Below, piece after piece: positions 1 to 50,816 of a stretch of 50,816 nucleotides of DNA. The number at the start of each line of letters is the position of its first letter. Position 1 is the first letter of the stretch. This DNA is from Candidatus Firestoneibacteriota bacterium (lineage in GTDB: Bacteria > Oederibacteriota > D2-FULL-39-29 > CAIOVX01), in contig CAIWWK010000098.1 of the NCBI GenBank assembly GCA_903916325.1, positions 1-50,816 of the forward strand, written 5' to 3'. Under the pieces are notes generated by a model that was not told the origin of the DNA, ran no database searches, and was given only the letters and a program-made list of their open reading frames with translations. Position numbers and translations under genes: made by a program.

Positions 1-264
1 GTTCCGCACTCCGGCCTGCGCGGCAAGGTGAAAGACATACTGCGCTCTCTTAAGAAGTTTCGAAAGATCTGTTTTCAGGATATCGCCGCGGTAAAAAGTG
101 AATTTTTCATATTTTTTAAGCAAACTGATATTTGTCTTTTTCAGGTTTTCATGGTAGTAAGGCGAGAAATTATCCAAACCTGTCACGCAATGCCCGCCGG
201 CAAGCAATTTTTCTGAAAGCGCCGAACCTATGAAACCCGCAGCCCCGGTAACCACGCAATTCAT
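1..264 (-). CDS. NAD-dependent epimerase/dehydratase (UDP-glucuronate 4-epimerase-like), partial; runs off the window start
   Basis: Not in the ORF track. Manual translation gives MNCVVTGAAGFIGS...GLDNFSPYY...YVFHLAAQAGVRN (extended SDR GxxGxxG and HLAAQAGVR motifs). The ATG overlaps the upstream stop (ATGA, 261-264). Confidence 0.9.
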   Translation of the reverse strand, partial: MNCVVTGAAGFIGSALSEKLLAGGHCVTGLDNFSPYYHENLKKTNISLLKKYEKFTFYRGDILKTDLSKLLKRAQYVFHLAAQAGVRN

Positions 265-1274
265 GATTTCTCCTTCTCACGCGTTGCGCCGAGAATATCC
301 CCGAACTTTAAACTCTCTTTTATAAGGAAATACCAGCCGGCAAGCGTAAGTACCGCAAAGACCATGAAATTGCTCACAAGCGAAAAGCTCAAGGCGTCCG
401 GCTGGCCGACATTGTACCAGGAGAGGCAGTATATTGCGAAGAACTGCGTCGTGCCTACACCACCAGGAGAAGGCGGAATCACGACCCCGAGAGTCATTAC
501 TATAAAAACAAAGAAGGAGGAAACCGGGGTTAAGTTTATTCCGAACGCCAGCATCATAAGGTAGGTCATAAGGCCGGAGAGACACCACTGCCCGAGCGAA
601 ACTATAAATATTTTCGCGGCATTCCACGGGTCGTCAAGGGGACGCAAACCCTCGGCAAAAGAAATGACAAGACCGGAAATTCTTTCCGCTGCCTGCTTTG
701 AGAAAATCCCGGCGGCCTTTCCGGCATATTTTGCGGCTTGCGCCGTCCAGAATTTTACAGCCAAAAGCGCAGTGAGTATTCCTATGAAACCGGCCGCCGT
801 AGTAATGAACCCGGCGAGCATGATGCCGGAACTTTTGAAAACTATTCCGCGCTCAACCGGCGACGCGAGGGCAATTACGACAAGGAAGAAGATCAGCGCG
901 AGAAAATCAAAAACCCTTTCCAGTATTATGGTGCCGAAAGTCCGGCTCACATTCACGCTATCGCTCTTGCCTATGATAAAAGCCCTTGCAACTTCACCGA
1001 GTTTGGCCGGAAAGATATTATTCGCCATAATACCGATAAGGATGGAAGAAAGGCGGCCGCGGAAGGAAGGAATCCGGCCGGGCCTGAAAATCAGCCCCCA
1101 CCTGTAGGTTCTAACGACAATATAGAGAGCAAGCGCAGCCATTGACGGGATAATATAGATGTAGTCGGCTTTTTGGAAAGCGGCAAGAACGTCAGAAAGG
1201 TTAACACCCTTAAAAGCGAAATAGAGAAAAGCGCCCCCGATAACAACACTCAGGAAAAGGTTCAGCTTTTTCAT
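261..1274 (-). CDS. Lysylphosphatidylglycerol synthase TM / UPF0104 flippase-like membrane protein
   Basis: Multi-TM protein with RTYRW, NNIFPAKLGEVAR, TIILERVFD and PPSPGGVG motifs. Confidence 0.85.
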   Translation of the reverse strand: MKKLNLFLSVVIGGAFLYFAFKGVNLSDVLAAFQKADYIYIIPSMAALALYIVVRTYRWGLIFRPGRIPSFRGRLSSILIGIMANNIFPAKLGEVARAFIIGKSDSVNVSRTFGTIILERVFDFLALIFFLVVIALASPVERGIVFKSSGIMLAGFITTAAGFIGILTALLAVKFWTAQAAKYAGKAAGIFSKQAAERISGLVISFAEGLRPLDDPWNAAKIFIVSLGQWCLSGLMTYLMMLAFGINLTPVSSFFVFIVMTLGVVIPPSPGGVGTTQFFAIYCLSWYNVGQPDALSFSLVSNFMVFAVLTLAGWYFLIKESLKFGDILGATREKEKS

Positions 1275-2137
1275 AGCCGCCTGAGATAATCCCGCAGTTT
1301 CCTCCCGACTTCTTTGTCCCGCAGGGCATATTCAATTGAGGCCTTCATGTAGCCGAGCTTGTCGCCTGTATCATACCTTTTGCCTTCAAGCTTGACCGCG
1401 TAAACAGGTTTTTCGCGGCAGACTGCCTTAATAGCGTCTGTGAGTTGTATCTCGCCGTTCTTACCGCTCTTGACCGTGCCGAGAGCGGATAGGACATCAG
1501 GGGTCAGGATGTATCTGCCGATTATTCCGAGGTTAGATGGAGCTTCTCTGCGCGAGGGTTTTTCCACGAGGTCTTCTACCCTGAAAACGTTCCCGCCCAG
1601 GCTTTTCCCTTTGATGATGCCATAGTTTGAAACCTGATCGCCCGGCACCTCAACCACCCCGAAAACAACACCCGGGAATTCGGAGTATACCTTCTTGAGT
1701 TGTTCAATGCCGCTGGACTTTACGTTGTAGATGAGATCGTCCGCCAGAAAGACCGCGAAGGGTTCGCTGCCGATAGCCGACCTTGCGCAGTAAACAGCGT
1801 GCCCCAGGCCCAGGGGTTGCTTCTGTCTGACATAAAATATGTCCACCATTTTGGCCACCTGCTCGACTGTGTCAAGCAGTTTTTTATATCCACGCTTCTT
1901 CAGGTAGTACTCAAGCTCAAACGATTTGTCAAAATGGTTCTCAATTGCCTGTTTTCCCCTGCCGGTAACAAGCACTATGTCCTCAATGCCGGCGTCAACA
2001 GCTTCTTCAATTATATATTGTATGGCCGGTTTGTCAAAAATAGGAAGCATCTCTTTTGGCTGGGCTTTCGTCGCGGGCAAGAACCTGGTTCCAAGCCCCG
2101 CCGTAGGTATGACCGCTTTTTTTATTACGAATCTCAC
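1271..2137 (-). CDS. galU: UTP--glucose-1-phosphate uridylyltransferase
   Basis: KAVIPTAGLGTRFLPATKAQPKEMLP, RQKQPLGLGHA, VEKP and GEIQLTDAI motifs. Confidence 0.95.
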   Translation of the reverse strand: MRFVIKKAVIPTAGLGTRFLPATKAQPKEMLPIFDKPAIQYIIEEAVDAGIEDIVLVTGRGKQAIENHFDKSFELEYYLKKRGYKKLLDTVEQVAKMVDIFYVRQKQPLGLGHAVYCARSAIGSEPFAVFLADDLIYNVKSSGIEQLKKVYSEFPGVVFGVVEVPGDQVSNYGIIKGKSLGGNVFRVEDLVEKPSRREAPSNLGIIGRYILTPDVLSALGTVKSGKNGEIQLTDAIKAVCREKPVYAVKLEGKRYDTGDKLGYMKASIEYALRDKEVGRKLRDYLRRL

Positions 2138-2581
2138 TTACTTGCCTCCATTGTCATGCTTAATTATATCCTTGTCTTTCTTGATCTTGTCCAATATGCC
2201 GTTTACGAATTTGCTTGATTCCTTGCCGCTGTAATCCTTGGCTATCTCAATAGCTTCGTTGATAGTCACGGCTACAGGGATCTCGTCACGGAACACAAGT
2301 TCATAAACCGCGGACCTTATGATGTTTCTGTCAACGCTCGCTATCCTGGAAAAATCCCAGTTCTTGAGCCTTTCTTTGATGAGCGCGTCTATCTTTTCAA
2401 GGTTTTCCAGCGTGCCTTTCGCAAGCTGGTAGGCAAAATCTTTTATTTCAGGGTTCTCATCCTGATTCTCGAGGAAATCCTTCCTGCAGTCCTCCAAAGT
2501 TAAAGGCTTCTCGTCCTTTCCCAGATCAATCTGGAAGAGTATCTGCAAGGCAAGTTCTCTTCCTCTGCGCCGGTCGCCCAT
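2138..2581 (-). CDS. nusB: Transcription antitermination factor NusB
   Basis: RRRGRELALQILFQ, DRNIIR, VTINEAIEIAK, FVNGILD; usual position downstream of ribH. Confidence 0.95.
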   Translation of the reverse strand: MGDRRRGRELALQILFQIDLGKDEKPLTLEDCRKDFLENQDENPEIKDFAYQLAKGTLENLEKIDALIKERLKNWDFSRIASVDRNIIRSAVYELVFRDEIPVAVTINEAIEIAKDYSGKESSKFVNGILDKIKKDKDIIKHDNGGK

Positions 2582-2612
2582 ATTTTTCCTTATACGAAAA
2601 TCGCGTCTTTTA

Positions 2613-2842
2613 AAAGTTTATAAGGTTCTTAAGGTTTATGAGCCTCCCCGGCCTAAAGTCCGGGGTGTCTCTGCTGTATTGTAAACATTATTCGTGCCAA
2701 ATTCATCCCCGCCATGAATGGCGGGGTGTTCTTTGGCACAAGCGCATAAAGTTTGTAAGGTAAGGTCAAAACCAAAACTGAGCACTATACACCTTACAAA
2801 CCTTACAAACTTTTTTTCTTTTACCTTACAAACTTTTATAAA
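2613..2842. repeat. 9-mer (AAGGTTTAT-like) inverted array element, copy 1, interrupted by the mini-IS
   Basis: aaagtttat-aaggttctt-aaggttt|at-aaagtttgt-aaggt, then inverted accttacaaaccttacaaact. 2818-2842 is identical to 4764-4788 (25 bp). Confidence 0.8.
2638..2745 (-). mobile_element. Non-autonomous IS200/IS605-family mini-element (PATE-like, 108 bp)
   Basis: Two subterminal GC hairpins (2707-2726 and 2646-2665). On the minus strand, TTAT lies just outside the left end with guide AACA, and the right end finishes in TCAT with guide GACA. Excision restores the flanking 9-mer repeat register. Confidence 0.8.
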
Positions 2843-3290
2843 GATTTACCATCTCTATCGCCGACATCGCGGCTTCCGCGCCCTTATTCCCTGATTTTGT
2901 TCCCGCGCGTTCAATTGCCTGCTCAAGGTTCTCCGTGGTAAGCACTCCAAAAACCACAGGTATTCCGCTCTCCATCGCCGCTGCTGCCACGCCTTTTGAA
3001 ACTTCGGCGGCAATGTATTCATTGTGGGTGGTGCTTCCCTTGATAATAGCCCCAAGACAGATGACTGCGTCGTACTTTTTGCTCTTCGCTAGCTTGCTTG
3101 CAACGTAGGGTATCTCAAAAGCGCCCGGGACCCAATAGATGCCTATATCCTTATCGTCGCCGTCGTGCCTTTTTATGGCGTCAACCGCTCCTTCAAGGAG
3201 TTTTCCCGTAATAAACTCGTTGAACCTGCTGACTACTATACCAAATTTGCAACCTTTTGCAATCAATTTCCCTTCATATACCTTTGCCAT
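2826..3290 (-). CDS. ribH: 6,7-dimethyl-8-ribityllumazine synthase
   Basis: [31 protein letters not shown] and [14 protein letters not shown] motifs. Confidence 0.97.
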
Positions 3291-3363
3291 ATTTCCTCCT
3301 TTAAAAGGTGATTAAAATGATTTGTAAAAAGCGATTACGCAGATTAAATAAGGCAGTTTTTGC

Positions 3364-3444
3364 GCGTCCGAGCATCCGCGCATCTGAGCATCCAAATGTT
3401 CTACGCCTTTAGGCCTCCAACCATCTAACCTTCCAACCCTCCAT
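3364..3444. repeat. Two degenerate 8-mer tandem arrays in the ribBA-ribH spacer
   Basis: gcgtccga-gcatccgc-gcatctga-gcatccaa (3364-3395) and gcctccaa-ccatctaa-ccttccaa-ccctccat (3413-3444). Confidence 0.65.
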
Positions 3445-3455
3445 CAAAGGCTACA

Positions 3456-4667
3456 CTATATATGCAGAAAGTGTCCCATCTTTTTCTGCTTAGTCCTCAG
3501 GTACTTCGCATTGACCGCGTTAGGCTTGATCTCTATCGGGACCCTCTCAACAACCTTCAGGCCGTAACCTTCAAGCCCGACTATCTTTCTCGGGTTATTT
3601 GTCAGCAGGCGCAGGTTCTTAATTCCAAGATCGCAGAGTATCTGCGCCCCAATCCCATAATCGCGCAGGTCAGGCTTGAACCCGAGTTTTACATTGGCCT
3701 CGACGGTATCATAACCCTGGTCCTGCAGGGCATAGGCTTTTAGTTTATTGATTAATCCTATCCCCCTACCCTCCTGCCTCATATATACAATCGCTCCGGC
3801 TCCTTCCTTTGAGATTATTCGCATCGCATCTTCCAGCTGGTCGCCGCAATCGCACCTATAACTTCCCAGGATGTCTCCTGTGAGGCACTCGGAATGCATT
3901 CTTACCAGCACGCTCTTCTCTTTTGAAATATCCCCGAGTACGAGCGCAATGGGAAAATCGTGGTCCGCCAGGTTCTCATATGCGATAGTGCGCCACTTTC
4001 CGTACTTATTCGGAATCACCGTTTCCACGGCTCTCTTAATGAATTTCTCGTTCTTGCGCCTGTATTCTATAAGCTCAGCAACGGATATTATCTTCAAACC
4101 ATGTTTTCTGGCGTAAGGAATAAGATCAGGGAGCCTTGCCATAGTCCCGTCTTCTTTCATTATTTCGCAGATCACCCCCGCCGGATAAAGCCCTGCCATT
4201 TTCGAAAGATCGACCGAAGCCTCCGTCTGTCCCGCGCGTTTTAATACTCCTCCAATATTCGCCCTCAGGGGGAAAATGTGTCCGGGGCGGACCAGATCCG
4301 CCGGTTTAGTTTTCTTGCTAACAAGGTCTATTATGGTTTTGGCCCTGTCGGCCGCCGAGATGCCGGTAGTGGCGCCGTGCTTAGCGTCAACCGAGACGGA
4401 GAAAGCCGTCTGGTGCATTGAGGTGTTATCGCAGACCATATCGGGCAGCTCAAGTTCGTCGAGCCTCTCGCCTTCAAGCGGGACGCAGATGAGCCCCCTG
4501 CCGTATTTCGCCATGAAATTCACTTTGTCCGGAGTTATCTTCTCCGCGGCAAGGACCAGGTCACCTTCGTTCTCGCGGTCCTCGTCATCTATAACGATAA
4601 CGAATTTGCCCTTCCGTATGTCTGCGACTGCCTCGGGGATTGTTGCTAATACTGTTTTCTTTGGCAT
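3456..4667 (-). CDS. ribBA: Bifunctional DHBP synthase / GTP cyclohydrolase II
   Basis: [28 protein letters not shown]; [30 protein letters not shown]. Confidence 0.97.
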
Positions 4668-4685
4668 AGACCGTCCTGTCCTCTA

Positions 4686-4788
4686 AGAGTTTGTAAGGTT
4701 TATAAGGTAAATACGAACCCTGCTTAACAGACTTTATATACCTTATAAACCTTATGAACTTTGCTTTTACCTTACAAACTTTTATAAA
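4686..4788. repeat. 9-mer inverted array element, copy 2
   Basis: Arm agtttgtaaggtttataaggta (4688-4709) pairs 20/22 with taccttataaaccttatgaact (4739-4760). It is followed by the 25-bp block shared with copy 1. Confidence 0.8.
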
Positions 4789-5417
4789 AGAAACCCCTTC
4801 TCTTTTAAAAACTTCTCGTCAATCTCCCTCTTATTCCCCTTCGCTTTAAGGACATATTTTACAAGCATATCCGTTTCAATATTGACAATATCGCCTTCCT
4901 TCAGCGAAATAAGCGTAGTTTCCTTCAAGGTATGGGGGATAATGTTCAAAACAAACGCGTCAGGTTTAAGTTCCATTATGGTGAGACTGACCCCGTTTAC
5001 CGCAACAGACCCTTTATGAACCATATAGACGAGCAGCTCGTCCGCCACGGCTATCTCTATGGCCGCCGCCGAAGAGTTCTTTGACAGGCGCCGGACGCTT
5101 CCCGTCCCGTCCACGTGCCCCGCCACAAAATGCCCGTCGAACCTGCCGTCGGCCCTCATCGCTCTTTCCAGATTAACCTCGCTCCCGCTTTTCAGGAGCC
5201 TGAGGTTAGTCGCGGCAAGAGTGGCTTTTGTCGCTTCAACCGTGAATTTCCGGCCGCCGAAAGCTACCGCCGTCAGGCAGGCTCCGTTAACGGCTACGCT
5301 CTTTCCAATTGAGATATCAGAACTAATGAGCGGGGCGGATATCTCAATAAGGATATTATCGCCGGAAGCTTTTATCCCGTCCACGCGGCCTATTTCTTCA
5401 ATTATTCCGGTAAACAC
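4782..5417 (-). CDS. ribE: Riboflavin synthase (alpha chain)
   Basis: N-terminal MFTGIIEE, SVAVNGACLT, VNLERA, GHFVAGHVDG, VNIETD. Confidence 0.96.
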   Translation of the reverse strand: MFTGIIEEIGRVDGIKASGDNILIEISAPLISSDISIGKSVAVNGACLTAVAFGGRKFTVEATKATLAATNLRLLKSGSEVNLERAMRADGRFDGHFVAGHVDGTGSVRRLSKNSSAAAIEIAVADELLVYMVHKGSVAVNGVSLTIMELKPDAFVLNIIPHTLKETTLISLKEGDIVNIETDMLVKYVLKAKGNKREIDEKFLKEKGFLL

Positions 5418-5441
5418 TATTCCCTCCGACTGATTACAACG

Positions 5442-6521
5442 CTAAAATCTTCCCTCAACAAGGATGTCATCTCCCGATATCGAGTATTTCACATCCTTAA
5501 GTTTAATGGAATCCTTCATTTTCCTGATTCCGATATCTCCGGTAAGGCCCAGCCCCCTGCCGCAAAATTTTGGCGCTATAAAAATAACGGCTTTATCGGC
5601 AAGTTTTTCTTTCATTAAACCCGTGAGGATCCGGCTTCCGCCTTCTGCAAGCACCGACGAGATTCCGTAGGCAGGAAGCTTAAGCATAAGGTCTTTAAGG
5701 TCAAGCAGTCCGCCTTTCATCTTTACCGTGAGCAGGATAACGCCTTTGTTCCTGAAGGCGCGCTTTCTGCTTTCACCTGCCTTCCTGGAAACTGCTATTA
5801 TCGTGCCTTCTCCCGCGATTTTCGCGGAAAGCGGGGTTTTCAAGAGCGGGTCAACAACTATCCTTACGGGATTTCGTCCCTTCACAAGACGAACCGAAAG
5901 TTCCGGGTCGTCCGCAAGCACCGTATTTACGCCTACCATTACCGCGTCATTAAGCGCCCTTAGCCCGTGGACTCTCCGCCTGCTTTCAAGGCAGGAAATC
6001 CATTTTGAATCGCCCCCGGAAGCCGCAATATTTCCGTCCAGCGTGACAGCCGCCTTTATCGTTACAAGCGGGCGGCCGGCGGATACGCATTTAATATACG
6101 GGGCATTAATCTCCCTGCAAGCAGACTCCTGCCCTGACTCGGCAACTTTCACGCCTCTTTTCCTCAAAAATTCTATCCCTTTGCCCGAGACTTTTGGGTT
6201 CGGGTCTCTCATGCCTATTACAACCTTCTTTATTCCGGCCTCGGCCAGCCGCTCCGCGCAGGGCCTGGTTTTTTTTCCGGAAAACCAGACACAGGGTTCA
6301 AGAGTAACGTAGGCAGTCGCCCCCCGGGCTCTCTTGCCTGCCTTTTTAAGCGCCATCGCCTCGGCGTGATCTTTGCCGAAGGCCGCGTGGAAACCTCTGG
6401 AGATTACTCTTCCGCCTTTAACGAGCACGCAGCCGACAAGAGGATTTGTCCTGGTACGGCCTTCTCCGAGGAGAGCCTCCTTTATGGCGAGAGCTATGTA
6501 TTTGCCGTGTTTGTTGTCCAT
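5442..6521 (-). CDS. ribD: Bifunctional diaminohydroxyphosphoribosylaminopyrimidine deaminase / reductase
   Basis: TNPLVGCV, HAE, TLEPC...PC, TLDG, SKWIS, EGG. Start moved to ATG 6521 because the ORF-track extension runs through the riboswitch terminator. Confidence 0.95.
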   Translation of the reverse strand: MDNKHGKYIALAIKEALLGEGRTRTNPLVGCVLVKGGRVISRGFHAAFGKDHAEAMALKKAGKRARGATAYVTLEPCVWFSGKKTRPCAERLAEAGIKKVVIGMRDPNPKVSGKGIEFLRKRGVKVAESGQESACREINAPYIKCVSAGRPLVTIKAAVTLDGNIAASGGDSKWISCLESRRRVHGLRALNDAVMVGVNTVLADDPELSVRLVKGRNPVRIVVDPLLKTPLSAKIAGEGTIIAVSRKAGESRKRAFRNKGVILLTVKMKGGLLDLKDLMLKLPAYGISSVLAEGGSRILTGLMKEKLADKAVIFIAPKFCGRGLGLTGDIGIRKMKDSIKLKDVKYSISGDDILVEGRF

Positions 6522-6532
6522 TTTCCCTGATA

Positions 6533-6564
6533 ACAAAAAAGCCTTGCCCCTTTCAGGGCAAGGC
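6533..6564 (-). terminator. Intrinsic terminator of the FMN riboswitch expression platform
   Basis: Minus strand gccttgccc-tgaaag-gggcaaggc followed by TTTTTTGTT. Confidence 0.85.
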
Positions 6565-6585
6565 ATAAGAGATGCAAAAAGAAAA

Positions 6586-6704
6586 ACCCTCTTCTATCCG
6601 GACTTTAACCGTCGGCACCGGAATTTCACCGGTTCAGTCCGTCACGGTGACGGAGTAGCGGGCTTTACCGCCGGTAGGGAATCTCACCCTGCCCTGAAGG
6701 TATT
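6586..6704 (-). ncRNA. FMN riboswitch (RFN element)
   Basis: Minus strand cttcagggcagggtgagattccctaccggcggtaaagcccg...ccggtgaaattccggtgccgacggttaaagtccggatagaagag matches the RFN consensus and lies upstream of ribD. Confidence 0.96.
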
Positions 6705-6707
6705 TAT

Positions 6708-6736
6708 ATTATATACTCTAAAATCCCGGAAGTCAA
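6708..6736 (-). promoter_or_regulatory. Sigma70 promoter of the rib operon
   Basis: TTGACT-17 bp-TATAAT immediately upstream of the RFN element. Confidence 0.85.
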
Positions 6737-6752
6737 GGCGCTCCGGCCACTG

Positions 6753-8390
6753 CTATTTTCTTGGGCCATAAACCGGCAATGGCAGCCCCTTTTCAATTGC
6801 GCCCATATCCGGAGCCTTCCCCGCAAAACCATCGGTAATGTTCGGTATTTCCACGCCGGCGTCTATGGCAGGACATCCGTCTTTGAGTTCAAACATCGGC
6901 GCCGGAGAAATGACAGCGGGAGGCGCGACTATGTCCCAGTCCGCGGCAAAAAGATTCTCTTTCTTAACGACTATCCCGTGCTTTTCCTGGTCAATATCAT
7001 CAAAGAAATCCCCTGCAGTTACTCTCATCTTGCTGGCAAAGCAGTCGTAGTCAAGATCATAGCCCTGGTTTATCGGTCCGACATCGTGATAATCAAGCGG
7101 CCCCGCCCAGCAGGAATATATATTATTCCTGGAATAGACATGGTTAATGAGCGATCCTTTTGTATTGTTCAGAAAAGTATTGTTGATGAAAATAGCGCCG
7201 TTCGAAAGATACCTGTCTTTGAAATAATTCTCCCGGAAGCCGGCAACCTGGTTCCTGATAAAGTAAACCGGGCCGCCGAGATAGGGCTGAAAACTCATGC
7301 CGTTGTGCAGGCAGGAGTAGAACCTGTTGTTGAAAATCCTCAGGTTTGGCCCGCTGTCATCGGTTTCAATACCATCGTCCGAGGAACTGAAAGAATCGTT
7401 CCCGAACACATCGCTGTTCGGCGTCTCAATAGACATCGGATCGGCCACTCGCGTAATCTTGTTGAAGCAAATAACCTGCCCAACGCCGGCATGAGTCTCA
7501 ATTCCTTCACCGTCGTTGTTTCCGTCGGCGGGAATATTGTCTCCTTCGATATAATTGTCCGCGATATAATTCTCTCCCGATTTGACTTCAATGGAATAGT
7601 GATTTCCTATCAGCTTGCAGCGCATTATTGATGTCCTATCTGCGCCAGGCATAAGGTGGAGCGCGTATGGAAAGCCTTTTAGCGTTATGCCGTAGAGCAT
7701 TGCTCCGGGGACGCAGAAATCCACACCCCGTTCGAGCTCTTCTGAACCGTGTTTCATTGAGCCTTCTATTATTACCTCTCCGTCGCCTGCAGCCATAATC
7801 GTGATAGGGGCAAGCACCCTGAAGTTGCCGTCGTAGGTACCGGCGTGAACCAGAAGGACATCCCGGTCTTTCGCGGCAAGTACGGCCTTCCTCAGCGCCC
7901 CCCGGGTAACAGGGTAAACATCGGTGATTTTTGAAGACTTCAAATCCGGCAGAATTGGATAGCTTCTTGTCTTAACAGAAAGAACTTCCTGAGCTCCCCC
8001 TCCATCCGGGTCTTTCAGTGACACTTTAACTTCGTATTCCGTTCCATCTTTGAGGTTAAAAATAGAGCCCGCGAGGTAGTTCAGTTTCCAGTGCTCTTCG
8101 ACATAAACACTCATATGATTTTTCCAGCCGCGGGCTGTTTCCAATGAACCTTTATCGGGAGTGACCGCGCCGGCGCGGAAAAGATCCATGGCTTTCTTCC
8201 ATTCAACCGTTCCTTTCTCGCGAAACTCAACCGCGCATGCCGCGTTATTATTGCTGTCTCCCTCGATATTCCACTGTATGCCGGCGCATTGCATGGTCGC
8301 GTAGATTGAAGGTTTTTCTTTCAGGACAGTTTCGTTTCCGGCGTGCAGGAACGAAGAGAGCAAAAGGGCAGGCAGAAGCAGTTTTTTCAT
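6753..8390 (-). CDS. Secreted right-handed parallel beta-helix protein (pectin-lyase-like fold) with N-terminal Fn3-like domain
   Basis: Signal peptide MKKLLLPALLLSSFLHA, GGAGG RBS before ATG 8390, DDGIETD/NRF/RNQV beta-helix turns, C-terminal CPAIDAG...APDMGAIE. Confidence 0.75.
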   Translation of the reverse strand: MKKLLLPALLLSSFLHAGNETVLKEKPSIYATMQCAGIQWNIEGDSNNNAACAVEFREKGTVEWKKAMDLFRAGAVTPDKGSLETARGWKNHMSVYVEEHWKLNYLAGSIFNLKDGTEYEVKVSLKDPDGGGAQEVLSVKTRSYPILPDLKSSKITDVYPVTRGALRKAVLAAKDRDVLLVHAGTYDGNFRVLAPITIMAAGDGEVIIEGSMKHGSEELERGVDFCVPGAMLYGITLKGFPYALHLMPGADRTSIMRCKLIGNHYSIEVKSGENYIADNYIEGDNIPADGNNDGEGIETHAGVGQVICFNKITRVADPMSIETPNSDVFGNDSFSSSDDGIETDDSGPNLRIFNNRFYSCLHNGMSFQPYLGGPVYFIRNQVAGFRENYFKDRYLSNGAIFINNTFLNNTKGSLINHVYSRNNIYSCWAGPLDYHDVGPINQGYDLDYDCFASKMRVTAGDFFDDIDQEKHGIVVKKENLFAADWDIVAPPAVISPAPMFELKDGCPAIDAGVEIPNITDGFAGKAPDMGAIEKGLPLPVYGPRK

Positions 8391-8414
8391 GATTCCTCCG
8401 GGCAAAAAGACTGA

Positions 8415-9329
8415 CTAGCGGGAAGCTTTTCCTATGATAGTGGGAACAGAACCGAGGGAGTTGTCTTCAAAGTATTTTTTCAGGTCTTTTATGATTTTTA
8501 CCGGAACTAAAGGGTCATAAAAAGAAGCGGTGCCGACGGCGACCGCGGAAGCGCCGGCAAACAGGTATTCAACCGCGTCTTCGGCTGAAACTATTCCGCC
8601 CGTCCCTATGATAGGCACTCTTACCGCAGAGAAAGCTTCATAGACTGCCCTTACTCCCACTGGCTTTATGGCAGGTCCTGAGAGTCCTCCGATTATATTC
8701 GCAAGTTTTGGTTTTCCCGTGTTTATGTCAATGGCCATTCCCCTCAGAGTGTTGATAAGAGATAACCCGTCCGCGCCGGCCCTCGCCGCCGCTTTCGCTG
8801 TTTCTTTGAAGTCGCTTACTTCGGCGGAGAGTTTTACAAATACCGGAACTTTGCTCTTCCTCTTCACGGCCTTTGTTATGGCAAAAACATCCCCGAGGTC
8901 CTGGCAGAACAACCCGGAATTCTTGTGCTTTACATTCGGACAGGAGATATTCACTTCCAGAGCTGACACTCCTTTTGCTTTTCCGAGCAGCCGGGCAAGC
9001 TCCGCGTATTCGTCTTTTGAGTTCCCCGCAATATTGACAAAAACAGGCAGGTCAAATTGGCGCAGGAACGGAAGCTTCTCGTTTATAACAACTTCAACTC
9101 CGGGATTCTGCAAACCTATGGAGTTAAGCATGCCGTACGGGGTTTCCGCGGCCCTGGGCGGTTTGTTCCCGTCCCTTGGTTTAAGCGTTGTTCCTTTTAC
9201 TATTATACCGCCAAGCAGGTTTAAGTCAAAGATACGCGAAAACTCTTCACCAAACCCGCAGGTCCCGGAGGCCAGCATTACCGGATTCTTCATCTTTATT
9301 CCGGCTATTTTTACATTTAGGTTCGCCAA
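8415..9329 (-). CDS. pyrD: Dihydroorotate dehydrogenase B, catalytic subunit
   Basis: KNPVMLASGT, LNSIGLQNPG, EVNISCPN, INTL, GGLSGPAIKP. Confidence 0.95.
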   Translation of the reverse strand: MANLNVKIAGIKMKNPVMLASGTCGFGEEFSRIFDLNLLGGIIVKGTTLKPRDGNKPPRAAETPYGMLNSIGLQNPGVEVVINEKLPFLRQFDLPVFVNIAGNSKDEYAELARLLGKAKGVSALEVNISCPNVKHKNSGLFCQDLGDVFAITKAVKRKSKVPVFVKLSAEVSDFKETAKAAARAGADGLSLINTLRGMAIDINTGKPKLANIIGGLSGPAIKPVGVRAVYEAFSAVRVPIIGTGGIVSAEDAVEYLFAGASAVAVGTASFYDPLVPVKIIKDLKKYFEDNSLGSVPTIIGKASR

Positions 9330-10111
9330 ACTATCTCCCTTGAATCAAATACAGGCCCGTCGGCGCAAATCCGTTTATACCCCGTGTCAATTCCTTCTTT
9401 AACAGCGCAGACACAGGACAGGCAAACTCCTACGCCGCAGGCCATCATTGACTCCATTGAAACCTGGCATTCTATCCCGTGTTTTTCCGAGACTTGCGCA
9501 ACTGCCTTAAGCATCGGGACGGGACCGCAGGCAAAGACCGCGGAAGTGCCGCAGGAAAGGCCTGAGCATGTCTTTTCCAACCGCCCTGTAACCAGCCCTT
9601 TGAATCCCAGGCTGCCGTCTTCTGTGGTAATCTCCGGCAGGTTAAACCCTTCTTTAAAGACCAACTTTTTATTCTTTGCGCCTATGATTACGGTAGTCTT
9701 TATTCTCAAACTCTTGAGTTTCTCATGGAGGAAAGCAATCGGGGAAACACCATAGCCCCCTGCTATGAGAACGGCGTGCTTCAGCCTTTCGTTAACGGTA
9801 AACCCGTTTCCGAGAGGTCCCAGCACGCTAATGCTTTCGCCGGCCGTCTTTCTTGAGAGCAGTTCCGTTCCTTTACCTGCAGTTTTGAAGAGGATTTCAA
9901 TAAACCCATTCTTTGCGGAAAGCACGCCCATCGGCCTTCTTAGCAGAGGCATTCCGCGCTCATTTACCTGCAGACTGACAAACTGCCCGGGTTTTGCCAA
10001 CGCGGCAATATCCGGAGCCGAAAGCTTCATTTTGAAATAGCCTCCCTGTGTCTCTCTTACGGACAGGACAGCGGCGTCAGAAATCTTTATTTCATATTTT
10101 TGCTTTTTCAC
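9317..10111 (-). CDS. pyrK: Dihydroorotate dehydrogenase B, electron-transfer subunit
   Basis: PGQF, LRRP, GPLGNGF, CGPVPM and the 2Fe-2S motif MACGVGVCLSC...ICADGPVF. Confidence 0.93.
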   Translation of the reverse strand: MKKQKYEIKISDAAVLSVRETQGGYFKMKLSAPDIAALAKPGQFVSLQVNERGMPLLRRPMGVLSAKNGFIEILFKTAGKGTELLSRKTAGESISVLGPLGNGFTVNERLKHAVLIAGGYGVSPIAFLHEKLKSLRIKTTVIIGAKNKKLVFKEGFNLPEITTEDGSLGFKGLVTGRLEKTCSGLSCGTSAVFACGPVPMLKAVAQVSEKHGIECQVSMESMMACGVGVCLSCVCAVKEGIDTGYKRICADGPVFDSREIVWRT

Positions 10112-11486
10112 CGAGTTTTGGCACCTTAACCTTTAATTTTAACTTCTTTCTCAGGAAACTCCCGAATTTAAGCGCTGAGCTCTCTTCCCCGTGCACCACA
10201 AAAACCTTTGGCTTCTTGCTTTTGAAGTTTGAAACCCAGTTTAAGAGGCCTTTGCGGTCGGCATGGCCCGAAAAACCTCCGAGCGTGTATATTTTTGCGT
10301 TTACGGCTATCTCTTCTCCAAAGATCTTTACCGTCTTATTTCCTTTAATTATGGCATCGCCGAGTGTTCCTCTGGCCTGAAACCCGGTAAAAACAATGTT
10401 ACATTCCTTTCTCCAGAGGTTATGCTTGAGGTGATGTTTTATGCGCCCGGCTTCGCACATACCGCTCGCTGATATTATTATGGCCCCGCTCTTCACTTCG
10501 TTCAAGGCCTTTGAATCGTCGGCTCTCTTCGCGAATATCAGGCTTGGAAAATCGAACGGCTCCATGCCTTTCTTCATCCTGTTTTTTGTCGTCCTGTCAA
10601 AAAATCCGGTATTTGCCCGGAAGATCTCCGTGGCGGCAATGGCAAGCGGCGAGTCAACGTAAACCGTAAAGCCTTCAAGTTTCTTCTTGTCATAGAGCAT
10701 GCGAAGCTCGTAAATTATTTCCTGTGTCCGTTCTATCGCGAATGCAGGGATTATTATGTTGCCGCCGGTGTTCTTTGTCTTCTTTATTATGCCGGCAAAC
10801 TCTTTAACGGTCTCCTGCCTCGACTTGTGCAGCCGGTCGCCGTAAGTTGACTCCACTACAAGGTAGTCCGTGTCCTTTAGTTTAGTCGGGTCGCTAAGGA
10901 TCTCCTGCCTTTCATTCCCGACATCACCCGAGAAAACCACCCTTTTGCTCTTGTTCTTTTCGGTATAGCTTATCTCAACTATTGCCGAGCCCAGGATATG
11001 CCCGGCATCCACAAACCTCACCTTGAAACCATTGACGGGAAAAGCTTTGTTATACTCCCTTGTCTCAAAATTTTTCATGCATTCTTCGGCATCGGAAACA
11101 GTATACACCGGGTCAAGCGGCTCTTTGCCGGCGCGTACCCTTTTGCGGTTCCTCCATTCAAGTTCTATGCTTTCCACATGGGCCGCGTCGATAAACATTA
11201 TTTTGCAAAGTTCCATCGTCGGTTTCGTGCAGAGGATTTTTCCCCTGAAGCCTTTTTTCACGAGCCTCGGGACCAGCCCCGAATGGTCAATGTGGGCGTG
11301 AGTCAGTATCAGATAATTAATTTCCGAAGGCTCGAACGCGAAATCCTGATAGTTCATCTCGGTCAAATCTTTAGTGCCCTGGAACATCCCGCAGTCCACC
11401 ATAATCTTGTGCTTGCCGTCGGATATGAGATATTTTGAACCGGTAACTGTCCTTGCGGCGCCTAAAAAGGATATTTCTATGGACAT
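10092..11486 (-). CDS. MBL-fold metallo-hydrolase with beta-CASP and RNA-specificity domains
   Basis: GAARTVTGS, DCGMFQG, THAHIDHSG, AGHILGS, ESTYG, SGHAD, VVHGE. Confidence 0.9.
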   Translation of the reverse strand: MSIEISFLGAARTVTGSKYLISDGKHKIMVDCGMFQGTKDLTEMNYQDFAFEPSEINYLILTHAHIDHSGLVPRLVKKGFRGKILCTKPTMELCKIMFIDAAHVESIELEWRNRKRVRAGKEPLDPVYTVSDAEECMKNFETREYNKAFPVNGFKVRFVDAGHILGSAIVEISYTEKNKSKRVVFSGDVGNERQEILSDPTKLKDTDYLVVESTYGDRLHKSRQETVKEFAGIIKKTKNTGGNIIIPAFAIERTQEIIYELRMLYDKKKLEGFTVYVDSPLAIAATEIFRANTGFFDRTTKNRMKKGMEPFDFPSLIFAKRADDSKALNEVKSGAIIISASGMCEAGRIKHHLKHNLWRKECNIVFTGFQARGTLGDAIIKGNKTVKIFGEEIAVNAKIYTLGGFSGHADRKGLLNWVSNFKSKKPKVFVVHGEESSALKFGSFLRKKLKLKVKVPKLGEKAKI

Positions 11487-11497
11487 TGACCCTCCGG

Positions 11498-12289
11498 CTA
11501 ATTTGTTTTCTTGCGTTTTACCGATAGCTTTGTGTTTCCTTTACCCGTAAAGACCGCGACTATTATCCCCAATTCATAAAGCAATATCAAGCAGGCCGAA
11601 AGCACCAGCATAGATACCGGGGTAGGATCAGGAGTTAAAGCGGCAGAAAATATAACGATAATCATTATCGCCGCCTTTCTTGAAGCCCTCAGTTGTTTTG
11701 CCGAAACAACACCGGCCCGCGCGAGCATTCCTATCACGAGAGGAAGTTCGAAGGGTATAGAAAATATCACTATCATCAAGAGCAGGAAATTCGTGAAGCT
11801 TCCCATTGCTATCATGGGAACAGCGCCCGCTGATGCACCGTATTTTACGAAAATATCTATGGTCACCGGAATAAGCAGGAGATATGACACGATGGCGCCC
11901 GCGGCAAAAAACAAGATTGACCCGAATGCAACGTAAGCCAGCAGGATCCGGTCCCTTTTTGAGAATGCCGGAGAAATGAAAGCGTATGCCTCCCAGGCAA
12001 GGACAGGAGAAACCGCGGCTGCCCCGATAAAGGCAGCCACTTTCATGCCGGCAAAAACCGGGTCAAGAGGCTGGGTGAAGATGAGCTTAGGAGCTTCGAG
12101 CAGTCCGAACTCACCTGCTTTGGGCATAAAATGCTCGAAGAGATACTTAAGAAGCCTTGCAGCGTAGGAATCGAAGAAATTGGGAAATATAAGAGGAATA
12201 GTAAAGAAGAGCAGGAAACATCCGATAACTACCAGAAGCCTCCGGCGGAGCTCGTCCAAATGCCCGACAACCGTCTTGCGTCCGTCCAT
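11498..12289 (-). CDS. tatC: Twin-arginine translocase subunit TatC
   Basis: HLDELRRR, AFISPA, FELP and AALTPDP motifs; about six TM segments. Confidence 0.9.
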   Translation of the reverse strand: MDGRKTVVGHLDELRRRLLVVIGCFLLFFTIPLIFPNFFDSYAARLLKYLFEHFMPKAGEFGLLEAPKLIFTQPLDPVFAGMKVAAFIGAAAVSPVLAWEAYAFISPAFSKRDRILLAYVAFGSILFFAAGAIVSYLLLIPVTIDIFVKYGASAGAVPMIAMGSFTNFLLLMIVIFSIPFELPLVIGMLARAGVVSAKQLRASRKAAIMIIVIFSAALTPDPTPVSMLVLSACLILLYELGIIVAVFTGKGNTKLSVKRKKTN

Positions 12290-12355
12290 TCCCGTCCTTT
12301 GCAGCTGATAATTGCAACGATTACTGAATCCTTAAAGTTTTGAATTTCGAATTTG

Positions 12356-15300
12356 TTATTTTTTTAGATAGTCCTGCAAAGCGCGGACATTCAAACCCCT
12401 CTTCATCATCGCTTCAATTCCGTTCACGGCCGCCTGCGCTCCGGAAATGGTGGTTATGCACGGCACACCGTGCACTATCGCTGCTCTCCTGATCTGATAA
12501 CCGTCGTTCTTTGGACCTTTGCCCGAAGGCGTATTAATGATGAGCGCAATCTCTTTGTTCTTGATTAGGTCGACTATGTTGGGCCTGCCTTCGAAAACTT
12601 TATTCACCGCCTTGACTTCAAGGCCGTTCTTTTTGAGGGTCTCGGCCGTTCCAGCGGTCGCCACAAGTTTGAAACCGAGATCCGCAAGCTGCTTGGCGAC
12701 AAATATTATGTCGCGCTTATACCTGTTTATGACAGAAAGGAATACGGTGCCTTTTACGGGTAAAGCGCTCCCGGCCGCTATCTGTGACTTCGCGAAGGCC
12801 CTTCCGAAATCCGTATCTATTCCCATAACCTCGCCGGTTGATTTCATTTCCGGACCGAGTACGGAATCAACACCCGGGAATTTAACGAACGGGAAGACTG
12901 ATTCCTTTACGGAAATATGTTCAAGCACCGGCTCTTTGGTTATGCCGAGCTGTTTCAGTGTTTTTCCCGCCATCACCCTTGCCGCGACCTTAGCCCAGGG
13001 TATACCGGTGGCTTTGCTGACAAAAGGCACGGTCCTGGACGCCCTTGGGTTAACTTCCAGCACGTAGACGGTCTCTCCTTTAATAGCGTACTGAATGTTC
13101 ATAAGGCCTTTCACTTTGAGGTGTTTGGCAAGCAGGTAAGTGTATTGTTTTATCGTGTCTATCTGGGCTTTCCCAAGCGAGAACGGCGGGATGACACATG
13201 CCGAATCGCCGGAATGTATGCCGGCTTCTTCGATATGCTCCATGATACCGCAGATTATGGTCTGCTTGCCGTCCGAGACAGCATCAACATCCACCTCTTC
13301 AGCGTCATCCAAAAATTTATCTATAAGCACCGGGTGCTCGCCGGAAACGAGCAGGGCGTTGCTGGCAAACTGCTCCATCTGGGATTCGTCGTAAACTATC
13401 TCCATAGCTCTTCCGCCGAGCACGTAGGACGGGCGGACCAGCACAGGATATCCTATTCTATCCGCGACCTTGTAAGATTCCTTGAGCGATCTGGCCGTGC
13501 CGTTCGCCGGCTGCGGAATCTTGAGCCGGTCCAGCAGGGCGCCGAAGAGCTTTCTGTCCTCGGCGACGTTTATACTTTCCGGAGTCGTTCCTATTATTCT
13601 AACATTCTCTTTCCAGAGAGGAACTGCAAGCTTGAGAGGCGTCTGCCCGCCAAACTGAACTATCACCCCGTAAGGATTTTCGCGCTTCATTATATGCATG
13701 ACATCTTCAAAGGTAAGAGGCTCAAAGTAGAGCCTGTCTGAAGTATCATAGTCCGTGCTTACGGTCTCAGGGTTACAGTTTATCATTATCACTTCATAGC
13801 CGTCGGCCTTGAGCGCGAACGCGGCGTGAACGCAGCAGTAATCAAACTCTATCCCCTGCCCTATTCTGTTGGGCCCGCCCCCGAGGATAGCAATTTTCTT
13901 GCGCTTTGTAGGAAGAGCTTCATCCTCTGTTTCATAAGTGGAATAGAGATAAGGGGTATAGGCCTCAAACTCCGCGGCGCAGGTGTCAACCATTTTATAA
14001 ACAGGCACTATCCCGTTCTTTAGGCGGAACTTTCTGATATCCTGTTCTTTCTTCCCGAGCAGCAAGGCTATAGCCTTGTCGGAAAACCCTTTCTGTTTCG
14101 CGCTTCTTATTATAGCGGGTAAATTTTTCTTTTTGCCTTTGGTTGAGGAGATGATATCTTCTTCGTCAATAATATCTTTCATTTCCGAGAGGAACCACCT
14201 GTCTATACCGGTAAGTTCAAATATTCTGTCCATTGAAAAACCGGATTTAAAGGCATCTCGAAGGTAGTAGAGCCTTTCCCAGTTTGGTATCTGAAGTCTT
14301 TGTTTAATTTCTTCATGTGAATACTTTTTATCCCTGTTAAAGAGGCCGAACTTGTCTATTTCCAGAGACCTTATCGCTTTCTGGAAGGATTCCTTGAAGG
14401 TCCTGCCGATGGCCATTACTTCACCGACAGATTTCATCTGTGTTCCAAGCACCTCATCCGCCCCGGGAAATTTCTCAAAAGCCCAGCGCGGTATCTTTGT
14501 CACGACATAATCGATTGTAGGCTCAAATGCCGCCTTTGTGTATCTGGTAATATCATTGGGAATCTCGTCAAGAGTATAGCCGACCGCGAGCTTGGCTGCT
14601 ATCTTTGCTATAGGGAAACCCGTCGCTTTTGAGGCCAGAGCAGAGCTTCTTGAAACGCGCGGGTTCATCTCTACGACAACTATGCCGCCGTTTTTCGGAT
14701 TGACAGCGAATTGCACGTTGGAACCGCCGGTATCAACGCCTATCTCCCTCATGATGGCAATGGAAGCATCGCGGAGTTTTTGATATTCCTTGTCGGTAAG
14801 CGTCTGGGCGGGCGCGACCGTAATACTGTCGCCTGTGTGCACTCCCATTGGATCAAAGTTCTCAATAGAACATATAATGACAACGTTATCTTTCAGGTCT
14901 CTCATGACCTCCAGCTCGTATTCTTTCCAGCCGATTACCGACTGCTCAAGCAGGACCTGCCCTATCATGCTCGCTTCTATCCCTATTTTTGACTTATCGC
15001 GGAGCTCATCAAGATTGTAGGCAATACTCCCGCCCGTGCCTCCAAGCGTAAACGAAGGCCTTATGATAAGAGGGAATCCGAGCTCTTTTGAAATGTTAAC
15101 AGCCTCTTCAACGCTGCAAGCCGGATGGCTAGCCGGCACTGAAAGTCCTATCTTTTGCATTGCTTCTTTAAAAAGTATCCTGTCTTCCGCCTTCTTAATG
15201 GCCGGAAGCTTGGCTCCTATCAGTTCAACGCCGAATTTCGCTAGAACGCCGCTCTCAGCAAGCTCAACCGCTACATTCAGGCCGGTCTGCCCTCCTATGG

Positions 15301-15565
15301 TGGGCAGTATCGCATCAGGCCTCTCCGCCTCGATTATTTTGGCGACCATCTCCGCGGTAACAGGCTCTATGTAGGTCCTGTCCGCAAATTCCGGATCTGT
15401 CATGATTGTGGCAGGATTGCTGTTCACAAGAATTACGGTATAACCCTCTTCCTTTAGCGCTTTACACGCCTGAGTGCCGGAATAGTCGAATTCGCAAGCC
15501 TGACCGATGACTATCGGACCGGAGCCTATCAGGAGGATTTTCTTTATATCAGTTCTCTTTGGCAT
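12356..15565 (-). CDS. carB: Carbamoyl-phosphate synthase large subunit
   Basis: [30 protein letters not shown]; duplicated ATP-grasp domains; C-terminal MGS domain. Confidence 0.98.
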
Positions 15566-15578
15566 TTTTTCCCTTTTT

Positions 15579-15611
15579 AAAAAGCCGCGCCCGCCAAAAA
15601 GCGGACGCGGC
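15579..15611 (-). terminator. Probable intrinsic terminator between the YHS gene and carB
   Basis: GC hairpin gccgcg-cccgc/gcgg-acgcggc followed by a T-run on the minus strand. Confidence 0.55.
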
Positions 15612-15635
15612 CTGAAGTCTTTTCAATCAAAGCCG

Positions 15636-16571
15636 CTATTTCTCTTTAGTTGTATCCGCCGCAGGCTCTGCAGCCTTCTTTTTTTTGTCTTCTACAGGCT
15701 TTTTTAGTACGGTCCTCAAATACATCTTATCAGCGTCTATGTATTGCAGAGGACTCGCCTCAAACATAGTTTTGTGCGTGTTACCGCAAAAGAAATAGGT
15801 TCTGCCTTCATACCTTGCATCCGGAAAAGTATTTCTCCCGCGCCCTCTTATCTTGTCCTGCTTGCCGCAAACCTGGCACGTTACTATATCTTTAGAATAT
15901 TTCCACTGGTTTTTGTCAAACTCTTTTTTCCTTGCCTCGTCAATGAAATAATATCTTACACCGTGATACTCGGAAGAAGGCGTCTTTTCCGTAACTTTAA
16001 TGCTTGTTCCTGTGACCGCGCAAACTGTTTCGGTAAGTATAGTCGAATCCGCCTCGGCGGGAACCGGCATTTTTTTTACTGCCTCTGGTTTTACCGCCGG
16101 AACAGCTGCAGGAGCAGCCTGGGCCGGAACTGCAGGAACTGCAGGAACTGCCGGAGCTGCCGGAACTACCTGCGCCGGAGCCATGGGAGCGGGCTTCGCC
16201 GGAGTGGCAGGAATAGCCTGCACCGGAGCTGCAGGAACAGCTTGCGCCGGAGCTGCAGGAGCCGCCTGTGCCGGAGCTGCAGGAGCCGCCTGTGCCGGAG
16301 CTGCAGGAACAGACTGCGCCGGAGCTATAGGAACAGACTGCGCCGGAGTTGCAGGAATAGCCTGCACCGGAGCTGCAGGAACAGCTTGCGCCGGAGCTGC
16401 AGGAGCCGCCTGTGCCGGAGCTGCAGGAACAGTTACCTCCACTTTTTTTTCTTGAATAACGGCTTTAGGGGCGGATTTTTTTTCAGGCGCCGGCTCGTCC
16501 TCATCAAAAGCCTGGCCAAAAACTCCGACGGAAAGGAAAAGAACACCTAGGATTGTTACTATTAACCTCAT
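15636..16571 (-). CDS. Exported protein with Pro/Ala-rich repeat linker and two YHS/TRASH-like domains
   Basis: AGGAGG RBS before ATG 16571; signal peptide; CAVTG...EYHGVRYYF...F and CQVCG...YEGRTYFFC...FEASPLQY. Confidence 0.75.
   Translation of the reverse strand: MRLIVTILGVLFLSVGVFGQAFDEDEPAPEKKSAPKAVIQEKKVEVTVPAAPAQAAPAAPAQAVPAAPVQAIPATPAQSVPIAPAQSVPAAPAQAAPAAPAQAAPAAPAQAVPAAPVQAIPATPAKPAPMAPAQVVPAAPAVPAVPAVPAQAAPAAVPAVKPEAVKKMPVPAEADSTILTETVCAVTGTSIKVTEKTPSSEYHGVRYYFIDEARKKEFDKNQWKYSKDIVTCQVCGKQDKIRGRGRNTFPDARYEGRTYFFCGNTHKTMFEASPLQYIDADKMYLRTVLKKPVEDKKKKAAEPAADTTKEK
16095..16432 (-). repeat. Coding 24-bp tandem repeat (PAAPAQAx) with a 78-bp exact internal duplication
   Basis: gccggagctgcagga-type units every 24 bp; 16207-16284 is identical to 16351-16428. 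Confidence 0.9.
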
Positions 16572-16607
16572 AAAGGATACCTCCTGAGGATTAAACTTAA
16601 CTTCGTA

Positions 16608-16636
16608 ATTATGCCACACATGGCTGGAAAAGTCAA
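16608..16636 (-). promoter_or_regulatory. Sigma70 promoter for the YHS gene
   Basis: TTGACT-17 bp-CATAAT with TGn extension. Confidence 0.65.
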
Positions 16637-16660
16637 CAAATTCATGTTTTTTGAATAACC

Positions 16661-16689
16661 TTGATAATTCAATTTGCTAATGTTATTAT
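16661..16689 (+). promoter_or_regulatory. Sigma70 promoter for tRNA-Leu
   Basis: TTGATA-17 bp-TATTAT with TGn extension, ending 14 bp before the tRNA. Confidence 0.65.
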
Positions 16690-16703
16690 TGAAACTCTAA
16701 AAT

Positions 16704-16787
16704 GCCGGAGTGGTGGAATTGGTAGACGCAGAGGACTCAAAATCCTCCGACTTCACGGTCATGAGAGTTCGATTCTCTCCTCCGGCA
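16704..16787 (+). tRNA. tRNA-Leu(CAA); CCA end not encoded
   Basis: Acceptor stem gccggag/ctccggc, D-loop GGTAG, anticodon arm gagga-ctCAAaa-tcctc, long variable arm, T-arm gagag-TTCGATT-ctctc. Confidence 0.96.
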
Positions 16788-16796
16788 TATGATACG

Positions 16797-16827
16797 ATTG
16801 CTGATTACTAATTGCTTATTGCTAATT
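16797..16827. repeat. Degenerate 7-mer tandem array downstream of tRNA-Leu
   Basis: attgctg-attacta-attgctt-attgcta-att. Confidence 0.6.
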
Positions 16828-16864
16828 CACCTCTTCCCAGGGTTCAACGTCAAAAAGGACGGCA

Positions 16865-17506
16865 ATGAAAACGGAATTCATAGACATTACTTTACCGGTA
16901 AAGCCGGGCATGCTCAGATGGCCAGGGGACGCATTGGTTCGTGTAAGGAAAATCAAAGAAATGAATAAGGGCGCCGGAAACAACCTTAGCTCGATTTCTC
17001 TTGGCTCGCATGCCGGCACGCACATGGACGCTCCTCTTCATTTCTTTGCGAACGGGAAAAGCCTGGATAAGATGCCTATAGAGGCGGTTATCGGACCGGC
17101 AAGAGTTGTTGAAATTAAGGATGAAGAATGCGTGAAAGTCAGTGAACTGGCGCGATTCAATTTCCGCAAGGGCGAGCGGATACTTATTAAAACCAGGAAC
17201 TCATGTTTTATTAAGGAGCGCAGCTTTAGGAAAAACTTCGTTTACATCTCTCTTCCGGCCGCGAAATACATTGTGTCACGAGGTGTTATGACAGTTGGTG
17301 TAGATTATCTTTCCGTTGGAGGGTTCAAAAAAGACGGTCCCGAGGTGCACAGAACCCTTCTTGGAGCCGGAATTTGGATCATCGAAGGACTGGACTTAAC
17401 CAAGGTCAGATCCGGGAAATATAACCTTTTTTGCCTGCCACTGAAAACCACAGGACTTGAAGGCGCTCCGGCAAGGGTTGTGGTAAGAAAACAAAAAGGG
17501 TTATAA
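16865..17506 (+). CDS. Cyclase family metal-dependent hydrolase (kynurenine formamidase-like)
   Basis: WPGD, HAGTHMDAPLHF (HxGTHxDxPxH), GVDYLS, IIEGL, GAPAR. Confidence 0.9.
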   Translation: MKTEFIDITLPVKPGMLRWPGDALVRVRKIKEMNKGAGNNLSSISLGSHAGTHMDAPLHFFANGKSLDKMPIEAVIGPARVVEIKDEECVKVSELARFNFRKGERILIKTRNSCFIKERSFRKNFVYISLPAAKYIVSRGVMTVGVDYLSVGGFKKDGPEVHRTLLGAGIWIIEGLDLTKVRSGKYNLFCLPLKTTGLEGAPARVVVRKQKGL

Positions 17507-17622
17507 AGTTTATAGGTTTATATGCCGCGCTCCGCGTGTCATATTTTAACAGGTAGGATATTCTTCATGCCAGACTCCGTCTGGCATAGCAAAAATAGGT
17601 TAGTAAAGTAAGAGCCTAACAA

Positions 17623-18537
17623 CTATTTTGAATCGAACATAAACGAAACCGAGAAAGTATGCGTGGTTCCGAGGTCTCCGAAGGGCACATAGGCGTAGTC
17701 TACGCTGATGTTTCCGATTACCAAACCTGCTCCCGCGGTCAGTCCAACCACATCGCTGTTCTTTAATGTGTATCCAACTCTTAATGCTCCGGACATGGAA
17801 CTGTCCAGCCTGAGTTTGTATTCCGCTCCCACAGCTGCGTACAGGCTTGAATCTGAAGGCGCTACTGCATCTACCGCCAACAGCAAGTCTTTCATTACAT
17901 TCCCAGATATACCCGCTTTTACAGATAGCGGCACTGTGAATGCGTCCGAGACAAACTTTCCTCCGAATCCCAGGTTGTAAATACCGATTGCTCCTGTTGC
18001 CTGAATATCTCCAAGTTTTAGCGGCTGCATAACTCCCGCGTCAATACAAAACGCGCTGGCCGTAGACACGATGCTCAACGATGCGTACTTTACCGTTACT
18101 CCCAGACTTAAATCATTCAGTTTAGCAGCATAGCTTGCCTCTATCACAAGATCCGCCGGGTTGAAGGTTCCTGTGGTGAGTCCCGTCGTGTCGGTCTGCG
18201 GGATGCTCCCGTAGTTCAAGTACTTCACCCCAATACCTACCCTGTCATTTCCCATCGGCATCGCAACCGAGACCCATTCGTAGCTCGTATCTCCAAACCA
18301 GATGGAGTGCATGAAGGTTGCTGTGGGTTTCGTCAGGGTGTTTAATCCTGCCGGATTCCAAAACACAGCCGTTGAATCATCAGCTATTGAAGTAAACGCT
18401 TCTCCCATTCCTTGCGCTCTCGCTCCCGCAGGCAGGTTCAATACTGCAGCTCCCGTCGTTCCGTTGTCGCTACTACTGAAGGCCAGCGCTGCAGTTGCCA
18501 TCAATGTTCCGGCTACGATAATAATTAGTTTTTTCAT
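17623..18537 (-). CDS. PorV/PorQ (UPF0164)-family outer-membrane beta-barrel protein
   Basis: Signal peptide; GARAQGMGEAF...ADDSTAVFWNPAGL (FadL/PorV-type N-terminus); LRVGY and VDYAYVPFGDLGTTHTFS barrel strands. Confidence 0.85.
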   Translation of the reverse strand: MKKLIIIVAGTLMATAALAFSSSDNGTTGAAVLNLPAGARAQGMGEAFTSIADDSTAVFWNPAGLNTLTKPTATFMHSIWFGDTSYEWVSVAMPMGNDRVGIGVKYLNYGSIPQTDTTGLTTGTFNPADLVIEASYAAKLNDLSLGVTVKYASLSIVSTASAFCIDAGVMQPLKLGDIQATGAIGIYNLGFGGKFVSDAFTVPLSVKAGISGNVMKDLLLAVDAVAPSDSSLYAAVGAEYKLRLDSSMSGALRVGYTLKNSDVVGLTAGAGLVIGNISVDYAYVPFGDLGTTHTFSVSFMFDSK

Positions 18538-21500
18538 CTCTGCACCGCCAGTTTAAACATCCGCTGCGTCCCGCCGCCTTTTATCAACACCACATACACT
18601 CCGCTTGCCACCTTCTGACCGGAATTATTAGTTCCGTCCCAGGTAGTTATGCCGCTTCCGGCTACAACATTAATCGACTTTACCTTGATTCCCGTTATCG
18701 TATACATAGATATCGTGCAATCGCTTATCAGGTTCGCAAATGTAAAGACCCCGTTATTGGGGTTATACGGATTCGGGTAAAGATTGACATTCTGAAGGTT
18801 TGCAGATGCCTTCATCATCAGGATTGCAAAGGTCGTAAAGTGCCGAAGCGTTGCCTCCACCCTTCTTTCCGCAGGGTAAACCGTGGAATGCAATATTACC
18901 CACCGGTTGTTGATTGTGTCATAATACCCTATCTGGAAGCCGGTCTCCTCATACGCCGCGGCTTCCGCGGCCGTATAATACAGATTGATGGTGATATCCT
19001 GCTGCGGAGTGAATCCCACCGGGCCTGTAATCTCTACTCCCACAACACAGGGGGTAAGCCCATCCCTGTCAGGCGCAGGAATAGACGCCGTCGGCTTAAT
19101 GGTCAAGGTTACTGTTCCCGTAAAAGTTCCCGCAGGCACCTCCACGTCTATCTGCCCGTGACCTAAATCCGCCGCCTGGACGGTTACGGTGGTGGTAGAG
19201 CTCTGGGAAACTGTAACCGTCGTTGCGGAGCTGGTCACTACAAACTGCAGGCCGCTTGAGGCGTTTGTTCCTCCCGCAGCTGTTACAAGCAAATCATAAG
19301 TTCCCGCGGCTATGCCTGTGGGAATGACCACATTGTTTATCGCGGTATCGGCAGTTACGCTAAAGGAGGATATTCCCGCGCCGCCAAGAGTTATTGCAGT
19401 TACGGTATTACTGTTGATTCCTCCAAAGAAACCGGAGCCGGTCACATTCAGGGTCACTATGGTAAGGTTGGAGCTTGTGGTTAAGCTTAGGCTGCTGACC
19501 GTGGGAGCCGGCGTTGTGACGGTGAATCTGTCTGAGGCTGATGTTATGCTGATTCCGCCAAGCGCTGTGACCGTAATATCGTAAACTCCAACTGCTTTGC
19601 CTAACGGTATTACCACTCCCGTTATCGTGCTGTCGTTTATTGCGGGGCCTGAGGGAATAACCTGGCTTCCAAGTTTGACTGAGGAAACTGTATTGCTGTT
19701 CACTCCTCCGAAGAATCCGCTGCCGGTTATACTGATAGTTGTTGCTCCAAGATTGGAGCCCGTGTTTACGCTTAAATTGCTGATGACCGGTACAGGCGAA
19801 ATGACTGTTATGGCCGTTGTGGCCGCAGCGCTCTCGTTGCCTATCGCGTCAAGCGCAGTCACGCTGAAGTTGTTTACCCCGAGCACAAGATTAACAGTCT
19901 TCTGCCAGGCGGTTGAAGAAACTATGCTCACGCCTGTCGTGCTGCCGTTAACTTTCATTGAGGCAGCGTCAGTTGCTTTTGTTCCGCTGAGCAACTGTGT
20001 AGTTATACTTGTCGGTGAAGTTACTGCGCTTATAATCGGTACTGACGGCGGTATCGTATCTAACAAGATTGCGGTTGTTGCAGTCGTGCTTGAGTTTCCT
20101 GCCGCGTCAAGCGCCGTTACGCTGAAGCTATTATTCCCTTCTGACAAGTTGACTGACGCCTGCCAGGTCGTTGACGACAGGATACTTACTCCGGTCGTTC
20201 CGCCATTAACTTTGATGACCGCCGCATCCGTCACCTTCGTTCCGGTTAGCATCTGTGTAGTTACATTTGTAGGCGATGTAACCGCATTGATTACCGGAAC
20301 CGCAGGAGGTATGGTATCCAGCGTAATTGCCGTTGTTGCCGCTGTGCTTGAGTTTCCGACAGCGTCAAGCGCTGTCACGCTGAAGTTATTGACTCCCTCG
20401 TTCAGATTAACTGCGGCCTGCCAGTTCGTGCTTGAGAGTATGCTTACTCCGGTTGTGCCGCCGTTAACTTTGATGACCGCCGCATCCGTCACCTTCGTTC
20501 CGGTTAGCACCTGCGTAGTCACATTTGTCGGTGAGGTAACCGCATTGATGACAAGTACTGCGGGAGGTATCGTGTCAAGCGTGATTGCCGTTGTTGCAGC
20601 CGTACTTTCGTTACCTACAGCGTCAACCGCTGTTACGCTGAAGTTATTTACTCCCTCGTTCAGGTTAACTGCTGCCTGCCAGGTCGTTGACGACAGGATG
20701 CTAACTCCGGTTGTTCCGCCGTTAACTTTGATGACCGCCGCATCCGTCACCTTGGTTCCGGTTAACATTTGGGTAGTCACATTTGTCGGCGATGTCACCG
20801 CGTTGATGGCAGGTACCGCAGGCGGTATCGTATCTAACAAGATTGCGGTTGTCGCTGCAGTGCTTGAATTTCCAACCGCGTCAACTGCCGTCACGCTGAA
20901 GCTGTTTGCTCCCTCGTTCAGGTTGACAGACGCCTGCCAGGTTGTTGACGACAGGATGCTTACTCCCGTCGTTCCGCCGTTAACTTTGATAACCGCTGCG
21001 TCTGATGCCTTTGTTCCTGTGAGAAGTTGTGAAGTCACATTTGTAGGAGATGTCACCGCGTTGATTACCGGTACCGCAGGCGGTATCGTATCCAGCGTGA
21101 TGGCCGTTGTAGTTGCTGCGCTCTCATCGCCGACCGCGTCAAGCGCCGTCACGCTGAAGCTGTTGTTCCCTTCTGTCAAATTGACTGACACCTGCCAGGT
21201 TGTTGACGAGAGTATGCTGACTCCCGTCGCGCTCCCGTTTACTTTTATTGCATTTGCGATTGTCGCTTTCGTTCCCGTCAGGAGCTGGGTAGTTATATTC
21301 GTGGGAGAGGTCACCGCGCTAATGGTTGGCGCCGCCACAGTTGTGGTTACTGTGAATCTGTCGTTAGATGAGGTGGCGCTTATTCCCCCTGACGTCGTTA
21401 CCGTAATATCGTATGTTCCTATTGTTAATCCCGCAGGGATGATCACACCGGTTATCGCGCTGTCATTTGAAGCTGTGTATGCCGTAAGGGCAGTTGTCCC

Positions 21501-24500
21501 GAGTGTAACCCCTGAAACTATGCTGCTGCTTCCTCCCCCGAAAAATCCGGAACCGGTGATATTCAGCGATGTTGATACAAGGTTTGATCCGCTGTTCGTA
21601 CTGATACCGCTCACAACAGGCACTGGCGTCAGCGAAGTTACTGTGTACTTATCCGCCGAAGTGGTCGCACTTGTTCCGCCGAGAGCTGTTACAGTTACAT
21701 CGTAGGTTCCCGCCGACAAGCCGGAAGGTATTACTACTCCCGGTAGCGTGCTGTCATTTGAAACTCCGCTATACGCCAATGTTGTCGTGCCCAGCATTAC
21801 CGCAGATACAGTGTTGCTTCCGACTCCTCCAAAGAACCCGCTTCCGGATACCGTTATCGTCACATTGGAAGTATTCGCTCCGTTATTTGCGCTAAGAGCC
21901 GTTACGGTCGGCGCGGGCGTTGTCACCGTGTATTTATCCGCCGAAGTGGTTGCGCTTATGCCTCCGGGGGTTGTTACCGTGACATCATACGTTCCAAGAC
22001 CAAGCCCCGCCGGGATTATTACTCCGGGTATTGTGCTGTCGCTGGACGCTGGGCTGAAGGGAAGGCTTCCGGTCCCGAGCTTTACCGCTGAAACCACGCT
22101 GCTTCCAGCGCCCCCGAAGAAGCCGTAACCGGATACCGTTATCGTCGCGGGACTAATATTTGCTCCGTTATTCACGCTCAATCCCGAAACAACGGGCGCC
22201 AGGGCAGTTACCGTATATATGGAAGTCGCTGTCGCGCTGTTTGACATCCCTCCCAGCATTCCTACCGCCGAGATTGTGGCCGAGGTTGACTGCGTGAACG
22301 GGCCTGAATACACGGTCGAGCCGCCGTTCGGCGTTGTTCCGTCCTTGGTGTAGTATATTGTGGCGCTGCTGGTCGCCGTGGAAATGGTTATTGTGACCGC
22401 GCCGGTGTAGGTTCCGGACGCAGGGGTAATTACCGGCGTTGCTACAGGAGAAGCCCCGATAACTCCAAACTTCTGTGAACTCGCAGAGTTTGTTCCGATA
22501 TGCGTCGTTACCTTTATGTTGTATGAACCGCCGGCTATGCCCGCAGGAACAACTGCTCCGCTGATGGAAGTGTCCGTTATAAGAGCGCCGATAATAGCAA
22601 GCTGTGTGTTTCCCGCATCGTCAAACGCAACGGAAGTAACATCCGCGCTCCCCACGCTTCCGTAGAAACCGCTTCCGGTAATGGTCACGGTTGTCACTGC
22701 CGCTTGCGCCGCGCTGACAGGCGTTACTCCCGTTACAACCGGCGCGTCCTTAGACTCGTAGAACCCCGCGTCCCACTTTACATCTCTCGTTGCGCCAAAG
22801 TAGTCCGTCGTGAAAACAGAAGACAGGTCTGCCCCGAGGAATTTCGCGGGAGACAACCGAGTCAGTTTATAATCACCGGGCGTGGCACCGTTGTTGTTAA
22901 CCAGAGCAGGATCGCCATATATAGAATTTGTGTCTCCACCAAGCCCGCTCGCTTTCCATGAAGCAATATTTGCATAAACAGTACCGGCCCACGAAACCAG
23001 CCCTCCTGTCCCGCTCACTCCAGATGGTATATAGTAGCAGTTGTTATTTATCGTGGTATTTGAGACAGAAGTTGGGGTAAGGGTGATCAGCTGTTGATTG
23101 GAAAGGACCGGCTTGTAGCAAACGATATTATTTAGAAGCGTTGAGCCCGCGTTTGTGCTGGTGCTGGTATTGAGTAAAGCGCCGTTGATTATAGTGTTAT
23201 TATATATTTTAAAGGGAGTGATGTTCGTATACGAATATATCGGCCCCCTGGACTGGCTGATAAACAAATTATTATAAATAGCGCAATTGGTCGCGGTGGA
23301 GGCGCTCCAATATATCCCGTCAGACCTGCTCGGATAATTATTGTAGAACATATTATTCCTTATTATATAATTATCCGCGGTCGGCTGTGTGACATAAAGA
23401 TGAGTCCCTGCGCTGGAGGCCGTTTGCGGGATAACCTGATTGAAAAGTTTGTTCCCGTCAATCACCATCATTGTGGCTTGCATCTGAATCCCGGTATTAT
23501 CAAAAATATTATTAATAATAGTCGTATACGAAGTATTAACTTTTGCGCCTGTGTTTATGCCCCAGGCTGGAAGCGCTCCGGACTTAAAATAGCAATTTGT
23601 CACAACGGACCCGCCGGTAAACAGGTTGGAGAAATTAATCCCGTAACTCAAACAATCGGTAATCGTCAGGCTGTCATAGGTTGTATTGGTGGCATTCGCC
23701 CCGAGGCCTATTCCGTTAGCGGCATTCTTTATTGATAGATTTGAGAATGTAATAAAACTTTGCGCCCCGGTAATGGTTATACAAACCGGTCTGGTATTTT
23801 GCCCGTCTATGACCGCGGTCTCGCCTAAGGCGCCTGCAATTGTCAGCGGGTGAGTCCCGCCTGCAACGCCAAAAGTCTTGTTTAGTGTAACGGTTTCCGG
23901 ATAAGTTCCGGCATGAATCCTCACAAGGACGGGTTTCCCCATATCAGCCGCGTAGGCGCCGTCAAGGCTCATTTGGTTTATTGCGGAGGTGATAGTATTA
24001 AACGGATATCCGCCCGGCCCGACTTCGTAGACAGACTGAAGCAAATTGGCGGCGGGCCTGTAAAAGAGTCCGCCTGCTGAAGTGCTGTTTGTTCCTCCGC
24101 CGTTGGTAACCTGGGCGTAACATGTTACAGCCGAGCTGCTCGTTCCGGCATTCGCGACAAAACCCAGAGGTATCACGGCTACAATGGTTGCGTCGTCCGT
24201 CGCTGTGAAAGACGAAGGCGCGAGCAGTATGGTGGCAATCGCCGGAGACGTTACTACAAGCCTCAGAGCAGAAATATTTGGGGAGCCCGTGCCTCCGAAG
24301 AATCCGCTGCCTGCAATGGTAACTGTCGCAGGCGCTGTACTCCCGCCTGTGTTCGGAGTTACGGCCGATACCGCCGGACCAGAAACGGCGGAAGTAAGCA
24401 TAAAACCTGTGGAAGCGTTCACTGGGCTTGTGTTGCTCAGCGCCGTGGTCATCGTTCCCGTGCTGTTCTTTATCCTCAGATTATAGGAACCCTGCTCAAA

Positions 24501-27500
24501 ACCCGCGGGAATGATAATATTGGAAATACTGCTGTCTGATGCGACGCTGTAGGACGACATAACAATAGTGGAGAGAGTTCCCGACGCCTTCTCGAGAGTT
24601 ACGGAAACAATATCTGCCGAGTTTGAACCGGCAAAGAATCCAGTGCCGCTGACAGAGACCGTGACCAGGGCGGAGCTTGAACCATTGTTGGGTGTTATTG
24701 AAGCCACCGAGGGCGCAGGAGTTGAAACAGTGAATTTAGTTGAAGATACCGCGTTTGCCGTTGACCAGGTTGACACCAATACATTATAGATTCCCGCCCG
24801 GACACCCGCAGGGAAGATCGCGTTGGTAATCGCGGCTGTTCCCACGCCTCCGAAGACCGTCGTAACCGTCGGAGAAGTTGTGTCAAAAGCGATCCCCGTG
24901 ACTATTACGCCCGAAGTATAGCTCGCGACCGCGAAATTGGTGCCTGTAATAGTGCTTATGGTGATAGACGAAGTGTTGACTGCGGTTAAGGGGCTTAACG
25001 CGGTAACCGTCGGCAGCATTATGACCGTGACCACCGAAGATGAGTTTATCTGGCTTGTCACATTTGAAGTGGAAACAACTCTCGCGTTATAAGTGCCGAA
25101 GGTCATGCCGGAAGGCGCCAGTATGTTATTGATAAGCGTATCGCTTACGACTGAGAAGGAAGTTATCGCGTAATTGCAGAGGCTTGCGGCAAGTGTCGTC
25201 GAGGGTGTTCCGACCGTGTTTGAGGTCCTCTCAAGCCTGAGGCTTGAAACCCCTCCCAGGAAACCGCCGCCCGTTACGGAGATAAAATTAGCTGAGGAAT
25301 TTGTGATAGCGCTCGGAGAAACACCGGAAACCCCGAGTATCAGCGTGAATAAACCCGCGGATGATGTTACGCTTGTTCCTCCGAGAGCCGTGACCTGCGT
25401 ATAATATGAGCCGAGCGGAATGCCGGGAGGAATTATCACACCGGGCAGAGCAGTATCGCTTGAAGCAGGACCGAACGTCAGGCTGTTCGTTCCCAGCTTT
25501 ACGGAAGAAACCGTACTGCTCCCTATTCCGCCGAAGAAGCCAACGCCGGAAACTGTCAAGGTGACTGTGCCGGAGCCGATTGAAGAGCTAAGGGCTGTTA
25601 AGACCGGCAGGGGAGTTGTTACAGAATACCTGTCTGAAACAGAAGTCGGGCTTGACCCTCCCCCCGTTGTAACCACAAAATCATAAGTGCCGGTCATAAG
25701 GCCCGGAGGAACAATAACGCTTGCTATGGAACTGTCATTTACCACGCTGAATGAAGAAATATTATTTGGGCCAAGCGCCACAGAGTAAACATTGCCGCTT
25801 CCCGTGCCTCCGAAGAAGCCGCTTCCACTGACAGTAATAGTAGCAGGAGAAAGGTTTGACCCTGCGGCGGAACTCAACCCGCTTACGGTAGGAGCCGCTG
25901 CCGAAATAGCGTATTTATCAACCGAGGAGGTCTGGCTTGCCGCGCCTCCGGACGTTACGATCAGGTCATATGTACCTGCAGGAGTTCCCGCCGGAAGGAT
26001 CGCCCCTGTAATGCTTGAATCGCTTACAACAGAATAGCCGTAAAGAGTAGCCGGTCCGATATTTACGGCATTTACGGAATTGACCCCGATGCCGCCGAAG
26101 AATCCCGACCCGGTAATGTTCAGCGTTGCCGGAGCAAGATTGGAACTTGCGTTCAGGCTAAGTCCGTTGACGGAGGGAACTATGCGGAAAACCTCATATT
26201 TGCCGCTAGAGGAAGTGACGCTGGTTCCTCCGAGCGCCGTAACCGTCAGGTCGTAGGTACCAAGTGCAATACCCGGCGGAATTACTACCCCTGGTATTAC
26301 GCTGTCGCTTGACGCGGGGCCGTAAGACAGGGATAGCGTTCCAAGCATTACCGATGAGACCGTACTGCTCCCAACGCTTCCGAAGAACCCGGAACCTGAA
26401 ACATTTAGAGTAACCGTCACATAAGTTGACCCGGCGGACACGCTCAGACTGTTGACGGCAGGAACAGGCGCGGTGGTTGTTGCCAAATATTGATCTGCAA
26501 TGGAAGTGAGGCTCGTCCCGCCTAGCGCGGTCACGGAAATGTCATAAGTTCCTTTCTGGATTCCGTACGGGATGACTACTCCCGGAATTAAGCTGTCGCT
26601 CGTTGCCGCTCCGAAAACAAGACTCATTGTTCCAAGGTTTACAGCCATGACAGTGCTGCTTCCAAGCCCGCCGAAGAAGTTTGAACCGTTTATGCCGATG
26701 GTTACGGGGCCGAGGTTTGAACCGGTTGGCGGGACCAGAGATGTGACAACAGGCAGTGGAGCTGTCGTGGTTACCGCGTATTTGCCTCCGGCTGAAGTAA
26801 CGCCTGTTCCTCCAAGAGTTGTCACCGAAATATCATAGGTCCCGATCCGGAGAACTCCGGGAATCACGACGCCGGGCAGGGTACTGTCATCCGAGGCCGG
26901 GCTGAAGGCGATTGAAAGCGTGCCGAGCTTCACTCCCGTCACAATGCTGCTGCCCGCGCCTCCGAAGAAACCGGTTCCGTTTACGTATATCGTTGTCGGA
27001 GCGCTATTCATGCCGCTAGAGGGATTAAGCGAAACAACGGCAGGAACCGGCGGGATTATAAAGAGGTTTGAATTTGAGACAGCGCTTGTTCCGGCAGACG
27101 TGCTTATCTGCAGGTGGTAGACTCCGCGCGGCGTTCCCGCAGGGACCACCACTCCGTTCATTGCCTTGTAGCTTACTACAGAGTACGAACTGAGCGTCAC
27201 TGTCGTTCCTGTTGTGCCGGTAAGCTGCACGCAAGTCACCGAATTGCTTCCGGTTCCCGCGTTGAAGCCTTCTCCGTTTACTGTCAGGGTTGCCGCTCCG
27301 CCGTTTACCGCCATACCCGGCGAGATGTCAATTATCCTTGGCACCGGCGGAGTCAGAATGAACTGTGTGAAGGCGGTCATCGCGCTGATGCCCGTGCCGT
27401 TCACGATGCGGAGGTCGTAAGTGCCCAGAGCTGCTCCGCGCGGAAGCACTGCCCCGGTGATTATGCTGTCGTTCAGGACTGAGTATCCTGACAGCGTGAT

Positions 27501-30500
27501 AACGGTTGATCCGTTCAATAACACCGTGGAAACATTATTACTTCCGGTCCCTCCGAAGAAATTGTACCCGCTGATGCTGAAAGTTGCGGCGTTTGAATTG
27601 GTGGCAGAAGCCGGCATAACAGAGTTTATCACCGGCACCGGGCCGGTTGAGATCGTCGTAAAGGTATTGTCCGCCGAAGCCGTTAGGTTGCCCGCGGCGT
27701 CCTGCGAAATAACCCGGTAATGATATACGGTAGCCGGCAGCAGCCCGCTTAAGGCAACTGAATGGGCCGTAACGCTTGTAGTATTAATATCGGTCTTGAT
27801 ATCGTAAGGCGAGGCTGAAAGCCCATATTCAGCCTGTGTATTTGAGGGTTTGTTCGTGTTCCATACAATGGACCCTGCCGAAGTGGTTACCGAAACCGCC
27901 TTTACCGCCGACAACACGGGAGGATTCAAGTCTCCCCCCTGCGGCTGGGCCATTGAAGGTTTTCTTAAATAGGAAGTTGAATAACCGCCCGCATTTGTCA
28001 GCTGAATCACATTGCTGCCGTCAGAATTCATTGTGTAGAAATAGTTGGGGCTCGTGAGGAAGACTATTTTTGCACCGTCCGCGGAATAAGAAGGATAATA
28101 ATCCGTTTCGCCGGAAATGCTGTGCAGCAGCGTGACATTTGCTCCGTCGGCGTTCATTCTGTAGATTGCCTGTATCCCCCCGTTCCTGTTGCTGGTGAAG
28201 ATTATCCTGGTGCCGTCCGGAGACCAGGAAGCATCCCTGTCTTCAGCAGGATTATTTGACAGGTTTGTCACCCTGGTACCGTCGCTGTTCATCACCCAGA
28301 CTTCACCGTTGCCTGAGGCGGCGGAATAATACAGGAGTTTTGCGCCGTTGGGCGAAGGTTTGGGAAGAGCAAGCGTCCAATCGGAACCGGTTGTCAATTT
28401 CAGCAGGTTGGTTCCGTCTGAATTGATTCTGTAAAGGCCTATTGTGGAGGCACCGTCATCCCACCTGAAATACATATAATTCCCGTTCGGGCTGAAAACC
28501 GGAGTATTTATGGTCCCGGTAGCAGCCGTATAAACTTTTTTCTCACCGGTTCCGTCCGCGTTTATAATATAAATATACGGGCCGTAGGCATTTATGTCCG
28601 CCCTTACAAAGACTATCCTTGTTCCGTCCGCGGAGAATGACGGGTCATAATCATACGCCGAGTTATTTGTGAGGCGGACAAAATTACTGCCGTCCAAATT
28701 TATTTTATAGATCTCGGATTCCAGGTCTGACTCATAATAGTTATTCGGCTTGCGGTCGAAAACCACCTGATTGGTCTGCGGGGCAGGCGTAGTGGTGAAT
28801 GTCGCGTCAACGGACATGCCGAGCCCTCCGCTCCCGTTGTCGGACTTCACCCTGTAATGATAGCCGCTTCCCGCCGAAAGGCCTGTCACCACGACAGTAT
28901 GAGTAGTCACAAGATTGTTGTCGATCAGCGTCAAAAAGCCGTAGCCGCTCGAAGGCCCGTACTCCACCTGGGATTTTGCGGCCAGGTCTGTTGTCCAACT
29001 TATTGTCGCCGCTGTCATTGCCGTGGACGCGGCAATATTTGAGTTATTCGGCGCGCCGGCATTCTGCACGGTGTATTTTACTTTCAGCTGGGGACGAAGA
29101 GCGGTGCTGCCGTTGTTTTCCGTGTTTAGGGTCAAGTCGGCCCCGTTATTAAAATAAATGAGCCAGCCCTGGTTCGGGGCGCTTCCGGTTCTGAAGGATT
29201 CCACTGCGGCGGTAACATTATGGTTGTACCAGCCGGTTGCGGAATAGTACTGCGAGCCGCCCGTTTCAGCCGCCAGGCAGGAATTTTCCAGATTGTTGCT
29301 TACCGAACTTGTGGAAGTGTTTGTCCAGTAAACGCAATCCGAAAGAAGCGTCGCGGACCTTCTGTAGGCTTTGGTGGCTCCGCTAACGATGCAATTTCCC
29401 CCGTAAGTTGAATAATAGAACGGGCAGATTGCCCAGCCTGAGGGGAACCCGCCTCCGAGATTGTCAGGGTCAATTATTTGTCTCGCGGCCACGGTATCTG
29501 CGGTGCTTTTCGTGGAACAGCAGAGGGCCAGCGTCGCGCCGGTAATCGTCCCCCAGTTGTAGGTATTGCCAAGGTCAAACCTCAGCAGCCACTCTCTCTT
29601 GGATTTGTCATTCGCCCCGCCGATTCTGTATGTAGCCCCGTAACCGACACCGGTATTCCAATTGTATGTATTTGGATCCCAGGAAGCGGTTCCCGTGCCT
29701 GCTACGCCGTTATAGGTGCCTGAAGGCGAAACTCCCTGCTGGTAAATAACAGTTGCGGTAATTGCCGGCTGCCCGAGACCAAGCGAGGGCGTTACGCTTA
29801 CCTCGCTTGAGTTAGCGCTTGTGGAATTCGCAATAGTCTTTACGGCATAGAAGTAGGTTGTGGAGTTTGCCGTCCCTGTGTCCCTGTAGTAAGTCGTCTG
29901 TCCCAGGCGTGTTACCGAGGTTGTGTAGACTCCCGACGCGGTTCCTCTTGAGATGATATATCCGGAGACCAGCGGATTAAGGACAGGATCCCACGTAAGA
30001 TTTACTATGGAATCTCCGGGTACTGCCGCGACATTCGCAGGCGGAGAAAGCGGCGCGGGCGTCGCGGTAGCCTCACTGCTCTTTGTACCCTCGCTCAGGC
30101 TGTCAAACGCGGATATCATATAGTAATAGGGCGTGCCGTTCGCAAGTCCGTTGTCCGTGTAAGAGGTGACTTTACCAACCGAAGCGATAAGAGATTTGCT
30201 GCCGGTCCCAGGGGCAAAACTTCTATATATCTTGTAACCCTGGAGATCTGTTTCCGTGTTCGCAGTCCAGGTCAATATTATTGAAGAGTCCGAGGAGGTC
30301 GCGCCGAGGCCTGACGGAGCAGCGGGCGAAACAGCTCCCGTCGTGGTAAATGTCTGGTCGGCCGAGGCCTGCGGGTTTCCGGCAGGGTCAGTTGATCTCA
30401 CACGGAAGTGATAGGTAGTTCCCGCCTGCAGCCCGGTAATGGTTTCTGTATGGCGGCAGGACATCCATTTGTCGTAGAGTGTCGTGTTGCCGTAGGCGGA

Positions 30501-33500
30501 GGTCAAACCCCAGTCAACTATAGCGTCAGCGGGTTCGTCGGTTTCCCAGTAAATTGTCTCCTGCGTGTCCGTGTAGCCCGTTACCCCTGAAGCCGCTATA
30601 TTTGTTATGGCCGGCGGAGTTGTATCAACCTGCGGATTCTGCGGCAGCCTGTAAATAGGGTCTCCGAAAAACGCCTGAGTCCAATTTAAGTCCGGCATTG
30701 ACATAAAACAGGCTTCGGCAAAAGTGTAACCCTGAAGGAATGCCTGGTCAAAAACACTGTTATAACTGTAGCCGGTGAGATAGGGTTCTGCTGTCGCTCC
30801 AAGCGTTGCAGTGAATCCTTGAAGCAGCATGCGGTTTGTGTACCAGGCGCCGGTCTGCTCCATATTGACCTGCCTGATCTGGTTTGCGGTATATGAGGAG
30901 GAATGGAATCCTACCGCTCCAACCATCGGAGCAAAACAATCGGCATTGACCCCCGTATAATTGCCGTTATATAAAATCATATTGGGACAATATGTCAGCG
31001 AAGGAAATTGACCGAAGAGCCCGCCGTTGGTGTCATAAACATTTTTATATCCAAAAGCATTAAACAATCCCTGGCATTGCACAAGGTTCCACGGAGCGCT
31101 GCTGGCCAGGCCTGCATTATCCACATAGGCAACCCCGCTAGCCGGCAAACCATATTTTTCCGCGTATACCGCCTTATCAACCATCGCAAGACAGATTTCC
31201 GTCGTAGGGCCGTCCAGATGGGTAATCAGGTAGAATGTGTTTGAACCGGAACATACCGGGGAACTGAACCTGTATTCTTTCTGCAAATATGGATTTGAAG
31301 AAAAACTGCCGTAAGGATCGCAGAGATAGGAGTCGATTGCGTTGCTGTCCACCCTATATGGAAGCCCCTTCGCGATTACAATATACCTGACCGTGTTTTT
31401 CAGCGCGCTGCCGTTCGCGTTGAGAGCCGCCAATAGTTGATTTTTTATGGCGAGGTAATCGGCGCCCGTGGAAACAACATTGTCAACCTGGTAGGCGGAA
31501 TAATCGCTGATACCGGTGACCGTGACCACATTTCCCGCCGGAATGTTCCTTTTCTTCGCATAATAATTCGCAATAGTCAAAGATGTCGGACTGTTGGCAT
31601 TGGCCATGATGAGCACCTGGCTCGGGTCTATTGTTGTGTAGTTCGCCGGGACGACAGGCGTCGTGAAATCAGGCCCTGCGCCGGAGCCCCAGGCGTTTGA
31701 ATACCTCAGCCTGTAATGATAGGTGTTTCCGGCGGCAAGTCCGCTCAGCCTGACGGCAAAACCCTGAGAAGAAGTAATCGCGGTAGTCTGCATGCCGTAA
31801 GAGGTTGTAGTCCCGTATTCGACAGTGCAGGTAAAAACGCTTCCGTTGCAGCCGCCCGGCAAACCATAGAGCATCTCGCAGTTTGTCAGATACTTAATGG
31901 AGGCCTTTGAGGTGTCCCAGCCGTCAAACATAAATCGCTTGTCGCTGCCCGCGTAGGCATTGTGGCTTGAGTATTCCCCGTACATAGACTCAAACCCACC
32001 CGGGATGCTGAGGTAATTGCCTTTGGTCTGGCCGCTTCCCCCGGTTGAACAGGGCTGGAAGGCATAAGCGTAGGAACCCAGGGAAGCCGAAATCGCGACT
32101 GAGTGGTTCGTCACCAGCGCCGAATCCGTGACACTGCTCTCGGCAGACCAGGCAAAAGTTGACATTTCCACAAAATTTTTATAATTAAGCTGGCTTGAGG
32201 ACGGAATATCGGTATTCCAGGTAACGGTCAAAGTCGAAGAATTGCCGGTGGACCATTGCACATTGGAAATAGTGGGGGCAACATTAGGGATAACAGTGCC
32301 AGTAGCCACATTTGTGACGCCGTTGTCCACGATTACTGAACCTGACAAATTTTTGATGCCGGTCGCTTTTATGGAAAAGGTTGTTCCCGAGGTCAAGGTA
32401 AGCCCGCTGATAGTCACCGTGTTTGTGGCGCCATTTAAGGTTATTACAGCCCCGGAAAGAGAGACCGGCGTGCCGAGAGGGCACTGAAGGCTATAATTGG
32501 CTTTATTGACCGCATCAGTTGAATTCAAGCCCGTGTTGAATAACAGCAAAACAGCGGCGGTTGTCGCCTGCCCGTTAACAATGGCCGGCGGCGCATTATA
32601 GCCTCTCGCCCCGTATACTATTCCGTTCCCGCTCCTGTAATCCACCCATGACATCAGGGAATCACCTGCTCCGTCAGGCGCTAAAACACCGGAATCCCTG
32701 CTCCCTGCATCGTTGCAGATAGTGGCTCCTGCCTGGCCCCAGAGCAGATTCCCGGAGGCGTCTATTTTTTGCCCCTGGGCTGTGAGACCATCACTAAAAG
32801 ATATTACCGCCCCGCCCGCGCCGTCAGAGACAAGACCGGCATACCACTGATTCTTCCCGTTGTTTGAAACCGCGACGCCTCCCGCAGGCCAGCCAGTGGC
32901 AACGGCGCCGTTCACATCAAGTTTCAGCACATAAAGACTCGTAAAAGCGCCGCCGGTATCCCAACAAATAATCGTTTCTCCGGGCAGGCCCTGAAGCAAT
33001 AGCGGGTCTTGCTGGTTTCCTGACGCGGTGCAGACCGCGCTTCCTCCCGAAGCCCACTTCACGTCGCCTGCTGAATCAACCTTCTGCGCGTAAACATCCC
33101 ACCCTGTGGTTAGCGGAGTGTAAACGCTCCAGGCTAATACTCCCCCTCCGCTGCCGTCTCCGAGCAGGTTGGACCCGTACACTTGATTTGAACTGGTAAC
33201 AACTGTGGTATTGACAGACCAGGTTGCCGCTCCGGAAGCCGGGCCTAAATGCTGCATCAGGTATATGTAGCCCCCTGAATATATCTTCCAGGTTACCACC
33301 GCTCCGCCGGCCCCGTCGCTTTTTATCCGTCCTTCGCTCGGGGTGCCAGTATTGCTGATAGTTACCCCGCCTGCCGTCCAGAGCGCGTTGCCCCCGGAAT
33401 CTAATCTTTGGGCGCTCACCGTGTGCAGGGCATAGTCGCTCCAGCACAGCAGGACCCCGCCGCTGCCGTCGCTCGCTATCCAAGGATCGTTTATGCCGTT

Positions 33501-33941
33501 TGACGCGCCGCTTACCGCTATCCCGTCCGCCGCCCATTTTACATTTCCGGAAGCATCAATCCTCTGCGCGTAAATGGCCGTGCTTGCTCCGCGGCTATCC
33601 TGCCAGGCAATAATAGCCCCCCCCGCCCCGTCTGTTACGATCACGGGCGCGTACTGATTTGCAGTCGCGCCGCAGACAACTGTTCCATCGGCGCCCCAGC
33701 CGGAAACAAGACTGCCGTTTGCATCGCGCCTTTGCGCGTAGATATCATAATTTGTGGAGCCGTTCCGCTGATCCTCCCAGACAATTATGCTCCCGCCCGC
33801 CCCGTCGCTTATCATCTGCGGGTTTGACTGGTCGGATGTAACTGTTGAGGTTAGCGGAAAGGCGGTTGACGGCCAATTGGCGTGGGATATCCCGGCTAGG
33901 GCAGAGAATATCAAACAAAGGAGAGAAAACCTCTTCATCAT
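18534..33941 (-). CDS. Giant (~5,135 aa) multidomain cell-surface protein/adhesin with T9SS type A-like/FlgD-Ig C-terminal domain
   Basis: Uninterrupted ORF with signal peptide (start 33941 or 33938, GGAG upstream). Contains DGAGG propeller-like repeats, Fn3-like domains, a TIGR03790-like domain, a DNRLRE-like domain, TolB/PD40 repeats, about 18 IPT/TIG-like repeats, a beta-helix and six 86-aa Ig-like repeats. C-terminus LYPNPYNP...WDGTNNSGQKVASGVY...KLAVQR. Confidence 0.9.
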   Translation of the reverse strand: MMKRFSLLCLIFSALAGISHANWPSTAFPLTSTVTSDQSNPQMISDGAGGSIIVWEDQRNGSTNYDIYAQRRDANGSLVSGWGADGTVVCGATANQYAPVIVTDGAGGAIIAWQDSRGASTAIYAQRIDASGNVKWAADGIAVSGASNGINDPWIASDGSGGVLLCWSDYALHTVSAQRLDSGGNALWTAGGVTISNTGTPSEGRIKSDGAGGAVVTWKIYSGGYIYLMQHLGPASGAATWSVNTTVVTSSNQVYGSNLLGDGSGGGVLAWSVYTPLTTGWDVYAQKVDSAGDVKWASGGSAVCTASGNQQDPLLLQGLPGETIICWDTGGAFTSLYVLKLDVNGAVATGWPAGGVAVSNNGKNQWYAGLVSDGAGGAVISFSDGLTAQGQKIDASGNLLWGQAGATICNDAGSRDSGVLAPDGAGDSLMSWVDYRSGNGIVYGARGYNAPPAIVNGQATTAAVLLLFNTGLNSTDAVNKANYSLQCPLGTPVSLSGAVITLNGATNTVTISGLTLTSGTTFSIKATGIKNLSGSVIVDNGVTNVATGTVIPNVAPTISNVQWSTGNSSTLTVTWNTDIPSSSQLNYKNFVEMSTFAWSAESSVTDSALVTNHSVAISASLGSYAYAFQPCSTGGSGQTKGNYLSIPGGFESMYGEYSSHNAYAGSDKRFMFDGWDTSKASIKYLTNCEMLYGLPGGCNGSVFTCTVEYGTTTSYGMQTTAITSSQGFAVRLSGLAAGNTYHYRLRYSNAWGSGAGPDFTTPVVPANYTTIDPSQVLIMANANSPTSLTIANYYAKKRNIPAGNVVTVTGISDYSAYQVDNVVSTGADYLAIKNQLLAALNANGSALKNTVRYIVIAKGLPYRVDSNAIDSYLCDPYGSFSSNPYLQKEYRFSSPVCSGSNTFYLITHLDGPTTEICLAMVDKAVYAEKYGLPASGVAYVDNAGLASSAPWNLVQCQGLFNAFGYKNVYDTNGGLFGQFPSLTYCPNMILYNGNYTGVNADCFAPMVGAVGFHSSSYTANQIRQVNMEQTGAWYTNRMLLQGFTATLGATAEPYLTGYSYNSVFDQAFLQGYTFAEACFMSMPDLNWTQAFFGDPIYRLPQNPQVDTTPPAITNIAASGVTGYTDTQETIYWETDEPADAIVDWGLTSAYGNTTLYDKWMSCRHTETITGLQAGTTYHFRVRSTDPAGNPQASADQTFTTTGAVSPAAPSGLGATSSDSSIILTWTANTETDLQGYKIYRSFAPGTGSKSLIASVGKVTSYTDNGLANGTPYYYMISAFDSLSEGTKSSEATATPAPLSPPANVAAVPGDSIVNLTWDPVLNPLVSGYIISRGTASGVYTTSVTRLGQTTYYRDTGTANSTTYFYAVKTIANSTSANSSEVSVTPSLGLGQPAITATVIYQQGVSPSGTYNGVAGTGTASWDPNTYNWNTGVGYGATYRIGGANDKSKREWLLRFDLGNTYNWGTITGATLALCCSTKSTADTVAARQIIDPDNLGGGFPSGWAICPFYYSTYGGNCIVSGATKAYRRSATLLSDCVYWTNTSTSSVSNNLENSCLAAETGGSQYYSATGWYNHNVTAAVESFRTGSAPNQGWLIYFNNGADLTLNTENNGSTALRPQLKVKYTVQNAGAPNNSNIAASTAMTAATISWTTDLAAKSQVEYGPSSGYGFLTLIDNNLVTTHTVVVTGLSAGSGYHYRVKSDNGSGGLGMSVDATFTTTPAPQTNQVVFDRKPNNYYESDLESEIYKINLDGSNFVRLTNNSAYDYDPSFSADGTRIVFVRADINAYGPYIYIINADGTGEKKVYTAATGTINTPVFSPNGNYMYFRWDDGASTIGLYRINSDGTNLLKLTTGSDWTLALPKPSPNGAKLLYYSAASGNGEVWVMNSDGTRVTNLSNNPAEDRDASWSPDGTRIIFTSNRNGGIQAIYRMNADGANVTLLHSISGETDYYPSYSADGAKIVFLTSPNYFYTMNSDGSNVIQLTNAGGYSTSYLRKPSMAQPQGGDLNPPVLSAVKAVSVTTSAGSIVWNTNKPSNTQAEYGLSASPYDIKTDINTTSVTAHSVALSGLLPATVYHYRVISQDAAGNLTASADNTFTTISTGPVPVINSVMPASATNSNAATFSISGYNFFGGTGSNNVSTVLLNGSTVITLSGYSVLNDSIITGAVLPRGAALGTYDLRIVNGTGISAMTAFTQFILTPPVPRIIDISPGMAVNGGAATLTVNGEGFNAGTGSNSVTCVQLTGTTGTTVTLSSYSVVSYKAMNGVVVPAGTPRGVYHLQISTSAGTSAVSNSNLFIIPPVPAVVSLNPSSGMNSAPTTIYVNGTGFFGGAGSSIVTGVKLGTLSIAFSPASDDSTLPGVVIPGVLRIGTYDISVTTLGGTGVTSAGGKYAVTTTAPLPVVTSLVPPTGSNLGPVTIGINGSNFFGGLGSSTVMAVNLGTMSLVFGAATSDSLIPGVVIPYGIQKGTYDISVTALGGTSLTSIADQYLATTTAPVPAVNSLSVSAGSTYVTVTLNVSGSGFFGSVGSSTVSSVMLGTLSLSYGPASSDSVIPGVVIPPGIALGTYDLTVTALGGTSVTSSSGKYEVFRIVPSVNGLSLNASSNLAPATLNITGSGFFGGIGVNSVNAVNIGPATLYGYSVVSDSSITGAILPAGTPAGTYDLIVTSGGAASQTSSVDKYAISAAAPTVSGLSSAAGSNLSPATITVSGSGFFGGTGSGNVYSVALGPNNISSFSVVNDSSIASVIVPPGLMTGTYDFVVTTGGGSSPTSVSDRYSVTTPLPVLTALSSSIGSGTVTLTVSGVGFFGGIGSSTVSSVKLGTNSLTFGPASSDTALPGVIIPPGIPLGSYYTQVTALGGTSVTSSAGLFTLILGVSGVSPSAITNSSANFISVTGGGFLGGVSSLRLERTSNTVGTPSTTLAASLCNYAITSFSVVSDTLINNILAPSGMTFGTYNARVVSTSNVTSQINSSSVVTVIMLPTVTALSPLTAVNTSSITISTITGTNFAVASYTSGVIVTGIAFDTTSPTVTTVFGGVGTAAITNAIFPAGVRAGIYNVLVSTWSTANAVSSTKFTVSTPAPSVASITPNNGSSSALVTVSVSGTGFFAGSNSADIVSVTLEKASGTLSTIVMSSYSVASDSSISNIIIPAGFEQGSYNLRIKNSTGTMTTALSNTSPVNASTGFMLTSAVSGPAVSAVTPNTGGSTAPATVTIAGSGFFGGTGSPNISALRLVVTSPAIATILLAPSSFTATDDATIVAVIPLGFVANAGTSSSAVTCYAQVTNGGGTNSTSAGGLFYRPAANLLQSVYEVGPGGYPFNTITSAINQMSLDGAYAADMGKPVLVRIHAGTYPETVTLNKTFGVAGGTHPLTIAGALGETAVIDGQNTRPVCITITGAQSFITFSNLSIKNAANGIGLGANATNTTYDSLTITDCLSYGINFSNLFTGGSVVTNCYFKSGALPAWGINTGAKVNTSYTTIINNIFDNTGIQMQATMMVIDGNKLFNQVIPQTASSAGTHLYVTQPTADNYIIRNNMFYNNYPSRSDGIYWSASTATNCAIYNNLFISQSRGPIYSYTNITPFKIYNNTIINGALLNTSTSTNAGSTLLNNIVCYKPVLSNQQLITLTPTSVSNTTINNNCYYIPSGVSGTGGLVSWAGTVYANIASWKASGLGGDTNSIYGDPALVNNNGATPGDYKLTRLSPAKFLGADLSSVFTTDYFGATRDVKWDAGFYESKDAPVVTGVTPVSAAQAAVTTVTITGSGFYGSVGSADVTSVAFDDAGNTQLAIIGALITDTSISGAVVPAGIAGGSYNIKVTTHIGTNSASSQKFGVIGASPVATPVITPASGTYTGAVTITISTATSSATIYYTKDGTTPNGGSTVYSGPFTQSTSATISAVGMLGGMSNSATATSIYTVTALAPVVSGLSVNNGANISPATITVSGYGFFGGAGSSVVSAVKLGTGSLPFSPASSDSTIPGVIIPAGLGLGTYDVTVTTPGGISATTSADKYTVTTPAPTVTALSANNGANTSNVTITVSGSGFFGGVGSNTVSAVMLGTTTLAYSGVSNDSTLPGVVIPSGLSAGTYDVTVTALGGTSATTSADKYTVTSLTPVPVVSGISTNSGSNLVSTSLNITGSGFFGGGSSSIVSGVTLGTTALTAYTASNDSAITGVIIPAGLTIGTYDITVTTSGGISATSSNDRFTVTTTVAAPTISAVTSPTNITTQLLTGTKATIANAIKVNGSATGVSILSSTTWQVSVNLTEGNNSFSVTALDAVGDESAATTTAITLDTIPPAVPVINAVTSPTNVTSQLLTGTKASDAAVIKVNGGTTGVSILSSTTWQASVNLNEGANSFSVTAVDAVGNSSTAATTAILLDTIPPAVPAINAVTSPTNVTTQMLTGTKVTDAAVIKVNGGTTGVSILSSTTWQAAVNLNEGVNNFSVTAVDAVGNESTAATTAITLDTIPPAVLVINAVTSPTNVTTQVLTGTKVTDAAVIKVNGGTTGVSILSSTNWQAAVNLNEGVNNFSVTALDAVGNSSTAATTAITLDTIPPAVPVINAVTSPTNVTTQMLTGTKVTDAAVIKVNGGTTGVSILSSTTWQASVNLSEGNNSFSVTALDAAGNSSTTATTAILLDTIPPSVPIISAVTSPTSITTQLLSGTKATDAASMKVNGSTTGVSIVSSTAWQKTVNLVLGVNNFSVTALDAIGNESAAATTAITVISPVPVISNLSVNTGSNLGATTISITGSGFFGGVNSNTVSSVKLGSQVIPSGPAINDSTITGVVIPLGKAVGVYDITVTALGGISITSASDRFTVTTPAPTVSSLSLTTSSNLTIVTLNVTGSGFFGGINSNTVTAITLGGAGISSFSVTADTAINNVVIPTGIAAGTYDLLVTAAGGTNASSGLQFVVTSSATTVTVSQSSTTTVTVQAADLGHGQIDVEVPAGTFTGTVTLTIKPTASIPAPDRDGLTPCVVGVEITGPVGFTPQQDITINLYYTAAEAAAYEETGFQIGYYDTINNRWVILHSTVYPAERRVEATLRHFTTFAILMMKASANLQNVNLYPNPYNPNNGVFTFANLISDCTISMYTITGIKVKSINVVAGSGITTWDGTNNSGQKVASGVYVVLIKGGGTQRMFKLAVQR
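19800..21340 (-). repeat. Six coding 258-bp (86-aa) Ig-like tandem repeats
   Basis: The TGCCAG (Trp-Gln) anchor recurs at 19903, 20161, 20419, 20677, 20935 and 21193. Confidence 0.9.
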
Positions 33942-34037
33942 AAGCTCCGCATTGTACTGCAATTTCTATAATTTAGCATAATTCCCTGCAAGCCGTTAAG
34001 TAAATATTATCACATTGCCAGACAATATTATCAATGA

Positions 34038-34065
34038 AAAAGGCCTCCGTTTCCGGAGGCCTTTT
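34038..34065. terminator. Intrinsic terminator, potentially bidirectional
   Basis: Perfect inverted repeat AAAAGGCCTCCG-tttc-CGGAGGCCTTTT downstream of the 34084-34551 gene. Confidence 0.85.
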
Positions 34066-34083
34066 AGTTTCTTTTGGATACCC

Positions 34084-34551
34084 TTACTTTACAGGTATAT
34101 CAACTACTTTCTTGAACGGCTCGCCGCACTTGGGGCAGAAGCCCGGCAGGCCGGAGGTGATATTATCCGGCACGCAGGTATAGATCACCCTGAATTTTTT
34201 GAGCTTTACGCCTTTGTCAATCGGGCAGTTCCCCGCCTTGCTGGTCGAATAGCCGCAGACCGGGCATTTGAAAGTAAAGCTCTTTGTCTGTTTGATCAGA
34301 TCCTGTTTACAGATCGGGCATTTGCCGGGCGCGAGTGATTCTATCTTTTCGTGCTTCTCGCAGCAATACCGCTCCTCTGTTACACAGTCCTTGTCTTTCA
34401 TCACAGTTTTGTCCGCTGCCTTTACTGCAGGAACAGCTGTTGAAACCGCCGCCGGGGCGGTTCCTGTTGCCGGCGCCGGAGTCTTTGCCGTCTCCGCGGA
34501 AAGAACAAACCCGAACAAAGAAACAATAACCACGACCATAAATGTTCTCAT
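34084..34551 (-). CDS. Exported protein with three heavy-metal-binding-domain-like Cys modules
   Basis: Signal peptide, Ala/Pro/Thr linker, then YCCEKH...PGKCPICK, FKCPVC...AGNCPID and YTCVPD...PGFCPKCG. Confidence 0.7.
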   Translation of the reverse strand: MRTFMVVVIVSLFGFVLSAETAKTPAPATGTAPAAVSTAVPAVKAADKTVMKDKDCVTEERYCCEKHEKIESLAPGKCPICKQDLIKQTKSFTFKCPVCGYSTSKAGNCPIDKGVKLKKFRVIYTCVPDNITSGLPGFCPKCGEPFKKVVDIPVK

Positions 34552-34563
34552 AATTTCCTCCCT

Positions 34564-35031
34564 TTACTTCCTGTCAGTTAAAGCCCTGCGTATCTCCCTG
34601 TTCACTTCTCTTTTTTTGATAGTCTCTCGCTTGTCAAAATCCTTCTTGCTGCGCCCCAGCCCTATCTCCGCTTTTACCACATTTCCTTTCAGATAGATAC
34701 GGAGAGGAACCAGCGTAAGATTTCCTTCCGTCAGCCTTCCCATCAGGCGGTTAATCTCGCGCCTGTGAAGCAGGAGTTTCCGTTTCCTTTCCGGGTCAAC
34801 ATTGTTATAACTGCCGAATGAATACGGGCTTATATGAACATTATATAGGTAGAGTTCTCCATTGTCAATGCGGGCAAATCCGTCTTTGATATTTACCTTG
34901 CCGTCCCGCGCTGACTTCACTTCTGTTCCCGTAAGAGCCAGCCCCGCCTCATACCTTTCCAGTATTGAGTAATCAAAGGTCGCCTTCCTGTTGGCAGAGA
35001 TCAGTTTCTCAATTATTTTTTCTTCGGTCAC
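34564..35031 (-). CDS. smpB: SsrA-binding protein
   Basis: NRKATFDY, EAGLALTGTEVKS, RKRKLLLHRREI, DKRETIK. Confidence 0.97.
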   Translation of the reverse strand: MTEEKIIEKLISANRKATFDYSILERYEAGLALTGTEVKSARDGKVNIKDGFARIDNGELYLYNVHISPYSFGSYNNVDPERKRKLLLHRREINRLMGRLTEGNLTLVPLRIYLKGNVVKAEIGLGRSKKDFDKRETIKKREVNREIRRALTDRK

Positions 35032-35807
35032 GCAAACCTCGTAAGAGCCGCCACGCTTTGCAGCACATAATCAGGATGAAACTTTGTTGGTATCTTTTTC
35101 AGGTCTTTCCTTGTGGTAATCCCGGTCAACACAAGCGCTGTCTTAACCCCGGCATTCCTTCCGAAGAGAATGTCGGTTTCATACCTGTCCCCTACTACAA
35201 GTGTTTCTTTGGTGCCATAACCGGTATTCTCAAGCAGCTTTTCAAGCATATATGTGCCGGGCTTCCCGACCACAAGAGCCTCTTTCCCTGACGCGGCTTC
35301 AACCGAAGCGACTATGCTCCCGCAGCCCGGGAATACCGTGTTGTTTGCTCCGGGGTAGGTAGCGTCTTTGTTTGTAGCCAGCAGGTTGGCTCCGCCCAGG
35401 ATGAATTGCTGGGCCGCGAGCAATTTTTTAAAACTGAACTGCCTGTCAAGACCCACAACGACAAAATCGATTCCTTTCACGGAGTGATTCTCACCGATTA
35501 TGAGGGTGCCGGTTTTTCTGATTTCATCCCTCAGCCCTTTCGAGCCTATTACAAATACCTTTTTTGCCTTCTTCTTCCTGAGAAATTCGCCTGCAGCATA
35601 GGCCGCACACATTATCTCTTCAAGTTTGACATTGAAACCCATTCCGCGGAGCTTCTTTTTGTACTGCTCCCTTGAAAGCAGCGCGTTATTGGTAGCATAA
35701 GTTACCTTGTGCCCTTTGTCCTGCAGGTACGCAAGTGTTTCCACAGCTCCTTTTACTACCTGGGACTCCCTGTAAATACAACCGTCAAGATCAAGAACAA
35801 AGAGCAT
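35028..35807 (-). CDS. HAD-IIA family hydrolase (NagD-like)
   Basis: DLDG, TNN, ATNKD, GKP, VGDRYETDI. Start set at ATG 35807 (TAATG overlap with the PHP gene). Confidence 0.9.
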   Translation of the reverse strand: MLFVLDLDGCIYRESQVVKGAVETLAYLQDKGHKVTYATNNALLSREQYKKKLRGMGFNVKLEEIMCAAYAAGEFLRKKKAKKVFVIGSKGLRDEIRKTGTLIIGENHSVKGIDFVVVGLDRQFSFKKLLAAQQFILGGANLLATNKDATYPGANNTVFPGCGSIVASVEAASGKEALVVGKPGTYMLEKLLENTGYGTKETLVVGDRYETDILFGRNAGVKTALVLTGITTRKDLKKIPTKFHPDYVLQSVAALTRFA

Positions 35808-36643
35808 TATCTGCCTCCGGCCTTCAGCCTTAGCTGTTCCACATATTCGTACGGGATAAGGATTGTTCCGAGGAGCATCTTGTTCTTGCTCATACCGTGA
35901 CAATCCGAACCGCCTGTCATCACCAGGCCGTTCGCCTGGGCCATGTTCCTGTACCTTTCCACAGCGGCGGTATTATGCTCTGTGTGATAGACTTCTATTC
36001 CGTCAAGGCCCATCGGTATCATACTCTTAACCAATTCGTCGTTATTGAGCACCACCGGATGCGCCAGCACGGCAACTCCGCCGGCGGCCTTTATCATCTT
36101 AATAACCTCAAGCGGACTCATTTTGTGCTTGCCAACATAAGCAGGTCCGTTTTGGCCGATGTAGCGTCTGAACGCGTCTCCGATGGTTGAGACATGCTTC
36201 GCGTCTTTCAGAGCGCGGGCGATGTGAAGCCTGCCCACGGAAGTGTAGGATTCCGTCAGCTTAAGCACATCCTCGAGTTCAAGGTTCACATTCTGCCCCT
36301 TAAGTTTCTGGATTATGAGTTTTGCCCTTTCGAGCCTTGATTCCCGGAGCATCTTTAGAGTCGCGGCAAAAGCCGGGTCCTTGTGATTGATAAAATACCC
36401 GAGGATGTGTATCTCTGCCTGGCCTTCTTCAGCGGACAGCTCTATGCCTGGAATGACTTCTATGCCTGCTTCCTTCCCGAGCAGAAGCGCCCGGTCAAGA
36501 GAATCAACCGTATCGTGATCGGTTATGCCGACCGCCGAAAGGCCGACAAGCTTGGCGTTTAGTATTACCTCGTCCGGGCTGAAAGTTGAATCCGAAGCAT
36601 TGGTGTGCACGTGCAAATCAGCGTAACCGTTTTTTATGGTCAT
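35807..36643 (-). CDS. PHP-domain phosphoesterase (YciV/TrpH-like)
   Basis: DLHVHTNASD, ITDHD, GIELS, HILGY, GRLHIA, LAHP, GGSDCHG. Confidence 0.9.
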   Translation of the reverse strand: MTIKNGYADLHVHTNASDSTFSPDEVILNAKLVGLSAVGITDHDTVDSLDRALLLGKEAGIEVIPGIELSAEEGQAEIHILGYFINHKDPAFAATLKMLRESRLERAKLIIQKLKGQNVNLELEDVLKLTESYTSVGRLHIARALKDAKHVSTIGDAFRRYIGQNGPAYVGKHKMSPLEVIKMIKAAGGVAVLAHPVVLNNDELVKSMIPMGLDGIEVYHTEHNTAAVERYRNMAQANGLVMTGGSDCHGMSKNKMLLGTILIPYEYVEQLRLKAGGR

Positions 36644-37341
36644 TTTATCCCCGCAATTTTATGGACCTGCGGCGTTACCCTAAGGTCCTTTAGAATCCCT
36701 TTTAAAAGCGCCGGGCCGAACTTTTTCAACGCCCCTTTTATCCCGAGCGCCGGGTCCGGCTGGATACAGGCAGTTATTCCGGGCGAAACCTTCTTCAGCA
36801 TCCGAAGAGCGAAGATAAGTTCCTTCTCTGCCGTAGAACCGGTTACAACTATCTTCACGAAAGCTTTTTTCCCGGAAAGCCTCAGAAACTCGCGGTGTTC
36901 TTTCCAGACCGCCTTTCTTCCTGTAGCGGAAGGCAGCTTGATATCCGCCGAGATAATATTCGTATATTTCAACACCTGCTTCAGCGCCGCAGGATGCGCC
37001 GCGTTCGTTTCAAGATAGGTCTTGTATCCTGCCTTCTTCAACTCCTTCAAGAGCCCGAGCATAAACTCAGGCTGTTCCAGAGGCTCGCCGCCTGTTATGC
37101 TTACAGAATGGACCGGACCAAACGCTTTTACCGCGCGAATCACGGCCGCAACCGAAACCGGATTTATTGCCTTCTTCCCGGCGAAGTCAGCCTTCTTTAC
37201 CCGTTTTCCGGCGTGCTTCGTGTCGCAGTAAGCGCACCCGAAAGAACAGCCGGATAACCTTACAAAAGCCTGCCTCACACCGATATACGGGCCTTCACCC
37301 TGCAGGGAAACAAAGACCTCGCTAATCCACCCTTTACTCAA
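36640..37341 (-). CDS. queE: 7-carboxy-7-deazaguanine synthase (radical SAM)
   Basis: EVFVSLQGEG, CSFGCAYCDT, ITGGEPL, LETN, PQVHK; adjacent to queD; probable TTG start at 37341. Confidence 0.9.
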   Translation of the reverse strand: MSKGWISEVFVSLQGEGPYIGVRQAFVRLSGCSFGCAYCDTKHAGKRVKKADFAGKKAINPVSVAAVIRAVKAFGPVHSVSITGGEPLEQPEFMLGLLKELKKAGYKTYLETNAAHPAALKQVLKYTNIISADIKLPSATGRKAVWKEHREFLRLSGKKAFVKIVVTGSTAEKELIFALRMLKKVSPGITACIQPDPALGIKGALKKFGPALLKGILKDLRVTPQVHKIAGIK

Positions 37342-37702
37342 AATAGGCCGCACAAGACCGCTCGGTCTCCCAGACGGAAACACGCGCAATCTTGACTCCC
37401 TTTAGTTTTGCTTTCTTTTTAAGTTCCAGGTAAATATGCCTTGCGATGTTCTCCGCCGATGGATTTATCTTTTTAAAAGGCGCAAGTTCATCGAGAACTT
37501 TATGGTCAAGGGTCTCAGTTATTTCTTTCAATGCCGCTTTTACATCGCCGAAATCAACGGCGAGTCCGATGCTATTTAGTTTCTTAGCTGCAACCACCGC
37601 CTCAAGTTTGTAATTGTGGCCGTGCATATTCTCGCACTTGCCTTTGTATCCGCGAAGATAATGGGCCGACTCAAACCCTCCGAGCACCTTAACTTCAAAC
37701 AT
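37334..37702 (-). CDS. queD: 6-carboxytetrahydropterin synthase
   Basis: FESAHYL, CENMHGHNY, LDH, NPSAENIA, WET. Confidence 0.93.
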   Translation of the reverse strand: MFEVKVLGGFESAHYLRGYKGKCENMHGHNYKLEAVVAAKKLNSIGLAVDFGDVKAALKEITETLDHKVLDELAPFKKINPSAENIARHIYLELKKKAKLKGVKIARVSVWETERSCAAYFE

Positions 37703-37784
37703 TTTCCCTCCGCGAATACCGTATTAAAACTATTATTCGACTTATTACCGTTGATGACACAAACCCAACACGGTTTAGTTCCTG

Positions 37785-37828
37785 CCTTACGTTATAAACT
37801 TCATGAACTTTACAAGCTTTATAACTTT
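37785..37828. repeat. 9-mer array, copy 4 (single arm), overlapping the ispG stop codon
   Basis: acgttataa-acttcatga-actttacaa-gctttataa, same family as 4739-4788. Confidence 0.6.
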
Positions 37829-38874
37829 TTTAGCTCTTTAATCAACTCTTCCACCAACTTATCTTCCCTCACCCTCTTTATCACCTTCCCGTTCTTAAAC
37901 AACATTCCCATTCCTTTGCCGCAAGCTATCCCAAGATCAGCTCCAGACGCCTCGCCGGGCCCGTTTACAACGCAGCCCATTACAGCTATTCTTACCGGTT
38001 TTTCCAGACCAGCCACAAGTTTTTCCACCTTTTCTGCTAGAGCGAAAAGATTTACACCGCACCTGCCGCAGGTAGGGCAGACTATAAGGTCGACCCCTTT
38101 CTCCCTGAGCTTAAGCGTCCTTAATATGCCGTAACCCACCCGTATCTCTTCAAGAGGATCCCCCGCCAGAGAGACGCGAATTGTATCTCCGATGCCGGAG
38201 TGCAGCAGCACCCCTATGCCGACAGAAGATTTTATCGTGCCTCCGGAAATCGTCCCTGCCTCAGTTACGCCAACGTGGAACGGGTAATCGCACTCTTTTG
38301 CCATCCGCGAATAGGCCTCGATTGTGGCAAGAGTGTCGGAAGCCTTTAGCGAAAGTACAATGTCCTCAAACTTGTTCCTCTCAAAAAACCTTATAAAAGA
38401 AACCGCTTTCTTCACCATCTTCTTCGCCGTCTCAGCCGCGCTGTCTTTTCTCTGTTTCCCTGAATACTTTTCAAGAGAACCGGCGTTTACTCCAATCCTT
38501 ATCGGGATACGCGCCGATTTTGCGGCAGCTATTATTTCCTTAACCTTCAAATCGCTTCCGATATTGCCAGGGTTTATGCGTATTTTGTCGGCTCCGGCTT
38601 CAATAGCGAGCACTGCCAACTTGCTGTTGAAATGAATGTCAGCGACGAGCGGTATTTTTATGCCGTCCTTTATCTGTTTTATCTTTCCAGCGGCTTCTTC
38701 GTCCAAAACAGCGCATCTGATGATTTCGCAACCTGCGGACTGCAGCTTTTTTATTTGCGCGATTGTAGCCGCTGTGTCCCTGGTGTCTGTCTTGGTCATC
38801 GACTGAACCGAGACAGGAGCTGTGCCGCCTATTGTTATGTTTCCGGCCTTTACCGGCCTTGTTACGCGTCTCAT
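37819..38874 (-). CDS. ispG: (E)-4-hydroxy-3-methylbut-2-enyl-diphosphate synthase
   Basis: VQSMT, ADIHF, RINPGNIG, RIGVNAGSL, CPTCGR, MGCVVNGPGE. Confidence 0.97.
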   Translation of the reverse strand: MRRVTRPVKAGNITIGGTAPVSVQSMTKTDTRDTAATIAQIKKLQSAGCEIIRCAVLDEEAAGKIKQIKDGIKIPLVADIHFNSKLAVLAIEAGADKIRINPGNIGSDLKVKEIIAAAKSARIPIRIGVNAGSLEKYSGKQRKDSAAETAKKMVKKAVSFIRFFERNKFEDIVLSLKASDTLATIEAYSRMAKECDYPFHVGVTEAGTISGGTIKSSVGIGVLLHSGIGDTIRVSLAGDPLEEIRVGYGILRTLKLREKGVDLIVCPTCGRCGVNLFALAEKVEKLVAGLEKPVRIAVMGCVVNGPGEASGADLGIACGKGMGMLFKNGKVIKRVREDKLVEELIKELKKL

Positions 38875-40232
38875 CTGTTAATGGTCCTCAATATCATATT
38901 GAATATATCCAGAGAGAAAACTCCGATTATCATTACCAGAACCACAGCCCAGCCGGCGTACATCAGGGCCATCTGGGTTTTTAAAGGAACCGGTTTCCTG
39001 ATTATGCCTTCCGCAATATATATAAGAATCAGCCCGCCGTCAAGTACGGGAACAGGAAGAATAAGATTTAGTGCGCCGACTATAGTACTGAGAAGCGCCG
39101 TGAGGAATAGGAGCTGGGTTATGCCCTTTTCCGCCGCGTCTCCGGCCATCTGAAACATCATGATAGGCCCTCCGACAGAATCCCTCACCGACTGTTTGCC
39201 TTTAGCCATAAGCCAGAGAGCCTTTACCTGAAGCAGGGTCAACGAGACCGGTTTATCAATTGCCATGAGAAATGAATCTTTGACGCCGTACGCCTTCTTA
39301 TAGAACATCAACGGTTTTGCCGAGATCCCTATCATAAACCTCTTGGATATAATATTGTCCTTCACGGGAGTTACCGTCCTAAACTGCTGCTTGCCCGCGC
39401 GGTCGACAAGGAATACTATATCTTTTCCCCCGCAAGTACCTACAACATCATAAATATCCGCGAATTGAGTAATTTGCTTATTGTTTGCTTTGAGTATAAG
39501 ATCGCCGTTCTTGATGCCTGCTTTATAGGCAGGGGTTCCGACACTGACTTCGATAACCGCCGGCATGAACATTACCAGCCCGAAAGGCTTATCCGGGAAC
39601 AGCTCCACTTTCAGGTCTTTTTGCTTACCTGCCCGTTCGACAGTTGCCGTGAATTTTTTCTTTTCGCCTATCTCATCGTACAGTTTGTGCGTGAGTTCCG
39701 CCGGTTTGCCGTCAACAAGAACGACTTTGTCTCCTTTCATAAAACCGGCTTTTTCGGCTATTGAGTTTTTCTCCACAGAGCCCACCACAGAAGGGCTGGT
39801 CCCGTACTGCACGCCGGTTACGAAGACAAAAAAGAATATAACTACTCCAAGAACCAGGTTTATGAAAGACCCGGCGAAGGTTATGAATATTTTAGACCAC
39901 CACGGCTGACCAAGAAATTCGTATTTCTCGAAAGTATCCTTGCGGCGGAGTTCGTTATTGACCTCTTCCGCAGGTTCGTCGCCGGCCATCTTCACATAAC
40001 CGCCCAGCGGGAACCAGGAAATCATGTACTCAGTGTCACCTTTTTTAAAACCGGCAAGTTTTCCGCCCCAGCCCAGAGAGAACTTAAGCACCCTGACGCC
40101 CATTATTTTAGCGGCCAGAAAATGCCCGGCTTCGTGCACGAAAACTACCACCCCAAAAGCGAAGAACGCGGCAACATAGGGCAGCGCTCCCGCGGCAAGA
40201 GCCAAAACATCCCGTAGTAAATTACCTGTCAT
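38871..40232 (-). CDS. rseP: RIP metalloprotease RseP with two PDZ domains
   Basis: HEAGH, PLGGYVKM, AG, NLILPVPVLDGG; located downstream of dxr. Confidence 0.93.
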   Translation of the reverse strand: MTGNLLRDVLALAAGALPYVAAFFAFGVVVFVHEAGHFLAAKIMGVRVLKFSLGWGGKLAGFKKGDTEYMISWFPLGGYVKMAGDEPAEEVNNELRRKDTFEKYEFLGQPWWSKIFITFAGSFINLVLGVVIFFFVFVTGVQYGTSPSVVGSVEKNSIAEKAGFMKGDKVVLVDGKPAELTHKLYDEIGEKKKFTATVERAGKQKDLKVELFPDKPFGLVMFMPAVIEVSVGTPAYKAGIKNGDLILKANNKQITQFADIYDVVGTCGGKDIVFLVDRAGKQQFRTVTPVKDNIISKRFMIGISAKPLMFYKKAYGVKDSFLMAIDKPVSLTLLQVKALWLMAKGKQSVRDSVGGPIMMFQMAGDAAEKGITQLLFLTALLSTIVGALNLILPVPVLDGGLILIYIAEGIIRKPVPLKTQMALMYAGWAVVLVMIIGVFSLDIFNMILRTINR

Positions 40233-41388
40233 TTGCTATCTCCTTTTCAGCGGCTGACCTGGCCCAGTCACCGGCAGAAAGTATCTCCGTGAGCTTCGGG
40301 TTCTTGATAGTCTTATGGGCAGTCATAACCTTTTTTATTATTTTTGGAATATCCAGAAAGCCGGCAGATTTAGAAAGAAACGCGTTAACAACCGTCTCGG
40401 CGGAGGCCGCGAGCACCGCCGGCATAGTACCTCCCTTCACAAGCGCCGCGTAGGCGAAACTCAGGCATTCGAACCTTGCGATATCCGGCCTCGAAAAAGT
40501 AAGCGGGCCGCAAGACGAGAGGTTCAGCCTCGGAAGATTGTTGTTTATTCTCTCAGGCCAGCTCAAGGCGTACTGTATCGGAAGCTTCATATCCGTGATG
40601 CCGAGCTGAGCCATCATTGAACCGTCCGAGAACTCGACCAGCGAATGAACAATGGATTGAGGGTGCACCAGCACGTCAATCCTATCCGGAGGCATGTTGA
40701 AAAGATGATGCGCCTCTATTACCTCAAACCCTTTGTTCATCAGGGTCGCTGAGTCAACCGTAACTTTACTTCCCATATCCCAGGTGGGGTGCGCGAGAGC
40801 GTCCTCAACCGTAACCTTTTCAAGTTCCTTTTTGGAGAGGTCCCTGAAAGGCCCGCCTGAAGCCGTGAGTATCAGCCTCCTCACGCTTGCCTGCGATTCG
40901 CCGTTCAAACACTGAAAGATAGCCGAGTGCTCGCTGTCAACGGGAAGTATCTTCACGCCTTTTGCGCGGGCAAGCTTCATTACATAATCGCCTGCCGTAA
41001 CGATAGATTCTTTGTTAGCGAGCGCCACACTCTTTCCCCGCTTTATTGATTCAAGCACCGGCACCAGGCCGGCGGAACCTACGACAGCGACAAGGACCAG
41101 CTCGGCCTGTGTTTCGCGGACAAGTTTTATAATCCCGGATATTCCTGCGTAGACTTCAGGCTTGTACTTGCCGCCGAATGAGGACGCGAGCACCCCTGCT
41201 TTCCCTTCATCTTTTATGCAGAGTAGGGACGGCTTGAATTTCGAGGCCTGCTCTTTCAAGAGGGCAGCGTTCCCCCAGGCAGAAAGCGCGACAACCTCAA
41301 AGCGCGCAGGGAAAGCCGCAGCGACCTTGAGAGCGTTAACGCCTATGGAACCGGTTGAGCCGAGTATTGCTATCTTTTTTCTTGTCAT
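40222..41388 (-). CDS. dxr: 1-deoxy-D-xylulose-5-phosphate reductoisomerase
   Basis: LGSTGSIG, LANKE, PVDSEHSAIFQ, HPTWDMG, DSATLMNKG. Confidence 0.97.
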   Translation of the reverse strand: MTRKKIAILGSTGSIGVNALKVAAAFPARFEVVALSAWGNAALLKEQASKFKPSLLCIKDEGKAGVLASSFGGKYKPEVYAGISGIIKLVRETQAELVLVAVVGSAGLVPVLESIKRGKSVALANKESIVTAGDYVMKLARAKGVKILPVDSEHSAIFQCLNGESQASVRRLILTASGGPFRDLSKKELEKVTVEDALAHPTWDMGSKVTVDSATLMNKGFEVIEAHHLFNMPPDRIDVLVHPQSIVHSLVEFSDGSMMAQLGITDMKLPIQYALSWPERINNNLPRLNLSSCGPLTFSRPDIARFECLSFAYAALVKGGTMPAVLAASAETVVNAFLSKSAGFLDIPKIIKKVMTAHKTIKNPKLTEILSAGDWARSAAEKEIANDR

Positions 41389-42197
41389 ATAAAATATTTC
41401 ATGAGCAGTATGAAAACCGGCGCCGCCAACAGGAAAGAATCCAGTTTGTCAAGCAGACCGCCGTGCCCTGGTATTATATTTGAGGAATCTTTTACGCCGG
41501 CAAACCTTTTGATAAGAGATTCGGTAAGATCTCCCGCCTGCGCGCTAAGTCCCAGAATCACTGCAAAGAGCACAGCCCTCCCGGTATCAATCCCTATGAA
41601 CCGGGCGCCAGTAGCCAGCTTTAGAGCAAGTGCCGCTATGGCAACCACGGCTAACCCACCCAAAAGGCCTTCAATTGATTTCTTTGGGCTGACCGGCTTG
41701 AGAAGCTTGTGCCTTCCGATTGCCGTACCTATAAAATAGGCGGCGCTGTCGTAGATCCAGACTACGCCGAAGAGGAAAAGCGCGTAGTAAGGGTCAAGGT
41801 GAATAACCTGAAGCAGTTGAACGCCAAGAACTATGATGTAAAAGCCGCCTAGAACGGTAAAAGCCATTGAGAGCATCCCGTTTTTAATATCCTTGTTGAA
41901 GATAGGCGGAACCAGCACCAGCGCGGCATATATTATCATAAGCGCAAATACCTTAAGGATGTCAAAGGCCGGCGGGTTTCTGTTAAGAAATTCGTAAATA
42001 CAGATGGCAAGGAAGAGCAGGTTGGCCCAGAGCATTGTCTCAATTCCTGTCTTTTTCAGCATAAGATGGTATTCTATCAGCGCTCCTGCAAGGGCGCCTA
42101 TTATTATGATGTCATAAACGACGGGGCTCTGAAAGACCGAGAATAAGAAAACAGGAAGGAATACAAGAAATACCGCTATACGAACAAACCTTTCCAT
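41385..42197 (-). CDS. cdsA: Phosphatidate cytidylyltransferase
   Basis: DSAAYFIG, SPKKSIEG, GDLTESLIKR, KDSSNIIPGHGGLLDKLDS. Confidence 0.95.
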   Translation of the reverse strand: MERFVRIAVFLVFLPVFLFSVFQSPVVYDIIIIGALAGALIEYHLMLKKTGIETMLWANLLFLAICIYEFLNRNPPAFDILKVFALMIIYAALVLVPPIFNKDIKNGMLSMAFTVLGGFYIIVLGVQLLQVIHLDPYYALFLFGVVWIYDSAAYFIGTAIGRHKLLKPVSPKKSIEGLLGGLAVVAIAALALKLATGARFIGIDTGRAVLFAVILGLSAQAGDLTESLIKRFAGVKDSSNIIPGHGGLLDKLDSFLLAAPVFILLMKYFI

Positions 42198-42883
42198 CAG
42201 ATCCCCCCGAAACGCCGGTCGCGTTTCCTGTATGCTTCCAGCGCCTCGTGCAGGCTGGATGCCGTGAAATCCGGCCAGAGCGTCTGTGTTACATAAAACT
42301 CGGAATAGGCTATCTGCCAGAGCAGGAAATTTGAGACTCTCATCTCTCCGCTGGTGCGGATGAGCAGGTCCGGGTCCGGCATGCCGCCCGTGTAAAGATA
42401 ATCGGAAATCAGGTCTTCATTTACTGCCTGCGCCGCGCTTTCGGGAGTAATTCCCGCGCCTGAAGAGAGAACATCCGAGACCACCTTCCTTACCGCGTCG
42501 ATAATCTCAATCCTTCCGCCGTAATTCAGCGCTAAATTCAGGACCATCCCTTTGTTCCGTGAGGTTTCTTTCATCGCCTTCACGAGTTCTTTTTGCACAA
42601 AAGCCGGCAACTCTTTGTACCGGCCTATAACATTGAACCTTATGTTATTCTTCATCATGGTTCTTTTTTCTTTGAGCAGGAAGAGCTTAAGCAGCCGCAT
42701 AAGAAAACTGACTTCTTTCTCCGGCCTTGACCAGTTCTCTGAAGAAAAGGCGTAGAGCGTAAGATACTTCACGCCGATACGCCTGCATTCGGTAACTATA
42801 TCTTTAACTACATTGACGCCGCGCCTGTGCCCTTCGATCCGCGGCAAACCGCGGTTCACGGCCCAACGGCCGTTGCCGTCCAT
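42197..42883 (-). CDS. uppS: Undecaprenyl/isoprenyl diphosphate synthase; true start probably upstream (see findings)
   Basis: (HIAII)MDGNGRW, YAFSSENWSRP, ALNYGGR, DLLIRTSGEMRVSNFLLWQ. Confidence 0.95.
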   Translation of the reverse strand: MDGNGRWAVNRGLPRIEGHRRGVNVVKDIVTECRRIGVKYLTLYAFSSENWSRPEKEVSFLMRLLKLFLLKEKRTMMKNNIRFNVIGRYKELPAFVQKELVKAMKETSRNKGMVLNLALNYGGRIEIIDAVRKVVSDVLSSGAGITPESAAQAVNEDLISDYLYTGGMPDPDLLIRTSGEMRVSNFLLWQIAYSEFYVTQTLWPDFTASSLHEALEAYRKRDRRFGGI

Positions 42884-42932
42884 TATTATCGCTATGTGGG
42901 CCGGGATCTTAGGTTTGATTTTCGGGCCTGCC

Positions 42933-43484
42933 TTAAACTTCCATTATTTCCTTTTCTTTGTTCACGAGGAACTTATCAACATCGGCAATATATCTGTCCA
43001 GCATCTTCTGAACCGCGTCCTTGTTCCTTTTACAGTCATCTTCTGACATCTCCGCGGATTTCTTTGCCTTGTCCAGCTCGTCATTGGCGTCGCGCCTGAT
43101 GTTTCTAAGGGAAACTTTGCCTTCCTCGCCGAGTTTTCTCGCGTATTTCGAAAGCTCTTTCCTTCTCTCTTCCGTTAACGAGGGCACATTGATGCGGATT
43201 AGCTTTCCGTCGTTCACCGGGGTTAGCCCAAGGTCGGATTTCATAATGGCTTTCTCTATGTTCTGGAGCGCAGAAGGGTCAAAAGCTTTTATCTCTATGG
43301 TCCTGGCCTGTACTGACACATTTGCAACCTGCTTGAGAGGAACATCCGCGCCGAAATATTCCACCTTTATATTGTCAAATATAGCGGTTGACGCGCGTCC
43401 CGTACGGATGGTCGCAAGCTCTACGCTGACATGCTCTGCGGCCTTTTTCATTTTGTCTTCTGTCACTTTGATATTGAAAGGCAT
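42933..43484 (-). CDS. frr: Ribosome recycling factor
   Basis: IRTGRAS, LGLTPVNDG, LTEERRKEL, RNIRRDAND, KEKEIM. Confidence 0.97.
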   Translation of the reverse strand: MPFNIKVTEDKMKKAAEHVSVELATIRTGRASTAIFDNIKVEYFGADVPLKQVANVSVQARTIEIKAFDPSALQNIEKAIMKSDLGLTPVNDGKLIRINVPSLTEERRKELSKYARKLGEEGKVSLRNIRRDANDELDKAKKSAEMSEDDCKRNKDAVQKMLDRYIADVDKFLVNKEKEIMEV

Positions 43485-43514
43485 ATTGTCCCTCCTTAAT
43501 ACAGTTGACTCGTT

Positions 43515-44225
43515 TTAAGAAACGATTGTTCCTATCTTTTCGCCGGATATTGCCCTGGAGAAACTGCCGGAAGCTCCGGAATCGAACACTATGATAGGGA
43601 TGTTATTTTCCATGCAGAGGGTCACGGCAGTCGCATCCATGACCTTAAGTTTGTTCTTTATTACTTCCATGTAGCTTATTTCGTTGAATTTCTTGGCGGC
43701 TTTGTCCTTTTTGGGATCCGAAGTAAAGATACCGTCAACCTTGGTGGCTTTAAGCAGGACATCTGCTCCGATCTCTATCGCCCGCAGCGCAGCCGCGGTA
43801 TCCGTCGTAAAGTAAGGATTTCCGGTGCCGGCCGCGAAAATAACCAGCCTGCCCTTTTCCATATGCCTTATCGCCCTTCTTCTGATGTAGGGTTCGGCGA
43901 CTTTTTCTATCTCCAGGGCGGTAAGAACTCTGGTAAAGACACCCTGCTTCTCGAGCGCGTCCTGGAGCGCGAGCGCGTTAATTACAGTGGCCAGCATGCC
44001 CATGTAGTCGGCCGAGACCCTGTCCATGCTCTTGGCGTAGGACCCTCGGAAAATATTCCCGCCGCCGATAACTACCGCAAGCTCGATGTGCATCTGCTCT
44101 TTTGTTCTTTTTATTTCCGTCGCAAGTTCTTTGAGTATGGTCGGGTTTAATCCCTGCTGGGCCTCGCCCGACAGCGCTTCACCGCTTATTTTCAGAAGCA
44201 CCCTTTTATATTTTGCCTTGCGCAT
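43515..44225 (-). CDS. pyrH: UMP kinase
   Basis: [37 protein letters not shown]. Confidence 0.97.
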
Positions 44226-44264
44226 CTTGCCCTCCGGAGACCTGGCGTTTTAGCTCTCGGATAC

Positions 44265-44290
44265 AAAAACCGCGGGCTTTTGGCCCGCGG
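44265..44290 (-). terminator. Intrinsic terminator after tsf
   Basis: Minus strand CCGCGGGC-caaaa-GCCCGCGG followed by TTTTT. Confidence 0.75.
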
Positions 44291-44296
44291 CTCTTA

Positions 44297-44890
44297 TTAT
44301 TTTTCTCCGACCTTGAACCTGGAGAATCTCTTGATTACGATATTCTCCCCGGTCTTGGCTATTTTAGCCGTGACCAGGTCTTTTATGCACTGCTTGTCAT
44401 CCTTTATGAAAGCCTGCTCGACAAGGCAGACATCCTTGTAGAATTTCTCTACTTTTCCGTCAACAATCTTTTCGGCTATCTTTTCCGGCTTGCCGGACTT
44501 TATGGCCTCTTCTTTGAAGATAGACCTTTCTTTCTCAAGCACTTCCGGAGCGATATCTTCGCGTTTCACATAGAGCGGGTTCATCGCGCAGATCTGCATA
44601 GCTATATCCTTGCAGAGTTCCTTAAAATCATCGGTCCTGGCGACAAAATCAGTCTCGCAATTGACTTCGACCATCGCGCCTACCGTGCCTTCCATGTGAA
44701 TGTAGGAGTAAACCAAGCCTGAGGCAGCGACCCTTACCGATTTCTTCTGGGCGGTAGCAAGCCCTTTTTTCCTTAAGAATTCAACGGCCTTTTCAAGATC
44801 GCCCTTTGAATCATCAAGCGCCTCTTTGCAGGCCAGCATGCCCGCGCCGGTTTTTTCCCTGAGTTCCTGGATCTCCTTCGTGCTTGCCAT
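44297..44890 (-). CDS. tsf: Elongation factor Ts (short form)
   Basis: LREKTGAGMLACKEAL, EVNCETDFVA; 197 aa. Confidence 0.96.
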   Translation of the reverse strand: MASTKEIQELREKTGAGMLACKEALDDSKGDLEKAVEFLRKKGLATAQKKSVRVAASGLVYSYIHMEGTVGAMVEVNCETDFVARTDDFKELCKDIAMQICAMNPLYVKREDIAPEVLEKERSIFKEEAIKSGKPEKIAEKIVDGKVEKFYKDVCLVEQAFIKDDKQCIKDLVTAKIAKTGENIVIKRFSRFKVGEK

Positions 44891-45735
44891 TATTCTACTC
44901 CTCCCTTGCCGGGTTTCTTCTTAAGGCCCGTCTTGTCATCCTGGAATTTTTCTATTACAGTTTCCATCTCTTCATCTATGTCAGCGGGGAGTTCTTTCGC
45001 TTCCGCAGCCGCGTCAGCCGCTGCTTTCTCGGCCAGAAGCGCTTCTTCCGCCACGCCTCTCTTGCCTTCAAGAACAGATTCGGAGATGAGGTAAGTCACA
45101 AGTTTTATAGCGCGGATTGCGTCATCGTTGCCGGGAATTACATAGTCAACTTCATCAGGATCGGAATTGGTGTCTGCTATGCCTATTACTGGTATCTCAA
45201 GCCTCTTCGACTCAAGGATTGCCGTGTGTTCTTTCTTGGTGTCGACCACATAGACCGCGGCAGGCAGCCTGTCCATGTTGCGGATGCCGCCGAGCACCTT
45301 GGAAAGCTTCGCCATCTCTTTCTCAAAGCCAAGGACTTCCTTTTTGGTGAACTTGGAGAAAGTGTCGTTCGCTTTCATCTTCTCAAGATCTTCAAGCCTC
45401 TTGATACTCTTCTTGATGGTTTTGAAATTTGTGAGCATCCCGCCGAGCCACCTGTAAGAGACATAGAACATCCCTGCTCTCTTGGCTTCCTCGGTGATAA
45501 TCTCCTGGGCCTGGCTCTTAGTGCCGACGAAAAGAACATAGCCTCCCTTTGCCGCAGCGTCTTTAACAAAATCGCAGGCTTCCTTGAGTTTCTTTACGGT
45601 TTTCTGGAGGTCGATAATATAAATACCGTTCCTCTTACCGTAAATGAATTTGGCCATCTTGGGGTTCCAGCGTTTGGTCTGGTGTCCGAAGTGAACACCA
45701 GCTTCGAGCAACTGCTTGATTGAAATGACCGGCAT
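44890..45735 (-). CDS. rpsB: 30S ribosomal protein S2
   Basis: [38 protein letters not shown]. Confidence 0.98.
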
Positions 45736-45739
45736 AACA

Positions 45740-45840
45740 AACCTCCTTAAGGTTTTTACCTCCGCTCATTCGGCCCGCATTCCCGGGCGCCGGTTGGCTC
45801 CGCGGGACCTGTGCGTGCATTTATGAAGAGCGTGTGAATT
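45740..45840 (-). promoter_or_regulatory. Putative rpsB (S2) autoregulatory leader RNA
   Basis: Minus strand CACAC...GC-rich central stem...CGGAGG-AAAAACC-AAGGAGG, resembling known rpsB leaders; judged by eye. Confidence 0.55.
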
Positions 45841-45888
45841 CCCGGCCGAATTACCGGGTCTGCGCCTTGGCGGCGCGTTAGTATATGA

Positions 45889-45917
45889 ATTATATAGGAA
45901 TTTAAAGCAAATTTCAA
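45889..45917 (-). promoter_or_regulatory. Sigma70 promoter of rpsB-tsf
   Basis: TTGAAA-17 bp-TATAAT. Confidence 0.7.
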
Positions 45918-45974
45918 TATATTTGTGAGGAGCCGGCTGCAAAAACCGTAATTTCCGCCTTTAATACAAGGGTT

Positions 45975-47192
45975 TCAGGACAATTTCCACTTCTTGAATT
46001 CCTGTATTACGCGGTTGACCAGCTTAAAAGTCTCGAACGGCCTTAACTGCGATGTATCCGCTTCATATCCACCGTTTACAAAGGCGTTTACGTGCGGCAT
46101 ATAGCTCAGGTAACCCGTTGAATTATAGAGTATATATGTTTTCTTGAACGGGGAATTCCATTTAATCTCAAGGCCGGGCTCCGCCAGCAGCTCCCCCGGA
46201 ACACCCGCGAAACAAACATCTCCTATTCTGAGAAAAACTACTTCCGCGGTTTCAGTTTTCTTTTTCTCAAACAGCGGCATCATGTGCTTCTTATTCGACG
46301 TGTTAATTGCCATCGTAACTTTTATGGACCTGGTCTCAACAACAGGGTTCTTTATCCTGCAGCGGGTTTCCCTGAGCACCCGGGAAAGGCTCCCTGAAAC
46401 TTTCAAACCAAGACGCCGTCCGAGGCTCTCCATCTTTTTGAAACCGCCTTCGTAGTCATACGGGTGCAGGTCCCCGCAGGCTCCGGTCGTAAAAACGCAA
46501 AAACCTCCGAGATTTCGCTCCACGGTTCTTCTTAACGCTCCGGGGTAATCCGAAGTTATCTTCAGCGACTTGCCTCCGCGCCTCTGGGACGCGAGCGGAT
46601 GGGCGGAATAATTCACTATGTTCGCGAAGTTTTTTCCGGTTCTTCTGCTGATGAAGAAAATAATCCCGAGTTCAGGGTCTGTCACTCCGTCGGCAACGGG
46701 TTTCAAATATTTTTCGTCCGGCAGATAAGCAAACCTGTTGCCGGCAAGCAAAACCCTCCTGTTAATATTCTCATAGACATTTACCGAATGACGGTAGACA
46801 TCTACGGGTTCCATACCGAAAAAAACACCTTCTAAGACTTCGAGCGTCCTCCCGATAAGCCATTCAGAATACTTTTCATCTCTTAAAGATTTTCTGGAAC
46901 CCGAGCGCGAGTGCGGCCCTGAATGAGTATGCGTACAGGCAACAATAATACCGGACTCTTTTATACCCGCCTTCTTCGCGGCCCGCTTCCGAAGCTCAAG
47001 AATGAGAGGCCTGTCCATGCCGATAAGGTCGTAACTGAGCAGCAGGGACTTCCTTCTGCCGTCATTGAAGGCTATGCCTGAAAGCAGCAGATCATCATAC
47101 ACGCCATTGGAAACATTGTCCGGCCCGTATCCCCCGAGCAGGGCGCCGACCTCAGGCGTTATTTTGTTCCTGAAAGTTTTAATTCTCAGCAT
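45975..47192 (-). CDS. Neutral/alkaline ceramidase-like hydrolase of unknown substrate
   Basis: ITP...GY, YDDL, ACTHTHSGP, NRR, NYSAHP, SDYPG, GACGD, PGE, GGYE motifs. Confidence 0.75.
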   Translation of the reverse strand: MLRIKTFRNKITPEVGALLGGYGPDNVSNGVYDDLLLSGIAFNDGRRKSLLLSYDLIGMDRPLILELRKRAAKKAGIKESGIIVACTHTHSGPHSRSGSRKSLRDEKYSEWLIGRTLEVLEGVFFGMEPVDVYRHSVNVYENINRRVLLAGNRFAYLPDEKYLKPVADGVTDPELGIIFFISRRTGKNFANIVNYSAHPLASQRRGGKSLKITSDYPGALRRTVERNLGGFCVFTTGACGDLHPYDYEGGFKKMESLGRRLGLKVSGSLSRVLRETRCRIKNPVVETRSIKVTMAINTSNKKHMMPLFEKKKTETAEVVFLRIGDVCFAGVPGELLAEPGLEIKWNSPFKKTYILYNSTGYLSYMPHVNAFVNGGYEADTSQLRPFETFKLVNRVIQEFKKWKLS

Positions 47193-48130
47193 GATTTCTT
47201 CCTTTTTACGGCGGCGGCCCCCGCTCTCGCGATATCGACATCTTTTAACCCGTACTTTGAGAGCAGTTCTTCAGGCTCGCCTGACTCTCCGAAAGAATCT
47301 TCAACAGCGACAAATTCCACCGGAACAGGGAATGAACATGAAAGCGCTTCCGCGACAGCCGACCCCAGCCCGCCGTTCCTTTGGTGCTCCTCGGCAGTAA
47401 CTATGCATCCGCACTTTTTTGCCGCGTCCTCAACAGCTTGTTTATCAAGAGGTTTTATCGTTGCCATATTAATTACCGCCGCATCCACTCCGGACTTTTC
47501 AAGTAACGCAGCCGCCCGGAGCGCTTCCGGAACCATTATCCCGCAGGCAATAATTGCCAGATCCTTCCCCTCTCTGAGCGTCACTGCTTTCCCGATGGCA
47601 AAAGGGGTTTCTTCTTTTGTTATGATTTCCGAGGCCGTTCTCGCCGTCCTGATATAAACCGGCCCGATGTGCTCCGCGGCCGCGCGAACAACCTTCTTCA
47701 CTTCAAGAGCGTCTGCCGGGCAGATGACCGTCATGTTCGGGAGCGCCCTCATAAGCGCCAGGTCTTCAAGACATTGCGCGGTAGCCCCGTCGGACCCGAC
47801 CGAGATGCCGGCATGCGAGCCTATAAGTTTCACATTGGATTTATTGTAACAGACGGTTATGCGTATCTGATCATAAGCGCGGTTAGTCAGGAATACCGCA
47901 AAGGAACAGACAAAAGGGATAAAACCTTCCTTAGCCATGCCCGCCGCAGTTCCGACCATGTCCTGCTCCGAGATGCCGAGGTTGAAAAACCTGAGGGGAA
48001 ATTCCTTTTTGAAGCCGGCGGCCTTTGTAGAATCCTCCAGGTCGCCTGAAAGGACTACAACCCGTGATTCTCTTTTCCCGAGTTCAACCAACTCTTCTCC
48101 GAACCCGTCCCTGATAGCCCTTAATTCCAT
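47186..48130 (-). CDS. Transketolase, C-terminal subunit
   Basis: GISEQDMVG, RAYDQIR, DGATAQ, PAD, TIKPLD, EEH. Confidence 0.92.
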   Translation of the reverse strand: MELRAIRDGFGEELVELGKRESRVVVLSGDLEDSTKAAGFKKEFPLRFFNLGISEQDMVGTAAGMAKEGFIPFVCSFAVFLTNRAYDQIRITVCYNKSNVKLIGSHAGISVGSDGATAQCLEDLALMRALPNMTVICPADALEVKKVVRAAAEHIGPVYIRTARTASEIITKEETPFAIGKAVTLREGKDLAIIACGIMVPEALRAAALLEKSGVDAAVINMATIKPLDKQAVEDAAKKCGCIVTAEEHQRNGGLGSAVAEALSCSFPVPVEFVAVEDSFGESGEPEELLSKYGLKDVDIARAGAAAVKRKKSC

Positions 48131-48951
48131 TTTTCAAGCTCCAGAAGCGCCGCCGCCAGTTCCATATCGTTTGGGGCCTTGCCGTGCCAATGAGAGTTAA
48201 GTTCCATGAACGAGACGCCTTTCCCCTTAATGGTATTTGCCTTGATAAAATACGGAATGCCCGGCTCTTTTCCGAAAGCGCTAAGCGCCCGAAGTATCTG
48301 CGCCATATCATGTCCGTCTATTTCTTCAACTTTCCAGCCGAATTCCCTCAACTTTCCTGCCGTTGGTTCTATATTTTTAATCTGCGCGACAAGACCGTTC
48401 TGCTGGACTCTATTAGCGTCCAGGATAACGCAAAGATTGTCCAGCTTGTGATGCGCCGAGGTAAGGAAAGCCTCCCAGACCTGGCCCTCCTGCATTTCTC
48501 CGTCTCCCAGCATGCAGTAGATTCCGTGTTTCTCGCCTTTAAGTTTGGCGGCAAGCGCCATGCCGTTCGCGAAAGAGAGCCCCTGTCCCAGGCTGCCGGT
48601 AGATAGTTCAACTCCGGGAACACCGGCATAAACATGCCCCTGAAGCAGAGCCCCCAGCTTCCTGAACCTGTCAAGTTCCGCCTTCGGGAAAAATCCCTTT
48701 TCGGCAAGCACGGTATACAGGGCCGGACTTGCGTGGCCTTTTGACATAATAAATCTATCGCGGGCAGGACTCTGCGGTTGATCAGGGAAAACATTTACTT
48801 TTGAGAAATAAAGCGCCGTGAGGAGGTCAATGCAGGAAAGCGAACCGCCCGGATGGCCGGCGCCCGCCTTGTTTATCATCTTCAATATCTCTATCCGGAA
48901 CTTCCCGGCTCTTTGCTCCAGTTCCTTTATGTCGTTTTTATCCGGCTGCAT
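48121..48951 (-). CDS. Transketolase, N-terminal subunit
   Basis: GHPGGSLS, RDRFIMSKGHASP, LQGH, TGSLGQG, GDGEMQEGQ. Start set at ATG 48951 from the promoter position. Confidence 0.92.
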   Translation of the reverse strand: MQPDKNDIKELEQRAGKFRIEILKMINKAGAGHPGGSLSCIDLLTALYFSKVNVFPDQPQSPARDRFIMSKGHASPALYTVLAEKGFFPKAELDRFRKLGALLQGHVYAGVPGVELSTGSLGQGLSFANGMALAAKLKGEKHGIYCMLGDGEMQEGQVWEAFLTSAHHKLDNLCVILDANRVQQNGLVAQIKNIEPTAGKLREFGWKVEEIDGHDMAQILRALSAFGKEPGIPYFIKANTIKGKGVSFMELNSHWHGKAPNDMELAAALLELEKWN

Positions 48952-48960
48952 GCTTGTCAT

Positions 48961-48989
48961 ATTATACAACACTTTCGACGCCCTTTCAA
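48961..48989 (-). promoter_or_regulatory. Sigma70 promoter of the transketolase operon
   Basis: TTGAAA-17 bp-TATAAT. Confidence 0.7.
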
Positions 48990-48995
48990 AACAAG

Positions 48996-49024
48996 TTGAC
49001 AAATCCGCGCGGCTGGAATAAACT
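48996..49024 (+). promoter_or_regulatory. Sigma70 promoter of the diguanylate cyclase gene
   Basis: TTGACA-17 bp-TAAACT, with a GGAGG RBS before ATG 49050. Confidence 0.7.
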
Positions 49025-49049
49025 TGAATTGAATTAACGGAGGGAACTT

Positions 49050-49979
49050 ATGGTTGAGAGCGCAGCGAAAGATTCCTTTGATGAAATGCAAAAACCGGGA
49101 GCAGACTTCTCCGAAGCGTCGGCTTTCAGGACCCAGGCATTTAAGTATCTCTCGGAAAGATCGAGAACATTCGGCTTTATCGCCGGCTTTCTCTCTCTTG
49201 CTGCCGTCGCTTTTCTTGATTACGCAACCGGCAATGAAATTGTGATGGTCTTGCTCTATCTTATCCCAATCATATTGACTTCCTGGCTTTTAAGCAGGAG
49301 GGCAGCTTTGATCTTCCCTGTTTTATGCGGTCTTTCCCTGATTAGCATAGACCTGCTCAACGGTCATGTTTACAAGAATAGCCTGGTGCTTGTCTGGAAC
49401 GGAGCCACAATACTCGCAACCTTCATTATCATTACACTTGTATTCCAGGCGCTGAAACAGGCGTATCTGGATGAAAGAAAACTTGCGCGTTACGATATCA
49501 TGACCGGCATCCCGAACAGGAAGATGTTCTACGAGGAACTCGACAAAGAAGCCTACAGGACAGGCAGGTACGGAAGGCCTTTCACGGTAGCCTACATAGA
49601 CATGGATAATTTCAAGCGCATAAACGACACGCTCGGGCACAACAGCGGGGATGAACTCCTCCGGTTCGTAGCGAATTCCATCCGTAGAAACATCCGTATT
49701 TCAGATATAGTCGCGCGGATGGGAGGGGATGAATTCATCCTGCTTTTGCCGGAAACCAATCAGGAGAGGGCAAGACTGGTTATTTCCAAACTGCTCAGGC
49801 ATCTGAACTCCGCCATTAACAAAGAAATCTGGCCTGTTTCTTTCAGTATAGGCGTTTTAAGCTGTGAATCCGGTTCCTGTAACGCCAGGGAAATGATTAA
49901 GAAAGCGGATGAACTGATGTATGAAGTAAAAAGGACCGGCAAGAACAGCGCGAAATTCGGGAAGTTCGGGAAATACTGA
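49050..49979 (+). CDS. Membrane-bound diguanylate cyclase
   Basis: About four N-terminal TM helices; DIMTGIPNR, DMDNFKRIND..GH..GD, I-site RISD and intact GGDEF. Confidence 0.93.
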   Translation: MVESAAKDSFDEMQKPGADFSEASAFRTQAFKYLSERSRTFGFIAGFLSLAAVAFLDYATGNEIVMVLLYLIPIILTSWLLSRRAALIFPVLCGLSLISIDLLNGHVYKNSLVLVWNGATILATFIIITLVFQALKQAYLDERKLARYDIMTGIPNRKMFYEELDKEAYRTGRYGRPFTVAYIDMDNFKRINDTLGHNSGDELLRFVANSIRRNIRISDIVARMGGDEFILLLPETNQERARLVISKLLRHLNSAINKEIWPVSFSIGVLSCESGSCNAREMIKKADELMYEVKRTGKNSAKFGKFGKY

Positions 49980-49998
49980 CGCTTTGCCGGGCTTCTGC

Positions 49999-50816
49999 TT
50001 AGGGATTTAAGTTTTCCAGTTCATGTGACAGGTTAAGCCACTCTTCCTGCAGTTTCTTGGCTTTCTCTTCGTCAAGTTTAAGCTGTTTTACCTGCTCCGG
50101 ATGGCCGGGGTCTTTGTAAAACTCCGGGCTCTCCATCTCTTTTATCATCTCAGCGTTCTTGGCGTGAAGCACGGTCATCTCCAGGTTTATCTCTTCTATT
50201 CTCGCGGCAAGTTCTTTCTTCTTGTGCGCGACCATAGACGGATTCACCCTTTTTTTCTTTTCCTGAGGCGCGGGTTTTACCGCAGGCTTCTCTTTCGGAG
50301 CAGTTGTTCTTTCTTTTAAGGGAATCCCGACGGTCTCTCCCATGAGCTTCTTTTTCTCGACATAATAATCATACCCGCCCGCGAAAGGAATAAGGCGGCC
50401 ATTATTCACCTCTACAATTTTATTGGAGATTGAGCGGATAAAATGCACGTCGTGGCTGATGAAACAGATAGTACCTGTGTAGTCATTGAGGGCCTTTATA
50501 AGGATGTCCCTTGACGGAATATCCAAATGATTCGTCGGCTCGTCCATCAGTATGAAGTTTGGGGGGTTTATCAGCACTTTTGCAAGGACCAACCGGCTTT
50601 TTTCCCCGCCGCTTAAGACTTTCACTTCCTTAAAAACATCGTCGCCGCGGAACATAAACATGCCCAGCATCTTCCTAAGCGACAGTTCTGCCGCCATCGG
50701 CGCCGCGGAATCAAGTTCCTGGAGCACCGTATTATCAGGATTAAGCACATCAAGCCGGTACTGCGGGTAGTAAACCGCGTTCACGTTGAAACCCAGTCGC
50801 CGCTTTCCGCTCTCGA
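49999..50816 (-). CDS. ABC-F family ATPase, partial (5' part lies beyond the window)
   Basis: LSGGEKSRL, LMDEPTNHLD, ISHD, C-terminal coiled coil; frame stays open to the window edge. Confidence 0.92.
   Translation of the reverse strand, partial: ESGKRRLGFNVNAVYYPQYRLDVLNPDNTVLQELDSAAPMAAELSLRKMLGMFMFRGDDVFKEVKVLSGGEKSRLVLAKVLINPPNFILMDEPTNHLDIPSRDILIKALNDYTGTICFISHDVHFIRSISNKIVEVNNGRLIPFAGGYDYYVEKKKLMGETVGIPLKERTTAPKEKPAVKPAPQEKKKRVNPSMVAHKKKELAARIEEINLEMTVLHAKNAEMIKEMESPEFYKDPGHPEQVKQLKLDEEKAKKLQEEWLNLSHELENLNP

Follow-up and report, generated by a model that had tools for sequence, protein, structure and literature searches.

The window, by which we mean the whole stretch of 50,816 nucleotides that was analysed, contains the neighbouring genes ribH and nusB on its minus strand, and the spacer between them holds a 108-bp element, embedded in an array of 9-bp units, the top strand of which (the minus strand of the window) is the sense strand of both genes. 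The features, in the order in which the top strand is read, are as follows.

2826..3290, minus strand: ribH (6,7-dimethyl-8-ribityllumazine synthase; PF00885 DMRL_synthase, 199.5 bits), the upstream neighbour
2746..2749, minus strand: TTAT, target and putative left cleavage tetranucleotide, a flank lying outside the element (TTAT in 54 of 57 left flanks)
2638..2745, minus strand: element of subtype A, 108 bp, very probably non-autonomous; further copies exist, and the exact stretch is absent in the same-genus genome G002
2694..2739, minus strand: left-end two-tier hairpin, a DNA fold, corresponding to helices 1 and 2 of alignment A1
2727..2730, minus strand: AACA, candidate left guide (AAnA), abutting the inner hairpin on its 5' side, 15 nt past the TTAT cut
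2640..2671, minus strand: right-end hairpin GAG-aca-CCCCGG ... CCGGGG-agg-CTC, a DNA fold, corresponding to helix 3 of alignment A1
2638..2641, minus strand: TCAT, putative right cleavage tetranucleotide and last four bases of the element (TCAT in 46 of 60 right ends)
2613..2637, minus strand: 9-bp tandem units ATAAACCTT AAGAACCTT ATAAACTTT on the 3' side of the element
2138..2581, minus strand: nusB (PF01029 NusB, 137.6 bits), the downstream neighbour

Read on the minus strand, the element runs GCGCTTG...GGCTCAT from 2745 to 2638 (108 nt) with the TTAT flank at 2749-2746, and in its context the sequence is ...acaaacTTTAT^GCGCTTGTGCCAAAG-AACA-CCCCGCCAttcaTGGCGGGG-ATGAA-TTTGGCAC ... GCAGA-GACA-CCCCGGactttaggCCGGGG-AGGC-TCAT^aaaccttaag..., where ^ marks the boundaries of the element here and below. 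These are the letters quoted in the first-pass annotation, and all are present at the minus-strand coordinates that it gave. The left end folds into a hairpin of two tiers, in which an outer stem GTGCCAAA/TTTGGCAC is built around an inner stem CCCCGCCA/TGGCGGGG (2707-2726) with the internal loops GAACA and ATGAA, and AACA (2730-2727) abuts the 5' side of CCCCGCCA-ttca-TGGCGGGG. At the right end GACA (2669-2666) abuts the 5' side of CCCCGG-actttagg-CCGGGG, a hairpin which in the fold is prolonged by GAG/CTC, reaching to 2 nt from the element's end. The outer left stem and this GAG/CTC extension are additions to the earlier description. Both hairpins read CCCC..GGGG on one strand, the two ends are unlike each other and in direct orientation, and the linker between the two end structures is about 20 nt long. 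Folded as single-stranded DNA, the top strand reaches -29.5 kcal/mol against a mean of -13.1 for shuffled sequences (z = -6.7; none of 200 shuffles was as stable), and the bottom strand reaches -25.8 kcal/mol (z = -5.3). It had been claimed that there is no ORF inside, and indeed no frame of at least 50 aa is wholly contained in the element, though its left end is overlapped by one plus-strand frame of 58 aa (2718-2894). The element's first base stands 19 nt ahead of the foot of the inner left hairpin, the same distance as in IS608.

The element belongs to a family of repeated sequences. The window's own genome (G000), that of an uncultured lake bacterium, is a 2.24-Mb MAG of 295 contigs and 87.7% completeness, and its genus mates G001 and G002 are 98% and 87% complete. 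In the own genome BLAST with the 108 bp gave 12 matches at E < 1e-3, and a profile of one of the subtypes described below, subtype B, gave 20 hits at E <= 1e-8 on 19 loci. Left ends were detected by profiles, a strict left-end regular expression having recovered just 9 copies; the start pattern used for guide extraction also matched many unrelated short genome seeds, which were ignored. A pattern scan of JGI metagenome contigs yielded 54 loci, nearly all of them family copies, among them about 40 of subtype C that are identical but occupy different positions. The distinct full-length copies number 16 in the own genome and 73 across the own genome, the fetched loci of G001 and G002 and the 54 metagenome loci. 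Several copies in the own genome lie at contig ends. The xseA-xseB spacer, which was also inspected, contains another repeat, unlike this element.

The copies fall into four subtypes (A, B, C and E) of 108-116 bp with one common layout. Subtypes A to C occur in the own genome and read TTAT^GCGCTTGTGCC...GGCTCAT (A), TTAT^TTCGTTTATGCCGAAGAAAA-CCCCGCC...GCAGTATTTTAT (B) and TTAT^CTTTCAGATGCCGGAGAAAA-CCTCACCC...GCAGAGTTTCAT (C), and subtype E comes from a sister family within the order, in which five genomes have it. Among the copies the left-end hairpin takes optional hairpin modules of 15, 30 or 45 nt. For the boundaries, copies of the own genome were pooled with those at the loci fetched from G001 and G002 and at the metagenome loci, and identical flanks were collapsed. 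The left flank is TTAT in 54 of the 57 resolved distinct cases, a count that omits three further rows cut by locus ends or unresolved, and the remainder are two CTAT and one CTGT; the background frequency of TTAT is 0.58% of the tetranucleotides of the own genome. Among 60 distinct right ends there are 46 TCAT, 11 TTAT (subtype B), one CTAT and one other (L084), the remaining one being truncated where its contig stops. The expectation that further copies would be preceded by TTAT and share the same boundaries is thus borne out, 57 of the 60 right ends being TCAT or TTAT. Two copies in G001 (at C27 and C87) are 100% and 99% identical to the window element, each after TTAT and ending in TCAT, and a subtype A copy (C31) is common to the own genome and G002 at the same site. 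Identical copies occur across two species whose ribH and nusB are only 81-83% identical.

The two end structures are conserved across the family. In an alignment of 20 copies from all subtypes (A1) the 22 pairs of the consensus structure make up an outer and an inner helix at the left end and a third helix at the right end, and 97.5% of the cells are paired (98.1%, 97.5% and 96.7% in helices 1, 2 and 3). Half of the pairs (11 of 22) have changed on both sides in a compensatory manner, with 3, 5 and 3 such pairs in the three helices; the covariation score was reached by none of 500 shuffles, and slid controls pair at only 31-39%. In copy L075 the right-end hairpin is fully paired as GAGCCACCCC/GGGGTGGCTC.

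Ends of the same design are found on elements that carry a transposase gene. The contig G010:C161 (JAZDIO010000161.1), from a Candidatus Firestonebacteria MAG of the same order, bears an IS200 tnpA (NF033573, 139 bits), the left flank of which reads TTTAT^..GGCCAGAAAA-CCCCAGGC..GCCTGGGG-GTGAATGG, or more fully TTTAT^AAAAACGGCCAGAAAA-CCCCAGGC..GCCTGGGG-GTGAATGGCTG, and the right flank GAAG-CTCCGGCC..GGCCGGAG..TTCAC, or more fully GAAG-CTCCGGCC..GGCCGGAG-AGTTCGTTCAC. The start codon of this tnpA and the remainder of the gene are in different frames. In the same phylum, G018:C16 carries a tnpA element of the same end design as that of G010, ending ...CTTCAT. When the mini-element profile was compared with the best 80 loci around relatives of the G010 TnpA in species genomes, 26 loci gave 32 hits, all of them on the tnpA strand and just upstream or downstream of tnpA; with E-values from 1.5e-4 to 0.9 the individual hits are weak, so that the case rests on position, strand and shared motifs. 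In MAGs with several copies of such elements the similarity between copies starts right after TTTAT (6/6, 6/6, 3/3 and 3/3) and stops at TTCAT(T). The IS200 elements of G004, G014 and G027 were considered as relatives and set aside as having other end types.

The left ends of these tnpA-only IS200 elements, in G010:C161, in G018:C16 and in multi-copy Nitrospirota and deltaproteobacterial MAGs, follow the pattern TTTAT^..CCAGAAAA-CCCC..GGGG-ATGAATGG, and the elements share with the mini-elements the end design, the motifs at both ends, the TTAT target and the T(T)CAT terminus. They differ in carrying about 375 bp of tnpA coding sequence, in a 12-nt spacing and in their other hairpin sequences, and none has ends identical to those of subtypes A, B or C. 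Since motifs, position, strand and copy boundaries match, the mini-elements carry the ends of a tnpA-bearing IS200 group. The stretch is, we are confident, a non-autonomous derivative (PATE/MITE) of an IS200-group insertion sequence of the IS200/IS605 family, as had been proposed when it was first described as a TTAT-targeting 108-bp mini-transposon with both ends intact; copies, boundaries, an empty site, covarying hairpins and tnpA-bearing relatives all point the same way. The first-pass annotation had also looked to a tnpA element with the same ends, and on this point its expectation held in part: the same end design exists in G010, in G018 and in other phyla, but no such element was found in G000, G001 or G002.

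The Y1_Tnp genes of the genus (three in G000, one in G001 and three in G002) all encode RAYT-like proteins of 226-232 aa, whose best NCBIfam match, to the REP-associated tyrosine transposase, scores 72 bits and stays below the cut-off of 80. None of the three genomes gave an IS200-type TnpA. With the TnpA of G010 as query, only G010 itself matched among all 11 genomes of the order, and none of the 54 JGI metagenome loci had a TnpA match within 1.5 kb of the family's left-end pattern. Such a lack is weak evidence of absence, because a short multi-copy IS is easily lost from MAGs and these MAGs are incomplete, and it concerns the present activity of the element, not its descent. We infer mobilisation in trans, and leave it at that strength because the three genus genomes yielded neither a cognate autonomous partner nor an IS200-type TnpA.

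The same findings raise the question of whether the element could be a repeat of the REP/REPIN type, spread by the genome's own RAYT-like Y1 enzymes, and not a true IS200 derivative. Like the element, REPs and REPINs are short intergenic hairpin repeats associated with Y1 HUH enzymes, the three genomes have no Y1 HUH genes other than the RAYT-like ones, and the identical copies in two species suggest recent activity although an IS200 TnpA was not found in the genus. REPINs, however, are symmetric doublets of one REP, whereas the element is asymmetric with distinct ends in direct orientation; REPs flank their RAYT, whereas the RAYT-like genes here are flanked by another palindromic motif, AAAGGGGACAG (22 occurrences against 1.1 expected), and the element's hairpins are not beside them; and the element's ends match those of tnpA-bearing IS200 elements in motifs, position and strand. 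We therefore regard this explanation as unlikely. It seems similarly improbable that an orphan family of IS200-type mini-elements is still moving in a genus without IS200 transposase by being mobilised by the RAYT-like Y1 enzymes, which are otherwise taken to act on their own REP motif alone; the identical copies in two species and the roughly 40 identical subtype C copies would be the signs of such movement.

A further possibility is that the element serves as a carrier of RNA, either as a PATE encoding an omega-RNA for TnpB or IscB or as a family of small-RNA genes. PATEs of the IS200/IS605 family often bear omega-RNAs, according to PMC10055086, and the right end of subtype B resembles a hairpin followed by a T-run. 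Against this, the own genome gave no hit to the TnpB domain (PF07282) and no Rfam family was matched, just about 20 nt lie between the end structures, and the autonomous relatives that were found are tnpA-only elements, so that a role of this kind appears very doubtful.

The descent from an IS200-group insertion sequence is further supported by the state of the site in relatives. A query comprising ribH, the spacer and nusB matched the same-genus genome G002 (C49) at 1-543 and 653-1153 with adjacent subject coordinates, and the pairwise alignment contains a single 108-column gap and no duplication, the spacer being otherwise identical bar one A/G difference at the joint. The joint in G002 reads ...acaaactttGTaaacctt..., whereas the window minus the element would read ...acaaactttATaaacctt...; the empty site thus has TTGT in place of TTAT and for this reason does not qualify as a TTAT target. 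In G001, the more distant of the two genus mates, the ribH-nusB spacer is likewise without the element. A reconstructable empty site and an insertion without target duplication had both been claimed, and both agree with the comparison, G002 being exactly 108 bp shorter and no flank letters being repeated, with the reservation of the one A/G difference at the joint. Since the same-genus spacers are empty, the insertion is specific to the lineage of the own genome.

The sense orientation in an operon spacer and the stable hairpins might favour the idea that the two hairpins arose as a cis-regulatory RNA conserved in the ribH-nusB operon, serving for instance in attenuation, termination or processing, and conservation of the hairpins at this position would have suggested as much to the first-pass annotation. 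The idea has a negligible probability and as an origin of the sequence is refuted by the empty spacers of both same-genus genomes (2/2). Moreover, dozens of unrelated loci carry the element, the sense strand shows no terminator-like site, and an Rfam scan of 2000-3400 at E <= 1 gave only let-7 (E = 0.44), a chance match outside the element.

Public sequencing was also consulted. Ten DNA runs from four studies, and no RNA run, are listed for the organism, and the contigs of four runs were inspected. The G002-type empty joint is present in one X9 contig, with a side of 31 letters, and joints whose sides are shorter than 30 letters probably stem from other 9-mer arrays. None of the contigs of the four runs showed the precise excision joint TTAT^AAACC, contigs being assemblies that drop rare variants. 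The run contigs break in repeats.

The sequence into which the element is inserted has its own regularity, 2613-2637 and 2746-2812 together forming an inverted array of 9-mers, in one arm of which the element sits. It had been noted that deletion of 2638-2745 restores a 9-bp register, and this is corroborated by a genome-wide family of 9-bp units (141 arrays of at least 3 units in the own genome against none in a shuffled genome) and by the uninterrupted array at the site in G002. Across the family 27 of the 73 distinct copies lie within 45 nt of a 9-mer array, and so do 27% of the TTAT sites outside long ORFs. A special targeting of the arrays by the element family was accordingly rejected, since the proximity of such TTAT sites calls for no further preference. 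Insertion of IS200/IS605 elements is known to be biased to the lagging strand. Counted over all copies whose two flanking long ORFs run in the same direction, 24 have the element's top strand in sense and 8 in antisense orientation, a bias of the kind that insertion into the lagging-strand template would produce, though the fit is only an indirect one. The element may lie inside a joint ribH-nusB transcript, as had been proposed, but the biology of ribH and nusB is probably unaffected by it.

How the cut sites might be chosen can be considered from the letters beside the hairpins. In the pairing scheme of transposons such as IS608, guide and cut site cross-pair at positions 1-2, 2-1 and 4-4. 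Wherever a resolved left end is flanked by TTAT, the guide position 15-16 nt past the cut reads AAAA, AACA or AATA, and copy C84 has AGTA with the flank CTAT, as the pairing scheme of IS608 predicts. The right ends of subtype B combine AAAA with TTAT, and those of subtypes A, C and E combine GAnA with TCAT. A Nitrospirota MAG contains five IS copies that combine AGTT with CTAA at a 12-nt spacing, the spacing at which its AAAA copies have TTAT, and a subfamily with the guide TGAA that fits only at a spacing of 13 nt; the cut-to-guide spacing is 15-16 nt in the mini-elements versus 12 nt in the autonomous relatives. Other observations go against the guide scheme, copy L183 having a CTAT flank with unchanged AAAA, and copies L075 and C20 having GCCA before TCAT. 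At the right end of the window element GACA (2666-2669) and GAGA (2668-2671), 2 nt upstream, fit equally well as guide, and the right-end guide letters also form an ordinary extension of the hairpin. The letters that the guide rule of the first-pass annotation predicts are present at left ends (AAnA with TTAT), where C84 covaries; its choice of GACA is not unique, and L183, L075 and C20 do not fit. We rate 4-nt guides complementary to the cleavage sites and covarying with them as consistent with these sequences, not as proven, because of the right-end pairing, the ambiguity between GACA and GAGA and the exceptions.

For the chemistry, the role of the guides, the movement in trans and the source of the enzyme we infer the following course of events. 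A Y1 HUH TnpA made elsewhere would bind both subterminal hairpins on the top strand (the minus strand of the window) and would cut on the 3' side of both the flanking TTAT and the terminal TCAT, sites presumably picked through base pairing by the 4-nt guides that immediately precede the hairpins. A single-stranded circle would be released and the donor resealed, and the circle would then be pasted 3' of another TTAT in single-stranded DNA without duplication. One such event in the lineage of the own genome probably placed the element into a TTAT of the 9-bp array in the ribH-nusB spacer.

The paradigm for such a course is IS608 of Helicobacter pylori. PMC3201880 describes a left cut 3' of TTAC, 19 nt before the hairpin foot, a right cut site TCAA 10 nt past the hairpin, the reading of both cut sites by 4-nt guides 5' of the hairpins (the left one being AAAG), and a donor that is resealed with no DNA gained or lost. 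In the element the predicted left cut likewise follows a flanking tetranucleotide and precedes the hairpin foot by 19 nt; the element has 4-nt candidate guide letters fitting at positions 1-2, 2-1 and 4-4, has its right cut site internal, and entails no gain or loss of DNA. In contrast to IS608, which has tnpA and tnpB, the tetranucleotides TTAC/TCAA and the guides AAAG/GAAT, the element is gene-less and has TTAT/TCAT with AACA and GACA/GAGA, and its right cut would be separated from the core right stem by 4 nt, or by 2 nt in the case of subtypes B and C, instead of 10 nt.

Palindrome-associated transposable elements (PATEs) have reportedly been described in Haloquadratum. PATE-like elements of Geobacillus stearothermophilus are the subject of PMC10055086, which reports gene-less relatives with covariation between adjacent motif and guide and with a tolerance of flexible spacing. 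As in PATEs and MITEs, the element is gene-less and about 100 bp long, has left and right subterminal hairpins of the IS200/IS605 type, and is present in many copies per genome with a conserved adjacent motif and without target duplication. It differs from them in its new host, Candidatus Firestonebacteria, in its TTAT target and in its two-tiered left hairpin with optional modules, and also in that neither an omega-RNA nor TnpB was found with it and its cognate TnpA was not found in the genus. An IS200/IS605 PATE or MITE is thus a kind of element already known, the family, the host and the variants being new to that kind, and we make no claim that the family is unpublished.

We know of no cultured members of the host's candidate phylum, and the element offers from it a clean, well-bounded example of a 'peel and paste' single-strand mini-transposon. 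The family accounts for part of the repeat-rich operon spacers and of the contig breaks in these MAGs, and its guides, spacings and hairpin modules, which vary naturally, could serve in testing how IS200 TnpA chooses its cut sites. Copies also adjoin one another in C175, where one of subtype C begins straight after the terminal TTTTAT of one of subtype B.

When the ribH-nusB spacer of the genome to which the window belongs (G000, window 2582-2825) is compared with that of G002 from the same genus (contig C49, locus L024:1925-2085), the two are 100% identical over the part that aligns, the only differences being the 108-bp insertion and a single base at its joint. The genes flanking the spacer share just 88-90% identity. 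The spacer also carries tandem 9-bp units of the form NN[AG]AAC[CGT]TT (for example ATAAACCTT and ACAAACTTT), a family which is spread across the whole G000 genome, with 141 arrays of at least three units vs none in a shuffled genome.

9-bp arrays
Window 2613-2637
Window 2746-2812
Window about 4735-4788
G000:C153:7154-7323, example elsewhere
G000:C156:17056-17237, example elsewhere

Frequently two such arrays are paired in inverted orientation around a short spacer, and long AT-rich hairpins thus arise between genes. In G001, a further member of the genus, the orthologous ribH-nusB spacer has the same array design, built from units of AACGTT type.

Between the arms of 9-mer arrays there also lies a shorter related repeat, with the layout ..ATGCCGGAC-gga-GTCCGGCATGAAC..CTTACAGAACAAGAC-GCACGAAGTGC.., which resembles a left end that lacks its inner hairpin and is fused to a different right end.

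Shorter related repeat
G000:C115:7308-7570
G000:C180:4434-4764
Upstream of the mini-element copy on G000:C31

The xseA-xseB spacer (G000:C156:30600-30850) contains another repeat type, consisting of AAGCACCAAAT-like units and GC hairpins, and a search with the mini-element profile gave no match there.

The left-end hairpin of the mini-elements may itself be extended, after GGGGATG, by an optional hairpin module whose length is 15, 30 or 45 nt.

Copies with an optional module
G000:C31:1151-1292
G000:C145:2727-2884
G000:C105:4522-4691
L073, L074 and L083 (loci of G001/G002)

Identical modules are common to subtypes A and B, which points to either recombination between subtypes or a still smaller nested insert. 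A 54-bp micro-derivative (G000:C115:13847-13900) is pieced together from nucleotides 1-26 of subtype A, a portion of the 45-nt module and the final bases of the right end, and retains both the preceding TTAT and the terminal TCAT. In L080 (G002:C11) and the metagenomic loci L195 and L208 the left hairpin is a perfect palindrome, one internal loop having been rewritten to match the opposite side with loss of the guide or of the ATGAA loop; such copies are probably dead, the outcome of hairpin-templated repair.

Three Y1 genes of G000, encoding 226-232 aa, are RAYT-like, their NF047646 score of 72 bits falling below the cut-off of 80.

RAYT-like Y1 genes
G000:C216:2217-2897, plus strand
G000:C254, frame 14-712 of the reverse strand
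G000:C72, match 18249-18575, minus strand

All three are flanked by palindromes of AAAGGGGACAG type, a motif occurring 22 times in the genome (1.1 expected), and together they constitute a separate REP-like system.

As to the IS200 tnpA of G010, from the same order (C161; L044, 328-365), its ATG is out of frame relative to the remainder of the gene, of which the stop-to-stop frame spans 127 aa; the copy may have suffered a frameshift, or the assembly may be wrong here.
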